This document shows positions 1 through 64,000 of a stretch of DNA of 64,000 bases, piece after piece. The stretch is from assembly GCA_045635865.1 (NCBI GenBank), contig JAZTWK010000055.1:11230-75229 (forward strand), written 5' to 3'. The notes under the pieces were generated by a model. The model worked only from the letters and a program-made list of their open reading frames with translations, did no database searches and had not been told where the DNA came from. How positions within the stretch are numbered: position 1 is the first letter of the stretch; every line of letters begins with the position of its first letter. A program made the position numbers and the translations under genes. The DNA comes from Victivallaceae bacterium (GTDB taxonomy: Bacteria > Verrucomicrobiota > Lentisphaeria > Victivallales > Victivallaceae).

Positions 1-314
1 ACTACAACGACTTGCCCTTCCCGCACGAATTGCTCAAGCACCTTGGCGCCGACGAGCAGCACTTCGGCGCCGACCGCGACTGGCTGGGCGTGCCGGATCA
101 GCAGGAATCCTTCAGTTGCGGCGAGGGCGCGGTCGTTTTGCCCAAGCTCTACCCGGAACTGGTGAAAAAACTCGCCGCCTACGTCGAAAAGCAGGCGGAC
201 GACCCGGCAAATGACCGCATCGTCGTGGCTTCGCCCTACACGAAGCTCTGCCTTGCCAAATACACCGCGCTCAAGGTGGAAACACTGGAAGAAGCGGTGC
301 TGTCGGCGCTGTAA
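1..314 (+). CDS. 3' end of a CDS entering from upstream of the window; product not recognised
   Basis: Frame is open from the window edge (codons from nt 3) to TAA at 312-314. GC-rich third positions. Same orientation as the downstream aldolase/nagB/nagA genes. No motif I can name. Confidence 0.4.
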   Translation, partial: YNDLPFPHELLKHLGADEQHFGADRDWLGVPDQQESFSCGEGAVVLPKLYPELVKKLAAYVEKQADDPANDRIVVASPYTKLCLAKYTALKVETLEEAVLSAL

Positions 315-328
315 AGGAGAAGTTGCTT

Positions 329-1156
329 ATGTCTCTGGTGACCATGAATGAAATTTTGCGCCCGGCGCGCCGCGAAAAGCGCGCCATCGGCGCCTTCAAC
401 GTGGCAAATTACGAAACGGCGCTAGCGGTGCTGAAAGCCGCCGAAGCGGAAAGATCCCCGGTCATCATCCAAGTTTACGACCGGCTCTTTCAGTCGGACA
501 AGGCGGCGGATATCGCCGGGATGCTGATTCGACTGGCGCAACGTGCCAATCAGCCGATCGCATTGCATCTGGATCACGGCGCCTCGCTCGAAAGCGTGGT
601 GATCGCGCTCCGGGCGGGCTACACCTCGGTCATGCTCGACGGTTCGCGGCTGCCCTATGCAGAAAACGTCGCCAAAACCAAATTGGCGGTGAGTCTGGCG
701 CACGCCGTCGGCGCTTCCGTCGAGGGCGAGATCGGTCACGTCGCGCAGGGCGACCCCACTTCGCTCACTTCGGTAGAGGAGGCGCTCTCCTTTGCCCGGG
801 ATACGCAACTCGACGCGCTGGCGGTTTCCATCGGCACCGCCCACGGCTACTACACGGCGGAGCCGAAGCTGGATATCGACCGCTGTCGGGCGATCGGCGA
901 AGCGCTCCCCGAGTTGCCGCTGGTGCTCCACGGCGGCTCCGGCACGCCGCTGGACGCGGTCCGGAAATCCATCCACTGCGGCATTGCGAAGATCAACATC
1001 GCCACCGAGTACATGGATACCTACTTAAAGAGCACCCGCGCCGAGTTGGAAAAACTCAACGGCAAGTTCCTGCCGATCGACAAGTTTTACGACCCGGTGG
1101 TCGACGCCTGCGCCGCCCACGCCGCCAAACTGATCCGGTTCTTCGCCGGTAAATAA
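329..1156 (+). CDS. class II ketose-bisphosphate aldolase (tagatose-/fructose-1,6-bisphosphate aldolase family, KbaY/GatY-like)
   Basis: Translation has family hallmarks: IIQV..., LHLDHG, GEIGHV, SIGTAHG, LVLHGGSG. The ATG at 329 is preferred over the TTG at 323 and follows AAGGAGAAG. Confidence 0.85.
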   Translation: MSLVTMNEILRPARREKRAIGAFNVANYETALAVLKAAEAERSPVIIQVYDRLFQSDKAADIAGMLIRLAQRANQPIALHLDHGASLESVVIALRAGYTSVMLDGSRLPYAENVAKTKLAVSLAHAVGASVEGEIGHVAQGDPTSLTSVEEALSFARDTQLDALAVSIGTAHGYYTAEPKLDIDRCRAIGEALPELPLVLHGGSGTPLDAVRKSIHCGIAKINIATEYMDTYLKSTRAELEKLNGKFLPIDKFYDPVVDACAAHAAKLIRFFAGK

Positions 1157-1169
1157 TTGAGGATCGAAA

Positions 1170-1958
1170 ATGAAAGTTCAAAAAGTTGCCGATTACCACG
1201 CCATGAGTGTTGCCGGCGCGGAAATCATTTACCACGCCGTCGCGGCGGCGATGAAAGCCAAACGCAAATTCAATCTGGGGCTTGCCACCGGCAATACCAT
1301 GATCGAGCTCTATCAGATCTTGGCGGATCGCTTCAACGCCGACGGGATCGATCTATCCGGGCTCTCGACTTGGAATCTGGATGAATATGCCGCCGACGAG
1401 CATACCGCCGTCGGTCACGACCACCCGTTGAGCTACTGGAAGTACATGCACGAAAAACTCTTTTACAAGTTTGCCCCCGCGCGGAACTTTGCGGAAGGTC
1501 AAGCGCACTTCCCCGACCCCGCCGATCCGGGCAAATTCGACCGCGAACTGGCGGCGGCGGGCGGGCTTGACCTGCAGCTTTTGGGCATCGGTTTCAACGG
1601 TCATATCGCCTTCAACGAGCCGATCCCGGAAGCGGAGATCGCGGCGGAAGTTTACGGCCAGCTCCCGACCCGGGTGTTGCCGCTTACCAAGGAAACCATC
1701 GAGCAAAACACCAAAGTTACCGCCAATGGCGACAGTTCGCTGGTGCCGCGCTTTGCCGCCACGACCGGCATGAAGCCGATTCTGGCGTCCAAGCGGGAAT
1801 TGCTGTTGGCGTGCTTTGCCGAGCAGGAAGCGCCGCTTACCCGGATGCTCAAAGATCGGCGCGCCACGCCGGAGTTGCCCGCCTCCTACTTGTTGGATCA
1901 CGCCGATTTCACCTTGATCTACACCGCGGATAAGATCAACTTGGATACCGTTTTATGA
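1170..1958 (+). CDS. nagB: glucosamine-6-phosphate deaminase
   Basis: LGLATGNTM and LLGIGFNGHIAFNEP motifs; 262 aa, typical length; adjacent to nagA. Confidence 0.9.
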   Translation: MKVQKVADYHAMSVAGAEIIYHAVAAAMKAKRKFNLGLATGNTMIELYQILADRFNADGIDLSGLSTWNLDEYAADEHTAVGHDHPLSYWKYMHEKLFYKFAPARNFAEGQAHFPDPADPGKFDRELAAAGGLDLQLLGIGFNGHIAFNEPIPEAEIAAEVYGQLPTRVLPLTKETIEQNTKVTANGDSSLVPRFAATTGMKPILASKRELLLACFAEQEAPLTRMLKDRRATPELPASYLLDHADFTLIYTADKINLDTVL

Positions 1959-3097
1959 GTGTCGTCATCCAAAATTGCCGGATCGTGTCGCCGGGGGTGG
2001 ATATTTCCGGCAATATCCGGCTGGAAAATGATCGGATCGTCGCCGTCGGCAACGCCCCGGCGCGCGAAACCGACACCGTGATCGACGGCAGGGGGCGGAT
2101 CGCCGTGCCGGGCTTCATCGACATCCACTCGCACGGTCGCTCCAATTATGACTTTTGCGACGGCACCGCCGAAGCCTTTGCCACGATCGGTCGGGATAAA
2201 CTCCGGGACGGGGTGACCGGATTTCTCGCCACCAGCTTGAGCGTTTCCGAAGCGGATCTGCGCCAACTCTGCCGTCAGGCACAAGAGTACAAACGCACCG
2301 TGACCGACGGGGCGAGTCTGTTGGGGATCCACTTGGAAGGGCCCTTTTTCAATCCCCCCTGCGCCGGGGCGCAGAATCCGGAATTTCTGCAAAATCCGCG
2401 GATCGACCTGGTGGAGGAACTCAACGCCATATCGCCGGTAAAAAAAGTTTCTTTCTCGCCCGAATTGCCCGGCGGGGTGGAGTTTACCCGTGAGCTCGCC
2501 GCGCGCGGCATCATGCCCTCGGGCGGCCACAGCGAAGCCGATTACGCCTGCTTTGAAGCCGCCCGGCAGGCGGGGATGAAGCACCTGACTCACTTCTGCA
2601 ACGTCATGACTCCGGTGCATCATTTGCGCTTCGGCATGGTGGGCGGCGGCTTAATGGCGGACGACGTCTATGTGGAAATGATCTGCGACGGCATCCACCT
2701 CTGCGATCAGATGATCCGGTTGATCGCCAAACTCAAGGGTCCGGGGCGGATGATGCTGATCACCGACTCGATGCGCGCCGCCGGCATGCCCGACGGGGAC
2801 TACACCCTCGGCGGCTTGCCGGTCGTGGTCAAGGGCGGTTGCGCCCGCCTCACCACCGGGCAGGTCGCCGGGAGCACGTTGCGTTACTACGCCGGATTCC
2901 AACGTTTGGTGCGCCTCACCGGACTTCCGCTGGCGGAAGCGGTGCGCGCCACCAGTTGCAATCAGGCGGAAAGCCTAAATTTGGGCAAGCGCGGGAGCAT
3001 TGAACCGGATTTCATCGCCGACCTCGTTCTGCTGGATGAAAACTTGGAAGTCCGCACCACGATCGTCGACGGCCGCGTCAAGTATCAGGCAAATTGA
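1955..3097 (+). CDS. nagA: N-acetylglucosamine-6-phosphate deacetylase
   Basis: GFIDIHSHG metal-binding motif and HLEGPF motif; 380 aa. ATGA start/stop overlap with nagB. Confidence 0.9.
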   Translation: MSVVIQNCRIVSPGVDISGNIRLENDRIVAVGNAPARETDTVIDGRGRIAVPGFIDIHSHGRSNYDFCDGTAEAFATIGRDKLRDGVTGFLATSLSVSEADLRQLCRQAQEYKRTVTDGASLLGIHLEGPFFNPPCAGAQNPEFLQNPRIDLVEELNAISPVKKVSFSPELPGGVEFTRELAARGIMPSGGHSEADYACFEAARQAGMKHLTHFCNVMTPVHHLRFGMVGGGLMADDVYVEMICDGIHLCDQMIRLIAKLKGPGRMMLITDSMRAAGMPDGDYTLGGLPVVVKGGCARLTTGQVAGSTLRYYAGFQRLVRLTGLPLAEAVRATSCNQAESLNLGKRGSIEPDFIADLVLLDENLEVRTTIVDGRVKYQAN

Positions 3098-3122
3098 AAG
3101 AATCCAGCTTTGAAGCTATATT
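3094..3122 (+). promoter_or_regulatory. sigma-70-type promoter TTGAAA-N17-TATATT
   Basis: -35 at 3094-3099 (overlaps the nagA stop), exact 17-nt spacer, -10 at 3117-3122. It lies 20 nt upstream of the AGGAAG RBS and the ATG at 3143. Confidence 0.5.
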
Positions 3123-3142
3123 GAAAAAAAGGAAGAGTCAAA

Positions 3143-3979
3143 ATGAAAAATCCCTTGGGAACCTTGCTCCGTTGCCCGCACTTCACCGAAGCGCGGCTGG
3201 CGCTCTACCAAAAGCTCGGCATGAATATCTTGCAGATCGCCGGGGTCAGCGAGGAATATATCGCCCCGACCGCCGAAGCGGAGAAAAAGTCGGATGAACT
3301 TTTTGCACTCATTCGCCAATACGGTTTTTCCGTGCCCACGATGTTCCTCTTCTTCCCCAATCAGGATTGGAGCCGGATAAAAGAGACCACCGGACTGGTC
3401 CCCGAAGCGTTTCGGGCGGAGCGGATGGTGCTGGCGTGCCGCCAAATGTTGTGGGGCAAGAAATACGGCATCCAATACATCGCCTGCCACGTCGGCTGTC
3501 AGCCCGAAGCGGGCGCTCCGGAGTACGAAAAATTCGTTAATGATCTGCGGCAACTCGCCCTCTTTGCCGAAGCCAACGGCCAGCAGTTTATCTTTGAGAC
3601 CGGCATGGAATCCGGGGCGGCGCTCAAACAACTCTTGGACGATCTCGCCCCGGCGAAACCGGGGATCAACTTCGACCCGGCGAACCTCCTCATCTACGAT
3701 CGGGACACCCCGGATCACTTCCTCGATCTCTTGGAAGACCGGGTGCGGGTGGTCCATTGCAAAGACGGCAAGCGGCCGCAAGACGGCAACGCTCTGGGCA
3801 AGGAAACGGTTCTGGGGCAAGGAGATGCGCGGTTTGCCGACGTGTTGAAACGCCTGCTCAAAAACGGCTTTGCCGGCAATCTCGTCATCGAGCGGGAATT
3901 GCCCCCCGGGCCGGAGCAGGAGCGCGACATCGCCGAAGCGATCCAGTTCATCCAAGCGGAAGCCGCCAAGGTCAAATAG
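3143..3979 (+). CDS. sugar phosphate isomerase/epimerase (xylose-isomerase-like TIM barrel)
   Basis: 278 aa. Overall pattern matches the AP endonuclease 2/xylose isomerase-like TIM-barrel family (..IACHVG.., ..FIFETG.., ..GINFDPANL.., ..VHCKDG..). Confidence 0.7.
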   Translation: MKNPLGTLLRCPHFTEARLALYQKLGMNILQIAGVSEEYIAPTAEAEKKSDELFALIRQYGFSVPTMFLFFPNQDWSRIKETTGLVPEAFRAERMVLACRQMLWGKKYGIQYIACHVGCQPEAGAPEYEKFVNDLRQLALFAEANGQQFIFETGMESGAALKQLLDDLAPAKPGINFDPANLLIYDRDTPDHFLDLLEDRVRVVHCKDGKRPQDGNALGKETVLGQGDARFADVLKRLLKNGFAGNLVIERELPPGPEQERDIAEAIQFIQAEAAKVK

Positions 3980-4023
3980 TGGAAGCAGCGAAAATGGTCA
4001 TCGTGGTAAAACAGGAAAAGGAA

Positions 4024-5034
4024 ATGCAAATGATCAAGTTCGGAATCATCGGTGCCGGGCGGCTGGGCACTACCCACGCCGACAGTCTGTCCAAAATGGA
4101 AAATGTGAAACTTGCCGCCGTGTACGATATCGCCCCGGAAAAGGCGCAGGCGATGCAGGAAAAATACGGCCCGGAGATCTGCTCCTCGGTCGAGGAACTC
4201 GTGGACAAGGTCGATGCGATCGTCGTGGCGACCCCCAGCGACTGCCATATCGACGGGGTCCGCGCCGCGGTCAAGGCGAATAAGCCGGTTTTCACCGAAA
4301 AGCCGCTTTGCCGCTTCGCGGAACAGGCGGCGGAATACCGCGAACTGCTCAAAAATTTCACCAAAACCTTCGGCATCGGCTTCGTCCGCCGCCACATGGC
4401 GAAAACCCTCAAATTCAAAGAGTTGCTGGATTCCGGCATCATCGGCAAAATTCGCTTCTGCAACGTCGATCTGCCTTTCGGCGCCTACAAGCGGATGTAC
4501 GGCGACTGGTTCACCGACTATCAGCGCTCCGGCGGCGTCATTTTGGATATGCTCGCCCACCACATGGACCTCGCCAACTGGTTCTTCGGCAAGGCGAAAC
4601 GGGTTTACGCGCAGGGCCTGCTGCTCGATCCCCAACAGGAACTCCCCGCCGACTACGTTTCCGCCACCGTCACCTACGCCAACGGAATTATCGTCAATAT
4701 GATGTGCAGTTGGCAGCGCTTCGGGCGCTCCGGCGAAGTTATGGAGATCTACGGCGAAAACGGGGCGCTCACCTTGGATGCTTCGTCAACGATCAAGCTC
4801 GTTTTGCTCGACGGCACGACGAAAGAGATCGAAGTCAACGAAACCGCCCAGAGCGCCGGGGTCGGCAACGCCAGCACCGGCAACGGCTTCATGAATGAAA
4901 TGGTCGCCTTTGCTGACGCGATCCGCACCGGCAAAAGCTACTTCCCGGGCATTCCGGAAGCCTTCGCAAGTTTCGCCGTCGCCGAGGCGATGATGCGTTC
5001 GGCGGAAACCGATCAGATCGTAACTATCCAGTAA
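4024..5034 (+). CDS. Gfo/Idh/MocA family oxidoreductase
   Basis: N-terminal Rossmann motif IKFGIIGAGRLG. The track ORF starts at 3757 but overlaps the previous gene. ATGs at 3994, 4024 and 4030 are alternatives; AGGAAAAGGAA precedes 4024. Confidence 0.75.
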   Translation: MQMIKFGIIGAGRLGTTHADSLSKMENVKLAAVYDIAPEKAQAMQEKYGPEICSSVEELVDKVDAIVVATPSDCHIDGVRAAVKANKPVFTEKPLCRFAEQAAEYRELLKNFTKTFGIGFVRRHMAKTLKFKELLDSGIIGKIRFCNVDLPFGAYKRMYGDWFTDYQRSGGVILDMLAHHMDLANWFFGKAKRVYAQGLLLDPQQELPADYVSATVTYANGIIVNMMCSWQRFGRSGEVMEIYGENGALTLDASSTIKLVLLDGTTKEIEVNETAQSAGVGNASTGNGFMNEMVAFADAIRTGKSYFPGIPEAFASFAVAEAMMRSAETDQIVTIQ

Positions 5035-5050
5035 TGGGGGAGTGGCGGCG

Positions 5051-6187
5051 ATGAATAAGAAAATCCGGGTCGGAATTTTGGGGCTGGGGCGCGCGGGGCG
5101 CAATATGCACGCACCCGAAATCGCGCTCTTCCCCGAATTTTATGAGATCGCCGCCGGTTGCGACCACGCCGCCGACCGGCGGGAAGATCTGCCGAAGCAG
5201 TTTGCGGGCGCCAAAATCTACGCCGATTACGCCCAAATGCTCGCCGATCCGACGCTGGATATGATCAGTATCGCCACCCGCAACGACGACCATACCCCGC
5301 AGGCGTTGCAGGCGCTTGAAGCCGGCAAGGCGGTGGTGGTGGATAAACCCTTTGCCACCTCCGCCGAGCAGGCGGAGGCGTTGCTTCAGGCCGCAAAACA
5401 ATACCCGGGCAAACTCTTTTTCCGCTTCAACCGGCGGTTCGAGTCGCCGTTTCTGATGATCCAAGAGGTGCTCAAATCCGGGATCCTCGGGGAAATTTCG
5501 ATGATCAAGATCCACCGCCACCCGGGGTACGTCCGCCGCTTCGACTGGCAGACTTTGACCGAGTTTCACGGCGGACTTTTCAACAACTGGGGACCGCACT
5601 TCGTCGATCAGGGACTGCAGCTCTTGCAAAGTCCGGTCAAAGATCTGTGGTGCAACCTCGCCCATATCGTCGGCGGCGGCGATGCCGACGATCAGGTGAA
5701 ACTGGTGCTGGTCGGGGAAAACAACTGCGTGGTCGATATTGAAATATCCACCATTTTGACCATCCACGGCAACCTCTACGAACTTTGGGGCAGCCGGGGG
5801 TCGCTGGTGATACCCGCCAACGGTCAGGAACTCAAACTCCGCTATCTGGATCCGGCGATCCGCTTCACCCGGCTGGACGGGGTGCGGGGGAACTTCCCGC
5901 TGGAGTACGGCAATCCCAATGAAAAATTGACTTTCATCGAGGAGTCGCGGCCGATCCCGGCGAGCACCTACGGACACTTGCTTCAGCGCGGCAAAGTGAT
6001 CGAGAGCGGCAAGGAAGAGCCGGATAAGGGCTACACTTATCCTGACACGATGTGGTATCACGTCTATCAGGCGTTGCAGGGCAACGCGCCTTATCCCATT
6101 ACGGCACAAGACGCCTACAATGTGGTGATGACCATGCTCCGCGCCCACGCGGCGGCGCACTACCACCCCTCGGTGATCGAGTACTGA
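5051..6187 (+). CDS. Gfo/Idh/MocA family oxidoreductase
   Basis: IRVGILGLGRAG Rossmann motif and ..VVVDKPFA.. motif; 378 aa. The ATG at 5051 is preferred over the GTG at 5042. Confidence 0.8.
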   Translation: MNKKIRVGILGLGRAGRNMHAPEIALFPEFYEIAAGCDHAADRREDLPKQFAGAKIYADYAQMLADPTLDMISIATRNDDHTPQALQALEAGKAVVVDKPFATSAEQAEALLQAAKQYPGKLFFRFNRRFESPFLMIQEVLKSGILGEISMIKIHRHPGYVRRFDWQTLTEFHGGLFNNWGPHFVDQGLQLLQSPVKDLWCNLAHIVGGGDADDQVKLVLVGENNCVVDIEISTILTIHGNLYELWGSRGSLVIPANGQELKLRYLDPAIRFTRLDGVRGNFPLEYGNPNEKLTFIEESRPIPASTYGHLLQRGKVIESGKEEPDKGYTYPDTMWYHVYQALQGNAPYPITAQDAYNVVMTMLRAHAAAHYHPSVIEY

Positions 6188-6287
6188 CTCCCGCCGCTGG
6201 CAAAAAAAAGCAACGCACAAAAAAGGGCAATTTTTAAGCGCGACGGCAACCAATGCACAAAAAAATCGATTTTTTGCGCAAAGCAAC

Positions 6288-6316
6288 TTGATATTGCTTA
6301 ATTTTTGCGATATATT
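6288..6316 (+). promoter_or_regulatory. sigma-70-type promoter TTGATA-N17-TATATT upstream of the Fic gene
   Basis: -35 at 6288-6293, 17-nt spacer, -10 at 6311-6316. Confidence 0.5.
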
Positions 6317-6367
6317 GAGCATAGGAAATTAACCCCTCGCAATCCAACAGTGACGGAGAATGTAAAA

Positions 6368-7492
6368 ATGAGACCATGCCCTTTGGCTTCCTTGCCACCC
6401 GCCCAAGAGTTGGAAACCAAAAAAGTTCTGAAACGCGTCAACGACGCCAACCGAGAACTGGCCCTGCTCAACGGATTTTCCAGAACCATCCCCAACCAGT
6501 ACATCTTGATCCGGGCGCTCAGTTTGCAGGAGGCAAAAGACAGTTCTGAAATTGAAAGCATCATCACCACGACCGATGAACTTTATCAAGCGGAACTTTT
6601 CGAGCAGAAAACAATCTCCCCGCAAGCGAAAGAAGTTCGCAATTACGCAGAAGCGTTATTGCTGGGATACGAGCAAATCCGCAATGGTAATCTGCTTACC
6701 ATCAATAATATCTGCACTATTCAGAGCGTTTTGGAAAAAAACAATGCGGGAATCCGTAAGCAAGTCGGCACAACGCTAAAAAATGCCAGTACCGGAGAAA
6801 TCATTTATACGCCACCCCAAGACTACGATACGATAATTGCATTACTCGGGAATTTGGAAAAAGTCATCAATGTTGACGATTTTTGGCCTGAAATTGATCC
6901 ATTGGTAAAGATGGCGGCCATTCATTACCAGTTTGAAAGCATCCACCCTTTTTACGATGGCAACGGTCGCACCGGGCGAATCATTAATGTCTTATATATG
7001 GTCTTGAAAAAATTACTGGATACCCCGATCCTCTATTTGAGCCGGTATATCATCAGCAACAAAAGCGCGTATTATCAATGTTTGCAGGAAGTCCGCACGC
7101 AAAACAACTGGGAAGATTTTATTCTTTTCATGCTGGATGCGGTAATAGAAACGGCAAAAATGACGGTGGTCACGATCCAAAAAATTGATGCATCAATGCT
7201 AAAAACCAAACGTTTACTTCGGGAAAACTTCAAATTTTACAACCGGGACTTGGTTGACGCTATCTATCTCTTCCCTTACACAAGAATTCAACATCTGCAA
7301 GACGCGTTGCACATCAGTCGCAATACTGCGGCATCATATTTGAAACAGATGACCGATTTCGGACTTTTGCGCAGAATGACAAGGGGCAACTGCGCATATT
7401 TTGTCAATCAGGAATTATTCAAAATTCTTTGCGAAATTCCCGGACAGGCAGATAAATCTTCCCCAGAAATAGTAACGGATAACGGGGAATAA
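6368..7492 (+). CDS. Fic family protein (AMPylase-type; Fic/DOC N-terminal domain + Fic core + C-terminal wHTH-like region)
   Basis: Canonical Fic motif HPFYDGNGRTGR (HxFx[DE]GNGRxxR). N-terminal SSEIES element at the position of the inhibitory [ST]xxxE[GN] helix. The gene is visibly AT-richer than its neighbours. The first ATG in the ORF is at 6368. Confidence 0.85.
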   Translation: MRPCPLASLPPAQELETKKVLKRVNDANRELALLNGFSRTIPNQYILIRALSLQEAKDSSEIESIITTTDELYQAELFEQKTISPQAKEVRNYAEALLLGYEQIRNGNLLTINNICTIQSVLEKNNAGIRKQVGTTLKNASTGEIIYTPPQDYDTIIALLGNLEKVINVDDFWPEIDPLVKMAAIHYQFESIHPFYDGNGRTGRIINVLYMVLKKLLDTPILYLSRYIISNKSAYYQCLQEVRTQNNWEDFILFMLDAVIETAKMTVVTIQKIDASMLKTKRLLRENFKFYNRDLVDAIYLFPYTRIQHLQDALHISRNTAASYLKQMTDFGLLRRMTRGNCAYFVNQELFKILCEIPGQADKSSPEIVTDNGE

Positions 7493-7532
7493 CCGGTCGA
7501 TTGGTCCAGCCGTTTCCCCGGTGGATATTACG

Positions 7533-7561
7533 TTGAAAAACGGTGCGCCGGCGTGTATATT
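7533..7561 (+). promoter_or_regulatory. sigma-70-type promoter TTGAAA-N17-TATATT (with TG extended -10)
   Basis: -35 at 7533-7538, 17-nt spacer ending in TG, -10 at 7556-7561. It lies 38 nt upstream of the ATG at 7600. Confidence 0.5.
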
Positions 7562-7599
7562 TTAGTGGCACCTAAAACCCTATTGAAGCAGAAAAGAAA

Positions 7600-8622
7600 A
7601 TGAAAAGAAAAAATTATTCCTCCTTACTCGTGCTTTTGCTGGCGCTCGGCAGCTTGATCCTCGCGGGGTGCGCTTCCACGCCGCTGGCTTCGTGGCAGGA
7701 TCAGGCGCCCGCCAAAGCTGCGCTCGTAAACTACATCCAAGCGGTCACCGCCGAGGGCTCGCCCGACTATATCCCGGTCGCCAACCGCATCGCCGTTTTC
7801 GATTTCGACGGCACGCTGTTTCTGGAAACCGACCCCACTTACTTCGACTGGCAACTCTTTGAGCACCGCGTCCTCGACGACCGCAGTTACCAACCCACCG
7901 CCGAGCAGCTCGCGGCGGCGCGCAACGCCCGGCGCGGCAAGCTCCCCAAATTGGATAAAAACCGCGAACGCATGGTTGCCGAAGCCTATCGGGGCATGAC
8001 CTTTGCGGAATTCGACGCTTTCGTGCGCAACTTCATGGCGGAAGATCAACCCGGCTTCAACGATCTCAAGCGCGGCGATGCCTACTATCGCCCCATGCTC
8101 GAAGTCATCGACTATCTGCGCCAAAACGGTTTTACCGTGTATGTGATCAGCGGCACCGACCGCTACACGATGCGCCCGCTCGCGGCGGTATTGCAATTAC
8201 CTCCGGCTCAAATCATCGGCTCCGACAGCACCGTCGTGGCGAGCGGTCAAGGCGACAAGGACGGCTTGGAGTACATTTTCGTCGACGACGAACTGCGCTT
8301 GGGCGGCGTCAATTTGGTGAAAAATCTCCAGATGAATAAAGTTTCCATCATCGTGCGCGAGATCGGCATCCAGCCGGTGCTGGCATTCGGCAACACCATG
8401 AGCGACGCGAGTATGCTCAACTACACGATCTGCCGCAACAAGTATAAATCGCTCGGCTTCATGCTGCTCTGCGACGACCTGGTGCGCGAGTACGGCAATC
8501 TGAAAAAGGCCGACGAAATGCGCCAAAGCTGCCAAAAATACGGTTGGATCCCGGTTTCCATGCGCGACGACTGGAAAACCATTTACGGTACCGGCGTCAC
8601 CCGCAAAGGCACCGGCAAATGA
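7600..8622 (+). CDS. HAD-superfamily hydrolase, predicted lipoprotein
   Basis: Signal peptide with lipobox LILAGC|AS. HAD motif I at VFDFDGTLF. 340 aa. Confidence 0.7.
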   Translation: MKRKNYSSLLVLLLALGSLILAGCASTPLASWQDQAPAKAALVNYIQAVTAEGSPDYIPVANRIAVFDFDGTLFLETDPTYFDWQLFEHRVLDDRSYQPTAEQLAAARNARRGKLPKLDKNRERMVAEAYRGMTFAEFDAFVRNFMAEDQPGFNDLKRGDAYYRPMLEVIDYLRQNGFTVYVISGTDRYTMRPLAAVLQLPPAQIIGSDSTVVASGQGDKDGLEYIFVDDELRLGGVNLVKNLQMNKVSIIVREIGIQPVLAFGNTMSDASMLNYTICRNKYKSLGFMLLCDDLVREYGNLKKADEMRQSCQKYGWIPVSMRDDWKTIYGTGVTRKGTGK

Positions 8623-9191
8623 TGAACTCGCCGTCGCCGGAAGCTCCCTGCCGGGCGATGTACCGGGGCGACCCGATACTGGAGCAATACCACGACTCGG
8701 AGTGGTGCAAGGTAAGCCACGACGACCGCTTCCTCTTTGAAATGCTCGCTCTCGAGGGCGCGAGCGTCGGACTATCCTGGTCGCTCATCATGCACAAGCG
8801 CGCGCGCTACAAAGAACTTTTTCACAACTTTGAGATCGCCGCCTGCGCAACAATGAGCGATGCGGAGTTGGAAGCGGCGCTTGCCGATCCCGGCATCATC
8901 CGCAACCGCGCCAAGGTTTTCGGCGTGCGCCAAAACGCGCAGGCGGTGCAAAAAATTCAAGCGGAATTCGGTTCTTTCGACGCCTATATCTGGAGTTTTT
9001 CCGGCGGCAAAACCTTGGACGGCAAGTGGAAAACCGTTGCGGAGATCCCGACGGTTTCCGCGATTTCCCGGGCGATGAGTCTTGATATGAAAAAGCGCGG
9101 CATCGTCTTGGTCGGCGCGGTGATCACCTATTCCTATTTGCAGTCGATCGGCATGGTCAACGACCACCTCTCAAACTGCCCGTATCGATAA
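8619..9191 (+). CDS. tag: DNA-3-methyladenine glycosylase I
   Basis: YHDSEWC..., LALEGASVGLSW, IRNRAKV and other Tag hallmarks. The ATG at 8619 overlaps the upstream stop (ATGA). Confidence 0.9.
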   Translation: MMNSPSPEAPCRAMYRGDPILEQYHDSEWCKVSHDDRFLFEMLALEGASVGLSWSLIMHKRARYKELFHNFEIAACATMSDAELEAALADPGIIRNRAKVFGVRQNAQAVQKIQAEFGSFDAYIWSFSGGKTLDGKWKTVAEIPTVSAISRAMSLDMKKRGIVLVGAVITYSYLQSIGMVNDHLSNCPYR

Positions 9192-9284
9192 CTTACTTGC
9201 CGGGAAAGCCTCTTTCTTGTTGGCGTAACCTCGGCGACCGACGGCGTTTGCCCCCCAGGTGCGCTTGCCCTTGAAAAGTAACTT

Positions 9285-10196
9285 TTACTTGATGAGAGCG
9301 CGTTTTGCGAGTTCGTCGCGGAGCATTTGGCTGAATTTTTGCGCCCCGGCAAGCGACAAGTGAGTGGCGTTGTAAAAATAGTTTTCGTCGGTCAGCGCGG
9401 CGGAGTAATCCAGCACCACCACTTGCGGATTGACCGCCAGTTCCGCCCGCAGCTGATCCCAGTTTTTCCGCCACGCGGGGTGGAGATAAGCGCCGCCGTC
9501 GTAAATCGGCGCCAGCACCACCACGATCGGACGGCGGGCTCCCCGGCAAAGTTTGATCAGTTTTCGCGCCGCCGGAGCCGAAAGATCCAGCGGAGTCGGC
9601 GCCCCGACCGCCCGCAACTGCTCAAGCAACGCTTCGCGCGTCGGGATGCGTTTAAATTCCAACAGCGCCCCGCGGTCGAGGTAGCGGATCCGGCGATAAT
9701 CGTATTTGAGTTGCGTATGCTGAAAGAAAAAATCTTCCCAGTGGCCGTAATACTTCAACACCGGGATCCGGTAGTACCAGCGATAATCGTCGCCCAAAAG
9801 CTCCCGGATCTCCGGCTGATCGGCATTGATCAGATAATTGCCCGGACTGCCCAGACTCCGACCGAAGCTCCACGGGTCGATATTGAGGATGACCGGGGTC
9901 TTCCGGGGCTTTTTCAGCTCGATCTCCAGAAACGTCACCAGGACATAATTGCCCGTGCCGCTTAAACCGTAATTGAAGCACCCGGGGCAGATCACTTCCG
10001 GCAAAAAACTGCCCTCGGCGCGGGACGAGCCGAAAACCGGCACTTCCGCCGGGTCGGCGCTGTGCACCAGGCGGTTGACCTTGCCCGCCGAGAGTTGATC
10101 CTGCGCAAGGATGATGCGGCGCTCAAACAGCGTGCCCACGGTGAAGATCACCGCCGCCGCCAACGCCAAACCGATCAACAGACTCCGCATTGCCAC
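9285..10196 (-). CDS. DltD/AlgJ-like SGNH-type O-acylation accessory protein (membrane-anchored)
   Basis: N-terminal TM helix and a VFGSSRAE block resembling SGNH block I. It lies 4 nt downstream of the MBOAT gene on the same strand. Assignment is by context and weak motif only. Confidence 0.5.
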   Translation of the reverse strand: MAMRSLLIGLALAAAVIFTVGTLFERRIILAQDQLSAGKVNRLVHSADPAEVPVFGSSRAEGSFLPEVICPGCFNYGLSGTGNYVLVTFLEIELKKPRKTPVILNIDPWSFGRSLGSPGNYLINADQPEIRELLGDDYRWYYRIPVLKYYGHWEDFFFQHTQLKYDYRRIRYLDRGALLEFKRIPTREALLEQLRAVGAPTPLDLSAPAARKLIKLCRGARRPIVVVLAPIYDGGAYLHPAWRKNWDQLRAELAVNPQVVVLDYSAALTDENYFYNATHLSLAGAQKFSQMLRDELAKRALIK

Positions 10197-10200
10197 CCCG

Positions 10201-11619
10201 TCAAAATTGAGAGTAAATGAATTTCCCGCCCGCCGGGACTCCGAGGAAAACGATGGCGCTCAACACCACGACCCAAAAGAGCACCCGCCGCCAAGTTGCC
10301 CCGGCTAAATGGCACTGAAAAATATCCAACCCGGTGAGCAGCGCCATGGCGACGAAACAGATGATCAGGTTGCTGGTGCCCAGCCCGGCGTACAGTTGAC
10401 TCCAGTCAAAGGCGCCGCCGGGTGCCGCCGAACCGAAAAACTGCCCCGCCGCCGATAAACTTTCCCCGCGGAAAAAGACCCACGCCACGGCGACGACGAC
10501 AAAGGTGACGATCACTTGCCCCGTCGCCCCAAGCCGCGCTCCCCAACCGCCGGGAAGTTGCTCTTTCCGGCGATAGATCAACTTTTCCAACACCACCGCG
10601 AAGCCGTGGATGCCGCCCCAGATGACAAAGGTCCAGTTGGCGCCGTGCCACAACCCGCTGGCGAGAAAGACCGTCATCACGTTGCGGGCATACTTGCCGA
10701 ACCCCACCCGGGATCCGCCCAGCGGGATGTAGAGATAATCCCGGAACCAACTCGACAGCGAAATGTGCCAGCGGCGCCAGAATTCCCCCACCGAACGGGA
10801 AAAATAGGGCAGGTCAAAATTCGGCGCCAGTTCGATGCCGAAAAGTTTCGCACACCCCCGCGCCATATCGGTATAGCCGGAAAAATCGCAATAGATCTGG
10901 ATGGAAAAAAAGCATATCGCCAGCGCCACGCTGAAACTGTTGCGGTATGCGGGGGTATCCCACACGTTGTTGACAAAGTACATCAGCCGGTCGGCGACCA
11001 CCAGTTTTTTAAAGAGCCCCAGCGCAAAGAGTTCCACCCCGGCGGCAAACTGGTCGCCGTCCCACCGCCGCGGCGCCGCGATCTGCGGCAGCAACGCCCC
11101 GGCGCGCCCGATCGGACCCGCCAGAAGTTGCGGGAAAAAGCTGATAAAGAGCGCATATTCGAGCCAGGAACTGCGGGGCGTCGGCACCTGATGCCACGCG
11201 TCCCAGATCGCCCCCATCGCCATAAAGGTATAAAATGAGACCCCGACCGGCACCAGCAATTTCAGGCAAAAGGGTTGGGGATCGACGCCGATGAGCGCGC
11301 AGACGGAAGCGGTGAAAAAGTCGAAGTACTTGAAAAACCCCAACACCAGCAAGTTAAAGCCGATGCCGAGATAGAGTATCCTGCGCGCCGCCGCCCGTTG
11401 TTCCGTTGCCGTCAGCGCGGTGATCCGGGTGGTCGCCCAACGGCTGACGACGACCGTCGCCACCAGCAGAAAACCGAAGCGCCAGTCCGCCCAAAAGTAG
11501 AAGAACCAGCTGCCCAAAAGCAAAAAGGCGTTCTGCGCCGTCTTCCGGGCGGACAACGCCCAGTAGACGACCAGCATCACCAGTAAAAAGAAAAAGAATT
11601 CTGCGGAGTTAAACAGCAT
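10201..11619 (-). CDS. MBOAT family O-acyltransferase (AlgI/DltB-like)
   Basis: 472 aa polytopic membrane protein with ..FWRRWHISLSSWFRDYLYIPLGG.. and ..SGLWHGA.. (conserved MBOAT His). Confidence 0.85.
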   Translation of the reverse strand: MLFNSAEFFFFLLVMLVVYWALSARKTAQNAFLLLGSWFFYFWADWRFGFLLVATVVVSRWATTRITALTATEQRAAARRILYLGIGFNLLVLGFFKYFDFFTASVCALIGVDPQPFCLKLLVPVGVSFYTFMAMGAIWDAWHQVPTPRSSWLEYALFISFFPQLLAGPIGRAGALLPQIAAPRRWDGDQFAAGVELFALGLFKKLVVADRLMYFVNNVWDTPAYRNSFSVALAICFFSIQIYCDFSGYTDMARGCAKLFGIELAPNFDLPYFSRSVGEFWRRWHISLSSWFRDYLYIPLGGSRVGFGKYARNVMTVFLASGLWHGANWTFVIWGGIHGFAVVLEKLIYRRKEQLPGGWGARLGATGQVIVTFVVVAVAWVFFRGESLSAAGQFFGSAAPGGAFDWSQLYAGLGTSNLIICFVAMALLTGLDIFQCHLAGATWRRVLFWVVVLSAIVFLGVPAGGKFIYSQF

Positions 11620-11656
11620 GTCGGCTTATCTTACGGCAACCCAAAATGTTGAGGAT

Positions 11657-11685
11657 AATATACTGCGCGGCAACGGCTTTTGCAA
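11657..11685 (-). promoter_or_regulatory. sigma-70-type promoter TTGCAA-N17-TATATT (minus strand) for the MBOAT operon
   Basis: Minus strand reads TTGCAA (11685-11680), 17-nt spacer, TATATT (11662-11657). It lies 37 nt upstream of the ATG at 11619. Confidence 0.5.
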
Positions 11686-11707
11686 ATGCCCGGTCGGGGT
11701 CAAAACT

Positions 11708-12502
11708 TCACCGGTGGCGCTTTTGCCAGTTGGCGAAACTGGCGGGCGAGGCAAAGCCCAGCTCCTGCGCGATCTCCTTTTGCCGCAACCCCTGACGGCG
11801 CGCCGCGCCGATGTAGTCGCGGCGCACGGCATTGATGAACTTGCCGACGCTCATACCCGTTTCCCGCAAAAAGCAGTGCGACAAGTGAAACTTGGAGCAG
11901 GAAAAGATCCGCCCCAACGTTTCCAGCGAGCAATTCCTGCCGTTGCACGACCGGATATAACTCGAAACCTTTTCCGACAGCGAACTATCCGGCGTTTCCA
12001 CTTCGCCCGAAAGCAAGGTCAGCGCCGCCTCGTCCAGCACCAGATTGAGGATCGCCGAAAGTTTGTTGCGCACCGCTTCGTCGCTCGGCTCGCTCAAGGC
12101 GGCGAGGCGATCCCAGCGCTTTTCCAACAGATGCTTGAGTTCGCCGGGGAAAATGATCCGCGGCAACACTCCGCAGATCACATTGCCCTGCTCAACTTTA
12201 ATGAACGCCCCCCGCAACCGCTTGGTCTCCAAGTAGCCCCACAAGTGCAGCAGTCCGTCGTCTTCAATCAGGTATTGAAAACTGTGCTCCACCCACGGAT
12301 CAAAAAGCATGATCTCCCCCGGGCGCAACGGATAGATCCGGCGGTCCAGCATCAGCCGGCACTCGCCAGTCAGCGCAAAGACGAACTCCCGGGTGGGGTG
12401 AGAACTGGAAACGAAGCGGGTGCCGTCGTACCCCTCGCCCCCACTCGAATGGCGGGTGATGATCCGCTTAACTCCCTGGCGCAACAACTGCTCGATATTC
12501 AT
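11708..12502 (-). CDS. AraC family transcriptional regulator (cupin-like N-terminus + HTH)
   Basis: C-terminal AraC HTH (..SHCFLRETGMSVGKFINAVRRDYIGAARRQGLRQKEIAQELGFASPASFANWQKR). 264 aa. Confidence 0.8.
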   Translation of the reverse strand: MNIEQLLRQGVKRIITRHSSGGEGYDGTRFVSSSHPTREFVFALTGECRLMLDRRIYPLRPGEIMLFDPWVEHSFQYLIEDDGLLHLWGYLETKRLRGAFIKVEQGNVICGVLPRIIFPGELKHLLEKRWDRLAALSEPSDEAVRNKLSAILNLVLDEAALTLLSGEVETPDSSLSEKVSSYIRSCNGRNCSLETLGRIFSCSKFHLSHCFLRETGMSVGKFINAVRRDYIGAARRQGLRQKEIAQELGFASPASFANWQKRHR

Positions 12503-12741
12503 GATCTTCCTTTTTTCGGGGCGCGCTCCGCCCGGCTTTTACCATATTCAGTTTCGGCGCAAAAGTCAAATCAAAATTCATTTTGTCCACATTTTTTCTC
12601 AAAATGTTATACATCGAAGTTGTTGTACCGCACCGGGGGCAAAACTATATTATCGGCGGGGGAGAAGCGCTTTTTTCGCGCCGAGTTGCCCCGAAATCAC
12701 CCGAATCGCAAGATCGATGAATATTACGCAACAATAAGCTA

Positions 12742-12770
12742 TTGCCAAAAACACCCATTGGGCATATATT
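12742..12770 (+). promoter_or_regulatory. sigma-70-type promoter TTGCCA-N17-TATATT
   Basis: -35 at 12742-12747, 17-nt spacer, -10 at 12765-12770. It lies 25 nt upstream of the ATG at 12796, with AAGGAA in between. A second, weaker TTGTAC-N17-TATATT lies at 12623-12651. Confidence 0.5.
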
Positions 12771-12795
12771 AACCACCAAAGAAAGGAATGCGGCA

Positions 12796-14802
12796 ATGAA
12801 TTTACAAATTATCGACTGGGTGATCGTGATAACGGTCATGGTGCTGTTGCTGTGTGTTACGTTTTATTACAAGCGTTACAACCGCAGTGTCAGCGACTTT
12901 CTCGTCGCCAACCGCTTGGGGCGTCGATACTTACTATCGGTAGCCGCCGGCTTCGGCGGCGCCGCCAGCATCATCGCCGCGTGGGAAGTCACCTACAACA
13001 ACGGGCTCGCCGCCTCCTGGTGGCAGATGCTCAACAAGCCGATCATGACGCTGTTGGCGCTTTTCGGTTTCGTCGTCTACCGCTACCGGGAAACCCGCTC
13101 CATGACGCTGGCGCAATTTTTTGAAATGCGGTACAGCCGGGCGTTCCGCATTTACTCCGGATTTCTCTGCTGGCTCAGCGGAGTGTTGAATTTCGGGGTT
13201 TTCCCGATGATCACCACGCGGTGCATCATCGCCTTTTTCGGCTTGCCGGAAACGGTAAATATTTTCGGTTTCGCCGTCCAGACTTTCCCGCTGGTGATGT
13301 TCATTTATCTTGCGATCGCGGTCTACATCGCCTGCGCGGGCGGTCAGATTTGCATCATGATCACCGACTTTGTCCAGGGAATGCTGCTGTTGATCATTTT
13401 CATGCTGACGATGCTTTTCATCATGTATAAGTTCGGCTGGGGCGACATCATTCTCGCCATGCGGGAAACCGCCACTCCGGGCAAATCCATGATCAATCCC
13501 TTTGAAGCGTGGGAAGCGGATGGATTCAATTTCTGGTATTATATGATCTCCACGGTCGTACTGATCTACTCTTGGAACTGCTGGCAGGGCCGCTCCGGTT
13601 ATTCGGCGGCCTCCAAAACGCCGCACGAGGGGGTCATGTCGGCGGTGGTGGGCAGTTGGCGGCTTTACGCCTTTACCCTGGTGATGACGATGATCCCGCT
13701 CGCCTGCTACGCGGTGATGCACTTGCCTCAGTATGCGGATATGGCGGCGGCGATCAATCAAAAGCTGGATCTGGTTGCCGATCCCAACGTCCGCAATCAG
13801 GTGCGGGTGCCGTACTTTTTGGTGGAAATATTGCCGCCCGGCTTCCTCGGGCTTTTCGCGGTGGTCATTCTGGCGTGCGCCATCAGCAACGACGACAGCT
13901 ACATGCACAGCTGGGGCACGATCCTCATTCAGGATATCATCATGCCGTTCCGCAAAAAGCCCTTTGAGCCGAAACAGCACATGCGGTTGCTGCGATTGGG
14001 GATCATCGGGGTGGCCGTATTTAGTTTCTTTTTCAGTATGTTCTTCCCGCTCAAGGACTTCATCCTCATGTATTTCATGATCACCGGGGCGATCTACCTG
14101 AGCGGCGCCGGAGCGGTGATGCTGGGCGGCTTGTACTGGAAACGCGGCTCCAATGCCGGAGCCTTTACCGCGCTCACCGTCGGCACGGTGTGCGGCATCG
14201 GCTTCATCGTGTTGCAGCAGAGCTGGAGCAATACGCTCGTACCGTTTCTGGTGGAAAAATTCCCGCACTATCGCGACTATCTCTTGGCGCATCAGGCGAA
14301 ATTCCCCATTCCCGCGCCCTATCTCACCTTGATCACCATGGGTGCGTCGACCTTGAGCTACATTCTCGTTTCGCTCTTGGGGCCGCGCCACGTGCACAAT
14401 ATGGATAAGATGCTCCACCGCGGCGAGTACGCCGACGAAAAGAGCCTCTCGCTGATCCGGTCGAAAAAATTCACCTTCAGCAAACTCATCGGTATCACCA
14501 ACAACTTTACGCGCTTCGACAGTTTTCTGGCGTGGGGATCGTTTCTCTACTCCTTCATCTGGTGGATCATTTTCATCGTGGTTACGTTGCTGGCAATTTT
14601 TACGACGTGGCTGGGCGACCGCTTCTGGGAAGAGCTGATGTGGTGGAAGTTCGTGCCGTTCTCGCTGGTGCTGGGGGTCGTCTGCAGCATCTGGATCTCG
14701 TGGGGCGGCATCCGCGACGCGATCGCGCTGGTCAAGGATTTGAAAAACATCAAGCTCGACGATTCCGACAACGGCTTCGTCCAGCAGGATGACCAAAAAT
14801 AA
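12796..14802 (+). CDS. sodium:solute symporter (SSS) family transporter with C-terminal extension
   Basis: About 14 hydrophobic segments with an SSS-like pattern. The ATG at 12796 (MNLQIIDWVIVITV) is preferred because the track start at 12742 is the -35 box. Confidence 0.75.
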   Translation: MNLQIIDWVIVITVMVLLLCVTFYYKRYNRSVSDFLVANRLGRRYLLSVAAGFGGAASIIAAWEVTYNNGLAASWWQMLNKPIMTLLALFGFVVYRYRETRSMTLAQFFEMRYSRAFRIYSGFLCWLSGVLNFGVFPMITTRCIIAFFGLPETVNIFGFAVQTFPLVMFIYLAIAVYIACAGGQICIMITDFVQGMLLLIIFMLTMLFIMYKFGWGDIILAMRETATPGKSMINPFEAWEADGFNFWYYMISTVVLIYSWNCWQGRSGYSAASKTPHEGVMSAVVGSWRLYAFTLVMTMIPLACYAVMHLPQYADMAAAINQKLDLVADPNVRNQVRVPYFLVEILPPGFLGLFAVVILACAISNDDSYMHSWGTILIQDIIMPFRKKPFEPKQHMRLLRLGIIGVAVFSFFFSMFFPLKDFILMYFMITGAIYLSGAGAVMLGGLYWKRGSNAGAFTALTVGTVCGIGFIVLQQSWSNTLVPFLVEKFPHYRDYLLAHQAKFPIPAPYLTLITMGASTLSYILVSLLGPRHVHNMDKMLHRGEYADEKSLSLIRSKKFTFSKLIGITNNFTRFDSFLAWGSFLYSFIWWIIFIVVTLLAIFTTWLGDRFWEELMWWKFVPFSLVLGVVCSIWISWGGIRDAIALVKDLKNIKLDDSDNGFVQQDDQK

Positions 14803-14838
14803 TCACTTTTTCAACCACCCAAAAGGGAGAAACAACAA

Positions 14839-16053
14839 ATGGCGAAATTGGCAATCGACGGCGGCAGCAAGGTTTTCAGCGAACCGATCAAGTATCCGAA
14901 TTGGCCGCCGCGCTACCCGGAAACCGCGGAGCGCATCAAAAATCTCTACCTCAACGACCGGTGGTCGTTCTACGGTCCGCGGGAAATTGAATTCAACAAT
15001 CAGTTTGCCAAGTTCACCGGCGCGTTGCATTGCGAATCCATGATCAACGGCACCGTCACGCTGGAAACGGCGTTGCGCGCCCTCGGCGTCGGCGCGGGCG
15101 ACGAAGTGATCGTGCCCGCTCATACGTGGATGGCGACCGGACTCGCCCCCATTTACTGCGGCGCGACCACGGTGATCGCCGACATCGACCCGGCGACGCT
15201 CTGTCTGGACCCGGAAAAGTTCGAGCAGGCGATCACGCCCAAGACCAAGGCGGTCATCCCGGTACACCTTTTCGGCTCGATGGCGGATATGGATAAGATC
15301 ATGGCGATCGCCCGCAAGCACGGACTCAAAGTGGTGGAAGACTGCGCCCACGCCCACGGCGGCCGCTGGGCGGGCAAGCACGTCGGCACGATCGGCGACG
15401 TCGGCTCGTTTTCGTTTCAGGAAAGCAAGCTGATGGCGTCCGGCGAGGGCGGCGCCTGCATCACCAACGACCCGCAACTCGCCGACGCCCTCGGCCGGAT
15501 CTCGCACATCGGTTACCAGTACGGCGCCAAGCAGGGGCAAGGCACCCCGACTCCGGAGGGGATGACCTGCTTCAACTTCCGCTTCACCGAATATCAGGCG
15601 GAGATCTTGCTTTCCCAGCTGGAGCACTTGGCGGAATTCACCGCCGAGCGCGACGTCAAGGCCGCCCGCTTCCGCGCCAGATTGGAAGCGATCCCCGGCA
15701 TCACCACGCAGGCAAAGGGGCGGCTCGCCGACCCGCAAAGCTACTACATGTTCGCCTTTAAGGTCGATGACACTCACCTCAAGCCCGGCATCACCCGCGA
15801 TCGGGTGCGCGAGGCGATCCAAGCGGAAGGCGCGATCGGCATCGGTTCCGGCTGGGCGAACATCATGCACCGGCAGAGCGGCTTCACCCCGCCGCGCTCG
15901 ACCTACCGGGTGGAAAGTTGCGAAAACGCGGAAAAGATCGTTTACCACCAGTTGCTCTGCGCCGGAATGGCGGTGATGAGCCTCGACGACGCCACCTTGG
16001 AAAAAATGGCGGACTGCGTGGAAAAAGTTATGGGCGAATATTATTGCGAATAA
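14839..16053 (+). CDS. DegT/DnrJ/EryC1/StrS family PLP-dependent aminotransferase
   Basis: ..VIVPAHTWMAT.., ..DCAHAHG.., ..GSFSFQESKLM.. (PLP-binding Lys context). 404 aa. RBS AAAGGGAGA. Confidence 0.8.
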   Translation: MAKLAIDGGSKVFSEPIKYPNWPPRYPETAERIKNLYLNDRWSFYGPREIEFNNQFAKFTGALHCESMINGTVTLETALRALGVGAGDEVIVPAHTWMATGLAPIYCGATTVIADIDPATLCLDPEKFEQAITPKTKAVIPVHLFGSMADMDKIMAIARKHGLKVVEDCAHAHGGRWAGKHVGTIGDVGSFSFQESKLMASGEGGACITNDPQLADALGRISHIGYQYGAKQGQGTPTPEGMTCFNFRFTEYQAEILLSQLEHLAEFTAERDVKAARFRARLEAIPGITTQAKGRLADPQSYYMFAFKVDDTHLKPGITRDRVREAIQAEGAIGIGSGWANIMHRQSGFTPPRSTYRVESCENAEKIVYHQLLCAGMAVMSLDDATLEKMADCVEKVMGEYYCE

Positions 16054-16067
16054 AGTAGTTATCGGCT

Positions 16068-16817
16068 ATGAAAGAGCTCTTTTTCTTTGATGCCGATTGC
16101 CGGATCGGCTTTGACCTCTACGGTCGGGGGGCGGGCGCGGCGGAGCTGCTTGCCGACATGGATCGCTTCGGCATCGACCGGGCGCTGGTCCGGCATTGCA
16201 ACTACCCCCACGACGGGCTGAACACCAACGCCGAACTGGCGGAACTCCTCGCCCAAGCCGATCCGCAACAGCGGCTGACCGGAGTCTGGGGCGTCATGCC
16301 TCAACAGGATGCGGAAATGCCGGAGCCGGAAGCGTTTTTTTCCGCGATGCGGGAGTGCCGGATCGGCGCGATAACTTTTGACCCCAATCACGCCTTCATC
16401 CCCGGTCGGATGACGCTGGGGAAAATCCTCGACGCCGCCCAACGGCACCGGATCCCGGTACTGCTCACTCCCTTTGGCACCAAGTGGCGCGAGTTGTACG
16501 ACTTTTTGCGGGAGTTCCCGGATATCTGCGCCATCATTCCCGCCGGGAGCAAGTGGGGCGCCGATCGCTACTTCCGACCGCTGTTGGAAAATTATCCCAA
16601 CTTGTATTTGAGTTTGGCGGACTACTGGGTCTGCGAAGGGGTGGGCGAACTGGTCAAAACTTTCGGCGCCGACCGCTTGCTTTACGGCAGTGCCTTTCCG
16701 GAATTGGATCAGGGCAATCAGATGCTGCAAATCAAACACTCCGGGATCGACGCCGACGCCGTCGCTAAAATCACCGGCAAAAACCTCTTGAATTTAGTGG
16801 AGAATATACAATGGTAA
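16068..16817 (+). CDS. amidohydrolase-2-like metal-dependent hydrolase (TIM barrel)
   Basis: 249 aa. ..FGIDRALV.. and ..LLYGSAFP.. endings are typical of the amidohydrolase_2 family. Function unknown. Confidence 0.55.
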   Translation: MKELFFFDADCRIGFDLYGRGAGAAELLADMDRFGIDRALVRHCNYPHDGLNTNAELAELLAQADPQQRLTGVWGVMPQQDAEMPEPEAFFSAMRECRIGAITFDPNHAFIPGRMTLGKILDAAQRHRIPVLLTPFGTKWRELYDFLREFPDICAIIPAGSKWGADRYFRPLLENYPNLYLSLADYWVCEGVGELVKTFGADRLLYGSAFPELDQGNQMLQIKHSGIDADAVAKITGKNLLNLVENIQW

Positions 16818-17629
16818 ACGCCATTTGGGAGCGCGAAAATACCCTGGCGCACGAGTTCTGGGTAAACGGCAGAGCCGATATTCCGGTTTACGACATGCAC
16901 GGCCACATGGGGCATCACCCGAAAATTTTTCTGCCCGGCAACACGCCGGAGCGGATGCGCGAACACCTGCTCCGCGCCGGGATCAAGCGACTGGTCTTTT
17001 CTCACCACGGGGCGCTTCACGGCCATACCCGCAGTGAAAAAGTCGTCGATATCTGCCGGAAATTCCCCGACGTTTTCCGGATGTATATCGTGATCAACCC
17101 CAACTTCCCGGAGCGGATCAAGGAAGACTTGGCGCAGTTCGACGCGTGGCAACCATGGTGCGTCGGCCTGAAATTTCACTCCGATCTCCACGGACCGTTG
17201 GCTTCCGACCCCAAGTATCGCTACGCGTTGGACTTCGCCAACGAGCGAAAACTGCTCTGCCTCTACCACACCTGGGGCGGCAAGACGGCGGACAACTCCG
17301 CCGAGTTGGAAAAGGTGGTTTCGCGCTATTCGCGCATCAAATTTTTCATCGGCCACTGCTTCTACGGCGAGTGGGATAAACTCCGGCCCTTTGCCGAGGC
17401 TCACCCCGACAACGTCTGGTTCGAGTTGACCAGTATTCCGGGCGACCGCGGCAGGATCGCCGAACTGGTCGAGTCGGTCGGCAGTGAAAGATTGATCTTC
17501 GGCACCGACTTGCCGTGGTTCGACGAATATCAGGCGGTCGGCGGAGTGCTGGCGGCGGATATCACCGACGACGACCGGCGCAACATCCTCTACCGCAACG
17601 TGGAGCGCATCTTGGGCAAGGAGTGGTAA
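16811..17629 (+). CDS. amidohydrolase-2-like metal-dependent hydrolase (TIM barrel)
   Basis: 272 aa. ..YDMHGHMG.., ..LIFGTDLPW... Overlaps the previous gene by 7 nt. Confidence 0.55.
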   Translation: MVNAIWERENTLAHEFWVNGRADIPVYDMHGHMGHHPKIFLPGNTPERMREHLLRAGIKRLVFSHHGALHGHTRSEKVVDICRKFPDVFRMYIVINPNFPERIKEDLAQFDAWQPWCVGLKFHSDLHGPLASDPKYRYALDFANERKLLCLYHTWGGKTADNSAELEKVVSRYSRIKFFIGHCFYGEWDKLRPFAEAHPDNVWFELTSIPGDRGRIAELVESVGSERLIFGTDLPWFDEYQAVGGVLAADITDDDRRNILYRNVERILGKEW

Positions 17630-17631
17630 AG

Positions 17632-18366
17632 ATGAAAAAAGGCGTTCAGCTTTACGGATTTCGCAACGAACTCAAAGCCGATTTCCCCGGCACCTTGCGA
17701 CAACTCGCCGAACTGGGCTTCGACGGGGTGGAGTTTTACAGCTTCCACGGCGGACTTTCCGCCGTCGAGCTGAAAAATCTATTGGACGAGTTACATTTGC
17801 AGTGCGCCGGTTTGATGTACCCGGCGGAGGCTATACGCGATGCGGCAAGCCCGATTTACGATGAGGCAAAAATCCTTGATACTCCGGCAGTTACGCATAG
17901 TCTGATCACCGATTTCACCGCGGACTTCCCGGCGATCTTGGCAAATTTGCAACTGGCGGGCAAAGCAGCGCACGACCGCGGGGTGAAGTTTTCCTATCAC
18001 AACCACTGGGGCGAAGGGGCGCGGATCGACGGAATTCCGGCGCTCGACCGGATCATGGCGGCGACCGACCCGGAGCAGTTTTTCCTCGAGCCGGACGTCT
18101 GCTGGCTGAGTGCCGCCAAGCTCGACCCGGTGGAAACCGTGCGCAAATACCGCGACCGGATCGTGCAGATCCACCTCAAGGATATCGTTGATCCCGCCGA
18201 CCCCAACACGATGACCGCGCTGGGCAAAGGGAGCATCCCGCTGGAAAGGATCGTTTCCGCAAGTTGCCCGGGAAAAGTGGAGTGGCTAATCTACGAGCAG
18301 GATTACTCCGCCGACGTCTGGCGCGACGCCCAAACGAGTTTGGAGTTCCTCGCTCAGTTATCCTGA
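17632..18366 (+). CDS. sugar phosphate isomerase/epimerase (xylose-isomerase-like TIM barrel)
   Basis: The ATG at 17632 (MKKGVQLYGFRNEL) comes just after the upstream stop. ..FSYHNHW.., ..LEPDVCW.., ..IHLKD.. motifs. Confidence 0.7.
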   Translation: MKKGVQLYGFRNELKADFPGTLRQLAELGFDGVEFYSFHGGLSAVELKNLLDELHLQCAGLMYPAEAIRDAASPIYDEAKILDTPAVTHSLITDFTADFPAILANLQLAGKAAHDRGVKFSYHNHWGEGARIDGIPALDRIMAATDPEQFFLEPDVCWLSAAKLDPVETVRKYRDRIVQIHLKDIVDPADPNTMTALGKGSIPLERIVSASCPGKVEWLIYEQDYSADVWRDAQTSLEFLAQLS

Positions 18367-19178
18367 CGCCCCTGCGCCCGAAAGGCGGTCGGGGACATTC
18401 CGCACCGGCGGTGAAAGAGCGCGGAAAAGTAGTTGCTGTCGGAAAATCCGCAGTTGAAGGCGATCTCGCCGATCGACAACTCGGCGTGAAAGCGCAGTAA
18501 AATTTCCGCCTCCGCCAGCCGCTTGCGGGTCAATTGCTCGCGAAAAGTCGATTTGAGCTGCTTCCGGAGCAAGCCGCCCAGATAGTTGGGGTTGACCCCG
18601 AGCAACTCCGCCAAATCCGCCAGGGCGATGTTTCGCTGATAGTGGTCGTTTATAAACGCCAAACAGTTGCGGATATAAAAATCCTCGTCGCGCCGCTGGA
18701 GCTTTTGCATGCCGCCCCGGAGCGCGATTTCCCGCAACTCCAACTCCAAAACTTTACGCAAAAACTGTGCCGTTTCGCGCATTTGGTCGCGCCAATTTCC
18801 GGCCGCGACCCGGGGCGGAGCCCCGGAATAAAACTTCGGCGACCGCCAATCGGATTTCGTCATCCCGCCCACATAAATAATGGCGACCAGTTGCTTTTCA
18901 AACCACACCGGGGCGGCATATTCGAGTATCCCCCACGGGCAACTCCCGCCGAACCCCCGACCGCAAGCGGCGACTTGCCGACTGCGCGCCTTATTGCGAC
19001 TGCAGATGCGATTGCCGTCATGCTGTTTCGCCGCCCGGCAGAATTCGCTGTGGTGCAGATACTGGTCGGGGGCAAGTTTCAGCTCCTTGCAGTGCAAAAA
19101 CACCGGGTGGCAGACTTCCACACTGACCGAAAGTCGCGTTTCCTTTTCCACCGCCCGCAAGATATCCCGAAATTGCAT
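18354..19178 (-). CDS. AraC family transcriptional regulator
   Basis: C-terminal AraC HTH (..IALADLAELLGVNPNYLGGLLRK... IGEIAFNCGFSDSNYFSALFHRRCGMSPTAFR). The ATG at 19178 (MQFRDIL) is preferred over the longer track ORF. Confidence 0.75.
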   Translation of the reverse strand: MQFRDILRAVEKETRLSVSVEVCHPVFLHCKELKLAPDQYLHHSEFCRAAKQHDGNRICSRNKARSRQVAACGRGFGGSCPWGILEYAAPVWFEKQLVAIIYVGGMTKSDWRSPKFYSGAPPRVAAGNWRDQMRETAQFLRKVLELELREIALRGGMQKLQRRDEDFYIRNCLAFINDHYQRNIALADLAELLGVNPNYLGGLLRKQLKSTFREQLTRKRLAEAEILLRFHAELSIGEIAFNCGFSDSNYFSALFHRRCGMSPTAFRAQGRQDN

Positions 19179-19323
19179 AAAACCCTCGCTTTTTGCGCTT
19201 ATATGAGATAATTTAAGATAATATACCGTTTTTTTCAAGGTTTTTGTTCCAAAAACTGTTATTTTAAAAGAAGAAAAACTATCAACGGCGCCGCCGTCGA
19301 TCACCAAAACCAGGAAAACCGCT

Positions 19324-20634
19324 ATGAAAACTTACCGGGAAAATGCTCACGAACTGCCCGTCGTCGCCGACATGGATGTCCTCATCGCCGGGGGCGGCCC
19401 GGCGGGAATCGGCGCCGCGATCGGCGCCGCCAAGGCGGGGGCGAAAAAAATCCTGCTACTCGAAAAAGACAACGCCCTCGGCGGCATGGCGACCATGGGG
19501 ATGATGTCCCACTGGGGCGGCAGTACCGGTTCGCCGGAGATCGTGTACATTCAGGAGCGGGCGAAAAAGATCCTCGACTGCGACTTGGGCAGCCCCAAAT
19601 TCATCTACACCATTCACCACGAAGCGCTCAAAAGCGCATTGCTCGACTATTTGACCGAACTCGGCGTCGAGTTGCAGTTCAACACGTTGGTCGCCGACGC
19701 CATCGTGGAAAACGGTCAACTCCGCGGAGTCATCACCGAGAGCAAGTCCGGGCGCGAAACGATCCTCGCCAAGGTTACGATCGACTGCACCGGCGACGGC
19801 GACGTCGCCGCGCGCGCCGGGGCGGCATTCACCCTCGGCCGCCCGGACGATCACCTCTGTCAGCCAGTAACTTTGATGTTTCGGATCGGCGGAGTGGACT
19901 ACTCGCGCGCCATTTTCCCCGGTTCTTTTGAAACGCTCGTAGACGTGCCGGCAGGGGAAATTCAGGCGCTGGGGCGGGAGTTTCTGCCCTTTCCGGCGGG
20001 ACATGTTTTGCTTTACAAGACCCATTTGCCCGGCGAAGTCTGCGTCAACATGACCAACGCCATTCACATCGACGCCACCGACGCGCGGGCGCTGAGTCAG
20101 GCGGAAATATCCTGCCGCCGGCAGATCCCCGCCATCATCGCTTTTTTGCGCAAATACGCTCCGGGCTATGAAGCGTGCTACTGGGTGACATCCGCCTCCA
20201 ACGCCGGGGTGCGGGAAACCCGCCACTTCCAAACGCTCCAGGAGCTTTCCGCCGAGGATATTACCGAGGGGCGGCTCTTTCCCGATTGGATCATCACCGG
20301 CAACGCCTTCAACTTCGACATCCACCACGTCAACGGCGCGGGGCTCGACCCCCACGGGGCGCAGAGCGCCTTTCGCATGAAAGGGCGCTACTCCATTCCG
20401 GCGGGGTGCTGTATCCCGGAAAAACTCGACGGACTGTTGCTCGCCGGGCGGTGCATCGGCGGCAGTCACAAGGCGCACTCCAACTTCCGGATCATGTCGG
20501 TCTGCCTCGGCATTGGTCAAGGTACCGGGGTAATGGCGGCGAAAGCGGTCGAAACCAATACTTCGGTGCGGAGCGTCGATATTGCCGCGGTACAAAAGGA
20601 ATTGATGCGTCAGGGCATTCCCGATCACAACTGA
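19324..20634 (+). CDS. FAD-dependent oxidoreductase
   Basis: N-terminal dinucleotide-binding motif DVLIAGGGPAGIGAAIGAAKAG. 436 aa. Confidence 0.75.
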   Translation: MKTYRENAHELPVVADMDVLIAGGGPAGIGAAIGAAKAGAKKILLLEKDNALGGMATMGMMSHWGGSTGSPEIVYIQERAKKILDCDLGSPKFIYTIHHEALKSALLDYLTELGVELQFNTLVADAIVENGQLRGVITESKSGRETILAKVTIDCTGDGDVAARAGAAFTLGRPDDHLCQPVTLMFRIGGVDYSRAIFPGSFETLVDVPAGEIQALGREFLPFPAGHVLLYKTHLPGEVCVNMTNAIHIDATDARALSQAEISCRRQIPAIIAFLRKYAPGYEACYWVTSASNAGVRETRHFQTLQELSAEDITEGRLFPDWIITGNAFNFDIHHVNGAGLDPHGAQSAFRMKGRYSIPAGCCIPEKLDGLLLAGRCIGGSHKAHSNFRIMSVCLGIGQGTGVMAAKAVETNTSVRSVDIAAVQKELMRQGIPDHN

Positions 20635-20645
20635 GCCGCCGAAGC

Positions 20646-20674
20646 TTGCAAAGGCGCCCCGGAAGCGGTATATT
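20646..20674 (+). promoter_or_regulatory. sigma-70-type promoter TTGCAA-N17-TATATT
   Basis: -35 at 20646-20651, 17-nt spacer, -10 at 20669-20674. It lies 28 nt upstream of the ATG at 20703. Confidence 0.5.
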
Positions 20675-20702
20675 TAGACTATACAACTTTCGGGAGCACA
20701 TC

Positions 20703-21938
20703 ATGGATAAGAAATTCGGCTTCAACGGCAAACAGTTTTTCCTCTGGTTTTTTGCCCTGGCGATCGGCGCCGTGCTCGGCGCGTGGAACCGCCCCGGGCT
20801 CAATGAGTTTTTCAACTTCATCGCCGCCATTTACACCAAACTCTTTCAGTTTGTGGCGGTGCCGACCATTGCGCTGGCGATCATCACCACGCTCGCTTCG
20901 CTGGGCACCAAGAAAGAGACCGGGCGGATATTTTTGCACACGATCACTTACACATTGCTCACCACCTTTGCCGCCGCGATCGTCGGCGCACTACTCTACA
21001 AGTGGATCTCCCCCGGCAATCTACCCGCCGAAATGATCCAAAACGGTCAGGCGGAAGTGCCGCAAAACTTGGGTCGGCTCACCGTTTACAATCACATCCT
21101 CGCGGTGGTGCCCGACAACATCATCAAGCCGCTGTCTTCCGGCAACGTCTTGAGCATTTTGATCGTGGCGGCGGCGGTCGGCTTCGCGCTGGCGGCGGGC
21201 AAGAAATCGGAAAACATCGCCGTCTTGCACAAGGGCATTTTCGGGCTTCAGGAAGTGCTTTTTGCGCTGATCCGGGCGCTGGTGACCGTACTGCCCTTGG
21301 GGATCGTCGCCTTTGCCGCGCAACTGGCGGCGCAGGTTTCCGCCGGAGTGGTGGTCGGTTCGTTGGGCAAATATCTGGCGGTGGTGCTCGGCGGCAACGT
21401 CATCCAGTTTTTCCTCATTTTGCCGCTCTTTTTGCTGCTCAACCGGATCAATCCGCTCAAAATCTTTCGCGGAATGTTGCCGGCGGTGCTGATGGCGCTC
21501 TTTACCAAGAGTTCCGCCGCGACGCTCCCGGTGACGGTAGCTTCGGCGGAAAACAATCTTTCCACCCGCCCCGAAGTGGCGCGCTTCGTCCTGCCGATCT
21601 GCTGTACGATCAATATGAATGGCTGTGCGGCGTTTATTCTGGTTTCCTCGCTCTTTGTCCTGCAAAACGGCGGGGCGACGCTCACGCTTTCGACCGTGGC
21701 GCTCTGGATCGTGATCGCGGTGGTTTCCGCGGTCGGCAACGCCGGGGTGCCCATGGGGTGCTACTTTCTCACGCTCTCGCTGATGTCGGGCATGGGGGCG
21801 CCGATCGGGATCTTGGGCGTCATTTTGCCGCTATACACGGTGATCGACATGGTGGAAACGGCGGAAAACGTCTGGTCGGATTCCTGCGTCTGCGCGATCG
21901 TCAACCGCCAGATCAACCGGGAAGCCCAACTCCAGTAG
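20703..21938 (+). CDS. dicarboxylate/amino acid:cation symporter (DAACS family)
   Basis: MDKKFGFNG... start at 20703. ..TKSSAATLPVT.. and ..GVPMG.. motifs typical of GltP/SstT-type carriers. Confidence 0.85.
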   Translation: MDKKFGFNGKQFFLWFFALAIGAVLGAWNRPGLNEFFNFIAAIYTKLFQFVAVPTIALAIITTLASLGTKKETGRIFLHTITYTLLTTFAAAIVGALLYKWISPGNLPAEMIQNGQAEVPQNLGRLTVYNHILAVVPDNIIKPLSSGNVLSILIVAAAVGFALAAGKKSENIAVLHKGIFGLQEVLFALIRALVTVLPLGIVAFAAQLAAQVSAGVVVGSLGKYLAVVLGGNVIQFFLILPLFLLLNRINPLKIFRGMLPAVLMALFTKSSAATLPVTVASAENNLSTRPEVARFVLPICCTINMNGCAAFILVSSLFVLQNGGATLTLSTVALWIVIAVVSAVGNAGVPMGCYFLTLSLMSGMGAPIGILGVILPLYTVIDMVETAENVWSDSCVCAIVNRQINREAQLQ

Positions 21939-21940
21939 CG

Positions 21941-22864
21941 CTACGCCCAAAGTTCGTATTTCGGCAGTAACTTTGCCGCGGCGGCGTTGTCGAACTCCCC
22001 GGCGCGCGCCGATAGACAGTTGGCGCTCGCCGCCGCCAGGGCACAAGCGAATGACTCCGCCGTCGGTTTGCCGGCGAGGAGCTCGCTCAACATCACCGCC
22101 GAGCAAGTGTCGCCGGCGCCCAGCGGACTGACCACTTTGATTTCCGGGATCGAGTAGCGCCAAATGCGCCCCGCTTCCGCCAAAAAAGCTCCGTTCCCGC
22201 CGTCGGTGATCGCCAAAACGCCGTGCGGCCACCGGGTCATCCCGGCGCGGAGCGCGGCGAGCGCTTCACTTTCGCCGGTAAGTTTTTTCAATTCGTCCAG
22301 ATTGATCTTTAAAATGAGATCCGCCACCGCGTCGAGCAGCGGAGCGTAAATTGCGTCCACGAGCAGCTTTACGCCGTGTTTCTCTGCGCGTTTTCCGACT
22401 TCAATGTAGAGCGACTTATCCGTGCCGTCGGGGAGCGAACCGGTGATCGCCGCCCCCTGCACCTGCGCCAAGCCGGAATCCAACGCGAGCAGCATTGCCG
22501 CAATTTCGGCTTCGCCCGGAGCCTGCGACGGCTCGATGAGTTCGGTCATCGCCGCGCCGGAAAAATCGAGCAAGGTGATGCAGCAGCGGGTTTCCGCGGC
22601 GACCGGCACCGCTTGGCACTCAATGCCCTCGGCTCGCAACCCCGCCTCGTGGCGACGCCCGTTGCCCCCGCCGGAAAACTGGTAGAGCACCGGATCGGCG
22701 ACGCCCCGGCACCGGGCGGCGCGGCAGAAGTTCACCCCCTTGCCGCTGGCGTAGGACTCCATTTTTTCCGCCCGGTTCACTTCGCCGCTTCTGAAATGGG
22801 GGAAGTAGAGGGTTTTCTGCCACGCCGGATTGGCGCCAAACACCAGAATTTTCGGTTTACTCAT
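21941..22864 (-). CDS. PfkB family sugar(-phosphate) kinase (1-phosphofructokinase/tagatose-6-phosphate kinase-like)
   Basis: ..SGKGVN.. N-terminal motif and ..SPLGAGDTCSAV.. C-terminal PfkB signature. 307 aa. Confidence 0.8.
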   Translation of the reverse strand: MSKPKILVFGANPAWQKTLYFPHFRSGEVNRAEKMESYASGKGVNFCRAARCRGVADPVLYQFSGGGNGRRHEAGLRAEGIECQAVPVAAETRCCITLLDFSGAAMTELIEPSQAPGEAEIAAMLLALDSGLAQVQGAAITGSLPDGTDKSLYIEVGKRAEKHGVKLLVDAIYAPLLDAVADLILKINLDELKKLTGESEALAALRAGMTRWPHGVLAITDGGNGAFLAEAGRIWRYSIPEIKVVSPLGAGDTCSAVMLSELLAGKPTAESFACALAAASANCLSARAGEFDNAAAAKLLPKYELWA

Positions 22865-22867
22865 AGT

Positions 22868-25800
22868 TTATCCAAATACCGGTATAACCTTGCCCAGCCG
22901 CAACGCCAGAAGTCGGCAGGCAACTTTTTCCGGAGCGAGTTGGAGTAACTGCGCCAGCGCCGCGCGATAGGCTTTCAACTGCTCGGCGTGGCGCGCCAGA
23001 AAGCCGGCTTCGCTGGTCAGGTCGTCGCTCTTGTAGTCGCTGACCGTCGCGCCGACGATCCGGTCGGAGTCATCGAGCGCGATCTCCACCCGGTCGAAAC
23101 AGCCGGAAATGCACTGTCCGGCGGGGGTGCGGAGCAAAAACCGCCACTCGCGGTGGAGCCGGAAATTCCCCGTCGGTCGGGTCAACGCCTGATAAATCTC
23201 GCTCCCCGGAGCCATCGCCGTCGCCCAAATTTCCCGCGCCGCGAGCCCGATCTCATCGTTTCCGGCAAGCGCTTCGATCGCGGCAGGGTCGAGCGTATCG
23301 ACGAATTGCACTTGCTCAAACATCGCGTGGAGCCGGGTGCCCAGTTCGGCGCCGAGGCTCGGCTCAAAATTACTGACCCCCTGCCACGGGGAAAGCTGTT
23401 CGGGCAGTGCCGAGGGGGATTCCCAATGGATCTCGCGGGCGGGGCAGGCGCGGAAAAGCGCACTGTCCTCGGCGGCCGACGGCTTTTCCGCCTGCTCGTT
23501 TTCGTACCAGAGCGGATCGCCGGATTCAAAGATCCCCGCCGCCCCGGGAAGCGCGGATCTTCCCTGCAACGCATCATAGAGCATTTTATCGGCGCGGAAA
23601 CCCTTGTTTTCCTTGTCGGGCAATTTGCCGACGATCATATAGAGCGCCCGCTTGGCGCGGGTCATGGCGACGTAAAGTCCGCATCCGCGCTCGTAAAATT
23701 GGTCGGCTTCGAGCGTGGCTTTGATCTGTTGCAGACCCGGCAGTACGGCTTCGGCGGCGTCGCCGGGCAGGAAGCTCACCCAGCTCGGGGTGAAATCCGT
23801 CACCCCCGGCGGCATCGGTTCGACGGCGAGCGTCGGGGTGTGACTGCTCGGATTTACGCCCAATTCCGGCAGGATGACGATGTCGAATTCCAGACCCTTG
23901 GATTTGTGAATGGTCATGATCTGGATCGTGCCGGAGCGGGATTGATCCGCGCTGGTGAACTTATCCCAGCGGGCAAGAAACTCGTCCACCGTGCCGGTGA
24001 AGTTGCGCGCCGCGCGCGACACCACCTCGACCCGTTCGCGGTCAAAGGCGGCGAGTTCCGCCGCCCACGCCCGCCGGAACTTTTCGACCAGACCGGAAAG
24101 CCCCAGCGCGACCAATTCCGCATGCAGACGATCGGAAAGTTCGACCCAGTTTTCCGCCGCATCGAGTCCCAGTTTGGCGGCAAGATACTGCGGGGTAAGG
24201 AGTTGGCCGTGGCGCCGCCGGATCATCCCCAACGCCGGAGCAAAGCCGTCGCCGGGGTGGTTCGCCAATCTCAACAGGAGGAACAAAATGGTGCAGACCA
24301 TGCTTTCGGCGGGCTTCGCCGCCCCCTCGGCGCTGATCGGCATGGGGAAGTGCAAAGCGGCAAGTCCCTGCTTGTACTTTTCCACTTCCTTGTTGGTGCG
24401 GAGCAAAATCGCCGCCGAGAGTCCGCGCTCCAAGGGGCGGATCTCCTCGAGCAGCTCGAGCACCCGAAAGATCCGCAACGATTGATCGTCTTTGCCCGCT
24501 TGGTTGACTACTTCAAAGAGTTTCGCGTAGCCCGACAATTTGCTTTTGGCGGCGGTGTGGGTGTGGAAGTCCAGCCGTTCGAGCATCGCCCGATAGGGCT
24601 CGCTCTGCCTTTCGCCGGAAAGGAACGTCTGGTTGACCGCATCGATCACCTGCGGCGCGGAACGGTACGAAGTATCCGAATACTCGGGCTTCAAATTGTG
24701 TTCGGCGCAGATGAGGTCGAAAAGCCGGGGGTTGCCCTGCCGCCACAGATAGAGCGCCTGCTTGACGTCGCCGACGAGGAAAAAGGACTGCTGATCGCCT
24801 TGGATCGCCTCGGCAACCAGATTTGCCATGAAATTCCACTGGCTGTCGCTGGTATCCTGAAACTCGTCGAGCATGTAGTGGCGATTGCGGGTATCGAGCC
24901 GATATTCCAGATCGAGTTTGCAATCTTCCGCCAAGGAGCCGAGCAGCTTGGGCAGATCGCGAAAGGCGATCCTGCCCTGACTGCGGATCTTTTCCGAGTA
25001 GAGGTCGTCGTAAAGTTTGAGCATCCGGTAAGCGGCGCGCGACTTGCCGATCTTGCTGTCGAGTTCGATCGTCGCCACGTGCCGGGCGAGTTTTTCCGCC
25101 GCCGCCGCCATTTCTTCGCTGAATGTGTACTGCTTGCGGTAAAAGAAGAGTTTTTCGGGGGTATGCTCGGCGCCGAAGCCCTTGGTCTTGCCGCTTCGGG
25201 CGAGATCGATCAACGTGCTGATGCGCTCTCGGATCTTACCCGGGTATTCGTAGTTTTCGCGCCCGACCAGCAAGGTATCGGCACAGCGGTCGATTTCCCC
25301 CTGCGTCAGCTTGGCGGCGCCGACTTTTTGCAGATTGCCCCAACTTTCCTCCGCGGGGAAAAGCAGATACTTGGGGTAGTTTTCGTTGATGAAGTCCCGA
25401 AGCGTATCGGTGAGGTTGCGGGCGTTGCTGCCCTCGGCAAACTCCTTGAGCAGCGGCAAAAGATTGCCCTTTTCGCGCCGGATGACGTCGCGCAACACCT
25501 GCTCCATGCCGGTATCGGTGGCTTCGTCGATCATTTCCACCGCGCCGGAAATGCCGAATTCCGGGGAAAACGCCTCGATGATCCGCACCAAAAAGCTGTC
25601 GATGGTGCTGATCTGGAGTTCCCGGCTTTTGAGGATGCGCCCCAGCAATTCCGGGAGCATCGCGGGAGTCAGCTCCGCGGGGAGCAGATTCTGCTCGATG
25701 CGTTGGCGCAACAGCGCCGGATCGTCGATCATTTCCAAAAGCTGACCGATGATCTTGTCGAGGATCTCCCCCGCCGCCTTGCGGGTAAAGGTGATGGCGA

Positions 25801-25945
25801 CGATCTGCGCCGGATCTTCATTGGGAAAGCAAAAGAGGAGCGAGATAAAGCGCATCGCCAGTTGAAAAGTCTTGCCGCTGCCGGCGGAGGCTTTGATGAC
25901 CAGATTCTGATTATCACCCAACGAGAATTCTTTTTTCTCTGCCAT
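22868..25945 (-). CDS. UvrD/Rep-type helicase with C-terminal PD-(D/E)XK nuclease (AddA/RexA-like)
   Basis: Walker A ASAGSGKTFQL, ..LDEFQDTS.., ..IMTIHKSKGLEFD.., C-terminal GCFDRVE...VSDYKSD nuclease motif. 1025 aa. Confidence 0.8.
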   Translation of the reverse strand: MAEKKEFSLGDNQNLVIKASAGSGKTFQLAMRFISLLFCFPNEDPAQIVAITFTRKAAGEILDKIIGQLLEMIDDPALLRQRIEQNLLPAELTPAMLPELLGRILKSRELQISTIDSFLVRIIEAFSPEFGISGAVEMIDEATDTGMEQVLRDVIRREKGNLLPLLKEFAEGSNARNLTDTLRDFINENYPKYLLFPAEESWGNLQKVGAAKLTQGEIDRCADTLLVGRENYEYPGKIRERISTLIDLARSGKTKGFGAEHTPEKLFFYRKQYTFSEEMAAAAEKLARHVATIELDSKIGKSRAAYRMLKLYDDLYSEKIRSQGRIAFRDLPKLLGSLAEDCKLDLEYRLDTRNRHYMLDEFQDTSDSQWNFMANLVAEAIQGDQQSFFLVGDVKQALYLWRQGNPRLFDLICAEHNLKPEYSDTSYRSAPQVIDAVNQTFLSGERQSEPYRAMLERLDFHTHTAAKSKLSGYAKLFEVVNQAGKDDQSLRIFRVLELLEEIRPLERGLSAAILLRTNKEVEKYKQGLAALHFPMPISAEGAAKPAESMVCTILFLLLRLANHPGDGFAPALGMIRRRHGQLLTPQYLAAKLGLDAAENWVELSDRLHAELVALGLSGLVEKFRRAWAAELAAFDRERVEVVSRAARNFTGTVDEFLARWDKFTSADQSRSGTIQIMTIHKSKGLEFDIVILPELGVNPSSHTPTLAVEPMPPGVTDFTPSWVSFLPGDAAEAVLPGLQQIKATLEADQFYERGCGLYVAMTRAKRALYMIVGKLPDKENKGFRADKMLYDALQGRSALPGAAGIFESGDPLWYENEQAEKPSAAEDSALFRACPAREIHWESPSALPEQLSPWQGVSNFEPSLGAELGTRLHAMFEQVQFVDTLDPAAIEALAGNDEIGLAAREIWATAMAPGSEIYQALTRPTGNFRLHREWRFLLRTPAGQCISGCFDRVEIALDDSDRIVGATVSDYKSDDLTSEAGFLARHAEQLKAYRAALAQLLQLAPEKVACRLLALRLGKVIPVFG

Positions 25946-25948
25946 TTT

Positions 25949-28762
25949 CTATTCCTCCACCGTATCGGCTTCCACCCCGTTGAGAAACAGCGGGGCAAAA
26001 CCGCGATATTCTTTGCCGTTGAAATCGGTGACCAAGTTGCCGTCGGCGGCGCAGACTTCCAGTTCGCCGCGAATTTGGTCGAGGGTCGGGGCGACCAGTT
26101 TGACCGCGTGATCAAAACTCTTTTCCTCGGTGCTTGACCACAGATTCAGCTTGACGTCGTCGGTCGCGGTCAACACCAGATAGCCGACTTCGATCTTTAC
26201 CTGCGCGGGGTCGAGATCGTGCTTGCGCCAGAACTCCGCGTCGAGTTCGAGCAAGATCCGGTAAAGCGGCAACTGCAGATTTTTCAGGTGCAGATTTTCG
26301 CCCGAACCCGCCCAGTGGTCCTTTTCCGGAACCGTATCTTTGCTGTAGGTTTTGATGTCCACGAGGCGCAACGTGGTGCGATCCGGCGACAATTCGATGC
26401 GGTCGATCGTGCCGCGGAGCAGGAAGTTTTGGTATTCGATCCCCGCGCCGCCGCCGAGCCGATACTCGGTTTCCAGCAGGGTAAAGGGATTTTCTTCCGC
26501 GGCGTAGAACTCCGCCGCCGCCGTCAGCCGCGCTTCGATCTGGCGGCTCTGCAACTCCACCAACAGCGGCAAGGGCGAGCCGAACTTTTCGCGCAAGTAC
26601 TCGGCGGCGCCGGCAAAGAAGTGCTTTTCCAACTCCGCGCGCGACCGATTCGGGCAGTCGCGCATTTTTTCCAACCCCCGGTGGCAGACGGTGCCGAAGT
26701 CGGCGGCGGACATTTCCCGCGCCTCGTAATCGACGAGGTCGATGCCGTAAACTTTTTGCAGTATAAACAGTTCCGGATTAGAGAGATAGTCCTTGAATGC
26801 AGTCACCGAGAAAACCCACTTGCCGCGCTGAAAATACTTCTGCTGGTTCAAGCGGGGGAAAGAGAGACGGTACTCGGCATCCCCGGCGGCGGCGGGCTCC
26901 GCCAAGCGCACCCTTCCGCACCGTTTTACCCGCTCCAACAGCCGTTGCTCGTCACCGCCCAGATAGAAAAGTTCCGAGGGGCGCAGCGGCGAATCGTCGG
27001 GGGCGTGGGTCAGGACGATCAGTTCGACCTCGCGACCGCTCTGCAGCAAGGTAAAAAGTTTGAAAGACTCCAGCGCGGTCTGGCGGGAACTGTCGTTCAG
27101 CCCCAATTCCCGCCGGATCGAGTCGGTGAGAAAGGGCGTCGCCCCCGCCACGCTCGGGATCACGCCGCTGTTGATGCCCACCAGGATCAGCCGCGACTGC
27201 CGGAGCGCCGGAACTTCCAAAAAGTTGTAAACCGGCGTCGCCGCCTCGGGGTGCGCCGGATAGAGCACCGCGTCTTCGGCGGAAGTCAAAAGATAATTAA
27301 GTTGCGCCGAAGCCGCGGGGAGCAATTTCAACACCGGCGAAGCCGCCAGTGCCGCGATCTCGGTCGTCCAGAAACGGATCTCTTCGCGCAGGGCGATCTG
27401 ACGCGTCGGCGGGAAGTCGGCGGTGCCGTAGAGCGCGGTGAGAAAACTTTTCAACTCGGCAAGGAGATCGCCCGCCGCCAAGCGCCGCAACTGCTCCAAC
27501 GCCGTGGTAAAGAGCCGCGCCAGCGGGGCAAACTCCACTTGCATCATTTTCAGCGCCGCCTCGACGCGGTCGGGCAGAAACTCGACTTGGAAGCGGTCGA
27601 GAAGCGTGCAATACTCCGCAAAACTTACGCTCGCTTCGCCAAATGCGCGCAGAAATTCCTCTTGCCGGATAAATTCGGCGATCGCGGGATAGTCGTCGTC
27701 TTTCCCGACGCGGGTCAGCGCGGTGTAAAGCAACTGCAACCCCTTGCCGATGCGCAGATAACGCACCGGGATACCGTCGGGCGAAAAGAGTTCGACGCGG
27801 GGGTCGAATGCGGCGGAAAAGTTTTCCGCAAAGTCAAAGTAGAAGTCCGGCCGCCCGAGGGCGATCGCCGTTTCCGCCGGGTCGAAGACGATTTTGCCGC
27901 CGGAAGTTTCGCTCCCGTCCGGAGCGGTTTTGCCGCCGCCGGTCGCCAATTTCGCCGCCAGTTGCGCCGCCGAAGCGAGATCGGCGCAGGCGTGGATATT
28001 TTCGGGCTTCACCGGCAAGCACTTGGCGGCAAACGCGGCGGCGCGGGGTTCGCCGTAATCATCGACCAGATCGGCGATGCCGGGGTCGCCTTGGATCAAC
28101 ACCGAAACCGGAATTTCCTTTTCCAAGAGCGCCAGTTTCCGGCGAAGCGGAGCGGGCAACCCCGGCACAAAGGCGACGATCACCTGGCGGAACTTCCGCA
28201 CCAGCGGGGCGATGTCCCGGGCGGCTTCCTGATCGAGCCGCGCGGGGTCGTTCAAGCCCAGTTCGCCCAGTTTTTCCTCAAATTTTTTCTCCAGTTTCGC
28301 CAACGCCTGCCACCGTTCTTCAATCTCGGGCATGGCATCGCCGATGATCCGGGCGGCTTCCGCGATCCGCCGCCCGCCCCGCACCAATTCGCCGCGCAGA
28401 TCGGCAAAGAGCCGGCCGGCGCTGGCGTAGTCGGCGGCGGTGAACTGGTCGTGCCGGGGGAGCAGTTGGGCGGCGGCGGGATCGTCGAGGATCTGCGCCC
28501 ACACCAGACGCTCCTCGGCGGGCGTCGCCGGGGCATCGTTTCTGCCGAAGTGGAGGACCCGGCCGGGGGTGAGGATCGCCGGCGGGCAGACGCCGCCGGG
28601 GAACTTTTCCAGCAGGACCTCCTGAAGTTGCCGCCCCCACAGACTGCCCGGCACGACGACGAGGGTCGAGCTGAAGTCCGGCAACGCGCCGACATTTCCT
28701 TGCGCTAGCGCCGAAATGACCGCTTCGTAAACCGAAATTTTCGGGTCGATAAAAGTCCTCAT
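25949..28762 (-). CDS. PD-(D/E)XK nuclease superfamily protein (AddB/RexB-like partner)
   Basis: C-terminal GTIDRIE...LVDIKTYSK nuclease motif. It lies 3 nt upstream of the AddA-like gene. The ATG at 28762 is preceded by GGAGG; the track start at 28852 lacks an RBS. Confidence 0.65.
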   Translation of the reverse strand: MRTFIDPKISVYEAVISALAQGNVGALPDFSSTLVVVPGSLWGRQLQEVLLEKFPGGVCPPAILTPGRVLHFGRNDAPATPAEERLVWAQILDDPAAAQLLPRHDQFTAADYASAGRLFADLRGELVRGGRRIAEAARIIGDAMPEIEERWQALAKLEKKFEEKLGELGLNDPARLDQEAARDIAPLVRKFRQVIVAFVPGLPAPLRRKLALLEKEIPVSVLIQGDPGIADLVDDYGEPRAAAFAAKCLPVKPENIHACADLASAAQLAAKLATGGGKTAPDGSETSGGKIVFDPAETAIALGRPDFYFDFAENFSAAFDPRVELFSPDGIPVRYLRIGKGLQLLYTALTRVGKDDDYPAIAEFIRQEEFLRAFGEASVSFAEYCTLLDRFQVEFLPDRVEAALKMMQVEFAPLARLFTTALEQLRRLAAGDLLAELKSFLTALYGTADFPPTRQIALREEIRFWTTEIAALAASPVLKLLPAASAQLNYLLTSAEDAVLYPAHPEAATPVYNFLEVPALRQSRLILVGINSGVIPSVAGATPFLTDSIRRELGLNDSSRQTALESFKLFTLLQSGREVELIVLTHAPDDSPLRPSELFYLGGDEQRLLERVKRCGRVRLAEPAAAGDAEYRLSFPRLNQQKYFQRGKWVFSVTAFKDYLSNPELFILQKVYGIDLVDYEAREMSAADFGTVCHRGLEKMRDCPNRSRAELEKHFFAGAAEYLREKFGSPLPLLVELQSRQIEARLTAAAEFYAAEENPFTLLETEYRLGGGAGIEYQNFLLRGTIDRIELSPDRTTLRLVDIKTYSKDTVPEKDHWAGSGENLHLKNLQLPLYRILLELDAEFWRKHDLDPAQVKIEVGYLVLTATDDVKLNLWSSTEEKSFDHAVKLVAPTLDQIRGELEVCAADGNLVTDFNGKEYRGFAPLFLNGVEADTVEE

Positions 28763-28857
28763 TTTTCCTCCCGGATAAAAAATTTTTAACTTTTCACTGT
28801 TAATATAACAACGAGTTTCCGAAAGTAAAGTAAAGAAAAATTTTTTTCGCATTTTTC

Positions 28858-28886
28858 TTGCAATCGGGTACTTGCGTAGCTATATT
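28858..28886 (+). promoter_or_regulatory. sigma-70-type promoter TTGCAA-N17-TATATT for bcp
   Basis: -35 at 28858-28863, 17-nt spacer, -10 at 28881-28886. A minus-strand TGTTATATT extended -10 at 28802-28810 may serve the divergent addB-like operon. Confidence 0.5.
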
Positions 28887-28938
28887 GCCATATATATTAT
28901 TATCTGGTCGTGGTCAAAAATTTGAAAGGATGTGCCTT

Positions 28939-29391
28939 ATGCAAACCGGATCGGTCGCCCCGGATTTTACGCTGTTGGATGCCAATGGCAACGCCGTGTC
29001 GCTCCGCGATTTTCGCGGGCAACGCGTGGTGCTCTACTTTTACCCCAAAGACCACACCCCCGGGTGTACCCGGCAGGCGTGCGCCTTTGCCGGACTCTAC
29101 GGCGAATTTGCCAAACGGGGCGTCGCGGTCATCGGGATCAGCAAAGACAGCGTGGAATCCCACCGCAAGTTTGCCGAAAAGTACAACTTGCCCTTCGTCC
29201 TGCTTGCCGATCCGGAGTTGCAGGCGATCCAAGCCTACGGCGTCTGGCAGGAAAAGAAACTCTACGGCAAAGTTTCCTTTGGCGTGGTGCGCACCACTTT
29301 TATCATTTCCGCCGACGGCAAGATCGAAGCGGTGATGCCCAAGGTGAAACCCGACACCAACGCCGCCGAAATCCTGACGATGCTGGGATAA
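28939..29391 (+). CDS. bcp: thioredoxin-dependent peroxiredoxin Bcp
   Basis: APDFTL...VVLYFYPKDHTPGCTRQAC motif. 150 aa from the ATG at 28939. Confidence 0.9.
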   Translation: MQTGSVAPDFTLLDANGNAVSLRDFRGQRVVLYFYPKDHTPGCTRQACAFAGLYGEFAKRGVAVIGISKDSVESHRKFAEKYNLPFVLLADPELQAIQAYGVWQEKKLYGKVSFGVVRTTFIISADGKIEAVMPKVKPDTNAAEILTMLG

Positions 29392-29421
29392 AAAAACGCC
29401 GCCCGAAATCTTCCGGGCGGC
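29390..29421 (-). terminator. intrinsic terminator hairpin between convergent genes
   Basis: CGCCGCCCG...CGGGCGGCG stem (29397-29421, about 9 bp, one bulge). On the minus strand it is followed directly by U7 (29396-29390). On the plus strand the U-tract is poor. Confidence 0.5.
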
Positions 29422-29436
29422 GGGGAAACTTTACTT

Positions 29437-32400
29437 TTAATCCAACTCGATCACCGTTTCGGGCTTCACGTCAGTGAATACCCGCGTCTTGCCGTTGTAT
29501 TCGACGGTCAGCTTTTTCACCCCGTCGAAGCAGAAGACCGCCGCACCGTTGGGGCTGACCCACGTGGTGCCGCATTCGACTTCGCGGACATAGGGCATCC
29601 CGAATTTATCCAACAGCGGCTGTACCTGGCGGATGAGCGCGGCGGCGTTGGCCGCCAGTTGCTTTTCGTTGGGGAAGCGCTCGAAATCGAGCGCGTAGCC
29701 GGAAACCGGCACCTTGGCAAAGGTGCAGTACATCACCAGCCGGAAGTAGCCAAGATCAAAAGCGTTGGCGCCACTCGCGCCGAACTGCGTGCCGATGACG
29801 GCATATTCCCGCCCCGCAAACGGTTCGTAAAGTTGCCGCCGATACCAGAAGTTGCTCAACGCCAGCGGCGTGATCCCCTCGATCGACACCGGAATATTGT
29901 GGTCGTGGAAGTAGCGGTAGATCTCAATCGCCGCATCCAAACCGATTTTGGACTCCTCGCCCGCGGCGTTGACGTTGATGGTAAAGGTGCCGCCCATGTC
30001 GGTGTAGATCTTGCCCAGGCCGTTGGCGATGCCGACATTCATGATGTCAAAGTACCACTTGCGAGTTTCCGGGTTATTCATATCCAACACCGGGTGATTA
30101 CCGAAATACTTGTAGATATTGCCGTCGGCGGTGCGCAGGAAATAATCCGGATGATTGCGGAAGACCTCTTCGCTGTTGCCCTCGCAGTAATCCGCTGCCG
30201 TCCACGGTTGGGGGATCAGCCCGTAGGATTTGATCTCCTCAAACGCCTCCTTGCGCGCTTCGCTTTTCATGCTCTCGATCGAACTCGGGCACAGCGGCAA
30301 ATGGTAGTAGCGGAAGCCGAGTTCCTTGGCGGCGGCCATACTCTGCTTGCGCTCGGCGTTGGTCAGAGTGTTTTCGCAGTCGGCGACCGGAGCGGGCGGC
30401 AGATTTTTCAACCCCACCGCACTCTGGAGCAATGTGCGCATAAACTGCTCAAGGGCGATGTAGTCGGCGTGACCGCGCTCGGCGCCCGGTGAAAAGACGT
30501 GCCACAAATAGGCGGTAGTAAGCGGTGCGCTGCGCCGCCCGACGTTGATCTCAATGAGTTCATTGGCGTGATCCGCCCCCTGGTCGATCGTCTGGGTCGC
30601 CTGCACCAGTTGCGGAGTTTCCGGGAACATCGAGTAGATGCCCGCATCGGAAACCAACCAGGTAAAGGGCTGGCCGTTGCCGAAAAAGTTCCACTTGGAA
30701 GTGGTCGCCTTTTTCGCGCCGCTGAAATCCATTTCCACGTAGCCGCGGGGCGAAGCGTAGCAGGCGAGGCGCTTGGCGACCGCGCCCTTGAGCGTGCCCG
30801 GCACTACCTGCGCCGGCAGTTGGAAAGACTGCAATTTGTTTTCACTGCGGGAAAAGATCAGCCGGTGGGCGACGCCGGGGAAGCTCCGCCCCTCGAGGAT
30901 CAGCTCGCCGCTCTTGAACTGCCAGACGAATTCGCTCTTTTCACTCTGGAAAAGGAGATCGACGGTGCCGTCGCTATTGGCGACGACCGATTTCAACTCA
31001 AACTTTTCCTTGACCGCCTTCTGACGGGTAAGATCGCCGACGCCCTCGCTGGTGTCGCTGGTGAGTTTGACCAACTCGACGCTCTGAAGCTTGGGCGGCG
31101 CGGCAAATTCGACCGTCGCGCCATCCGGATAGGTGATCTTCACCGCGCCCTTGGGCGAAACGACCAGCGTCGCGCCGGAAGCAAACTTGACGGTCGAAAC
31201 GCCGTTTTCGGTAACTACCTGCGCCGGAGCGGCGGCGGAGTTGAGCGCGTTATTCGGCTTTTCGATTTTGACCGAAACCTCGTCGAGTTGACGCGGCTCA
31301 ACTTTCACGCTGTTGGCGGTGAAAGCGGAAAAATTCGGCTTGACGCCGAGGCCGTGCGACACGATCGCGGCGAGCAACTGCGGGCCGTAGCCCCAATCCC
31401 AATACTGCTTCAAACCGCCGGTGCGGGACCAGTTGAAGTTGAAAAAGAGCACTTTCCCCTTGCCGAAGGGCATTTCCGCGAGCATCGTATCCGCCGTCTT
31501 GCCGTGGATGTCGCCGATCGGCAACACGTTGACCGCATTTTCCTTGAGGAAAGTTTCGCGCGGCGTTTGCAAGGGTTGCCATTTTTCGGGGAAATAATTC
31601 CACTCGTCGGTGCGGGGCATCTCGACCCGCAGATCTTCCAGTTTGGCGTCGAGTTTGCCCGAGATCTGCACCGGGAGAAGTTCCGCGACCGCCGCGGGGG
31701 CGTCGGCGTTGAAGATCGCCACGCCGCCGTCAGCCACATACTTTTTAAGCTGCGCGACCCGCTCGGGGGTGAAGAACTTTTCCCAGTTTTTCGCCGGGAG
31801 CGCGGTAAATACGACCGCCTTAAACTTGCCCAACTGGGCGAAAGCCGGGGTGATGCCGTCCTGCGCGAGCGGCTCCGGGCCGAGGTCGGTCAAAAAGGTC
31901 TTGAGCGAAGCGCCGCCCAGCCCGTCGAGGTTGGCGGTGGTGACCGCCGTCACCTTTAAGCCGTGCGAAGCCAGAATTTTGGCGGATTCTTCCGCCGTCC
32001 ACACCCGCTGACCGTGAAAGAGCAGTACGGCGGGGGCGTCTTTGGCGCCGCGCTCATAAAACTTGATTGGCTTGGGTTTGGCGGCTTCCGCCTTGCCGGC
32101 GGCGACGGCGGCGGCAGTCGGGGCAAGCTCGGTGATCGCCTCGATGCCCGCCGGCTCATTCGCCGGCACAAAGTTGTTGTCGGTGGTCAAAATCAGCGCG
32201 TCGACCCGGGTAAAGGGGTTGAGCGAAACGAGTTCGATCGTGACGTCACCCGCGGGCAAGTCGAGCTTTTTGAGCGCTTTTTCCCACACCATTATCGGGT
32301 AAATGGCTTCGGGGGTCTTGCGGTCGCCGAAAGTGCCGACGCTCTTGCCGTTGATCAGCACCCGGCACTGGCGGAGCGCACCGCCGAAGCTGACGGCGCG

Positions 32401-32628
32401 CACCCAAAAGCAGTACCGCCCCGCTTCGGGAAGGGCGACGGTGGTTTTGGCGGTGGCACTTTTCGCCCCCTTGGGGTCGAGCATCCGCTGGTTGGAAAGT
32501 TTCCACGCCGCGCAGGATTCCGGTTTCCACTCGCCCTTTTCCGGGAAGTTCTCCGCCTCGATGCGATACTCCGCCGCGGTGAGCACAACGGCGCACAAGA
32601 AGCCCAGAAGCAGACTCAACTTTCTCAT
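29437..32628 (-). CDS. large secreted protein, function unknown (glycoside-hydrolase-like C-terminal region)
   Basis: Signal peptide MRKLSLLLGFLCAVVLTAAEY. 1063 aa, coherent GC3-rich frame. N-terminal YRIEAENF... resembles carbohydrate-binding modules. No catalytic motif I can name. Confidence 0.6.
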   Translation of the reverse strand: MRKLSLLLGFLCAVVLTAAEYRIEAENFPEKGEWKPESCAAWKLSNQRMLDPKGAKSATAKTTVALPEAGRYCFWVRAVSFGGALRQCRVLINGKSVGTFGDRKTPEAIYPIMVWEKALKKLDLPAGDVTIELVSLNPFTRVDALILTTDNNFVPANEPAGIEAITELAPTAAAVAAGKAEAAKPKPIKFYERGAKDAPAVLLFHGQRVWTAEESAKILASHGLKVTAVTTANLDGLGGASLKTFLTDLGPEPLAQDGITPAFAQLGKFKAVVFTALPAKNWEKFFTPERVAQLKKYVADGGVAIFNADAPAAVAELLPVQISGKLDAKLEDLRVEMPRTDEWNYFPEKWQPLQTPRETFLKENAVNVLPIGDIHGKTADTMLAEMPFGKGKVLFFNFNWSRTGGLKQYWDWGYGPQLLAAIVSHGLGVKPNFSAFTANSVKVEPRQLDEVSVKIEKPNNALNSAAAPAQVVTENGVSTVKFASGATLVVSPKGAVKITYPDGATVEFAAPPKLQSVELVKLTSDTSEGVGDLTRQKAVKEKFELKSVVANSDGTVDLLFQSEKSEFVWQFKSGELILEGRSFPGVAHRLIFSRSENKLQSFQLPAQVVPGTLKGAVAKRLACYASPRGYVEMDFSGAKKATTSKWNFFGNGQPFTWLVSDAGIYSMFPETPQLVQATQTIDQGADHANELIEINVGRRSAPLTTAYLWHVFSPGAERGHADYIALEQFMRTLLQSAVGLKNLPPAPVADCENTLTNAERKQSMAAAKELGFRYYHLPLCPSSIESMKSEARKEAFEEIKSYGLIPQPWTAADYCEGNSEEVFRNHPDYFLRTADGNIYKYFGNHPVLDMNNPETRKWYFDIMNVGIANGLGKIYTDMGGTFTINVNAAGEESKIGLDAAIEIYRYFHDHNIPVSIEGITPLALSNFWYRRQLYEPFAGREYAVIGTQFGASGANAFDLGYFRLVMYCTFAKVPVSGYALDFERFPNEKQLAANAAALIRQVQPLLDKFGMPYVREVECGTTWVSPNGAAVFCFDGVKKLTVEYNGKTRVFTDVKPETVIELD

Positions 32629-32652
32629 CGCGACCTCCTCAAAAACAGGTGT

Positions 32653-34728
32653 TTATAGTTTAACGATCGCCTCGTAGGTATCGATTTCTCTTCCCGCGGC
32701 GTCGAGCTGGCGAAGTTTCCAGTCCAAGTGCCACGGATCGCAGACGTACTCCATACTCGGCTCCCAGCCGATGCGCGAATCGGTTTCGACCGGGGCAAAG
32801 GTATCTTTCACATTGGCGCGCTCGACTTCGAGCAGCTCGCGGATCTTGCCGAGCGTCGCCAAGGCGGTCTCGCGGTCGGGCGAACGCTGCAAATCGGTAT
32901 TGAGGTACCACCATTTTTTGATGTTGATCGTGGTGCGGATGCTGTTGCGGATGAAGTGGCCCAGCGCCTCGAGCAAAATGCCGTTGGCGGTGTCGGTGTG
33001 CTTTGCCACCAAGTCGAGTCCCGCCTGCCACATGGTCAACATCTTTTCGAGCGCCGCCTGCTCGGCGGGGCCGCGCAGGAAAAACGGCGACTGCATCGCG
33101 CTCTCAAAAGGATGATAAAAAGTCTTGATGATGCGGTGCCCGAAGTGCGCCGTGGGCGCCGTCGGGAACTGGATCTCCTTGGACTGCATCGTGTGGGTGA
33201 TGTCGGGGTGGAAAATAAAGGGATAAGCCGCCCCGACCCGCCACGGACCATACTGATCCTCGTTGGATGCGACGTAAAAGTCGAGCGACTTGCTCCACAA
33301 CTCCCACGCGGCGAGCACGTCGTCGACGGCGGCTTTGCCGTAGTCGCGCTCGGCGATCTGGCGCAAAAGCTGATCGTAGTCGGGCTCGTAGTTCGCCCAA
33401 CTCGTCCACTTGCCGAGGTCGGAAGCGACGCAGTCCCACCAGCCGAAGTGGTGGGTGCAGTAGTGCGAAAGCACGCCGTTTTCAAAGGCGGCGCGGCGCA
33501 GGGCGAGGTCGCGTTCGAGCCACTTGCGAGGGGTGGGCACGTAGGGCACACACCCGAAGTTCCAGCAGACCCCGGCGGTGTTGACGTTGCCGCTGACCAT
33601 GAGTCCGTTTTGGTGGGCGTCTTCGGTTTCGGTCTGGAAGTAGTAGCTCGGCTGACTCACCCCCGCGTCGTAGTCGCGCGACGGAGTGGTGAAGCCGCCG
33701 AGGTGCCGGTCAAATCCGCCCATGTCAAAGGGGCAGAGGACTTCCATATTTTTGGGCAGTTTGGCGAGAAAGGCGGCGCGGATCTCGCGGGGGCGGCGGC
33801 TCCAGTTGTAAGTGGAAAAGATGACGCGCGCCTCGGGCTTGACCGCGTGGACGGCTTTTTCGATGCAGCTCAAGTAAGCCGGATAGTCGTAGCAGGGATA
33901 CCAACCGGGGCTGGGGAGCGTTTCGGGGATGCCGTCAACGAAACTTTCGCGGAAGCTCTTGCCGGTGGTGTGCGGGTCCTTGCTGGGGAATTCGAGGGAT
34001 TCGCCGACGAGCGAAATGCCGTAGGCTCCGGGGTAGCGGCGGAAAAGTTCGCCGTACAGCTCATCAAAGTAGCGCTGAACTCCGGGCTCGTCGGGGTGGT
34101 GGAAACAGGGCATGTAGTTGTAAAAGACCACCTTGACGCCGAACTTGGCGGCGCGGGAGATCACGTCGTTGAAGTCGCAGTGCCCCTGCGTGGTGGTGTC
34201 GAAACCCTTGACGAAAAGCTCGATGCTGTCGTAACCGGCGTGGACGAGGGCGCGGAGTTCCTCGTCGGGGTAGCTGTCGATGCCGCAGCCGGAGTGGACG
34301 CTCCGCCGCTGGTAAAGGGGGATGCGCTCGAAACTCCCCGGGGGGAGCGCGGGGGCGCCGGCAAGATTCATGATGTCCTCGAGGTGGACGACCGCCTTAA
34401 AGAGATCGGCGCGGGCGGATTTTACCGAAACGCGCCGCGGCGAAACCTCGACGGCGAAGCCGCTTTCGCGCGCCGGATCAATGGCGAGCGAGATGACCGG
34501 CCGGGAGTCGTCTTTAACGATGGGTAGCGGCAACTCCATCGACTTGGCGAAATAGTCCTGCAAGTCGTTGACAACGAGCGTGAGAAATTCGTCATTGCCG
34601 AGGGGCAGGATGCCCCAGTCGGCAGTGATCATAACTTCGCCGGGAGCCGGGGTGCGGTCGGCGCGGCGACGGTTGGGGATATGGCACTGCCAGTGCCGTT
34701 GACGGAAATCGTAGTTTTTTTCGCTCAT
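32653..34728 (-). CDS. uncharacterised protein, glycoside-hydrolase-like TIM-barrel region
   Basis: 691 aa coherent frame. The central ..GYDSIELFVKGFD...KFGVKVVFYNY.. segment resembles (beta/alpha)8 glycosidases. Family not recognisable by eye. Confidence 0.55.
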   Translation of the reverse strand: MSEKNYDFRQRHWQCHIPNRRRADRTPAPGEVMITADWGILPLGNDEFLTLVVNDLQDYFAKSMELPLPIVKDDSRPVISLAIDPARESGFAVEVSPRRVSVKSARADLFKAVVHLEDIMNLAGAPALPPGSFERIPLYQRRSVHSGCGIDSYPDEELRALVHAGYDSIELFVKGFDTTTQGHCDFNDVISRAAKFGVKVVFYNYMPCFHHPDEPGVQRYFDELYGELFRRYPGAYGISLVGESLEFPSKDPHTTGKSFRESFVDGIPETLPSPGWYPCYDYPAYLSCIEKAVHAVKPEARVIFSTYNWSRRPREIRAAFLAKLPKNMEVLCPFDMGGFDRHLGGFTTPSRDYDAGVSQPSYYFQTETEDAHQNGLMVSGNVNTAGVCWNFGCVPYVPTPRKWLERDLALRRAAFENGVLSHYCTHHFGWWDCVASDLGKWTSWANYEPDYDQLLRQIAERDYGKAAVDDVLAAWELWSKSLDFYVASNEDQYGPWRVGAAYPFIFHPDITHTMQSKEIQFPTAPTAHFGHRIIKTFYHPFESAMQSPFFLRGPAEQAALEKMLTMWQAGLDLVAKHTDTANGILLEALGHFIRNSIRTTINIKKWWYLNTDLQRSPDRETALATLGKIRELLEVERANVKDTFAPVETDSRIGWEPSMEYVCDPWHLDWKLRQLDAAGREIDTYEAIVKL

Positions 34729-34856
34729 AAGTCACCAAAAGTTGTGGGTTTTCAATGGTTCAGCTATACTATATCGCGCTAAGCGCCACAAAACAACCGA
34801 AAAGGATTGTAAAAAGTTACTTTTATCTTGCGATTTCCTCCACGCTAGCGCGCAAC

Positions 34857-34885
34857 TTGCAATCCACCGCCAAGGTGGATATATT
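34857..34885 (+). promoter_or_regulatory. sigma-70-type promoter TTGCAA-N17-TATATT whose whole spacer is a palindrome (TCCACC-GCCAA-GGTGGA)
   Basis: -35 at 34857-34862; the spacer at 34863-34879 is a 6-bp-arm inverted repeat; -10 at 34880-34885. It lies directly upstream of the AT-rich cassette. Confidence 0.5.
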
Positions 34886-34929
34886 ACACTGATGGCAAGT
34901 TTCTGATGTTAAAAAAGGGAGAAAGAGAA

Positions 34930-35571
34930 ATGCAGACGGACGACCAATCGCATGATGTATCAATCGCGCTGGAATTACTGCTTAACACTTTGATTGAAGA
35001 ACGCGGGCGCATCTTTTCTTTCGGCGAAAAGGCGATGAGCAAGCAGGATAAAGATACCGCCAAAGCCGTACTGGATTTTGCCGACAAACTGGAAGGATTT
35101 GAAGCGAAAGTCCAATCGCTGACGAAAGAATGGCAAGTTCTGGAATCTCAAAAGCTCAAAGCATCGCCGTCGGTGCAGAAAATCGTTGATGCCGGCGGTA
35201 AACTTTTCGGCTTGAAGACCAGAAAAGCTCAATCTGGTATCAAACGGGAGTTTCAGCATCCCAAGGCGCCGAAGAGCAATATTGTTGTTACTTTTCCCGC
35301 CGAGGGCAAAGAATTCAAGACCGAAAAGGCAGGAAAAACCTTTGCCCAAGTGATCGACTATATCGGCGCCGAGCGAGTTCAGCAGTTAAAATTGATTTGT
35401 TGCGGCGAGCCGCTGGTTTCATCCACGCCGAGCAAAAAATATCCTTCCAACTGCCACAAGATCAGCAAGGGATTTTTCGTTCTAACCCAGTCAAGCACAA
35501 AGCGAAAGATAGATTACTTGAATACTATCGCAAAACTGCTGAAACTTAAGACTCGCATCAAGATTTTTTGA
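34930..35571 (+). CDS. hypothetical protein (N-terminal coiled-coil-like, Lys-rich middle, conserved-looking C-terminal domain)
   Basis: The ATG at 34930 is preceded by GGGAG; an alternative ATG lies at 34906. 213 aa. No recognisable motif. G+C is intermediate between the host and the rest of the cassette. Confidence 0.55.
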   Translation: MQTDDQSHDVSIALELLLNTLIEERGRIFSFGEKAMSKQDKDTAKAVLDFADKLEGFEAKVQSLTKEWQVLESQKLKASPSVQKIVDAGGKLFGLKTRKAQSGIKREFQHPKAPKSNIVVTFPAEGKEFKTEKAGKTFAQVIDYIGAERVQQLKLICCGEPLVSSTPSKKYPSNCHKISKGFFVLTQSSTKRKIDYLNTIAKLLKLKTRIKIF

Positions 35572-35620
35572 TTATGATAGCTCTGGCATATTGTGTGTGG
35601 TGGGGATTGGGGAGGATTTT

Positions 35621-36433
35621 ATGGATCCATTCTTGAAGTGGGCCGGTGGAAAGCGATGGCTAATTGAGAAGAAGCTTTGCCCAATTCCACAAAGCTACAA
35701 AAGATTCTGCGAACCATTTGTTGGTAGCGGAGCAGTTTTATTTAACTTATCCCCTAAATCCGCAATCATAAGTGATATTAATCGGGATTTAATTGATACT
35801 TACCAAGCTTTGGCAGACGATTGGGAAGCCGTATATAAAATTCTCAAGGTTTATGATCAAAAACACAGCTATGATTTCTATTATAAGATAAGAAATTCAT
35901 CTCCGCAAAAGCCTTGTCTAAAGGCGGCTCGTTTCATATATCTCAATAGAACGTGTTGGAATGGATTATACAGAGTAAATCGAAAGGGGAAATTTAATGT
36001 TCCCAAGGGAACAAAAGAAAAAGTTATATTATCAACGGATGATTTTGAATCAATATCAAGGTTGTTGAAAAGATGTTCTATTCGAAATGATGATTTTCAA
36101 TCAGTAGTTGATGAAGCGCAAGAGGGTGATTTTTTATTTGTTGATCCTCCCTACACGGTAAAACACAACAACAATGGGTTTGTGAAATATAATGAAAAAA
36201 TGTTTTCTTGGGACGATCAAGTTCGGTTGGCAGGAACCATTAAAGAAGCCGCAAAAAGAGGCGTGCAAATAGTTGTAACGAATGCCAGCCATCAATGTAT
36301 CAAAGAACTTTATGAAGATTTTTTACAAATACCCATAACTAGAGCAAGTGTTATCGCGGCATCTCCTAAAAACAGAGGAGTATATGAAGAACTTGTAATC
36401 ACAAATATTGATAATGATAGTCAAGAGGGGTAA
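35621..36433 (+). CDS. Dam-family (D12 class, alpha-group) N6-adenine DNA methyltransferase
   Basis: FLKWAGGKRW, AdoMet motif EPFVGSGAV, YLNRTCWNGLYRVNRKGKFNVP, catalytic DPPY (36143-36154). The ATG at 35621 is preceded by GGAGG. Confidence 0.85.
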   Translation: MDPFLKWAGGKRWLIEKKLCPIPQSYKRFCEPFVGSGAVLFNLSPKSAIISDINRDLIDTYQALADDWEAVYKILKVYDQKHSYDFYYKIRNSSPQKPCLKAARFIYLNRTCWNGLYRVNRKGKFNVPKGTKEKVILSTDDFESISRLLKRCSIRNDDFQSVVDEAQEGDFLFVDPPYTVKHNNNGFVKYNEKMFSWDDQVRLAGTIKEAAKRGVQIVVTNASHQCIKELYEDFLQIPITRASVIAASPKNRGVYEELVITNIDNDSQEG

Positions 36434-36437
36434 GATT

Positions 36438-38705
36438 ATGGATTTTTCTGATGAATTTTCAAACTTAATTGAGCAAGATGATATCAAACGGTTGTTAAAG
36501 GATAAAAAAGATCCATGTTTGTATCAGTCTATCCCTCTAAAATACTTGCCTGTATATCAAGACGAAGGGTGGGAAATTCAAAAACAGTACAAAACAAAAG
36601 CTAGAATTAAAAAACACAAAACGCATTGGGACTATTTTGAAGGTAGAGTCTGGAGTCTAATGGCAAATTTAGGCTTCAAATATATGAATAAAGACTCTAA
36701 TTTTAAGATAAAATATTCTAAAGATGGTTTAACGAAACAAATTGATGTTTTTGCAGCAAACGACGAAGTTATTCTTATCACAGAATGTAAATCTGCAGAG
36801 AGTTCTAGAAAAAAAGATTTCAGCACAGAAATAAATGAGATCGGAAATTTGCGCGAAAAAATAATTAATCGTGTTAAACAGTTTTTTACCGGGAAGCCCA
36901 AAATAGCATTTTTGTTTTGCACAAACAATTGTATTGTAAACGAGCAAGACCAAAAGAGGATGAAAGATTCTAATATTCTCTGGTTAAACCAAGAAGACAT
37001 ACAATATTTTGAAAAACTAATAAACAGTATTCATGAGGCAACGATTTTTCAATTTCTTGGAAGAGTATTTGCTCAACAAACAATTCAAAACATGAAGAAT
37101 AAAGTCCCTGCAATAAGGGGAAATATGGGTGGACATCCTTTTTATTCGTTTGCGGTAGAGCCTGCAATTCTTTTGCAAATTTCTTATGTCCTTCATAGGG
37201 TTCAAACAACTGAAGATACATTAGAAACATATCAGCGAATTGTAAAACCTAAGCGTATTTCCGAGATCCAAAATTTTTTAGATGAGGGTAACTATTTTCC
37301 CAATGCAATTATTTTGAATATTGATACGCCAAAAGGCAATTCTCTTCAGTTTGATTCTGTCGGGAAAACCGATTACGATTCCAAAACTCAAATAGGAATT
37401 TTGCATTTGCCACAAAGATACCATTGTGCATACATAATAGATGGTCAACATCGGCTCTATGGATATGCAGGGAGCAAATTCAGGGACAGCAATACGATTC
37501 CTGTAATCGCTTTTGAAAACCTTCCCGCGGAAGAACAATCAAAGCTTTTTGTTGATATTAACAGCAAGCAAAAAACCGTTAGCAAGAATTTGCTGAACAC
37601 ATTAGATGCGGATTTGCGCTGGAATTCTCCTAATAAAGATGATGCAATAAAAGCATTAAAGTCAAAATTGCTTCAAAAATTGACAGACGACCAGCTGTCC
37701 CCATTGTATAAGTTGATTTCAACCGGGGACAACTCTGCCGCAAACAACACCAGTTTAACTCTCTCGTATTTGTGCTCGTATGGATTTGGGAAAACAAATT
37801 TTTTTGGTCAACTTCAAAAAAAGACAATTATCAAGTCCGGGTACTTGTGTGACAGAGAAGACCTTGCTGATTTGTCGCTAAAAAAATCTTTTTCTTACAT
37901 AAAAGATGCGTTAGATTTGATAAAAGAATGTATCCCCGAGCAGTGGGATTGTAGCAAAGAGCCGCCGTCTTTGTTACTCAAAAATGTCGGTGTCGCGGCA
38001 TTATTTCGTCTTCTCAATGATATTTTAGAGCATTTGCAAAACAACCATAATGTATCTTGTAATACAACAAGCGCAAAAACACTTTTTGAGAAATCTAAAG
38101 AATATCTAGAAGTATTTGCAGAAGAGTTAAAGAATGTCCCTTCCGCAGATATAGAGCAAATGTCAAAGCAATATGGTGCCGGAGGACCAGAAAAAGTTGC
38201 GCGGGAATTTCAACGCTGGATCAACAAGAAAAGAACAGATTTTAATCCCCCTGGATTAGAAGAATATATTCGTGATTCATCAGGATGCCATAATGAAGAA
38301 GTTCATGCAATGTTGCTTGAGTTTTTTGAAAAGTCTAGATTGTTTATCTTTGATAAGCTAAAAAACGAAGAGCCAGAAGCGTGGTGGGAAGAAAAGATTC
38401 CTATTAAAATACAGAAAAATTGCGCTATCGCCCAAATAAATGATGGCAACAAACACGAACATAGCTATTATGTAGAAAAATTCACTGATTTACAAGAAAT
38501 CATTGAATATAACTGGAAATGTTTAGGTGATTTTTTCCAAGATCCGCTTGCAGGCGGAAAAAGAAAAGATAAAATAAAATGGCTAGAGCGATTTGCTTCT
38601 TTTCAAATTCGGGTGACTAAACCAGCAAGAGAACCCATAACAGAAAGTGAATTTACTCTTATTTCAGAAACAATAGCAAGAGTAAACAACAAGATCAATA
38701 ATTAA
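36438..38705 (+). CDS. three-part protein: N-terminal PD-(D/E)XK nuclease-like domain + DGQHR (DndB/ParB-sulfiredoxin-like) domain + C-terminal degenerate HEPN-like region
   Basis: E68...D103(IDVF)...E116-C-K118 (ITECK) fits the PD-(D/E)XK pattern. YQRIVKPKR, IIDGQHRLYG (37440-37454) and LFVDINSKQKTVSKNL fit the DGQHR domain. The C-terminal WWEEKIP...DLQEIIEYNW...FQIRVTKPAR resembles Swt1-type HEPN, but with R-x5-R instead of Rx4-6H. The ATG lies 4 nt after the MTase stop. Confidence 0.7.
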   Translation: MDFSDEFSNLIEQDDIKRLLKDKKDPCLYQSIPLKYLPVYQDEGWEIQKQYKTKARIKKHKTHWDYFEGRVWSLMANLGFKYMNKDSNFKIKYSKDGLTKQIDVFAANDEVILITECKSAESSRKKDFSTEINEIGNLREKIINRVKQFFTGKPKIAFLFCTNNCIVNEQDQKRMKDSNILWLNQEDIQYFEKLINSIHEATIFQFLGRVFAQQTIQNMKNKVPAIRGNMGGHPFYSFAVEPAILLQISYVLHRVQTTEDTLETYQRIVKPKRISEIQNFLDEGNYFPNAIILNIDTPKGNSLQFDSVGKTDYDSKTQIGILHLPQRYHCAYIIDGQHRLYGYAGSKFRDSNTIPVIAFENLPAEEQSKLFVDINSKQKTVSKNLLNTLDADLRWNSPNKDDAIKALKSKLLQKLTDDQLSPLYKLISTGDNSAANNTSLTLSYLCSYGFGKTNFFGQLQKKTIIKSGYLCDREDLADLSLKKSFSYIKDALDLIKECIPEQWDCSKEPPSLLLKNVGVAALFRLLNDILEHLQNNHNVSCNTTSAKTLFEKSKEYLEVFAEELKNVPSADIEQMSKQYGAGGPEKVAREFQRWINKKRTDFNPPGLEEYIRDSSGCHNEEVHAMLLEFFEKSRLFIFDKLKNEEPEAWWEEKIPIKIQKNCAIAQINDGNKHEHSYYVEKFTDLQEIIEYNWKCLGDFFQDPLAGGKRKDKIKWLERFASFQIRVTKPAREPITESEFTLISETIARVNNKINN

Positions 38706-38750
38706 GCGCACAATATTTAGTCTCTTGTTGATCGGCATAAGGTAACTACT

Positions 38751-39635
38751 TTGAAAATTTGCATCAATCAGTTTTTGTCCAAAACCACAAGGATACGCCG
38801 AGCAACAAAGAAGAAATTATTGCAGGCAATTTATGATGATTTTTTCAATCATGTTGAGAGTACGGAAATCTTTATAATTGACGCTATTGAATCGCATGAG
38901 CAAAGAATAAAAAACAAGATTGATTTCCCCGCAACAAAACTCCCAACTTTCTCATTTGAAGCCGACCATCCGTCTGGGATCTATCAAACCGGCAAGATGT
39001 TTTATATTCCGAAGAAAAACCTTAAAACCACTTGTCGAGATGTTTTAAACTATCAGCTATGCTTGTATTTTGTTTGGTGTTTTGAGAAATTTGAGCAATT
39101 TTTAAGTCAGATATATGCTTATATTTGTTTTACAAAGTTGGCTGATTGGGAAATTGCCCACAACTATCAAAATGCTCCAGGAGATTTTTTGAGCACATTA
39201 GTTTTGGCTAAAAGGCACAAAGATTATAGCAAAACCATACCCAAATTGCAAGAAACTTTCCGTTTCATAGCCGACAAAGAAGAAAGTGGATTAAAGGATT
39301 ATCAACACCTAAAATGGCATATCTATTTTTTTGCAAAAATGCGAAATCATATTGTTCACTGTGCAACCGATATAGAAGATATGGCCAAGTTTCGTGAAGA
39401 CATAACTAAAAAAGTCGGTTGCACAAACTGCCGTAATTTTAAAACTTTTCTTGATAGAATGACTGCGCGGTATGTCAAGAGTGCTGAAAAATTTTTTCCG
39501 GCAAAAGTATGGCTTTTGAGCAACGATCCCCATGAGAATACTGCCACCAAGTGCGGGAGCACCAATCACGTTTTTCTGGCGTATGCTTCTTTAGTAAAAA
39601 CTGCGATAGAGAAAACTTTTTTCGGCGATATTTAG
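38751..39635 (+). CDS. hypothetical protein with HEPN-type Rx4H motif (putative RNase effector)
   Basis: FFAKMRNHIVHC: R198-N-H-I-V-H203 at nt 39342-39359, in a predicted helical context. The only in-frame start near the ORF 5' end is the TTG at 38751, with TAAGGT 7 nt upstream. 294 aa. Confidence 0.55.
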   Translation: MKICINQFLSKTTRIRRATKKKLLQAIYDDFFNHVESTEIFIIDAIESHEQRIKNKIDFPATKLPTFSFEADHPSGIYQTGKMFYIPKKNLKTTCRDVLNYQLCLYFVWCFEKFEQFLSQIYAYICFTKLADWEIAHNYQNAPGDFLSTLVLAKRHKDYSKTIPKLQETFRFIADKEESGLKDYQHLKWHIYFFAKMRNHIVHCATDIEDMAKFREDITKKVGCTNCRNFKTFLDRMTARYVKSAEKFFPAKVWLLSNDPHENTATKCGSTNHVFLAYASLVKTAIEKTFFGDI

Positions 39636-39741
39636 ACTTTTTTTGACTTTTTTGCGGATTTTTTTGGCTCTTGCCTTGATTTTGTAGCGGAGCTATGGTA
39701 TTTTTAGCCCGTCCTATAATTGAACTTTTGTGAGGTTTTTT

Positions 39742-40965
39742 ATGGCTGAATTACGCGCTTTTCACGGCCTCTTGCCCGATCCCAAAGTCGCTCATCTCGT
39801 TTCCGCCGTGCCCTACGACGTCGTCAATTCCGAGGAAGCCGCCCAACTCGCCGCCGGCAACCCCCTTTCCTTCCTCCACGTCTCCCGCCCCGAAATCGAC
39901 CTCGAGCCCGGCATCGACCTCTACGACGAAAAAGTTTACGCCCAGAGCCGCGCCGCCTTCGACCGCATCGGTAAGGAAGCCCCCCTCGTCGAGGACTCCG
40001 GCAAGCACCTCTATATCTATGAGCTTACCATGAACGGTCGCCGCCAGACCGGCGTCATCGGCGCCGCTTCCGCCGCCGAATATCGCTCCGGGATCATCAA
40101 AAAGCACGAGAAAACTCGTCAGGATAAGGAAGACGACCGCACCCGCCAAGTCATGGCGCTCCGTTCCCACACCGGCCCGGCGTTTTTCACCTATCGCGAC
40201 CACGCCGAGATCAACTCGATCGTCAACAGCGAAAAAGCGAAAGCCCCGCTCTTTGACTTCGTTTCCCCCGACGGCATCCGCCACCGCCTCTGGCGGCTTG
40301 ACGAAGCCGTTTCCGCCCGGCTCGAAGCCGCCTTCCGCTCCGGAGTCCCGGTCTTTTACATCGCCGACGGCCATCACCGTTCCGCCGCCGCCGCCCGCAC
40401 CGCCGTCGAGTGCGGCAAGCTCGATGACCCCAACGCCGAGAGCAACTACTTCCTCGCGGTCGCCTTTCCCGCTTCCGAGCTCGCGATCTTGCCCTACAAC
40501 CGCGTAGTCAAAAGTCTCAACGGCAAAAGCGAAGCCGACTTCCTCGCCGCGCTCGGCAAGGAATTTGTCGTCACTCCCACCGCCGACGCCGAAGTCAAAG
40601 CCCCCGGGCAATTCAAGTTTTATCTCAATGGCAAGTGGTATCTCGCCACCCCCAAATTTGATATTTCTCAACTCGGGGTCATCGCTTCCCTCGACGCCAG
40701 CATCCTGCAGGACCACGTCCTCGCCCCCATTCTCGGCATCGGCGACCCCCGCACCGACCAAAACATTTCCTTTGTCGGCGGCATCCGCGGCACCGGCGAG
40801 CTGGTCAAGCTCGTCGATTCCGGCAAGTTCGCCATCGCCTTTTCCATGCCCGCCGTCACCGTCGATCAGCTGATGAATATCGCCGACGCCGGCGAGATCA
40901 TGCCGCCCAAATCCACTTGGTTCGAGCCGAAACTGCGCGACGGACTGGTCTCGCACAACTTCTAA
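39742..40965 (+). CDS. DUF1015 family protein
   Basis: MAELRAFHGLLPDP...VSAVPYDVV N-terminus and ..FYIADGHHRSAAA.. motif, both characteristic of DUF1015. 407 aa. Confidence 0.8.
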   Translation: MAELRAFHGLLPDPKVAHLVSAVPYDVVNSEEAAQLAAGNPLSFLHVSRPEIDLEPGIDLYDEKVYAQSRAAFDRIGKEAPLVEDSGKHLYIYELTMNGRRQTGVIGAASAAEYRSGIIKKHEKTRQDKEDDRTRQVMALRSHTGPAFFTYRDHAEINSIVNSEKAKAPLFDFVSPDGIRHRLWRLDEAVSARLEAAFRSGVPVFYIADGHHRSAAAARTAVECGKLDDPNAESNYFLAVAFPASELAILPYNRVVKSLNGKSEADFLAALGKEFVVTPTADAEVKAPGQFKFYLNGKWYLATPKFDISQLGVIASLDASILQDHVLAPILGIGDPRTDQNISFVGGIRGTGELVKLVDSGKFAIAFSMPAVTVDQLMNIADAGEIMPPKSTWFEPKLRDGLVSHNF

Positions 40966-40996
40966 AGCGGCGCAACTTCCTCTCGGCGAGGGTCTT

Positions 40997-42082
40997 ATGG
41001 CGTTAATTCTCGGCATTGAATCCAGTTGCGACGAAACCGCCGCCGCGGTCGTCCGCGACGGGCGGGAGGTGCTTTCCAGCGTCGTTGCTTCGCAGATTGC
41101 CAAGCACGCCCCTCACGGCGGCGTCGTACCCGAACTCGCCGCCCGCGAGCACCTCAAAGCCTTGCCCCACGTCGTCCCCGCCGCCTTGCGCGAAGCCGGG
41201 ATCGCGCTTTCCGACCTCGCCGCCGTCGCGGTGACGCAGGGCCCCGGACTCATCCCGGCGCTTCTGGTCGGGCTCAACTACGCCAAGGGTCTGGCGCAGG
41301 GCGCGGGCTTGCCGCTTATTGGCGTAAATCACTTTATGGCACACATTTACGGCGCTTTTCTCGACGGCGCCGACCCGCTTCTTCAAGACCCCGCGACCTA
41401 TCCCCTGCTCGCGCTGGTCGTTTCCGGCGGCCACACTTCGCTCGTGCTGGTCGAAGCCGACGGCAGGGCGCGGCAGTTGGGCAGCACCATCGACGACGCC
41501 GCGGGCGAAGCCCTCGACAAGGGCGCCAAGCTCCTCGGTTTGGGTTATCCCGGCGGCCCGATCATTCAGAAAACGGCGGAATCGGGCGACGAAACCGCGT
41601 TCAACTTCCCCCGGCCGCTCACCGGCGCGGCGGGCAAGCCGCTCGACCCGGCGTTGCGTTATTCTTTCAGTTTCAGCGGCATCAAGACCGCCTTGCTCTA
41701 CCACGTCAGAAAGTATGCGGGTGAATCCGGAACTCTTTCCGGCAAAATGCTTTACGATACAGTAGCCTCTTATCAGGCGGCGGTGGTCGACACCCTCTGC
41801 CGCAAGGCGCTCAAGGCGGCGGCGGACTTCCGCGCCAAGACCCTCGTGGTGGCGGGCGGCGTCGCCTGCAACCAAAAGCTCCGCGACGAACTCGCCCGGC
41901 GGCTCCCCGCTCAACTCGCGCTCCGCATCGCCCCGCCCAAGTACTGCACCGACAATGCCGCCATGGTCGGCGGGATCGGCTTCTGCCACTATCGCCGTTC
42001 CGATTTTGCCCCGCTGGACATCGACTCTTTCGCCCGACTGCCGAAATTTGTGCAAGTGCCTTTCGTCGGCGGGGATAGATAA
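40997..42082 (+). CDS. tsaD: tRNA N6-adenosine threonylcarbamoyltransferase
   Basis: ILGIESSCDETAAAVV, ..HMAHI.., ..VSGGHT.., ..DEAxDK-like GEALDKGAKLLGLGYPGGP. 361 aa. Confidence 0.9.
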   Translation: MALILGIESSCDETAAAVVRDGREVLSSVVASQIAKHAPHGGVVPELAAREHLKALPHVVPAALREAGIALSDLAAVAVTQGPGLIPALLVGLNYAKGLAQGAGLPLIGVNHFMAHIYGAFLDGADPLLQDPATYPLLALVVSGGHTSLVLVEADGRARQLGSTIDDAAGEALDKGAKLLGLGYPGGPIIQKTAESGDETAFNFPRPLTGAAGKPLDPALRYSFSFSGIKTALLYHVRKYAGESGTLSGKMLYDTVASYQAAVVDTLCRKALKAAADFRAKTLVVAGGVACNQKLRDELARRLPAQLALRIAPPKYCTDNAAMVGGIGFCHYRRSDFAPLDIDSFARLPKFVQVPFVGGDR

Positions 42083-42723
42083 TGAAAAAACTTCTGGTCA
42101 TCGACCTCGACGGCACCCTCGCGGATACCCGCGCCGACCTCGCCGCCGCGGTCAACGCGATGCGGGCGAGCCTTGCGCTTCCCCCGTTGCCGGTGGATTT
42201 CGTCGTCCGGCAGGTCGGCGACGGGATCTCCGCGCTGATCCGCCGCACGCTTCCCGCCGAAGCCGACTTTGCCGCCGGGAGCGCCGCGATGACGGACTTT
42301 TACCGTCAGCATCTACTCGACGCCACCAAACTTTATCCGCAAGTCAAGGAAACGCTCGCCACGCTCCACTCCGCCGGGGTGGTGATCGCGCTCTTTTCCA
42401 ACAAGCCGCAGGGGGCGTGTGAAAAGATCCTCACCGGGCTGGAGATCGCCCCGTTTTTCACCGAGATCATCGGCGGGGGCGGGGATTTCCCCCTCAAGCC
42501 CGACCCGGCGGCGCTCCTTTACCTGCGGGAAAAGTTCGCGCTTCCGGCGAAAGATTGCTATATGTTCGGCGACCACAAAACGGATATCGCCGCCGCGCGC
42601 CGCGCCGGGTTCCGGAGCATTTTCGCTTCTTTCGGCTTCGGCCGTTTGGGCGAGGACGCGCCGGACTCCGCCGTAAACCGTTTCGCCGAAATACTACCCC
42701 TTTTACTCGGAGTTGACCAATGA
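42082..42723 (+). CDS. HAD-IA family phosphatase (phosphoglycolate phosphatase-like)
   Basis: LVIDLDGTLADT motif I, ..SNKP.. motif II, ..MFGDHKTD.. motif IV. 1-nt overlap with the tsaD stop. Confidence 0.75.
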   Translation: MKKLLVIDLDGTLADTRADLAAAVNAMRASLALPPLPVDFVVRQVGDGISALIRRTLPAEADFAAGSAAMTDFYRQHLLDATKLYPQVKETLATLHSAGVVIALFSNKPQGACEKILTGLEIAPFFTEIIGGGGDFPLKPDPAALLYLREKFALPAKDCYMFGDHKTDIAAARRAGFRSIFASFGFGRLGEDAPDSAVNRFAEILPLLLGVDQ

Positions 42724-44048
42724 AAATAAAACTCCCGGAACACGCCGAATTTGCCGCCGTGAAACTTGCGGCGCAACGGCTCATCGCCGCCGGATTTCCC
42801 ACCCGGCTGGTCGGCGGCTCGGTGCGCGATCTGATCATGGCGCGCCCGCCGTCGGACTACGACCTTGTCACCGTCGCCACCCCGGAGCAGATTTTTGCGC
42901 TCTTTCCCGAAGCCAAACTCGTCGGCGCAAGTTTCGGGGTGACGATCCTCAAGATCAACGACTTTTCCTTTGAGTGCGCCACCGCCCGCGAGGAGCGCGG
43001 CTACATGGACGGCCGCCACCCCACCGAGGTCAAGTACACCACCAGTTTTGAGGTCGATTCGGCGCGGCGGGACTTCACCATCAACGCCATGAGTTGCGAC
43101 CCGGTCACCGGGGAAGTTTTCGACTATCACGGCGGTATTTCCGACTTGCGCCGCGGAGTGATCCGCACGGTCGGCGACCCCGGTCAGCGCTTCGACGAGG
43201 ACTATTTGCGGATGCTCCGGGCGGTCCGCTTCGCCGGGCGGTACGACTTTGAACTCGACCCCGCCACCGCCGCGGCGATCGTCGATCGCGCCGCCAAGGC
43301 GCGGGAAATTTCCGGCGAGCGCATCGCCGCCGAACTCAATATGATGCTCGAAAGCCGCGACCCCGCCGGGTGCGTCGCCCGCTTGGAAGAGTGCCGACTG
43401 CTCCCGCACATCCTGCCCGAAGTCGCACTTTTGCGCGGCATTTCCCAGCCCCCGGAATTCCACCCCGAGGGCGATGTTTTAACGCATACACTCTTGATGC
43501 TCAAGCACTTGGCGCTGCCGAACCGGCTCTTGGCGTGGAGCGTTTTGCTCCACGACGTCGGCAAGGGGAAGACCCGGAGCGTCGATCCCGACGGGCGGAT
43601 CCGTTTTTTCGGCCACGAGAGCGTCGGGGCGGAGATCGCGGAAAAACTCCTCATCCGGCTCCACTTCCCCACCGACGAGATCGAGATCATCACCCACGCG
43701 ATCGCCAATCACATGCGCTTTGCCGCGGTGCGGGAAATGCGTCAGGCGAAACTGCTCCGGCTGATCGCCGAGCCGAATTTCCCCCTGGAGCTGGAGTTGC
43801 ACCGGGTCGATTGCCTCTGCTCAAACTCGTTCTTGGCGGGATTCGTCTTTTTGCTCGACGCCTGCCGAAAGGCGCCGCGGCAACTGCCGGAACCGTGGGT
43901 TTCCGGGCGGGATCTCATCGCGCTCGGCGGCACCCCCGGCAAGCACTTCGGCAAAATCCTCTCGGAAATTTTTGACGCGCAGATCACCGGGGAACTCGCT
44001 TCGCGCGAGGAGGCGCTGGCGCGCGCCGCCAAGTTCCTTGAGGAGTAA
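42720..44048 (+). CDS. cca: CCA tRNA nucleotidyltransferase (PolyA polymerase head + HD domain)
   Basis: LVGGSVRDLI..., ..RRDFTINAM.., HD-domain LLHDVGK. 442 aa. Confidence 0.8.
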   Translation: MKIKLPEHAEFAAVKLAAQRLIAAGFPTRLVGGSVRDLIMARPPSDYDLVTVATPEQIFALFPEAKLVGASFGVTILKINDFSFECATAREERGYMDGRHPTEVKYTTSFEVDSARRDFTINAMSCDPVTGEVFDYHGGISDLRRGVIRTVGDPGQRFDEDYLRMLRAVRFAGRYDFELDPATAAAIVDRAAKAREISGERIAAELNMMLESRDPAGCVARLEECRLLPHILPEVALLRGISQPPEFHPEGDVLTHTLLMLKHLALPNRLLAWSVLLHDVGKGKTRSVDPDGRIRFFGHESVGAEIAEKLLIRLHFPTDEIEIITHAIANHMRFAAVREMRQAKLLRLIAEPNFPLELELHRVDCLCSNSFLAGFVFLLDACRKAPRQLPEPWVSGRDLIALGGTPGKHFGKILSEIFDAQITGELASREEALARAAKFLEE

Positions 44049-44052
44049 ACTT

Positions 44053-44739
44053 ATGCTCGTCGCCGCCAATCCCAACGCGGGTCACCGCCGCCGGTTGCGC
44101 GAAAAGTTTCTCGCGCACGGTCTCGAAGCGTTGGCGGACTACGAGCGCATCGAGTTACTGCTCACTTACGCCATTGCCCGGCGCGACACCAAGGCTCTGG
44201 CGAAACGGCTGTTGGAAAAGTTTGGCTCGCTGGAAAATCTCCTCGACGCTCCGGCGCACGAATTGCTCGCCACCCCCGGGATCGGCGAGAGCGCCGCCGC
44301 GCTTATATTGCTCTTGAAACCGCTCTGCACCAAGTATTTGGAAGATCGCTTCACCCGCACCCCGATCAAGCTGGGCGAACCGCAGGCAATGGTCAACTTT
44401 CTGCGCATGAAAATCGGCGCCTTGAGCAAAGAGACCTTGTTTTTGCTCTATCTCGACTCGCGGGATCAGCTCATCGGTTATCGCGCCATCGCCGGCACGG
44501 TCGATCGCGCGCCGATCTTTGTACGCGAAGTCGTGGAAGATGCCCTGCTCCGCCACGCCTGCTCGGTGGTGGCGGCGCACAATCACCCCAGCGGCATTTG
44601 CGAACCCACCGGCGATGATATAAATTTGATCGGCGCGTTGGCGCGGGCGCTTGACTCGGTCGGGATCAAGCTCGCCGACCATTTGGTAATCACCAAAAGC
44701 GCCTCATTCAGCTTTGTCGCGCACAAATTCCTCAAGTAG
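44053..44739 (+). CDS. radC: RadC-family JAB/MPN domain protein
   Basis: ..YERIELLL.. HhH region and JAMM motif AAHNHPSG. The ATG at 44053 follows the cca stop. Confidence 0.85.
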   Translation: MLVAANPNAGHRRRLREKFLAHGLEALADYERIELLLTYAIARRDTKALAKRLLEKFGSLENLLDAPAHELLATPGIGESAAALILLLKPLCTKYLEDRFTRTPIKLGEPQAMVNFLRMKIGALSKETLFLLYLDSRDQLIGYRAIAGTVDRAPIFVREVVEDALLRHACSVVAAHNHPSGICEPTGDDINLIGALARALDSVGIKLADHLVITKSASFSFVAHKFLK

Positions 44740-45450
44740 TTGCGAATCGGCGAGGCTCTGCCCGCAGTCGACCGGAAGGATCGCCCCGGTGATCGACTCG
44801 TTTTCCACCAAAAAGCCGATCGCGGCGCAGAGATCGGGGATCTCCACCTTGCGGCGCAGCGGCAAGGTCGGCAACGTGCGGCGCATTTGGGAACTTTCCC
44901 ACCCGGCGGGCGGGAGCATCGGCCCGGGAGCGACGGCGTTGAAGCGCAAATTTTTCACCCCGTACTCGCGGGCGAAGCGGAGCGTTTCCGCCGCCAACAG
45001 TTTGCGCGACTTGGAGTAGGCGCCCCGGGGGAAGCCGGGGGTGAAAATTTCCTGATCGAGGATATTGACGACGCACCCGACGGCGATTTCCTGCGCGGCA
45101 AAGCGGCGCATCAGTTGCCGCGGGGCGTAAAAGTTGACCTGCATCGTTTCGGCGTCGGCGGCGACCCCGTCCGCCGGAGTGTGAAAGTAGAGCGAAGCGT
45201 TGTTGACGAGGATATCGACTTGCCCGCAGAAATCGAAAAGTTGGTCGGCGCCCTCCGGCTCGGCGAAATCGGCGGCAAAAACCCGGTGACCCGCCCCCGG
45301 CAAAGCAGCGAGCAACGCCTCCGCTTCGCGCCGATGATCGCGGCAATGCACCACCACGTGCGCCCCTTTTTGGGCGGCGTAGCGGGCGATCTCGGCGCCC
45401 ACCCGGTGCGCGGCGCCGGTGACCAGCAAAGTTTTTCCGTTAAAATTCAT
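44704..45450 (-). CDS. SDR family oxidoreductase
   Basis: N-terminal TLLVTGAAHRVG glycine-rich motif and NNAS motif. 248 aa. The 3' end overlaps radC convergently by 36 nt. Confidence 0.8.
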   Translation of the reverse strand: MNFNGKTLLVTGAAHRVGAEIARYAAQKGAHVVVHCRDHRREAEALLAALPGAGHRVFAADFAEPEGADQLFDFCGQVDILVNNASLYFHTPADGVAADAETMQVNFYAPRQLMRRFAAQEIAVGCVVNILDQEIFTPGFPRGAYSKSRKLLAAETLRFAREYGVKNLRFNAVAPGPMLPPAGWESSQMRRTLPTLPLRRKVEIPDLCAAIGFLVENESITGAILPVDCGQSLADSQLLEEFVRDKAE

Positions 45451-45469
45451 TAAGTTTTTTCAAAGCAAC

Positions 45470-45498
45470 TTGAAAACCGATATTATACATACTATATT
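45470..45498 (+). promoter_or_regulatory. sigma-70-type promoter TTGAAA-N17-TATATT for the pseudopilin gene
   Basis: -35 at 45470-45475, 17-nt spacer, -10 at 45493-45498. A divergent minus-strand TTACAG-N17-TATAAT (45510-45482) may serve the SDR gene. Confidence 0.5.
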
Positions 45499-45531
45499 TC
45501 CTCACTGTAACGAAATCAAGGAAAAAATGAG

Positions 45532-46083
45532 ATGAAAAAAATCCGCAGTTTCCGCTTCACTCTGATCGAAATTTTGGCGGTGATCGCCATTATCGGCATT
45601 TTGGGCGCGATCGGCTTCGGCACCTACTCTTACGCCAACACCGCCGCGCGGGAATCCGCCACCCGGGCGATCCTCACCCAACTCGCCGCCGGCTTGGAGC
45701 AGGTCAAAAACGAACTCGGCTACTACCCCCCCAGCGGCGGGAGCTGGGAAGTCGTCAAGCTGAAAGTCGACGACGGCAAATTGAAGGTCGCTTTCAAGGG
45801 CGGCACCCCGAAAGAGTGCCGCGTAAGCAAAATCCTTGCCAAGCGGCTGGATATGGGGCAACTCGAAAAACACCTCGACGGCGACGATCAGCTCTGCGAC
45901 GCGTGGGGCAACGCGATCTATTACTGCTCCCCCGGCAAGATCAATTCCGATTTCGACCTCGTTTCCGCGGGTGAAAACGGCAAGTTCGGCTCGTCCTCGT
46001 CGGATTCGCCGCAAAATGCGCGCGGCAGTTACGTGGATAAGACCGGCGAATGGGCGTGCGACGACCTCGCCAACTTCCAATGA
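45532..46083 (+). CDS. type II secretion GspG-like pseudopilin (prepilin-type N-terminal cleavage/methylation domain)
   Basis: RSFRFTLIEILAVIAIIGILGAI prepilin signal. C-terminal DAWGNAIYYCSPGKINSDFDLVSAGENGKFG matches the GspG signature region. Confidence 0.8.
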   Translation: MKKIRSFRFTLIEILAVIAIIGILGAIGFGTYSYANTAARESATRAILTQLAAGLEQVKNELGYYPPSGGSWEVVKLKVDDGKLKVAFKGGTPKECRVSKILAKRLDMGQLEKHLDGDDQLCDAWGNAIYYCSPGKINSDFDLVSAGENGKFGSSSSDSPQNARGSYVDKTGEWACDDLANFQ

Positions 46084-46112
46084 TCCAACCCCAACATAAA
46101 GGATAATTTGCT

Positions 46113-47285
46113 ATGCTCGGAACTGCTCTTACCCCCAGTGCCACCAAAGTTCTTTTCTGCGGCGCCGGCGAACTCGGCAAGGAAGTCGTGATCGCCATGC
46201 AGCGGCTCGGCGTGGAAGTCGTCGCCGTTGACCGCTATCCCAACGCCCCCGGCACCCAGGTCGCCCACCGCGGTTATTGCATCAACATGCTCGACGGCGA
46301 TCAGCTCCGCGAAGTGATCGAAAAGGAAAAACCTGATTTCATCGTGCCCGAAGTGGAAGCGATCGCCACCCCGACGCTCGTCCAGCTGGAAAAGGAAGGC
46401 TACACGGTTATCCCCACCGCCAACGCGGCGTTTTTGACCATGAACCGTGAAGGCATCCGCCGGCTGGCGGCGGAGACCCTCGGCTTGCCGACCAGTCCTT
46501 ATCGCTTCGCCGCCACCCGCGCCGAATTCGACGCGGCGATCGCGGAAATCGGCATACCCTGCGTGGTCAAGCCGATCATGAGTTCCTCGGGCCACGGTCA
46601 GAGCACGATCAAGACCCCCGCCGACATCGACAAGGCGTGGGAGATCGCCCAGAGCGGCGGTCGCGCCGGCGCCGGCAAGGTGATCGTCGAGGGCTTCATC
46701 GACTTCGACTATGAGATCACCCAACTTACCGTGCGCCACGTCGGCGGCACCTCGTTCTGCGAACCGATCGGCCACCACCAGGTCAACGGCGACTATCAGG
46801 AATCGTGGCAGCCGCAGCCGATGACGCCGCAGGCGAAGGCGCGCGCCCGCGAGATCGCCGAAAAGATCACCGGCGCGCTCGGCGGCCGGGGCATTTTCGG
46901 GGTCGAACTTTTCATCAAGGGCGACGAAGTCATTTTCAGCGAAGTCAGCCCCCGGCCGCACGATACCGGCATGGTGACGATGATCTCGCAGGACTTGTCG
47001 GAATTCGATCTGCACGCCCGGGCGATCCTCGGTCTGCCGATCCCGGAGATCGTTTTCCGCGGGCCGTCGGCTTCCAAAGCGATCGTGGTCGAGGGCAACT
47101 CGCGCGCGGTGAAGTTCGACGTCACCGAAGCGCTCCGCAAGCCGGAAACCGACGTGCGGCTTTTCGGCAAGCCGGAACTGGTCGGCCACCGGCGCTTGGG
47201 CGTCTGCCTCGCCCGCGGCAAGAGCATCGAGGAAGCCAAGGAAAAGGTCTTCTGGATGCGCGACCAAGTCAAGGTCGAACTCTAA
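46113..47285 (+). CDS. purT: formate-dependent phosphoribosylglycinamide formyltransferase
   Basis: [30 protein letters not shown]..., ATP-grasp body. 390 aa, PurT-typical. Confidence 0.9.
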
Positions 47286-47292
47286 AAAAGAT

Positions 47293-47334
47293 AAAAAAAA
47301 CGCCCCGGTATCGCGCCGGGGCGAAATTTTTTTT
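47293..47334. terminator. bidirectional intrinsic terminator between purT and trpA
   Basis: A8 (47293-47300), 8-bp GC stem CGCCCCGG/CCGGGGCG (47301-47323), AAA, then T8 (47327-47334). It reads as hairpin + U-run on both strands. Confidence 0.65.
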
Positions 47335-47342
47335 GGTCGGTT

Positions 47343-48094
47343 TTACTTGAGCGCCGCTTTCAATTCGGCGACGAGCTGCCCCAGTTTGCCGCGGGGAGTT
47401 TTCACCGCCGCCGAGCCGACCACGATCGCATCGGCGTGAGGGGAGATCTCCCGCGCCGCCGCCGCGTCGGATATGCCGAAGCCCGCCGCGACCGGCACCG
47501 GGGAAATTTTCCGCAAGGCGTCGAGCCGGGAAACCAGTTCCGGCGGCAGGCTTTGCCGCACCCCGGTCACCCCCCGCGCGTTGATGCAGTAAACAAAACC
47601 CTGCGCGTCGCGCGTGATGAGCTTCGCCCGCTCCAAGTCGGTCGAGGGACCCACCAAGACGATCTGGGGAATGTCGTACTTTTGGCAGAAGGGAGCGATC
47701 TCTTCGCGCTCCTCAAAGGGCAAGTCGACGATCAGAATCCCGTCGATCTCCTGCTCCGCCAGTTGGGCAAAAAGTTTTTCCAAACCGTACTGCAAAAAGA
47801 CGTTGAAGTAGCCGAAGACCACCAGACCGAGTTCCGGGTGGCGCGCGCGCAAATCCGCCGCCATATCCAGTATTTTGCCGAGGGTCGCCCCATTGGCGAG
47901 CGCCTGCTGCGAAGCAACTTGGATCACCGCGCCGTCGGCGACCGGGTCGGAAAAGGGAATGCCGAGCTCGATGATGTCCGCGCCGCTGCTGGCGATCTCC
48001 TCGAGCCGCAACGCCGATTCCGCCAGATCCGGCGCGCCGCAACTGTCGAAAATGACCAGTGCCTTGCCGGAATTAAAGATTTTTTCCAAACGCT

Positions 48095-48098
<4 letters not shown>
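47343..48098 (-). CDS. trpA: tryptophan synthase alpha chain
   Basis: ..[13 protein letters not shown].. motif. Last gene of the trp operon. Confidence 0.9.
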
Positions 48099-49272
<1,174 letters not shown>

Positions 49273-49273
<1 letters not shown>

Positions 49274-49848
49274 TACTTTATCCTTTCCAGTTGTTTGAAC
49301 AACTTTTGCAATTTCGTTTTATCCTTGATCCCGGGGGAAACTTCCACCCCGCCGGCGAGATCGATGCCCGCCGGGCGGATCCGGTCAATGAGATCGGCGG
49401 CGTTATCCGGAGTGATGCCCCCGGCGAGCATGATCTCCCGCACCCGCGCCAATTCGGCGGCGCGGCGGTGATCGCCGAACTTGCCCGAACCGCCCTGCGG
49501 CGCGTCGCACACCAATCTCGCCGCCGGGAAAGTTGCCTCGTAAGTCGCCTTCCACACGGTGGCAAAGTCGATCCGCCGGGCAAATTCCGCACTTTCCGCG
49601 CCGTGGAGCTGGACGATCGCCAAATGCCCCAGATCGACGCACTTTCTAATAAAATCCAAGTCGGCGTCGACGAAAACGCCGACGGTCGGCACGCCCAAAT
49701 CGCGGGCGAGCGCCGGCAAATTTTTCGGCGCGGCAAAGCGCCGGGAGCGCGGAGTCAGGACGAAGCCGAGGTAGTCCGCCCCCAACTCCGCCGCGAGTTC
49801 CGCGTCGGCTCTCCGCGTGAGCCCGCAAATTTTCACTTCGACTTTCAC
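49273..49848 (-). CDS. trpF: phosphoribosylanthranilate isomerase
   Basis: [12 protein letters not shown]-terminus. 191 aa. Operon position between trpC and trpB. Confidence 0.85.
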
Positions 49849-50594
49849 GCCAAAAGCTCCCGCAATTTTTCCCCGGGGTGCGCCGCGCGCATGAGCGTTT
49901 CGCCGATGAGGAAGCCCCGCGCCCCGGCGGAGCGCAAGACGGCGAGATCGCCCGCCGTGCGGATCGCGCTTTCGGCGATCGGGAAGCGCTCCGGCGGGAT
50001 GAGCGCCAGCAACGACTCCACCCGGTGCAAGTCGGTGGAAAAGTCGCGCAGATTCCGGGCGTTGACCCCGATGAGCGTCACCGGCGAATCGAGCAGCCGG
50101 GCGACTTCATTTTCGTCGTGCGCCTCGCCCAAAATATCCAAGTCCAAGCTCCGGGCGTAGTCGGCAAGCTGGATCAACTCATTTTGCGGCAACAGTGCGG
50201 CAATAAGAAGTATGGCGGAAGCCCCCGCGTGGCGCGCTTCCAGTATCTGATAACGGTCAAAGATGAAATCCTTGCAGAGCGTCGGAATTTTCACCGCCGC
50301 CGAAACGTCGCGCAAATACTCCACCTTGCCGAGGAAATAGTTGGGCTCGGTCAGCACCGAGATCGCCGCCGCGCCGGCGCTTTCGAGCTCCAGCGCCAGT
50401 TCCACCGGGGCGAAATTTTCCCGGATGAGCCCCTGGGAGGGCGACGCCTTTTTCACCTCGGCGATCACCCCCGGAAAGGCGGCGCGAAACTCCGGCTTCG
50501 CCGGGAAATCGGCTTCCGCCAAGGGTCGGGCGGTGCGCCGCGCTTCGACCAGCGGGCGCAGTTGCGAAACGATTTTTTGCAGAATGTCGCTCAT
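49845..50594 (-). CDS. trpC: indole-3-glycerol phosphate synthase
   Basis: ..VIAEVKKASPS.. and ..IGVNARNL.. motifs. 249 aa. Confidence 0.9.
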   Translation of the reverse strand: MSDILQKIVSQLRPLVEARRTARPLAEADFPAKPEFRAAFPGVIAEVKKASPSQGLIRENFAPVELALELESAGAAAISVLTEPNYFLGKVEYLRDVSAAVKIPTLCKDFIFDRYQILEARHAGASAILLIAALLPQNELIQLADYARSLDLDILGEAHDENEVARLLDSPVTLIGVNARNLRDFSTDLHRVESLLALIPPERFPIAESAIRTAGDLAVLRSAGARGFLIGETLMRAAHPGEKLRELLA

Positions 50595-51601
50595 TTATTG
50601 CTCCCGGCAACGAGGGCCTCCAGTTTTTGCTGTGCCGCGCCGGAGTCGATCGAATCCGCCGCTTTGGCGACCCCGGCGGAGAAATCCGCCGCCAGACCGG
50701 CGACGTAGATCGCCGCCCCGGCATTGAGCAGGACGATCGCCCGCGCCGCGCCGCGATTTTTGCCGCTCAAGACGCCGCGCAAAATCTGCGCGTTGACTTT
50801 GGCGTCGCCGCCGGAAATTTCGGCGAGCGTGAAGCGTTCGCCCAAAATCAGTTCCGGGAAAAACTCGTAAGTGCGGATGATCCCCTCTTCCAACTCGGCG
50901 ACGCGGGTCGAAGCCGAACAGCTGATCTCATCCAATCCGTCGGAGCCCGCCACCACCATGGCGCGGCGCACCCCCAAGTCGCGCAAAGTCTCGGCAAAGA
51001 GTTCGCACAGTTTGGGGTCGTAGACCCCGAGCACCATGCCGGACGCCCCGGCGGGGTTGCAAAGCGGCCCCAGCAGATTGAAAATGGTGCGGAACCCCAG
51101 TTCCCGGCGCAACGGGGCGACCTTGCCCATTATCGGGTGCATGGTGGGCGCAAAGAGGAAGCCGATGCCGGCTTCGACGATCAGTCGCTCCATAACTTGC
51201 GGCGAAGCGAGGAGATTCACCCCCAGTTCCGCCAACACGTCGGCGGCGCCGCACTTGCCGGAGACCGCCCGGTTGCCGTGTTTGGCGACCACCGCGCCCG
51301 CGCCCGCCGCCACCAGCGCGCTGGTGGTCGAAACGTTAAAGGAGATCCCGCCGTCGCCGCCGGTGCCGACGATGTCGATGCAGTTGATCACGCCGCAATC
51401 GACTTGGCGGCAGTGCCGCCGGAGCAAGCGCGCCATGCCGAGCAGTTCGCTCTTGCTCTCGCCTTTGAGCCGGAGCGCGGTGAGCGCCGCCCCCGCTTGA
51501 CTTGCGGGAATTTTCCCGGAAGCGAGATTTTCCAATAGCTCGCTGGCTTCGCGCTCGGATAAGTCGATGCCGGCGAGGAGTTTATTCAAAAGTTCCTTCA
51601 T
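50591..51601 (-). CDS. trpD: anthranilate phosphoribosyltransferase
   Basis: ..DIVGTGGDG.. and ..KHGNRAVS.. motifs. 336 aa. Confidence 0.9.
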   Translation of the reverse strand: MKELLNKLLAGIDLSEREASELLENLASGKIPASQAGAALTALRLKGESKSELLGMARLLRRHCRQVDCGVINCIDIVGTGGDGGISFNVSTTSALVAAGAGAVVAKHGNRAVSGKCGAADVLAELGVNLLASPQVMERLIVEAGIGFLFAPTMHPIMGKVAPLRRELGFRTIFNLLGPLCNPAGASGMVLGVYDPKLCELFAETLRDLGVRRAMVVAGSDGLDEISCSASTRVAELEEGIIRTYEFFPELILGERFTLAEISGGDAKVNAQILRGVLSGKNRGAARAIVLLNAGAAIYVAGLAADFSAGVAKAADSIDSGAAQQKLEALVAGSNK

Positions 51602-52182
51602 TTTTTCCGCCCCCGCGCCAAGCCGAGGAAGTTGCTCAACTGCCGCTTGCCGGTGGCGCTCAAAATGGATTCGGGGTGATACTGGATGCCCTCGATGGGA
51701 AGTTCGCGGTGGCGCACGCCCATAACTTCGCCGTCGTCGCTCTTGCAGGTGATCTCCAATTCCGGCGGCAGGGTGTCGGCATCCAGCACCAGCGAGTGAT
51801 AGCGCACCGCCGTAAAGGGTTCGGTGAGCCCGGCAAAGAGCCCCTTGCCGTCGTGGGTGATCGTCGAAATTTTGCCGTGCATGATGTGCTGGGCGGAAAC
51901 GACTTTGGCGCCGAAGTAAGCGCCGATGCCCTGATGCCCCAGACAGACGCCGAGGGTCGGGATGCGCCGCCGCGCCGCGCCGCCGATGAGGTCGAGCAAA
52001 ATGCCCGCCTTTTCCGGCCGCCCCGGCCCGGGCGAAAGCACGATCGCCTCGGGGTGGAGCGCCAAGACCGCGTCAACGGTCACTTCGTCGTTGCGCTTGA
52101 CGACGATATCCGGGCACTCGGTGTAGAGTATATGCACGAGATTGTAGGTAAAAGAATCGTAGTTGTCGAGTACGAAGATCAT
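51598..52182 (-). CDS. trpG: anthranilate synthase component II (glutamine amidotransferase)
   Basis: ..LGVCLGHQ.. nucleophile elbow and ..IQYHPES... 194 aa. Confidence 0.9.
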   Translation of the reverse strand: MIFVLDNYDSFTYNLVHILYTECPDIVVKRNDEVTVDAVLALHPEAIVLSPGPGRPEKAGILLDLIGGAARRRIPTLGVCLGHQGIGAYFGAKVVSAQHIMHGKISTITHDGKGLFAGLTEPFTAVRYHSLVLDADTLPPELEITCKSDDGEVMGVRHRELPIEGIQYHPESILSATGKRQLSNFLGLARGRKK

Positions 52183-52184
52183 TT

Positions 52185-53651
52185 TCAGTTTTCCTTTATG
52201 CTCAAGTTGTTGCCCGCGAGCTTCACCGCTTCAAAGAGCGCGGCTGCCTTGTTCAGAGTTTCCTCGTATTCCTTTTCGGGTACGGAATCGAAAACGATCC
52301 CCGCGCCCGCCTGCACCGAAAGCGTATCGCCCTTGATCTCCAGCGTGCGGATGGTGATGGCGAGATCGAGGTTGCCGGTGTAACTCAAGTAGCCGACCGC
52401 GCCGCCGTAAGCGCCGCGCGGGGCGGGTTCGAGTTCGTGGATTATTTCCATGGCGCGGACCTTGGGCGCGCCGGAAAGAGTCCCGGCGGGGAAGGTCGAG
52501 CGCACCAGATCGAGCGCGTCGGCGCCCGACGCCAGTTCCGCCTCGACGTCGCTCACGAGGTGCATCACGTGGCTGTAGCGCTCGAGTTGCATGAAGCGCT
52601 TGACCTGCACACTGCCGGGTTTGGCGACGCGCCCCAAGTCGTTGCGCCCCAAGTCGACCAGCATCAGGTGCTCGGCGCGCTCCTTGGGATCGGCGAGCAG
52701 CTCGTCGGCGAGTTCCCGGTCGCGCGCGAGGGTCGCTCCCCGGCGGCGGGTGCCGGCGATCGGCCGGAGCGACGAAACGCCGTTTTCGAGTTTGACCATG
52801 GTCTCCGGGCTGGAGCCGATCAAAATGTGGTCGCCGTTTTTAAGGAAAAAGGTGTAGGGCGAGGGGTTGATGAGCCGCAACGCCCGGTAAAGCTGCAATG
52901 GCGGCGCGACCAGCGGCGCGGAAAATCTTTGCGACAGAACGACTTGGATGATCTCGCCCGCCACGATCTGCGCCTTGGCGCGATCGACCATGGCGCAAAA
53001 CTCCTCGCGGGTCAGGTTGCCGACGAAGCGCGGCGTGGACTCGGTAACTTCGGGGATCGCCGGCGGCGCTTCGCGCAGTTTGGCTTCGAGCGCATCGAGT
53101 TTCTGCTGGGCGTCGCGATAAGCACTGCGCAGATCGGCAAAGTCGTCGGTGTGGACGCAGATCAGCAACTTCACCGTGTGGCGCACGTTGTCGAAAATGA
53201 TCATCTGATCGACCAGCAAAAAGGCGGCTTCGGGGGTGGCGAGCGGCGATTTGGGATCGGGGAGCTTCTCAAATTCGTTGACGCTTTCGTAGCTCAAAAA
53301 GCCGATCGCCCCGCCGAAAAGCGGCGGCACGCCCGGCACTTCCACCGCGCGGATATCGGCAAACTGCTGGCGGAGCGCGGCGACGCCCTCGCCCACCTGA
53401 CGCTTGCCGGCGGCGTCGGTCACATACGCAATTTTATTTTCGACGGTGAAAACCGCCGTCGCCCCCACGCCGAGAAAGGAGTAGCGGCCGAAGCGCTCCC
53501 CGCCCTCGACGGATTCGAGCAAAAAGACCCGTTCGTCGTTGACGAAGCGGCTCAACACCGACACCGGGGTTTCCAGATCGGCGAGCCGTTCCCGATAGAC
53601 CGGCACCAGATTGCCCTTTTGGGCGTACTCGCAAAATGCTTTAAAATCCAT
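52185..53651 (-). CDS. trpE: anthranilate synthase component I
   Basis: ..LLESVEGG.., ..GAYGGAVGY.. chorismate-binding signatures. The ATG at 53651 is preceded by GGAGGAAAAA. Confidence 0.9.
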   Translation of the reverse strand: MDFKAFCEYAQKGNLVPVYRERLADLETPVSVLSRFVNDERVFLLESVEGGERFGRYSFLGVGATAVFTVENKIAYVTDAAGKRQVGEGVAALRQQFADIRAVEVPGVPPLFGGAIGFLSYESVNEFEKLPDPKSPLATPEAAFLLVDQMIIFDNVRHTVKLLICVHTDDFADLRSAYRDAQQKLDALEAKLREAPPAIPEVTESTPRFVGNLTREEFCAMVDRAKAQIVAGEIIQVVLSQRFSAPLVAPPLQLYRALRLINPSPYTFFLKNGDHILIGSSPETMVKLENGVSSLRPIAGTRRRGATLARDRELADELLADPKERAEHLMLVDLGRNDLGRVAKPGSVQVKRFMQLERYSHVMHLVSDVEAELASGADALDLVRSTFPAGTLSGAPKVRAMEIIHELEPAPRGAYGGAVGYLSYTGNLDLAITIRTLEIKGDTLSVQAGAGIVFDSVPEKEYEETLNKAAALFEAVKLAGNNLSIKEN

Positions 53652-53682
53652 TTTTTCCTCCTATATTTAGGTTTATTTCACG

Positions 53683-53715
53683 AAAAAACCGCACCCCGGA
53701 AGTCCCGGAGCGCGG
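53683..53715 (-). terminator. second terminator-like hairpin in the trp leader
   Basis: Minus strand reads CCGCGCTCCGG-GACTT-CCGGGGTGCGG (11 bp including 2 G.U) followed directly by U6. It lies 31 nt upstream of the trpE ATG. Confidence 0.5.
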
Positions 53716-53724
53716 CAGTTGCAC

Positions 53725-53762
53725 AAAAAAAGCGGATAAAACCTGTTTTGAGTTTCATCCGC
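53725..53762 (-). terminator. trp attenuator terminator (3:4 hairpin)
   Basis: Minus strand reads GCGGATGAAAC-TCAAAACAG-GTTTTATCCGC (11 bp including 1 G.U) followed directly by U7. Its 5' arm shares GCGG with the alternative 2:3 pairing. Confidence 0.6.
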
Positions 53763-53810
53763 CGGTAATTCTACTTTTTGTCGGTGCAAAAACTTACCTG
53801 ACCCCGGCGG

Positions 53811-53867
53811 TTAGCCCCGCCAGCGCCAAGCGCAGGAAAAAACAGTTTGTACCGAAAAATTTTTCAT
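53811..53867 (-). CDS. trpL: candidate trp operon leader peptide, 18 aa: MKNFSVQTVFSCAWRWRG
   Basis: Small ORF on the trp-operon strand between guaA and trpE, below the ORF-track length cut-off. It has two Trp codons (TGG CGC TGG) 3-5 codons before the TAA. The Trp codons and stop overlap segment 1 of the mutually exclusive hairpins. Confidence 0.6.
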   Translation of the reverse strand: MKNFSVQTVFSCAWRWRG

Positions 53868-53875
53868 AATGCCTT

Positions 53876-53904
53876 AATATATCGCGCTTTTTCCGGCAAT
53901 GCAA
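53876..53904 (-). promoter_or_regulatory. sigma-70-type promoter TTGCAT-N17-TATATT (minus strand) for the trp leader/operon
   Basis: Minus strand reads TTGCAT (53904-53899), 17-nt spacer, TATATT (53881-53876). Only 8 nt separate the -10 from the leader ATG at 53867. Confidence 0.5.
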
Positions 53905-53926
53905 ATAAAATTTTCAAAAATTTTTT

Positions 53927-55477
53927 TCATTCCCACTCGATGGTGGCGGGCGGCTTGCTGGTGATGTCGAGCACCACCCGGTTGACCCCCGGCACCTCGT
54001 TGGTGATCCGGCGCGAGATCTTTTCCAGTATCGCCCGGGGCAGGTCCACCCAGTCGGCGGTCATCCCGTCGGAACTTTCCACGATCCGCAACGCGATGCA
54101 GTAGGAATAACTGCGTTCGTCGCCCTGCACCCCGACGCTCCGCACCGGCAAAAATACCGCAAACGACTGCCAGATGCGGTGATAGAGCCCCGCCGATTTG
54201 ATCTCTTCGCCGACGATCGCGTCGGCGTTGCGCAAAATTTCCAAGGTTTCCGGAGTGACCGCGCCGAGGTGGCGCACCGCCAGCCCCGGCCCGGGGAAGG
54301 GTTGGCGCATCACCACGTCTTCGGGCAGACCCAGTTCGCGCCCCAACTGGCGCACCTCGTCTTTAAAGAGGTGCGAAAGCGGCTCCAAGAGCTTGAACTT
54401 CAAGTCTTTGGGCAAGCCGCCCACGTTGTGGTGGCTTTTGATGAGCGCCGCCGGGTTGCCGGCGATCGAAACGCTCTCGATGACGTCGGGATAGGTCGTA
54501 CCCTGCGCCAGAAACTCCGCCGTGCCGATCGCCCGGGCGGCGTCGGAAAAGACGGCGATGAACTCCCCGCCGATGATCTTGCGCTTGGTTTCCGGGTCGG
54601 CGACTCCCGCGAGGCGGTCGAGGAAGCGTTTCGAAGCGTCGATGCAGGTAAGTTCCATATCAAAATTGTTGCCGAAAAGCTCCTGCACGCGCTGTACTTC
54701 ATTTTTGCGGAGCAACCCGTTATCGACGAAAATGCAGTGCAGCTGCCGCCCGATCGCCCGGGATATGAGCGCCGCCGCCACGCTGGAATCCACCCCGCCG
54801 GAAAGGCCGAGGATCACCGTGGCGCTCCCCACCTTTTCCCGAATGTCCCGCACCGCGCGCTCGACAAAGGAACTCATCGTCCAACTGCCGGAGCAGTGGC
54901 AGATGTGCAAGCAGAAATTGGCGATGATCTCGCTCCCCCGCGGGGTGTGCACCACCTCGGGGTGGAACTGGATGCCGTAAATTTCCCGGTCGGTGAGTTT
55001 GACGGCGCAATAGGGGGTGTTGTCGGAAGCGCCCAAAACTTCGACGCCGCCGGGGGGCAGTGCCGCCACCCGGTCGCCGTGGCTCATCCAGACGTCCAAC
55101 TCGTCGGGCAGTCCGGCAAAGAGCGCCGAGGGCTGGGCAAGTTTGAGCGTCGCCTTGCCGTATTCGCGCGCCGCGCCGCGCTCGATCCTGCCGCCCAAGG
55201 TATGAATGGTGAGCTGCAAGCCGTAGCAGATGCCCAAAACCGGGATGCCGAGGTCGAAAATTTCCGGGTCGCACTGGGGCGCGCCGGGGGCGTAAACGCT
55301 CGCCGGGCCGCCGGAAAGGATGATGCCGCGCGGGGCAAGCTCCCGCAACTTTTCCGCGGTGGTGTTGCAGGGCAGGATGCGGCTGTAAACGCGGCACTCG
55401 CGCACCCGCCGGGCGATAAGCTGACTGTATTGACTGCCGAAGTCCAGTACGACGATCGATTCTTCGGGTAATTCCAT
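53927..55477 (-). CDS. guaA: GMP synthase (glutamine-hydrolysing)
   Basis: [27 protein letters not shown] start, ..[10 protein letters not shown].. PP-loop, C-terminal ..KPPATIEWE. The ATG at 55477 is preferred over the extended track ORF. Confidence 0.95.
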
Positions 55478-55607
55478 AGTTTGGCAATCCTCTGGTTTAA
55501 AAAATACCGGTGGCGGAAGGGGGATCGCCCCCCTCCCGCCCTCGGCGGATCGCTCCTCTGACGGGCGCTCCCCGCGCCCGGCGCATTTCTCTCCCGCCCA
55601 TTGAGGT

Positions 55608-55623
55608 AGCAAAAAGCGTGCCA
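55608..55623 (-). promoter_or_regulatory. sigma-54 (-24/-12) promoter candidate upstream of guaA
   Basis: Minus strand reads T-TGGCACG-CTTT-TTGCT, an exact TGGCAC-N5-TTGC with correct GG/GC spacing. It lies about 130 nt upstream of the guaA ATG and 130 nt from the divergent EBP gene. Confidence 0.5.
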
Positions 55624-55723
55624 ATATACTTGCGCGGCGGAAAACGGGCATTTGCGGTTTACACTTTATGTCAACAAAGGGGGTATTCTTTTACATTTTT
55701 TGTAACTTTTTCGCGGTTTTTTC

Positions 55724-55752
55724 TTGTAATCAGAGCCGATCCGGGCTATATT
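55724..55752 (+). promoter_or_regulatory. sigma-70-type promoter TTGTAA-N17-TATATT for the EBP gene
   Basis: -35 at 55724-55729, 17-nt spacer, -10 at 55747-55752. The -10 abuts the ATG at 55753, so the transcript probably starts about 55759 and translation at the ATG at 55762. Confidence 0.45.
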
Positions 55753-57282
55753 ATGACCATTATGAATAACTCTGCCCTCGCCCCCGAAATCGCGATGATC
55801 CAGGAAGTGAGCGCCGCGATCATCCACGAACGCGACGCCAATATCCTCTTGGAAAAAGTCCTGGAGATCCTTGAACGCCGTATGGGTATGCTCTGCGGCA
55901 CCTTTGCGCTGCTCATCGGCGACACCTTGTCGATCGAGGCTTCGCACGGCATTGACAAGGAAATGCAGAAAAAAGGTCTGTACCGGCTGGGCGAAGGCAT
56001 CACCGGCCACGTCGCCGCGACCGGGCGCAGTCACATCATCCCCGACCTGCGCAAGGATTCGCGCTTCCTCAACCGGACGGGGGCGCACCGCTACGATCAT
56101 CAGGTCGCCTTTATCTGCGTACCGCTGGTGCACCACGAAAAGATCATCGGCACGCTCTCGATCGACCGCCCGGTCAAATCGGATTCCGATCTCCAGCGCG
56201 ACGCCGCCTTGCTGGAGATCGTCGCCGGACTCGCCGCCGACGCCGCGGCGGAGTACCTCGACATCCACGCCGAGCGGCGGAAACTTTTGGAGGAAAACCG
56301 CAAACTCCGCGACATGCTCACCGGTCAACCGGGCAAAATGGTCGGCAACAGCCGGGAAATGCAACTGGTTTACCAACAGCTCCGCCAAGTGGCTCCGAGC
56401 GACGCCACCGTGCTGATCCGGGGCGCCAGCGGCACCGGCAAGGAGCTCTTGGCGCGCGAGATCGTGGCGCAATCGCCGCGCCGGGATAAGCCCTTTGTTA
56501 CCCTCAACTGCGCCGCCTTGCCGGAAAATCTGGTGGAAAGCGAACTTTTCGGCCACGAAAAGGGGGCGTTCACCGGGGCGGTCAGCCGCCGGATCGGGCG
56601 GGCGGAAGCCGCCGACGGCGGGACCCTCTTTCTCGACGAGATCGGCGACCTTTCGCTCCCCACACAGGTAAAACTTTTGCGCTTTTTGCAGGAAAAGACC
56701 TTTTCCCGGGTCGGGAGCAACGAGGAGCTGCACTCGGACGTGCGCTTCCTCGCCGCCACCAGCCGGAACTTGGAAGAACTCATGGAAAAGAAACTTTTCC
56801 GCGAGGACCTCTACTACCGGCTCAACATCTTCCCGATCCTGATGCCCGATCTCGCGTCGCGCCAAGGGGATATCCTCTTGCTGGCGGACTTTTTCATCGA
56901 CAAATTCAACACCAAATACGGCAAAAAAATTCGCCACTTATCCGCCGCCGCCGCCGATCTGCTGTTGCGCCACCCGTGGCCGGGCAACGTGCGCGAGTTG
57001 GAAAACTGCCTGGAGCGCGCCGTGCTGACCGCGACCGACGACGCCATTTACCCCGACAACCTGCCGCCGTCGCTTCGCCCGCAAACGCCCGCCCAAGCCG
57101 AGCCGGTCGATGCGGCGATGACGCTCGACGCGCAACTTGCCAACTTTGAGCGCGAAGTGATCCGCCGGGCGCTCTGCCGCAGTCACGGCAACGTTTCCGA
57201 AGCGGGCAGGGAGTTGGGCGTTTCCCCCCGGATGATGAACTACCGGATGAATAAACTCAACCTCAAAGCCAAGCCGGAATAG
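55753..57282 (+). CDS. sigma-54-dependent transcriptional activator (GAF sensor + AAA+ + Fis-type HTH; NifA-like architecture)
   Basis: N-terminal GAF-like region, Walker A GASGTGKE, sigma-54 contact loop GAFTGA, C-terminal HTH GNVSEAGRELGVSPRMMNYRMNKL. The start is 55753, or more likely 55762 (see promoter). Confidence 0.85.
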   Translation: MTIMNNSALAPEIAMIQEVSAAIIHERDANILLEKVLEILERRMGMLCGTFALLIGDTLSIEASHGIDKEMQKKGLYRLGEGITGHVAATGRSHIIPDLRKDSRFLNRTGAHRYDHQVAFICVPLVHHEKIIGTLSIDRPVKSDSDLQRDAALLEIVAGLAADAAAEYLDIHAERRKLLEENRKLRDMLTGQPGKMVGNSREMQLVYQQLRQVAPSDATVLIRGASGTGKELLAREIVAQSPRRDKPFVTLNCAALPENLVESELFGHEKGAFTGAVSRRIGRAEAADGGTLFLDEIGDLSLPTQVKLLRFLQEKTFSRVGSNEELHSDVRFLAATSRNLEELMEKKLFREDLYYRLNIFPILMPDLASRQGDILLLADFFIDKFNTKYGKKIRHLSAAAADLLLRHPWPGNVRELENCLERAVLTATDDAIYPDNLPPSLRPQTPAQAEPVDAAMTLDAQLANFEREVIRRALCRSHGNVSEAGRELGVSPRMMNYRMNKLNLKAKPE

Positions 57283-57396
57283 GATTTTTCCACCATTTTC
57301 GGTTTTTTTTCCTCGCCGATCGACTCCGGGGCTTGTCAAAACTTCGCCGCCGGAGTATTTTATTGGGAGCAAAAGTATTTGCGGCGGGGGATTGCC

Positions 57397-59358
57397 ATGC
57401 TGACCGATCAACAAACCGAGGCGGATTTTCGCACCAAAGCCCAAACTTCCGGCGGCAGTTTGCGCCCGGCGGGGCTCTTTGGCTCCGGGGTCGTACTGCA
57501 GCGGGGACGCGCCATTCCGGTTTGGGGCAGTGCCGCGCCCCGCGCCCGAATTGAGGCGACGTTGGGCGAGGACCGCGCGGTAACTTTCGCCAACGATCAG
57601 GGGGGATTTTATCTCACCCTGCCGCCGCACGAAGCGGCGACCGATCTTACCCTCACGCTCACCGACGGGGTGGAAAGTTGCCGGATCGACGACGTCGCCG
57701 TGGGCGAAGTTTTCCTGCTCGCCGGGCAGAGCAATATGGAGTACGACCTCGCCCACTATTCCCCCGCGGAATTTCCCCGCGCCGACTACCCCGTCCGGGC
57801 GTTTCGGGTGAAGCCGCGGGCGTTCCCCGGCGGCTCGACCGACGTTGCCGGGGCGTGGCAGACGCTCGCCGACGGCCGGGGCTTTTCCGCGATCGGCGGA
57901 TTTTTCGCCGCCCGGATCGCCGCCGAGTTGCGCGTGCCGGTGGGGCTCGTCGATGTTTCCCGCGGCGGGGTCGGCACCGAAACCTTTGTTTCCCGCGCCT
58001 GGCTCGCGCGCGACGAAGTCTTTGCTCCGCAACTGGCGGAGTACGAAAAAAAGTGCTTTAGCTTTGAGCGCAACCCGGAAACTTCCGGTGACGGCATCGT
58101 CAACAGCCGCCGCCTGTTGCGCCACATCGCCGCCGCCTGCCCCGAAACGCCGCCCCCGCCGGAAAAGTGGTTTGCGCCCGACTTCGACGACTCCGCGTGG
58201 GAAGCAATGGAACTCCCCGACAGTTGGAGCGTCGCCGGCTATATTTCCCCCGGCGTCTTCCTCTTTCGCAAGCAAATTGAGATCCCCGCCGACTGGGTCG
58301 GGCAGGATTTGACCCTTTCGCTCGGCATCTGCGACCGCGCCGACACAAGTTTCGTCAACGGGCGCCAAGTCGGCGCCACCGGGCGGGCAAATAGTCTCGC
58401 GCATTACGACACGGTGCGGCGCTACGCGATACCCGGGGAAATCGTTGATGATAAAACGCTTACGATCGCCGTCGAAGTCAAAAACTTCTGCTCGATCTGC
58501 ACCTTTGGCGGGATGATCGGCCCGGAGCGGGAAATGTTCATCGCCCGCGGAAATGACCAAATTTCCCTCGCCGAAACGTGGAAACTTTTCCCCGTGGCGC
58601 AGACCAGTTGCGCCGTCATGGAGCAAATGGCGGAGACCGGTGCGGGCGAAGTCAAATCCTATCACATGCTCTACGACAATTCGCTCCGGCCGCTGGAAAA
58701 TCTCCGCTTCCGCGCGGCGCTCTTCTATCAGGGCGAAGCCAACACCCTCAACCACCCGGAGCACTACGGCCGCTTGCTTACCGGGGTGATCCGGTCGTGG
58801 CGGACCCTCTGGCAAGATCCCGAGTTGCCGATCCTCGTTTTCGACCTGCCGGGTTTCCAGCGGCCGCACCTTTACAGCCCGCACAGCCAGTGGGCGATCG
58901 TGCGGCAACAGTTGTTGAAAACTGCGTTGCGCGAAACCGGGCTTCCCCCGGTCGATCTGCTCGACTGCGGCGGTATCGACGAACTCCACCCGCCGGAAAA
59001 ACGCATCCCCGGGGAGCGGGCGGCGGAAATACTGCTCGCCAGGTTGCGCGGCGAAACGCCGCCATCCGGGGCGGTCTGCATCGGCTTCCGGCAGGAAGCG
59101 GGGCAACTGGTCTTGACCTTTCGGCTTTTCGGCGCGCCGCTGGCGGTAATCCGAGGCGAAGCGGGGATCGTCGGCGTCGGTGCCACCGGAAAAATCGTGC
59201 CGCTACCGGTAGTTGAAACCACCGATTCCGAGATCGTCGTATCCTTGCCGACCGACAAGTTGCAGATGATCGCCTACGCCTGGTGCGACAATCCGGCACT
59301 GGGCAAACTCCGCACCGCCGCAGATCTGCCGGTCTTTCCCTTTCGCTTCAACCTTTAA
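57397..59358 (+). CDS. sialate O-acetylesterase-like SGNH hydrolase
   Basis: ..VGEVFLLAGQSNME.. block I and ..LFYQGEAN... The ATG at 57397 is preceded by GGGGGA. A weaker TTGTCA-N17-TATTTT lies at 57333-57361. Confidence 0.7.
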   Translation: MLTDQQTEADFRTKAQTSGGSLRPAGLFGSGVVLQRGRAIPVWGSAAPRARIEATLGEDRAVTFANDQGGFYLTLPPHEAATDLTLTLTDGVESCRIDDVAVGEVFLLAGQSNMEYDLAHYSPAEFPRADYPVRAFRVKPRAFPGGSTDVAGAWQTLADGRGFSAIGGFFAARIAAELRVPVGLVDVSRGGVGTETFVSRAWLARDEVFAPQLAEYEKKCFSFERNPETSGDGIVNSRRLLRHIAAACPETPPPPEKWFAPDFDDSAWEAMELPDSWSVAGYISPGVFLFRKQIEIPADWVGQDLTLSLGICDRADTSFVNGRQVGATGRANSLAHYDTVRRYAIPGEIVDDKTLTIAVEVKNFCSICTFGGMIGPEREMFIARGNDQISLAETWKLFPVAQTSCAVMEQMAETGAGEVKSYHMLYDNSLRPLENLRFRAALFYQGEANTLNHPEHYGRLLTGVIRSWRTLWQDPELPILVFDLPGFQRPHLYSPHSQWAIVRQQLLKTALRETGLPPVDLLDCGGIDELHPPEKRIPGERAAEILLARLRGETPPSGAVCIGFRQEAGQLVLTFRLFGAPLAVIRGEAGIVGVGATGKIVPLPVVETTDSEIVVSLPTDKLQMIAYAWCDNPALGKLRTAADLPVFPFRFNL

Positions 59359-59372
59359 TCAGAGGAAACTAT

Positions 59373-61700
59373 ATGCAAAATTCCGCCAATTGGATTTGGT
59401 GCAAAGACCAGATCGCTCCCGATGCCTACACCGCCTTTCGCCGCACTTTTACGCTCGAAAAGTCCGTCGCCCACCCGGAATTGCTCATTTCCGCCGACTC
59501 AGACTTTTCCCTTTTCGTCAACGGCAAATTGGTCGTCGGGAGTCAATTTTCCGACTTCCCGACGGAAAAAACCTATTCCCGCTTTGATGTAAAAAATCTT
59601 TTGCAAATCGGGAAAAACGTCATTGCCGTGATCGTCCACTATATCGGGGAAAACTTTTTGCGCGATGCCAAGGGCTACCCGGGATTGTATCTTGCCCTGC
59701 GCGACGGGGAAAAGGTTTTGCTCGCGAGCGACGAAAACTTCCGGGCGATCCCCGCCCCCGGCTATCGCTCCAACTGGCAGCAGAAATTCACCCGGCAACT
59801 GGGCTTTTGCACTTGGTTCGACGCCCGCGTTGCCGGGGCGCTCGAGTGGATGAATGTCGACTTCGACGATTCATCGTGGGCAAGCGCCAAAATCATCGAC
59901 GCGGAATTTTCCCGCACCCTCGCGCCGCGCCCGCTGGCGGAACTGCTTCAAAGTCCGCCGCCCCCGGTCGCGGTTCTGCAGTTGGGGGTATTGCGCCGCC
60001 GGGAAAAATCGGATCGCCCGGCGCGGGAAATGTTCCGCGATCTGTTGCGCCCGCTGGAAGTTGCCGAAGCGCTGGCGCCGGATGGTCTCGCCGGGATCCG
60101 CCCCGTCGATTCGATCGTGGGGGTGCCGGAAACCATTATTCTAACTCCGGATGCACCGGATTCTCCGCTCCGCTTTGCGCCGCTTGCCGACAGCGAGACC
60201 AACGGTTATTATCTCGTCGTCGAACTGCCCAAAGAAATCGTCGGCTATATCCGGTTCGACCTGGTTTGTTCGGCGGGCACGGTGGTCGATTACGCGCTGG
60301 GCGAACACCTTTTCAGCGGCCGGGTGCGGGCGGCGATCGAAGCGCGCAACTTCGCCGACCGCTACATCGCGCGTGAAGGAGAGAATCACTTTGAAATGCG
60401 CCTGCGCCGCGCCGCCGGGCGGTATTTGGAGCTGCACTTTACCGAGTGCGCCGCGCCGCCGAAAGTTCTTTACGCCGGAGTGGTGGAGCAATATTTCCCC
60501 TTGCCGGAACTCGCGGACTTTTCCGGCTCCGACCGTTTGGTCGAGCGCACGGTAGGTGTCGCCGTCGACACACTCAAAAACTGCATGCACGAACACTACG
60601 AGGACTGCCCGTGGCGCGAACAGTCGCTCTACGCTTACGACTCGCGCAATCAGGCGCTTTACGGCTACTATTTGTGGGGCAATTACGACTTTGCCGAAAC
60701 TTCGTTCCGCTTGCTCGGCCACTCAAAGGGAGAAAAATTTGCCGGATTTCTGCCGATGACCGAGCCGTCGGATGTGCCGCTGACCATCCCGGTTTTCTCG
60801 CTGGCGTGGATCGCCGATCTGTACGAGTTTTTCTGGCACAGCGGAAAAATCGAGCTTTTCCGCGCCGAAGCCGAAACGGTGAAAACCATTCTCCGCGCCG
60901 CGACCCGGAACCGTACGGCCCACGGACTTTACCACCCCGGCAACGATCAACGCTTCTGGCACTTTTCCGAGTGGGTCCCCGGATTGCGCGGCGAAAACTA
61001 CCCGGAGTCCGCAACCTACAACCTTTATCTCTATGAGGCGCTCACGCTGGCGGCAAAACTCTTTGCCGCGGCGGGACTTCCCGCTCCGGACTACGCGGCG
61101 CAGGCCAAAGAATTGGGGGAAAATATCGAGCGCACCTTTTACTCCCCGGAGCGCGGTCTGTATCTATCCAACGCCGACGATCCAAAACTCTTTCACGAAC
61201 ACACCCAAGCGTTGATGCTCTACCTTGAGCTCGTGCCGGAAAGCCGACGGGAAAGATTTTTGGCCGAAATTGCCCGGCGCGACACGATCAAGTGCACGTT
61301 CAGTTCCTTGCCGTTTCTCGTGCGGGGGCTGATGCGCGAACCGGCATGGCAAAATTTCGCGGCGCAAATCGTGGCAGACGCCTTCGAGCCGCTGGTGATG
61401 TCGGGCGCGACGACCTTGTGGGAAACGCCGATCCGCGAGGACTTCAACGGTTCGTTGAGCCTCTGCCACGGCTGGAGCAGTCTGCCCGCCTACTTCGCCA
61501 AGCGCTACATATTGGGGGTGGAGCCGTTGGCGCCGGGCTTTGCTCAATTTGCGGTGAAGCCCTACACCGGCACGCTCGAGTTTGCCAGCGGCGCGGTGCC
61601 GACCCCCTTTGGCGAGATCCGCGTCAGTTGGCAAAAGCGCGCTTTTGGCGTGGAGATCCAAGTGGAAAATCCCCCGGGCACCACCCGCGTCGAAGCCTGA
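59373..61700 (+). CDS. six-hairpin glycosidase, alpha-L-rhamnosidase (GH78)-like
   Basis: MQNSANWIWCKD N-terminus, and ..HYEDCPWREQSLYAYDS.. resembling the DCPxRER motif of the GH78 catalytic domain. The ATG at 59373 is preceded by AGAGGAAA. Confidence 0.6.
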   Translation: MQNSANWIWCKDQIAPDAYTAFRRTFTLEKSVAHPELLISADSDFSLFVNGKLVVGSQFSDFPTEKTYSRFDVKNLLQIGKNVIAVIVHYIGENFLRDAKGYPGLYLALRDGEKVLLASDENFRAIPAPGYRSNWQQKFTRQLGFCTWFDARVAGALEWMNVDFDDSSWASAKIIDAEFSRTLAPRPLAELLQSPPPPVAVLQLGVLRRREKSDRPAREMFRDLLRPLEVAEALAPDGLAGIRPVDSIVGVPETIILTPDAPDSPLRFAPLADSETNGYYLVVELPKEIVGYIRFDLVCSAGTVVDYALGEHLFSGRVRAAIEARNFADRYIAREGENHFEMRLRRAAGRYLELHFTECAAPPKVLYAGVVEQYFPLPELADFSGSDRLVERTVGVAVDTLKNCMHEHYEDCPWREQSLYAYDSRNQALYGYYLWGNYDFAETSFRLLGHSKGEKFAGFLPMTEPSDVPLTIPVFSLAWIADLYEFFWHSGKIELFRAEAETVKTILRAATRNRTAHGLYHPGNDQRFWHFSEWVPGLRGENYPESATYNLYLYEALTLAAKLFAAAGLPAPDYAAQAKELGENIERTFYSPERGLYLSNADDPKLFHEHTQALMLYLELVPESRRERFLAEIARRDTIKCTFSSLPFLVRGLMREPAWQNFAAQIVADAFEPLVMSGATTLWETPIREDFNGSLSLCHGWSSLPAYFAKRYILGVEPLAPGFAQFAVKPYTGTLEFASGAVPTPFGEIRVSWQKRAFGVEIQVENPPGTTRVEA

Positions 61701-61705
61701 CGGGG

Positions 61706-62713
61706 TCAATCTTCTTTCGCGGGAGCGCCGGTGTTGCGCTCCCAAATTTTTTTGCCCGCCGCCGCGACCTTTTCCCGGAGTTCGGGCGGGGCGAGCACCT
61801 CGATCTTGCCGCTTTCGCCCAGTACCCAACGGATGACGTCGTGCGGAAACGCCGGTTTCAGCGTGACGATGAGCGAACCGTCGCGCTGACGCTCGATCTT
61901 GAACTTTTTCGATTTCTGGTGCTCGTACAAATAAAAGGCGATCGACGCGTCGCACCGCAGCCGCACCCCGTCGATTTTCGGATATTCAAATAACCCGTGC
62001 GCGCGGGTGCGCTCCAAGAGTTTCCGGTCGGTTTTGAAAGTGTCGATGCCAAAGGCGACCTCGGCGATGCGCTGGATCGCGTAACTTTTCACCTCTTTGC
62101 TCCGGTACTCGTAACCCTTGACGTACCAGATGCCGCGGTAAAAGGCGATGATGTGCGGCTCGACTTTCCGCTTGACCACCTCGCCGCCGGGCTTGTGGTA
62201 GGTGATCGCCAGCACCTGATGCAGTCGCCAGCCGTCGAAAACCTTTTTGAAGATCGCCGGATCGACCGCCGCCTTGATGCCGGTGGCGCACAAAATCGAT
62301 TCGATCATCGCCTCGTCAAGAAACTCGGACTTGTTGCCGGTCAGCGCCTTTTCCACCGCGGCATCGACGTCGCTTTTGACCGGCTCGGGGAGGAAGTCGG
62401 ATGCCAACTTCGTGCCGAGCAGCGTCATACTCAAAATGTCGTCGCTCAAGATCGGCACGGAAAATTCCCAGTTGGGATTTTTCAGGTAATAACCGCGGCG
62501 GACGGCATCGTAATCGATCGGCGCATGATAATCGCTTTGCAGCGTTTCAATGTCGCGCAGGATCGTCCGCGGACTGCACGCGCAGGCGAAATTCTCGTCC
62601 ACGTCGGCGCGGCGCAACAGCTGGGCGAAGCTGGTCGCGTTGGGGAAGTTGTTCTTTTTCATTTCCGCAACGAACTTCATCAGCCGCACCGCCTGACGAC
62701 TCTGGATGCTCAT
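61706..62713 (-). CDS. WYL-domain transcriptional regulator (wHTH + WYL + C-terminal extension)
   Basis: The N-terminal ..RLMKFVAEMKKNNFPNATSFAQLL...RTILRDIETL region is wHTH-like. ..VEPHIIAFYRGIWYVKGY.. is the WYL signature region. 335 aa. Confidence 0.8.
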   Translation of the reverse strand: MSIQSRQAVRLMKFVAEMKKNNFPNATSFAQLLRRADVDENFACACSPRTILRDIETLQSDYHAPIDYDAVRRGYYLKNPNWEFSVPILSDDILSMTLLGTKLASDFLPEPVKSDVDAAVEKALTGNKSEFLDEAMIESILCATGIKAAVDPAIFKKVFDGWRLHQVLAITYHKPGGEVVKRKVEPHIIAFYRGIWYVKGYEYRSKEVKSYAIQRIAEVAFGIDTFKTDRKLLERTRAHGLFEYPKIDGVRLRCDASIAFYLYEHQKSKKFKIERQRDGSLIVTLKPAFPHDVIRWVLGESGKIEVLAPPELREKVAAAGKKIWERNTGAPAKED

Positions 62714-62795
62714 AAATATATCCGCCTTTCCTGATCAATTTTTCCGTTTTCCGGTTACTATATCCCGCCGCCGGTGCTAAGTCAATTCCGGGAAA

Positions 62796-62839
62796 CGGAT
62801 TTTTCCGGCACAAAATTTAACCGCGAGCGGAAAAATCCG
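62796..62839. repeat. 12-bp perfect inverted repeat CGGATTTTTCCG-N20-CGGAAAAATCCG in the WYL/GTPase divergent intergenic region
   Basis: Arms at 62796-62807 and 62828-62839. A third TTTTTCCG copy lies near 62739-62755. Confidence 0.7.
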
Positions 62840-62977
62840 ATGAAAGCCCCTTAATACTATGCGGCGGGCATAAAATTTTGCGAAAATTTTTGCCGGGGGC
62901 GATTTGCTATGACACGTCGTGGCATACCTCCCCGCTTATATTATCCGGCGAAAAGTAAAAGAAAGGCACTTGGCAAA

Positions 62978-64000
62978 ATGGTCAAAATGTACGCGCAAAT
63001 GCTCCGGGAACTGCAAACCCGACTCGACGAGGCAAGGTTGATCTTTCTGCAAATGGCGCAAAAGATCGTTTCCGCCGTGGCGGAAAACCGCTTCGGCTCC
63101 GCCGAAAAAAAGGCCGTCGAGGCGCTGGATAAAAAATTCTGCGCCGTCATCACCGAGGTGATCGAGTGCCTGCCGGCGGTTTACCACGGCAGGGTGCAGA
63201 TGTTCCCGGTGCCCCGCCGCGCCGGACTGATCGAAAAAATGGAAATTCGCAACGCCCAGGCCGAGGAACTGGAGCGCATCGTCGATGCTTTGAGGAAAAA
63301 AGCCGGTCTCGAAACCCGGAAAAACAACCCCATAACCAACAATATCTGGAGGTCGATTATGGAAAACATGGATTTCAAATCCGAATTTGAACGCAAATTT
63401 GCCGAGGCGGAATTCGGCGGCAAGCGGCCGAACATTCTGGTCGCGGGCTACACCGGGAGCGGCAAAACTTCGCTGATCCGCACCATTCTCGGCGACGGCA
63501 TCGTGCCCAAACGCGGCATCGACAACGGCAAGCCCTGCCGGATCGACTTCGACCGCTACGAAAACGATTCCATCCGCCTGTGGGATTCCCGCGGCTTGGA
63601 ACTCGGCGAACTGGAAGCCGATTTCCGGGAAAGCATGCGCCGGTTCGTTTCCGACTGTCAGGACGACGTCAACGTCGATGAGCACATTCATCTGGTCTGG
63701 TATCTCATTCAGGGCAACAGCGGCCGCGTCACCGACAGCGACTTGGCGCTGATGAAGGAAATTTTCACCTTTGACGACGTGATCGCCGTCATCAGCAAAA
63801 AGGACATCACCAAACCGGCACAGTCGGAAGCGATCCGCCGGATATTGATCGATTCGGGTCTGCCGGAACATCGCATCGTCGAGGTTTCCGACGCCGAAAG
63901 CGGCGCGATCGGGGCGCGGGAACTCGTCGAGTTGAGCCGCAAAATGCTCCCCGTCGCCTACCGCGACGCCTTCATGGCGGCGCAGAGCATCGACCGCGAA
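62978..64000 (+). CDS. P-loop small GTPase (TRAFAC class, YfjP/Era-like) with N-terminal coiled-coil extension; 3' end outside the window
   Basis: The frame is open from 62855 to the window end, so it is absent from the ORF track. G1 GYTGSGKTS, G3 DSRG, G4 SKKD. Start is uncertain: ATG at 62909, 62978, 62987, or the internal ATG at 63359 preceded by GGAGG. Confidence 0.6.
   Translation, partial: MVKMYAQMLRELQTRLDEARLIFLQMAQKIVSAVAENRFGSAEKKAVEALDKKFCAVITEVIECLPAVYHGRVQMFPVPRRAGLIEKMEIRNAQAEELERIVDALRKKAGLETRKNNPITNNIWRSIMENMDFKSEFERKFAEAEFGGKRPNILVAGYTGSGKTSLIRTILGDGIVPKRGIDNGKPCRIDFDRYENDSIRLWDSRGLELGELEADFRESMRRFVSDCQDDVNVDEHIHLVWYLIQGNSGRVTDSDLALMKEIFTFDDVIAVISKKDITKPAQSEAIRRILIDSGLPEHRIVEVSDAESGAIGARELVELSRKMLPVAYRDAFMAAQSIDRE

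Follow-up and report, generated by a model that had tools for sequence, protein, structure and literature searches.

ParB/Srx-fold domains are known from several systems that modify DNA or cut it. The DGQHR proteins DndB and DpdB, for which an NTPase or NTP-binding role is documented (PMC12839542, PMC12704722), stand alone without a PD-(D/E)xK domain and are associated with DNA-modification enzymes; DndB is described as an ATP-modulated repressor, a regulator and not a nuclease, and DpdB as an ATPase required for base insertion (PMC12839542). In GmrSD, BrxU and SspE, which reside in defence islands, a ParB/Srx-fold nucleotide-binding sensor (the ParB-like NTPase DUF262) is fused to a DNA nuclease (the HNH nuclease DUF1524), the HNH type being described for GmrSD (PMC4619093), and the three are reported to depend on DNA modification or to sense phosphorothioates (PMC4619093, PMC12839542). 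Makarova et al. (2013) reported fusions of the COG1479 ParB-like core to HNH, PD-(D/E)xK and HEPN nucleases and equated this core with DUF262 and the DGQHR domain (PMC3632139). The tables of Anantharaman et al. (2013) contain a fusion of ParB with a Swt1-family HEPN domain, exemplified by Saro_3948, and an entry in which HEPN sits together with a ParB nuclease and a DNA methylase in an operon; HEPN genes inside R-M operons are a known pattern, for which the same authors proposed suicide roles (PMC3710099).

Here, a stretch of 64,000 nucleotides from a Victivallaceae bacterium (the window) was analyzed, in which an AT-rich, foreign island of about 4.9 kb carries four ORFs, all on one strand and spaced by 49, 4 and 45 nt. 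These gaps agree with the initial annotation, which had regarded the four genes as a candidate undescribed defence system, and the ORFs are real genes. The features are:

34729..34929, no strand: intergenic region between a divergent glycoside-hydrolase-like gene and ORF1
34930..35571, plus strand: ORF1, 213 aa from the ATG at 34930 (221 aa if the start is 34906)
35621..36433, plus strand: Dam-family N6-adenine DNA methyltransferase (D12 class, alpha), 270 aa; PF02086, TIGR00571
36438..38705, plus strand: R gene, three-domain protein of 755 aa, predicted restriction/effector subunit
36615..37082, plus strand: its N-terminal PD-(D/E)xK nuclease domain (about aa 60-215; E68, D103, E116-C117-K118)
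37101..38057, plus strand: its DGQHR domain (DndB/DpdB-type ParB/Srx-fold; about aa 222-540; TIGR03187)
38292..38702, plus strand: its C-terminal Swt1-like HEPN domain (about aa 619-755; PF18731, PDC-M34B)
38751..39635, plus strand: ORF4, starting with TTG, 294 aa; its homologues can be aligned from residue 1 onwards
39636..39741, no strand: right island junction and the DNA upstream of the host's DUF1015 gene, from comparison with contig L119

The G+C content is 0.606 and 0.628 in the 5-kb flanks, 0.363 in the Dam gene, 0.348 in the R gene and 0.362 in ORF4, and the island is the sole strongly AT-rich stretch within the 64-kb window. Hence, the sharp drop to one-third G+C noted initially holds for these three genes, whereas ORF1 is intermediate with 0.463. 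At the right junction, contig L119 of a relative shows 82% DNA identity to window positions 39638 to 44649, and upstream of that point it carries other AT-rich cargo. The fall in G+C from about 0.6 to 0.35 and the different cargo at the same site in L119 indicate an acquired island at a variable site. The island is composite and horizontally acquired, in line with the defence-type island proposed before, and the variable site into which it inserted lies immediately upstream of the DUF1015-tsaD-HAD-cca block in the host. On the left side, the glycoside-hydrolase-like gene starts at 34728 on the minus strand. The promoter-like site at 34857-34885, initially taken as one strong promoter of the cassette, matches the consensus at 9 of 12 positions, which is at chance level, because 14 sites of that quality occur in the region compared with 13.0 +/- 3.8 in shuffles. 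No terminator-like sites between the four ORFs were seen in a sequence scan of the island.

The Dam ORF, which is preceded by a GGAGG Shine-Dalgarno sequence, is predicted to encode the modification subunit. FVGSG and DPPY can be read directly in it, and it matches PF02086 (2.5e-49), TIGR00571 (1.8e-69) and the PADLOC model MTase_II (2e-102). Its best solved relative is DpnM (2dpm, 1.2e-52), with E. coli Dam behind at about 3e-27. Based on this relationship, and on one homologous locus that contains DpnII, GATC would be the likeliest methylase target; in the host, GATC is not avoided (observed/expected 1.2), which is uninformative for the methylase specificity.

The R gene starts 4 nt past the Dam stop codon and belongs to a family with more than 2,445 homologues across Bacteria and Archaea (the R family), most of them about 750 aa long with a query coverage of 95-100%. 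The AlphaFold2 model of the 755-aa protein has a mean pLDDT of 90.1. In an alignment of 113 sequences, E68, D103, E116 and K118 are each conserved in 112, which corroborates the D...ExK nuclease motif recognized earlier. An REase fold is supported by Foldseek, which aligned the nuclease domain with those of Cdn1, VC1899, AF1548, Card1 and Can2 (E 1.8e-4 to 0.1, prob 0.97-1.0), and by Pfam matches among 24 R family members (Hjc in 7, Card1_endonuc in 5, NERD in 3). The PADLOC CARF_PDDEXK models match the 755-aa protein and the PADLOC REase_II models do not. The DGQHR domain is matched by TIGR03187 at 5.3e-51, above its cutoff, and by the PADLOC DpdB model at 1e-27, and the protein stays far below the cutoffs of the equivalog models DndB, DpdB and DGQHR_dnd_1 (score against cutoff: DpdB 91 against 300; DndB 32 against 328). 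The DGQHR motif itself, already noticed in the sequence, occupies residues 335-339 and is invariant (113/113). By analogy with characterized relatives, this domain is predicted to be an NTP-binding, DNA-binding switch.

The initial annotation had thus correctly read a nuclease-DGQHR fusion, but missed the C-terminal Swt1-like HEPN domain. PF18731 (HEPN_Swt1) was found in 8/24 R family members (best 2.2e-6), and two PDC-M34B profiles match 13/24 and 6/24; the window match at 1.3e-7 covers aa 629-712 in the 765-aa ORF that begins at 36408, i.e. aa 619-702 of the 755-aa protein. Across the R family, the Rx4H motif retains its R in 106/113 and its H in 104/113 sequences, whereas the window copy reads Q723...K728. 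Among all eight sequences with at least 60% identity to the window protein (P0001-P0008), H is lost in every one and R in seven. Judging from these residues, the HEPN domain is catalytically degenerate in the window copy.

Which genes belong together was examined in a census of 90 homologous loci, 83 of them assessable for a neighbouring methylase. In 76 of these 83, the R gene has a D12/Dam methylase as its direct same-strand neighbour, often with stop and start within a few bases or overlapping (-4 or -1 nt). The census holds some near-identical gut contigs; after de-duplication, 52 of 67 methylase-nuclease pairs remained, among which the pairwise identities of methylase and nuclease are correlated with r=0.72, a value reached in 0/2000 Mantel permutations. 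Adjacency and co-divergence therefore support the notion that the Dam methylase and the 755-aa protein form a genuine functional pair, widespread and co-inherited, and the functional link proposed initially is borne out. At the closest relatives, with 77, 68, 60 and 42% identity, the cassette consists of just the two genes. Relatives of ORF1 or ORF4 were found in 0/90 loci, the closest ones at 60-77% identity included, and the genes downstream of the fusion gene are heterogeneous. Co-occurrence across genomes, chosen beforehand as a test, thus applies to Dam and the R gene and not to ORF1 and ORF4. The neighbourhoods of the R homologues are defence islands. The partner of the R gene is swappable, because five Dam-less loci have an orthologous radical-SAM + GHKL-ATPase pair in the methylase's stead; another locus has the order Dam - R.DpnII - fusion gene. 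A few R homologues lack an adjacent methylase, for example those of Flavobacterium paronense (between parE and parC) and locus L053, which is awkward for an enzyme cutting unmodified DNA unless a methylase acts in trans.

ORF1 is an accessory gene outside the conserved pair, lodged beside it. Its ATG at 34930 is favoured by a GGGAG Shine-Dalgarno sequence, and the resulting 213 aa agree with the NCBI call P0122. The N-terminal half of the protein is helical, the C-terminal half is alpha/beta-like and conserved, and no match was obtained in Pfam, NCBIfam, PADLOC, PHROG or PDB. Only six homologues with about 50% identity exist (alignment A4), which neighbour operons of Eco57I/MmeI-type methylase + SNF2/PLD helicase, and Hachiman, and never stand beside a Dam + DGQHR pair. 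For ORF4, a word-indexed search among 5.8 billion non-redundant proteins returned the protein itself alone, and six remote homologues came from a full HMMER scan across 1.84 billion cluster representatives. E112, E115, R198 and H203 are invariant in this seven-member family (alignment A2), and the all-alpha AF2 model (pLDDT 76) places Rx4H where helix 187-204 ends. The intact HEPN assigned to ORF4 initially is therefore backed by the invariant R198/H203, but not by profile and fold searches, since Pfam, PADLOC, a PDB profile search, Foldseek against PDB and BFVD, and hhalign gave no match. Its residues make ORF4 a candidate HEPN-like RNase/toxin or abortive-infection-type accessory gene. One homologue lies 6 nt behind a ResIII + N6_N4 methylase operon, and ORF4 may be of the kind that trails R-M operons, separate from the pair and lodged beside it.

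Compared with known systems, the pair resembles DpnII-type type II R-M in being a two-gene, same-strand, tightly coupled cassette of methylase and PD-(D/E)xK endonuclease, in its DpnM-like methylase and in the one locus with R.DpnII. However, its endonuclease, at 755 aa, additionally contains DGQHR/ParB-fold and HEPN domains, R.DpnII has no similarity to it, and classical type IIP enzymes lack the NTP dependence that is likely for the 755-aa protein. It shares with DndB and DpdB the DGQHR ParB/Srx-fold domain and the association with a modification enzyme, but no dndACDE or dpdA/C genes were found beside the R gene. GmrSD, BrxU and SspE differ by DGQQR instead of DGQHR, HNH instead of PD-(D/E)xK, another domain order and the cognate methylase present here. 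A PADLOC run gave no named system, only MTase_II, the DpdB-like match and a partial PDC-M34B. The cassette belongs to none of Dnd, Dpd, Ssp and GmrSD, as stated earlier for the first three. PDC-M34 is an unpublished, multi-gene PADLOC candidate for which no description was found in the literature searched; its PDC-M34B profiles hit the HEPN-like domain at the C-terminus, but only a stretch of about 90 residues of one subunit is matched and a PDC-M34A equivalent was not detected.

Nevertheless, "undescribed" was too strong, because ParB-HEPN fusions and ParB-methylase operons stand in the 2013 tables (PMC3710099, PMC3632139). The pair is a further member of the family tabulated in that comparative genomics. 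The 755-aa protein has a full-length homologue on pNL1 of Novosphingobium aromaticivorans, 31% identical across 94% of the query; organism and architecture, rather than the old locus tag, lead us to infer that this gene is Saro_3948. In the 2013 papers Saro_3948 appears as table entries only, with no REase domain, mechanism or experiment given, and the window copy differs from such ParB-HEPN fusions by the loss of Rx4H; a literature search for experimental, biochemical or genetic studies of any R family member found none.

It could be argued that all four genes act as one defence system from one promoter, with methylation marking self, the 755-aa protein hitting DNA and ORF4 hitting RNA. The common strand with short gaps and no terminator-like site between the genes, the invariant Rx4H of the ORF4 family and the known occurrence of HEPN genes within R-M operons (PMC3710099) fit such an arrangement, and with the HEPN site of the fusion lost, its role could in principle fall to a stand-alone RNase. 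However, the closest cassettes share the dead HEPN yet lack ORF1 and ORF4, whose relatives are absent from all homologous loci and adjoin unrelated R-M-like operons; together with the differing G+C of ORF1 and the heterogeneous downstream genes this makes a four-gene system unlikely. As only Dam and the 755-aa protein travel together, the island does not represent a new four-gene defence system. The suggested logic of DNA plus RNA effectors is likewise weakened by the HEPN site lost in the window clade.

It is also improbable that the 755-aa protein, instead of being a restriction enzyme, controls or assists the adjacent methylase as an NTPase or regulator of the DndB/DpdB kind, in an epigenetic or modification-only module. 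The DGQHR domain as strongest match, the roles of DndB and DpdB (PMC12839542) and the homologues without adjacent methylase would suit a regulator, but PD-(D/E)xK residues in 112/113 and the HEPN Rx4H in 104/113 sequences are hard to explain for a pure one, the equivalog scores are far too low and the neighbourhoods are defence islands. With little more than an outside chance, the pair might be mainly a selfish addiction/abortive-infection module, in which a multi-nuclease toxin restrained by methylation or NTP levels kills the cell upon methylase loss or infection-driven NTP depletion rather than selectively cutting invader DNA. Such behaviour is in silico indistinguishable from ordinary R-M; DNase and RNase types in most relatives, the ability of ParB/Srx domains to act as NTP sensors (PMC12704722, PMC12839542), co-inheritance as a mobile unit and the proposed suicide roles of R-M-linked HEPN domains (PMC3710099) favour it, but the RNase site is lost in the window clade while the pair persists. 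A modification-dependent type IV enzyme of the GmrSD/SspE kind beside an unrelated orphan Dam is very improbable: the ParB-like domain + nuclease logic and the weak similarity to BrxU seen by Foldseek (E 0.044, prob 0.21) point that way, but a co-diverging methylase whose coupling is tight, conserved and often overlapping contradicts an orphan neighbour, DUF262 and DUF1524 profiles do not match the 755-aa protein, and its nuclease fold differs from the HNH of GmrSD (PMC4619093).

We consider it probable that the core is a two-gene R-M-like module in a composite acquired island, with ORF1 and ORF4 as separate accessory genes. In this module, the methylase would mark host DNA with m6A and the 755-aa partner would be the restriction/effector enzyme, whose N-terminal domain may cut DNA in a methylation-sensitive manner. 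By analogy with DndB, DpdB, SspE and GmrSD/BrxU, its DGQHR domain is probably an NTP-dependent DNA-binding switch that licenses cleavage on unmarked DNA. In most relatives, where the Rx4H site is kept, the Swt1-like HEPN domain may provide RNase activity as a second, RNA-directed effector, whereas in the window clade, because this site is lost, it would probably be structural, for example a dimerisation element.

The genes for the Dam methylase and the 755-aa protein of the AT-rich island are inherited as a unit, and this pair is the conserved system among the four genes that the initial annotation had combined into one undescribed defence system. The four genes were located by ORF reading:

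34906 or 34930 to 35571, plus strand, ORF1 (start refined)
35621-36433, plus strand, Dam-family methylase
36438-38705, plus strand, 755-aa protein (the fusion gene)
38751-39635, plus strand, ORF4 (294 aa)

These plus-strand coordinates with gaps of 49, 4 and 45 nt hold, and all motifs named before were found again, i.e. the SAM-binding FVGSG and catalytic DPPY in the methylase, D103...E116-x-K118 and DGQHR (335-339) in the 755-aa protein, and R198-x4-H203 in ORF4. The methylase is a Dam family member (PF02086, 2.5e-49; TIGR00571, 1.8e-69, 234 bits vs. a cutoff of 115; PADLOC MTase_II, 2e-102), and its two motifs are those of the methylase in type II restriction-modification (R-M) systems. Among solved structures, DpnM of the DpnII system is the nearest to it (1.2e-52), with E. 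coli Dam behind (approximately 3e-27). The genes for the nearest homologues of the 755-aa protein (77, 68, 60 and 42% identity) each directly follow a Dam methylase gene, without an ORF1-like or ORF4-like gene. For a wider census, metagenome and viral contigs were scanned with the family alignment; together with the earlier loci, a full-length homologue was present in 90 loci, 83 of them with enough flank to judge methylase adjacency; a contig scan with the single 755-aa protein gave one locus, the alignment-based metagenome scan being far more productive. A D12 methylase is immediately adjacent on the same strand in 76 of the 83 assessable loci, mostly upstream of the fusion gene, with stop and start codons overlapping or within a few bases. 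In the metagenome locus L047 (102-4177), the Dam methylase is followed by an R.DpnII endonuclease (PF04556, 1e-94) and then by the fusion gene, the methylase thus being one gene off; hence, a protein of the 755-aa type can ride on a canonical GATC R-M system. Judging from the similarity to DpnM and from this DpnII-containing locus, GATC would be the likeliest target of the methylase. Some census contigs are near-duplicates; for the 52 pairs left after de-duplication at 95%, the pairwise identities of methylases and nucleases are correlated (mirror-tree r=0.72; 0 of 2000 Mantel permutations reached this value). The methylase and endonuclease genes are, hence, linked and co-inherited, as in type II R-M systems.

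The other two island genes behave differently. Searches of ORF1 and ORF4 with phmmer against all ORFs of the 118 fetched loci gave matches only in their own loci, and relatives of either gene occur in 0 of the 90 fusion-gene loci. Because the pair is kept, and the relatives of ORF1 and ORF4 are absent from these loci and found near other operons, the conserved system is the two-gene pair; the methylase is the conserved neighbour, an ORF4-type gene is not, and the reading of all four genes as one system had to be given up. ORF1 and ORF4 are accessory genes independent of the pair, and they associate with other R-M-like operons as well. The idea that a third conserved gene follows the fusion gene was likewise rejected, since the Pfam census of 24 downstream neighbours was heterogeneous. 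The same-strand genes found there include Shedu, HsdR-like, SNF2, MazG-like, KilA-N, T5orf172 and WYL, among others, and two downstream HEPN_Swt1 matches are most likely one unrelated 1185-aa gene present in two contigs.

ORF1 belongs to a rare family with six homologues of about 50% identity, for which neither Pfam searches with 7 members nor a PDB profile search gave any match. Of these homologues (L009-L013), the two whose loci were looked up are situated in defence islands together with operons for Eco57I/MmeI-type adenine methylases and SNF2/PLD helicases, with Hachiman, and with a resolvase-linked shufflon of TaqI_C specificity genes; all known contexts of ORF1 homologues involve adenine-methylase-based systems. 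ORF4 had no family in Pfam, NCBIfam, PADLOC or PHROGs, and a word-indexed search of 5.8 billion non-redundant proteins returned only the protein itself. A full HMMER scan of 1.84 billion cluster representatives yielded six remote homologues, one of which trails an operon of ResIII and an N6_N4-methylase by 6 nt and another of which precedes a Fic-like gene. The residues E112, E115, R198 and H203 are invariant across the 7 sequences of this family. In the all-alpha AF2 model (pLDDT 76), the Rx4H motif ends the helix 187-204, and E112 and E115 are located in the earlier long helix 88-136. An Rx4-6H motif at a helix end combined with a conserved acidic residue on a preceding helix characterizes HEPN proteins, and this placement agrees with the HEPN description of Anantharaman et al. 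(PMC3710099). The proposal of ORF4 as HEPN protein therefore stands with regard to the motif and its placement. It found no counterpart in comparisons with the sequence profiles and folds of known HEPN families: no HEPN match was obtained in Pfam (7 members), PADLOC (all members) or a PDB profile search, Foldseek gave best E values of 0.6 in PDB and of 0.053 in BFVD (to an unnamed protein), hhalign against the HEPN domain of the fusion protein gave a probability of 0.1%, and tblastn against plasmids gave no support. Hence, ORF4 is regarded as predicted HEPN-like by motif only.

The island itself differs clearly from its surroundings. The AT-rich composition applies to the genes for Dam, the 755-aa protein and ORF4 (G+C 0.363, 0.348 and 0.362, respectively), whereas ORF1 has 0.463; the 5-kb flanks have 0.606 and 0.628, and the island is the sole strongly AT-rich stretch within the 64-kb window. 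The single strong promoter postulated before the genes dissolved on inspection into a 9/12 consensus match, of which the region holds 14 vs. 13.0 +/- 3.8 in shuffled sequence. Terminator-like sites were not found between the four genes, and neither tRNA genes, Rfam families nor direct or inverted flanking repeats were found at the island borders. In the window, the 755-aa gene has Dam, ORF1, ORF4, glycoside-hydrolase-like genes and DUF1015/tsaD/HAD/cca as neighbours. A contig from a related organism (L119) shows 82% DNA identity to the window across DUF1015-tsaD-HAD-cca; this homology begins at window position 39638, three bases past the ORF4 stop codon, and upstream of it L119 bears two different genes of 34-44% G+C. 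The presence of different genes at the same point marks the site as a variable cargo spot, or hotspot, in this lineage. In L119 (1-1291), the site upstream of DUF1015 carries an AT-rich partial gene (>147 aa) and a 284-aa gene, without recorded Pfam match.

Several further observations concern the host DNA. The DUF1015 protein (window 39742-40965) is the host neighbour of the island, and a 2025 survey of the ParB-CTPase fold listed DUF1015 (printed as 'DU1015') among the domains fused to that fold (PMC12704722); the link between this host gene and the ParB-fold protein of the island is probably a coincidence. A Fic-domain gene with the motif HPFYDGNGR is located at 6305-7492, where the G+C content falls a second time, though less strongly (0.47-0.50 at 6-8 kb), and may be another acquired or defence-type gene. 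In the host DNA (window 1-34728 and 39638-64000), GGCC (95 observed vs. 489 expected, ratio 0.19) and CTAG (2 vs. 27) are strongly avoided. The shortage of GGCC suggests that a HaeIII-type restriction system has long acted on this DNA. GATC is not avoided there, its observed/expected ratio of 1.2 being uninformative on methylase specificity.

The 755-aa protein proved to be composed of three domains; the nuclease motif and the DGQHR domain had been recognized in the initial annotation, and a predicted C-terminal Swt1-like HEPN domain had been missed. In the nuclease domain, E68, D103, E116, C117 and K118 are kept in 112 of 113 aligned homologues. Foldseek with the AlphaFold2 model (pLDDT 90.1) found the nuclease domains of Cdn1, VC1899, AF1548, Card1 and Can2 (E 1.8e-4 to 0.1, probability 0.97-1.0), and family members match the Pfam families Hjc, Card1_endonuc and NERD. 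The partner of the methylase accordingly has an intact catalytic motif and fold of the PD-(D/E)xK type, as present in type II R-M endonucleases; a sequence-profile search of the family for solved-structure relatives gave none at E<=1. The central domain matches TIGR03187 (5.3e-51, above cutoff), and the equivalog models DndB, DpdB and DGQHR_dnd_1 score far under their cutoffs on it. With regard to the C-terminal domain, the window protein has no match to PF18731 (HEPN_Swt1), and 8 of 24 aligned full-length homologues do match it (best 2.2e-6), which via the alignment points to HEPN homology also for the window protein. The domain consensus IRxKxSHPER carries the Rx4H motif, with R kept in 106 and H in 104 of the 113 sequences. 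In the window protein the catalytic Rx4-6H is lost and reads Q723...K728. The motif is broken throughout the clade that this protein forms with its seven nearest relatives (P0001-P0008, >=60% identity), in which H is changed to K or R in 8/8 and R to Q or H in 7/8 sequences, with the nuclease and DGQHR motifs retained. Because of the broken motif, the RNase site is predicted to be dead in this clade, which would represent a natural RNase-dead lineage and a ready-made comparison for the contribution of the RNase domain.

The pair was compared with the systems it resembles. It does not belong to Dnd (TIGR03233 DndB, 32 bits vs. a cutoff of 328; no dndA/C/D/E neighbours) or to Dpd (NF041060 DpdB, 91 bits vs. 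a cutoff of 300; no dpdA (TGT-like) or dpdC neighbour). It also differs from GmrSD/SspE, since Pfam matches to DUF262 or DUF1524 are absent at E<=0.1, the window protein has DGQHR instead of DGQQR and a PD-(D/E)xK instead of an HNH nuclease, and Foldseek found BrxU with E 0.044 and a probability of 0.21. The pair is, hence, placed outside Dnd, Dpd, Ssp and GmrSD, for the first three in agreement with the initial annotation. PADLOC detected no named system with all required subunits among the island proteins; its only matches were MTase_II, DpdB-like, a partial PDC-M34B and a weak CARF_PDDEXK, with none for ORF1 and ORF4. The cassette is nevertheless not undescribed. The architecture is covered by Anantharaman et al. 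(PMC3710099) and by Makarova et al. 2013 (PMC3632139), the latter describing a ParB-like COG1479 core, equated with DUF262 and the DGQHR domain, that is fused to HNH, PD-(D/E)xK and HEPN domains. Moreover, the C-terminal domain of the 755-aa protein is matched by the B profile of PDC-M34, a candidate system in PADLOC that is unpublished. Literature searches on PDC-M34, on 'DndB-like' and 'Swt1-like HEPN' in defence, and on the family found no experimental work. The pair is of a kind that has already been predicted, any activity being a prediction as well. Collectively, the initial proposal is partly supported: the defence-type character of the region and the methylase-nuclease pair hold up, but the claims of a four-gene system and of an undescribed one do not.

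These results are in keeping with an R-M-like module of a methylase and a predicted effector nuclease; the pair would function as type II R-M systems do, its predicted endonuclease being elaborated. The methylase would mark self DNA. The 755-aa protein is the proposed effector, for which the near-invariant PD-(D/E)xK site argues for DNA cleavage. In the simplest reading, the DGQHR domain, which is of the ParB/Srx fold, would act as an NTP-dependent switch that binds DNA and permits its cleavage where the mark is missing. NTP binding or hydrolysis is known from relatives of this domain: DpdB has ATPase activity, ATP modulates DndB, and both ATP and GTP are bound by a DndB-like protein (PMC12839542, PMC12704722); GmrSD and SspE couple a related domain to a nuclease. 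In most members of the family, the HEPN domain might add another effector, directed at RNA, in line with the proposal of Anantharaman et al. (PMC3710099) for HEPN domains linked to R-M systems; in the window clade it is probably only structural. Against the R-M reading count a few copies without adjacent partner and the fact that the PADLOC REase_II models gave no match to the 755-aa protein. One such copy is found in L053; another, a full-length homologue of 40% identity, lies in Flavobacterium paronense (JAUFQN010000019.1, L008:4118-11083) between gyrB/parE-like and parC-like topoisomerase genes, with no adjacent methylase or defence genes. This solitary copy is unexplained by the R-M model.

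In five Dam-less loci, namely L022 and the four listed here, the gene for the nuclease-DGQHR-HEPN protein adjoins an orthologous pair of radical-SAM and GHKL-ATPase genes, and the methylase is absent:

7332-10426 of L025, Dam-less locus
7322-10437 of L029, Dam-less locus
NC_009426.1 118850-122990, Dam-less locus of the Novosphingobium aromaticivorans plasmid pNL1 (L120), with a full-length homologue of the window protein
NZ_CP072139.1 169657-173880, Dam-less locus of an Agrobacterium plasmid (L121)

The radical-SAM protein (approximately 525-540 aa) has weak class-B/B12-type matches and the GHKL ATPase (approximately 480-525 aa) is HSP90/MORC-like; on both plasmids there is, in addition, a gene for a small DGQHR protein that stands alone. 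The radical-SAM and GHKL pair may be an alternative DNA-marking module, and the five loci support the view of an effector with a swappable partner. A more far-reaching reading, which we regard as rather unlikely, is that the nuclease-DGQHR-HEPN proteins constitute a distinct class of restriction enzymes, with an NTP-gated sensor of DNA marks, a DNase and mostly also an RNase, whose partner would be Dam in most loci and otherwise the radical-SAM plus GHKL pair, sometimes with the small DGQHR protein, this pair being the writer of a so far unrecorded DNA modification. Independently of this, ORF4 would be the first member of a new and very rare family of HEPN-like toxins trailing R-M operons.

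The family is very large, with more than 2,445 protein matches and with 513 relatives confirmed among the first 600 candidates from metagenomes, and it occurs in Bacteria, Archaea, plasmids and some viral contigs. Standard annotation labels its members only as "DGQHR domain-containing protein", and current defence-system finders give them no name. If they are methylation-guided and possibly NTP-gated nucleases, a common R-M class would be added to the defence catalogues and the DndB/DpdB-type ParB fold would gain an effector role. The radical-SAM and GHKL partner hints at a DNA modification that has so far escaped recognition. For the window the outcome is mostly corrective, because the claimed four-gene system becomes a two-gene module with two hitch-hiking genes. 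The dead-HEPN clade and the radical-SAM variant provide useful handles on this large family.

Follow-up and report, generated by a model that had tools for sequence, protein, structure and literature searches.

A candidate restriction effector with PD-(D/E)XK, DGQHR and HEPN-like domains is paired with a Dam-family methylase in a low-GC island of a Victivallaceae bacterium

The window, a 64,000-nucleotide stretch of a contig from a Victivallaceae bacterium, carries an island of about 5 kb (34750-39750) that holds four co-directional genes and whose composition profile lies at ~37% GC, against ~60% GC for the genome of this Lentisphaerota host. The island was acquired horizontally, and by its appearance the acquisition looks recent. 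We searched its borders for a tRNA gene, an integrase and a convincing flanking or direct repeat and found none, and promoter and terminator scans of the island gave results no better than those of shuffled sequences. A phage origin was considered and rejected, as the matches in phage records were partial ones, confined to the DGQHR domain described below. The outer two genes of the island lie outside the conserved module. orfA (34906-35571, forward strand, 221 aa) had no family matches, occurred neither at any of the 80 related loci nor on the contigs of the closest relatives, and showed no relationship to the target family by hhalign; having neither a homologue in related loci nor a profile relationship, it was discarded as a component of the system. 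orfD (38751-39635, forward strand, 294 aa) contains an HEPN-like string, MRNHIVH (R-x4-H), and is an orphan: it matched no family (including MAE_28990 and other HEPN families), its sole match among 5.8 billion proteins was itself, it was absent from related loci, and hhalign against the target family and against the tail of the target protein revealed no relationship. We rejected orfD as a replacement in trans for the dead HEPN domain of its neighbor, since it is an orphan unrelated to that tail and is missing beside the three closest HEPN-dead relatives.

The two inner genes encode a Dam-family DNA methyltransferase and the protein under study, the target (36438-38705, forward strand). The target open reading frame starts with an ATG at 36438, four nucleotides past the stop of the methylase gene that precedes it and with an SD-like GAGGGG 5′ of it, and ends with a stop at 38703-38705, encoding 755 aa; an identical protein (P0001) was found in a 112.6 kb NCBI contig. 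Its AlphaFold2 model had a pLDDT of 90.1 and a pTM of 0.78. Homologues number more than 2,400. Species-representative genomes contain at least 533 loci, distributed over many phyla of bacteria and some of archaea, and clustering at 50% identity gives about 420-680 clusters. Conservation counts below refer to 113 aligned homologues and neighborhood counts to 80 genome loci. A sequence-only reading of this DNA had proposed three parts, a nuclease, a DGQHR domain and a tail, and this architecture is borne out by domain matches, the model and conservation. The peptide strings that it quoted were all found where it had placed them, and their conservation (112/113 and 113/113) shows that they are not chance motifs.

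The protein begins with a small alpha/beta unit, as judged by the secondary structure of the model (N-terminal extension, aa 1-60; 36438-36617, forward strand), and the residue just past it, K61, is invariant in all 113 sequences. Motif conservation, the predicted fold and Foldseek identify the following segment (aa 61-215; 36618-37082, forward strand) as a PD-(D/E)XK nuclease domain. The alignment provides four candidate catalytic residues, E68 (36639-36641), D103 (36744-36746), E116 (36783-36785) and K118 (36789-36791), carried in the translation by FEGRVW (E68), QIDVFA (D103) and ECK (E116 and K118). This E-D-E-K tetrad is kept in 112 of the 113 homologues, and the motif in 73 of 79 genome loci. 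The elements of the modeled domain follow the order a63-77, b82-107, b111-126, a129-147 and b155-167, and its Foldseek matches included Cdn1 (E=1.8e-4), VC1899, AF1548, Card1, Can2, McrC and Hjc, with a top probability of ~1.0; BrxU, too, was among the Foldseek hits, weakly (E=0.044, prob 0.21). Profile matches of the domain to CARF_PDDEXK, Card1_endonuc, Hjc and NERD were weak; the motif aligns residue-for-residue with ELDV...IECK of Can2, to which the sequence similarity is marginal (E=0.25). The alpha-beta-beta-beta-alpha-beta core on which the nuclease proposal hinged is thus seen in the model and in the Foldseek matches, and together the motif and this predicted core assign the N-terminal domain to the PD-(D/E)XK nuclease fold.

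The central domain (aa 225-530; 37110-38027, forward strand) is a DndB/DpdB-like DGQHR domain of the ParB/sulfiredoxin superfamily, matching TIGR03187 with E=5.1e-51 and 174 bits (cutoff 58.85). It carries YQR at 265-267, DGQHR at 335-339 (37440-37454) and FVDIN..Q at 371-378; DGQHR, YQR, N375 and Q378 are invariant in 113/113 homologues and the motifs are present at 80/80 genome loci, making this the sole module of the protein that is never eroded. The target also matched Pfam DndB (E=3.7e-17) and PADLOC DpdB (E=9.5e-28), yet it scored far below the equivalog cutoffs of either family (DndB, TIGR03233, 32.4 bits vs 328; DpdB, NF041060, 91.2 bits vs 300) and below that of DGQHR_dnd_1 (92 vs 450). 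Neither the island nor related loci contained dnd genes, the island had no dpd genes, no TGT-like dpdA gene lay near the target, and Pfam scans of the protein returned no match to DUF262 or HNH.

The C-terminal segment (aa 615-755; 38280-38702, forward strand), defined by a model of the tail and by the profiles of relatives, is an all-helical, putative Swt1-like HEPN domain whose catalytic motif is degenerate. Modeled on its own it was all-alpha with a pLDDT of 95.7. The translation has WW at 649-650 and FQIRVTKPAREP at 722-733, and the HEPN motif columns in the target are Q723...K728 (38604-38621), where Q-x4-K replaces the R-x4-H (R723/H728) found in 104 of the 113 aligned relatives; the motif is present at 65/80 genome loci. 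In the target itself PF18731 reached only E=0.18 and 12.5 bits against a gathering score of 27.5, whereas 8 of 30 members matched it at E<=0.01 and one of them, P0064, with 27.7 bits, exceeded the curated cutoff, so that the Swt1-type identity that had been proposed for the tail is upheld at the family level. PADLOC PDC-M34B matched aa 619-702 with E=1.2e-7. The best Foldseek match of the tail model in the PDB, an 'HEPN domain protein' (4nqf), was non-significant (E=0.74, prob 0.33), the search of BFVD with this model found nothing, and PDB sequences gave no match to a full-length profile. The sequence-only reading was correct in calling the tail degenerate, and misplaced the evidence for it: the R-x5-R that it cited (R725/R731) is displaced by two to three residues from the catalytic columns. 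Nor is degeneracy a property of the architecture, as it had implied, given the 104 relatives that keep R-x4-H. The HEPN-dead state is common to seven relatives down to 60% identity, all of them full-length; it is a derived state of the target's subclade, and HEPN catalysis was lost at least twice in the family. As both the catalytic R and H are replaced, the tail of the target is probably a structural or dimerisation module alone, which would leave the protein a DNase only. In the family at large, the near-universal E-D-E-K (112/113) and R-x4-H (104/113) argue for selection on catalysis and not on binding alone.

The partner gene (35591-36433, forward strand; its true start is likely the ATG at 35621) encodes an N6-adenine DNA methyltransferase of the Dam family (D12 class), matching TIGR00571 with E=1.8e-69 and PF02086 with E=2.5e-49. 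The nearest solved relative is DpnM (2dpm, E=5e-53), followed by E. coli Dam and T4 Dam, and the enzyme is probably GATC-specific. A D12 methyltransferase was found near the target homologue at 66 of the 80 genome loci, usually directly upstream of it (gene -1) in the same orientation, and at -1 in all three closest relatives (60-77% identical); of the remaining loci, three were uninformative due to a contig edge and 11 were evaluable and had no adjacent methylase. In 41 of 45 pairs the start codon of the target homologue lies no more than 20 nt from the methylase stop codon, with -4 and -1 as modal overlaps. The two proteins also co-diverge (mirror-tree r=0.73, a value reached by none of 2,000 permutations). 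Other pairings exist. At six loci the homologue is located inside a complete DpnII cassette, between the genes of the DpnII endonuclease and the second methylase. Distant, full-length plasmid homologues (pNL1, Agrobacterium/Rhizobium), together with those at loci L004 and L006, adjoin a trio of a short DGQHR protein, a radical SAM protein and a GHKL ATPase, which stands there in place of the methylase, the pattern to be expected if the effector can be exchanged between modification modules of different kinds. The GC content of the module is lower than that of its flanks (median difference -0.074; lower by at least 0.05 at 47 of 69 loci and higher by 0.05 at none), suggesting that the module is mobile.

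Parts of this architecture have been catalogued before. According to Makarova et al. (2013, PMC3632139), fusions of the COG1479/DGQHR ParB-like core with HNH, PD-(D/E)xK and HEPN domains are frequent. Table 1 of Anantharaman et al. (2013, PMC3710099) lists a ParB fusion of a Swt1-like HEPN (Saro_3948), and the latter study also noted operons of 'ParB nuclease + DNA methylase' for the MAE_28990 HEPN. The earlier statement that no nuclease fusions of DGQHR paralogues are known is thus unsupported and its claim to novelty overstated, as the 2013 catalogues already contained ParB fusions with PD-(D/E)XK and, separately, with HEPN. The co-occurrence of ParB, HEPN and methylase in restriction-modification contexts described there is as we see it with the target, while the Saro_3948 entry is given without the PD-(D/E)XK domain, the Dam pairing or a function. 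A full-length homologue on pNL1 of Novosphingobium aromaticivorans, the strain of Saro_3948, is 31% identical over 94% of the query and matches TIGR03187 (E=4e-64) and HEPN_Swt1 (E=8e-4); by its description it fits that entry and is a candidate match for it. Our literature search (DGQHR, DndB+HEPN, PDC-M34, ParB-like/HEPN/methyltransferase) found no paper characterising the target architecture, PADLOC (version 2.0.0) has no model of the family, and the PDB holds neither a solved structure nor a close relative. The architecture is therefore catalogued already and not characterised.

Several known systems resemble the target in part. SspE and GmrSD/BrxU also combine, in one chain, an NTPase-type domain of the ParB/sulfiredoxin class (DGQ[HQ]R, QR, FxxxN) with a DNA nuclease, they too serve in defence and are carried by mobile islands, with SspE likewise paired with a DNA-modification module. 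They are built of DUF262 (DGQQR) and a C-terminal HNH (DUF1524), whereas the ParB-like domain of the target is of the DGQHR/DndB branch, its PD-(D/E)XK is N-terminal, an extra HEPN domain is present, and the partner is a Dam-type enzyme where they have a phosphorothioation module or none. DndB and DpdB share the homologous domain (YQR, DGQHR, FxxxN..Q) and the association with DNA-modification genes, and DndB itself has an HEPN domain (Makarova, 2013, PMC3632139), but the target is about twice as long, carries an added PD-(D/E)XK with an intact catalytic motif, and has an adenine-methylase partner and no dndCDE or dpdA neighbors. Structurally, the N-terminal domain is closest to the nuclease domains of Card1, Can2 and Cdn1, which share its E...D...ExK layout; in these type III CRISPR proteins a sensor domain gates the PD-(D/E)XK nuclease, and by analogy the same may apply to the target, where the gating domain would be ParB-like and there is neither a CARF domain nor a CRISPR context. 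Finally, in the DpnII-type Type II restriction-modification system (DpnM/DpnA/DpnII), DpnM is the enzyme most similar to the partner methylase, but the island lacks a DpnII endonuclease and the target, which has several domains and belongs to another fold class, shares no relationship with DpnII (PF04556).

We consider it somewhat more probable than the reverse that the target and the Dam-family methylase form a two-gene defence module resembling restriction-modification, with the target as its effector. By this model, the upstream methylase would mark the host DNA, probably at GATC, and the 755-aa protein would be expressed from the same operon. Its DGQHR ParB-like domain would act as a DNA-binding, NTP-dependent switch linking the modification state of the DNA to the nuclease, and the PD-(D/E)XK domain would cut DNA that does not carry the methyl mark. 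In most relatives the C-terminal Swt1-like HEPN RNase may constitute a second, RNA-directed arm, for abortive infection or as a fail-safe, while in the target and its subclade the dead HEPN would leave the DNase only. The target is accordingly expected to bind or hydrolyse NTP and to cleave unmethylated DNA, and the earlier description of it as an NTP-gated or modification-sensing DNase is reasonable and agrees with the conserved Dam partner. Precedents for such a switch are the ATPase DpdB (PMC10164549), the ATP-modulated DNA-binding regulator DndB (PMC4507180; PMC10853773), and GmrSD and SspE, whose nuclease is coupled to a ParB-like NTPase (PMC4619093; PMC10853773).

Some observations are counterpoints to a restriction-modification model. 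The six DpnII-cassette loci already encode their own GATC restriction enzyme, and hence the target homologue there is not simply 'the' restriction enzyme. The absence of an adjacent methylase at 11 loci would be dangerous for a cutter of unmethylated DNA, unless a methylase gene lies elsewhere. The host DNA shows no depletion of GATC (O/E 1.20), though the island looks newly acquired, and we set aside GATC avoidance as a footprint of restriction because this ratio is uninformative for a recent acquisition. GmrSD and SspE are modification-dependent or -stimulated and not modification-blocked.

These two, along with BrxU, make up all the studied fusions of a ParB-like NTPase with a nuclease (PMC4619093; PMC10853773), and their dependence on modification, or stimulation by it, speaks for a mark-reading effector of the SspE/GmrSD type, in which the DGQHR domain recognises m6A or another modified base and is stimulated by the mark. 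Host methylation could then serve as a licence, as phosphorothioate does for SspE, or the attack could be directed at foreign DNA with non-cognate modifications, with the adjacent methylase supplying the signal or protecting against a specific side reaction. The weak Foldseek match to BrxU points in the same direction, and the DpnII-cassette and methylase-less loci are easier to fit with an enzyme that spares unmethylated self DNA. We nevertheless hold this explanation to be unlikely. A classical Type IV enzyme requires no cognate methylase, while here the methylase is translationally coupled to the target (41/45) and co-diverges with it (r=0.73); moreover, the target matches neither DUF262 nor HNH, and a cutter of m6A-GATC would be lethal beside a Dam methylase.

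A DndB-like regulator or NTPase, which would tune methylation by binding DNA close to the methylase gene or at sites of methylation, or would deplete nucleotides, its nuclease-like domains serving for DNA binding only, seems to us improbable. The central domain is indeed homologous to DndB, which represses the dnd operon and is reported to be a negative regulator modulated by ATP (PMC4507180; PMC10853773), and to DpdB, an ATPase accessory to a modification enzyme (PMC10164549), and the never-eroded DGQHR motifs (80/80, 113/113) can be set against the occasional degeneration of PD-(D/E)XK (73/79) and HEPN (65/80). Yet catalysis appears to be under selection in both nuclease domains, the equivalog scores are far under the cutoffs in an island with no dnd or dpd genes, and travel with three different modification modules is unexpected for a simple regulator. 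As for a decaying, non-functional remnant in this genome, suggested by the lost HEPN catalytic residues and by an island of foreign composition without mobility genes, we regard it as very improbable. The frame is intact over 755 aa, as are all the nuclease and DGQHR motifs, and the tail still folds confidently (pLDDT 95.7); the HEPN-dead state recurs in the seven full-length relatives and the methylase is kept in 3/3 contigs inspected, a shared pattern that points to purifying selection on a functional variant.

Loci for DNA modification and defence commonly encode ParB-like DGQHR domains, and the role of these domains is debated, having been viewed as that of a regulator, an ATPase helper or a nuclease. 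The target family offers a compact two-gene test case, with an invariant DGQHR core, two nucleases and a probable GATC mark, and natural dead-HEPN and dead-DNase variants exist for comparison. The mechanism by which a ParB-like switch reads methylation and licenses cleavage, once shown, would also be relevant to Dnd, Dpd, Ssp and GmrSD. The trio of radical SAM protein, DGQHR protein and GHKL ATPase may make a novel DNA modification, and as a plasmid-borne partner module it could indicate one that is still undescribed. More tentatively, and with the odds in our estimate leaning against it, the family may represent unrecognised, widespread single-chain restriction effectors, in which a DGQHR NTPase switch controls both a DNase and an HEPN RNase and which can be re-paired with a Dam-type methylase alone, with complete DpnII cassettes or with the radical-SAM trio; the copy in this bacterium would then be a natural, DNase-only separation-of-function variant. 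If so, such a dual-nuclease effector would combine immunity with a built-in abortive-infection arm.

The target is read from an ATG at 36438 to a stop codon at 38703-38705, giving a product of 755 aa, and the peptide strings quoted from its translation in the sequence-only reading were all found at the residue numbers given there. The ATG lies 4 nt past the TAA of the preceding gene, with a Shine-Dalgarno-like GAGGGG before it. The gene resides in a low-GC island (~37% vs roughly 60% for the genome) with sharp borders at ~34.75-39.75 kb of the window, which holds four co-directional forward-strand genes: orfA (34906-35571, 221 aa) as the first gene, a Dam-family D12 methyltransferase (35591-36433), the target (36438-38705) and, directly downstream of it, orfD (38751-39635, 294 aa). 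Housekeeping genes flank the island, and TsaD, encoded beside it, is 72-78% identical to proteins of Victivallales/Lentisphaerota genomes, so that the host belongs to this phylum. The first host gene past the island encodes a DUF1015 protein (PF06245, E=5e-89; 39730-40965, forward strand), whose start lies within ~100 nt of the right border.

Two of the island genes are not shared with the relatives of the target. orfA, with a GC content of about 0.46-0.50, somewhat above the rest of the island, had no family matches and is missing from all related loci. orfD had no Pfam, NCBIfam or PADLOC family match and no homologue except itself among 5.8 billion proteins, and was not seen beside any target relative; it contains 'FFAKMRNHIVHC', a textbook-looking HEPN R-x4-H string. 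In the host DNA (window 1-34800 and 39701-64000) the palindromes GGCC (95 vs 488 expected, O/E 0.19) and CTAG (2 vs 26.7 expected, O/E 0.07) are strongly avoided, and no avoidance of GATC was found (O/E 1.20). The GGCC avoidance suggests that the lineage was long exposed to a HaeIII-type restriction system.

A confident AlphaFold2 model of the target, built from 113 homologues (pLDDT 90.1, pTM 0.78), predicts that residues 63-183 are a PD-(D/E)XK core. They follow the order helix (with E68), strands, helix, strand, helix, strand; D103 comes just ahead of strand 104-107, and the long strand 111-126 carries both E116 and K118. The top Foldseek matches of this domain in the PDB were almost exclusively PD-(D/E)XK nuclease domains, among them Cdn1 (E=1.8e-4 and 4.7e-4), VC1899, AF1548, Card1, Can2, McrC, the R2 RLE endonuclease and Hjc. 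The sequence match to Can2 is weak, and within it FE..V, ..DV and ECK align residue for residue with the target; weak profile matches to Card1_endonuc, Hjc, NERD and CARF_PDDEXK recur among family members. The E-D-E-K tetrad is kept in 112 of the 113 aligned homologues.

The central domain (aa 225-530) matched TIGR03187, the DGQHR domain, at E=5.1e-51 (174 bits, cutoff 58.85), and also Pfam DndB (3.7e-17) and PADLOC DpdB (9.5e-28). Because its DndB, DpdB and DGQHR_dnd_1 equivalog scores were far under the respective cutoffs while that of TIGR03187 was passed, the profile scores class the target as a DGQHR-domain protein and not as an orthologue of DndB or DpdB. DGQHR, YQR, N375 and Q378 are conserved in all 113 homologues.

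The family is large. A word-indexed search returned >2,400 homologues, the best 120 of which are almost all 745-790 aa long, come from many bacterial phyla and some archaea, and carry no annotation beyond 'DGQHR domain-containing protein' or 'DndB'. A pattern scan limited to one genome per species turned up at least 533 loci. When the nuclease domain by itself (aa 1-215) served as the query of an exhaustive phmmer search of 1.84 billion representatives, 676 clusters matched at E<=1e-3, of which 423 reached E<=1e-10. Since the best 150 matches place this domain at the N-terminus of a ~750-800 aa protein or of an apparent fragment, it is essentially specific to the three-part architecture.

Genomic context was studied, using our own simple ORF calls, in 80 loci of species-representative genomes, those loci most similar to the query, a sample in which distant clades (e.g. 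the pNL1 group) are under-represented. Of these loci, 59 have a Dam-family D12 methyltransferase gene, almost without exception at position -1 and in the same orientation, and 7 more have a second, larger D12 methyltransferase; in the remaining 14 the target lies at a contig edge (3) or has no adjacent methylase (11). In 41 of 45 pairs the methylase stop comes within 20 nt of a target start codon, the commonest arrangements being overlaps of 4 nt and 1 nt. The pairwise divergences of the two proteins correlate (r=0.73, with 0/2000 permutations as high), a value that shared host phylogeny can inflate. All three closest target relatives have the methylase at -1, and orfA and orfD are missing from their loci. 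The window methylase is closest to DpnM (2dpm, E=5e-53), then to E. coli Dam and T4 Dam, all GATC enzymes. Six related loci (L043, L046, L052, L058, L068 and L071; e.g. L052 698-6052) carry a tight operon of a D12 methylase, a DpnII endonuclease (PF04556, E=2e-94), the three-domain protein and an N6_N4 methylase, of which a seventh locus has a looser version; the operon amounts to a GATC cassette of the DpnII type into which a further multidomain nuclease has been inserted.

Distant full-length homologues have no methylase beside them and instead adjoin three recurring genes, which encode a short DGQHR protein (~335 aa), a radical SAM protein (~540 aa) and a GHKL/HATPase_c_3 ATPase (~510 aa); this trio may be an uncharacterised DNA-modification module. 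One such homologue lies on pNL1, a plasmid of Novosphingobium aromaticivorans, and is 31% identical over 94% of the query (trio at L085 8221-12361, NC_009426.1); others are on plasmids of Agrobacterium and Rhizobium or in loci L004 and L006, where the trio is downstream of the target. In locus L086 the trio spans 7350-11573. In most genomes the module is poorer in GC than its flanks (median difference -0.074): of 69 loci, 47 show a deficit of 0.05 or more, and none an excess of 0.05. Among the neighbours there are often further genes of the defence type, e.g. for an AspBHI-like Mrr enzyme, an AAA_21 and HNH pair, an OLD-like ATPase, a PIN_8 protein or integrases. In two loci (L067 4127-10319, L077 7980-14245) the target and a large D12 methylase are accompanied by an AAA_21 ATPase and an HNH nuclease, a pair that presumably resembles the Septu PtuA/PtuB arrangement. 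Four others (L001, L038, L051 and L060; e.g. L060 5249-6862) have a second, shorter DndB-like DGQHR paralogue (~370-540 aa) no more than a few genes away from the three-domain protein. In Flavobacterium paronense (L003 6091-13056) the family member lies between a GyrB-like and a topoisomerase IV subunit A-like gene instead of beside a methylase.

The tail (residues ~615-755) is modelled confidently as an all-helical domain (pLDDT 95.7). Of 30 diverse members, 8 matched Pfam HEPN_Swt1 (PF18731) at E<=0.01, a single one narrowly over the gathering score, but the target copy reached only E=0.18; the PADLOC candidate model PDC-M34B matched the target tail at 1.2e-7, and the best PDB fold match was a HEPN protein, weak at E=0.74. 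What decides the matter is the catalytic motif: at the end of the penultimate helix an R-x4-H is found in 104 of the 113 homologues, in two flavours, IRxKxSHPER and LRNQNxH--SYSV. The R-x5-R taken as the HEPN site in the sequence-only reading sits 2-3 residues off these catalytic columns. Its claim of a dead HEPN holds for the target copy, which has Q723 and K728, but is wrong for the family taken together. Among the target and its seven closest relatives (60-77% identical), position 728 is K or R, never H, and R723 is replaced by Q or H in 7 of the 8.

Across the 80 loci the HEPN dyad is intact in 65, DGQHR in all 80, and the nuclease tetrad in 73 of 79 full-length copies. As the invariant W715 anchors the alignment, the dyad losses are genuine. 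All 15 fall in D12 methylase-linked loci: they affect 15 of these 59 loci vs none of the 21 others (rough one-sided hypergeometric p~0.006, uncorrected for phylogeny), only a hint of a tie to these loci. Most are in Bacillota hosts, with one Collinsella (Actinomycetota), on the LRNQNxH background, where some dead copies have intact nearest neighbours; in the target subclade the site was lost on the IRxKxSHPER background. With losses on both backgrounds, the alignment indicates at least two independent losses of catalysis from a domain that was itself retained. This argues for a non-catalytic role of the domain as well, most likely dimerisation, as HEPN domains usually work as dimers. That DGQHR is never lost, the tetrad and the HEPN site sometimes, and the HEPN domain kept, points to the ParB-like domain as the machine's core and to the two nucleases as its partly redundant output modules.

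Functional statements on the family all derive from homology and context. We propose that the target and the methylase would form a restriction-modification-like module. The methylase would mark self DNA, probably at GATC; the DGQHR domain would bind DNA and nucleotide, acting as a switch that links modification state to the PD-(D/E)XK DNase; and in most relatives the HEPN RNase would provide a second, RNA-directed arm. The nucleotide switch is suggested by precedents: DpdB is an ATPase required for DNA modification (PMC10164549), DndB a DNA-binding regulator modulated by ATP (PMC4507180, PMC10853773), and in GmrSD and SspE a ParB-like NTPase is coupled to a nuclease (PMC4619093, PMC10853773). 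Because the catalytic residues are conserved, a DndB-like role limited to regulation is unlikely. The main uncertainty is the sign of the modification dependence. The target may read the mark, as SspE does, instead of being blocked by it, in keeping with its embedding in DpnII cassettes and with the copies that lack a methylase; the tight methylase coupling speaks against this, and because of it we favour a nuclease that the mark would block, in the manner of classical restriction.

The premise of the sequence-only reading that DGQHR-nuclease fusions are unknown was mistaken, because the domain combinations were catalogued in 2013: fusions of the COG1479/DGQHR ParB-like core to HNH, PD-(D/E)xK and HEPN domains are frequent, as are its links with modification systems (Makarova et al., 2013; PMC3632139), and a Swt1-like HEPN fused to ParB (Saro_3948; Table 1) and HEPN operons with a ParB nuclease and a DNA methylase have been described (Anantharaman et al., 2013; PMC3710099). 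Our literature search found no paper on the three-domain PD-(D/E)XK/DGQHR/HEPN family, no experimental study of it, and no report of the near-obligate Dam partner, the DpnII-cassette insertion or the alternative radical-SAM partner. No PADLOC model spanning the full architecture and no solved structure of a close relative were found. We rate the target as belonging with the ParB-like NTPase-nuclease defence effectors, and the three-domain family as a compact system well suited to experiments, not as a surprise.
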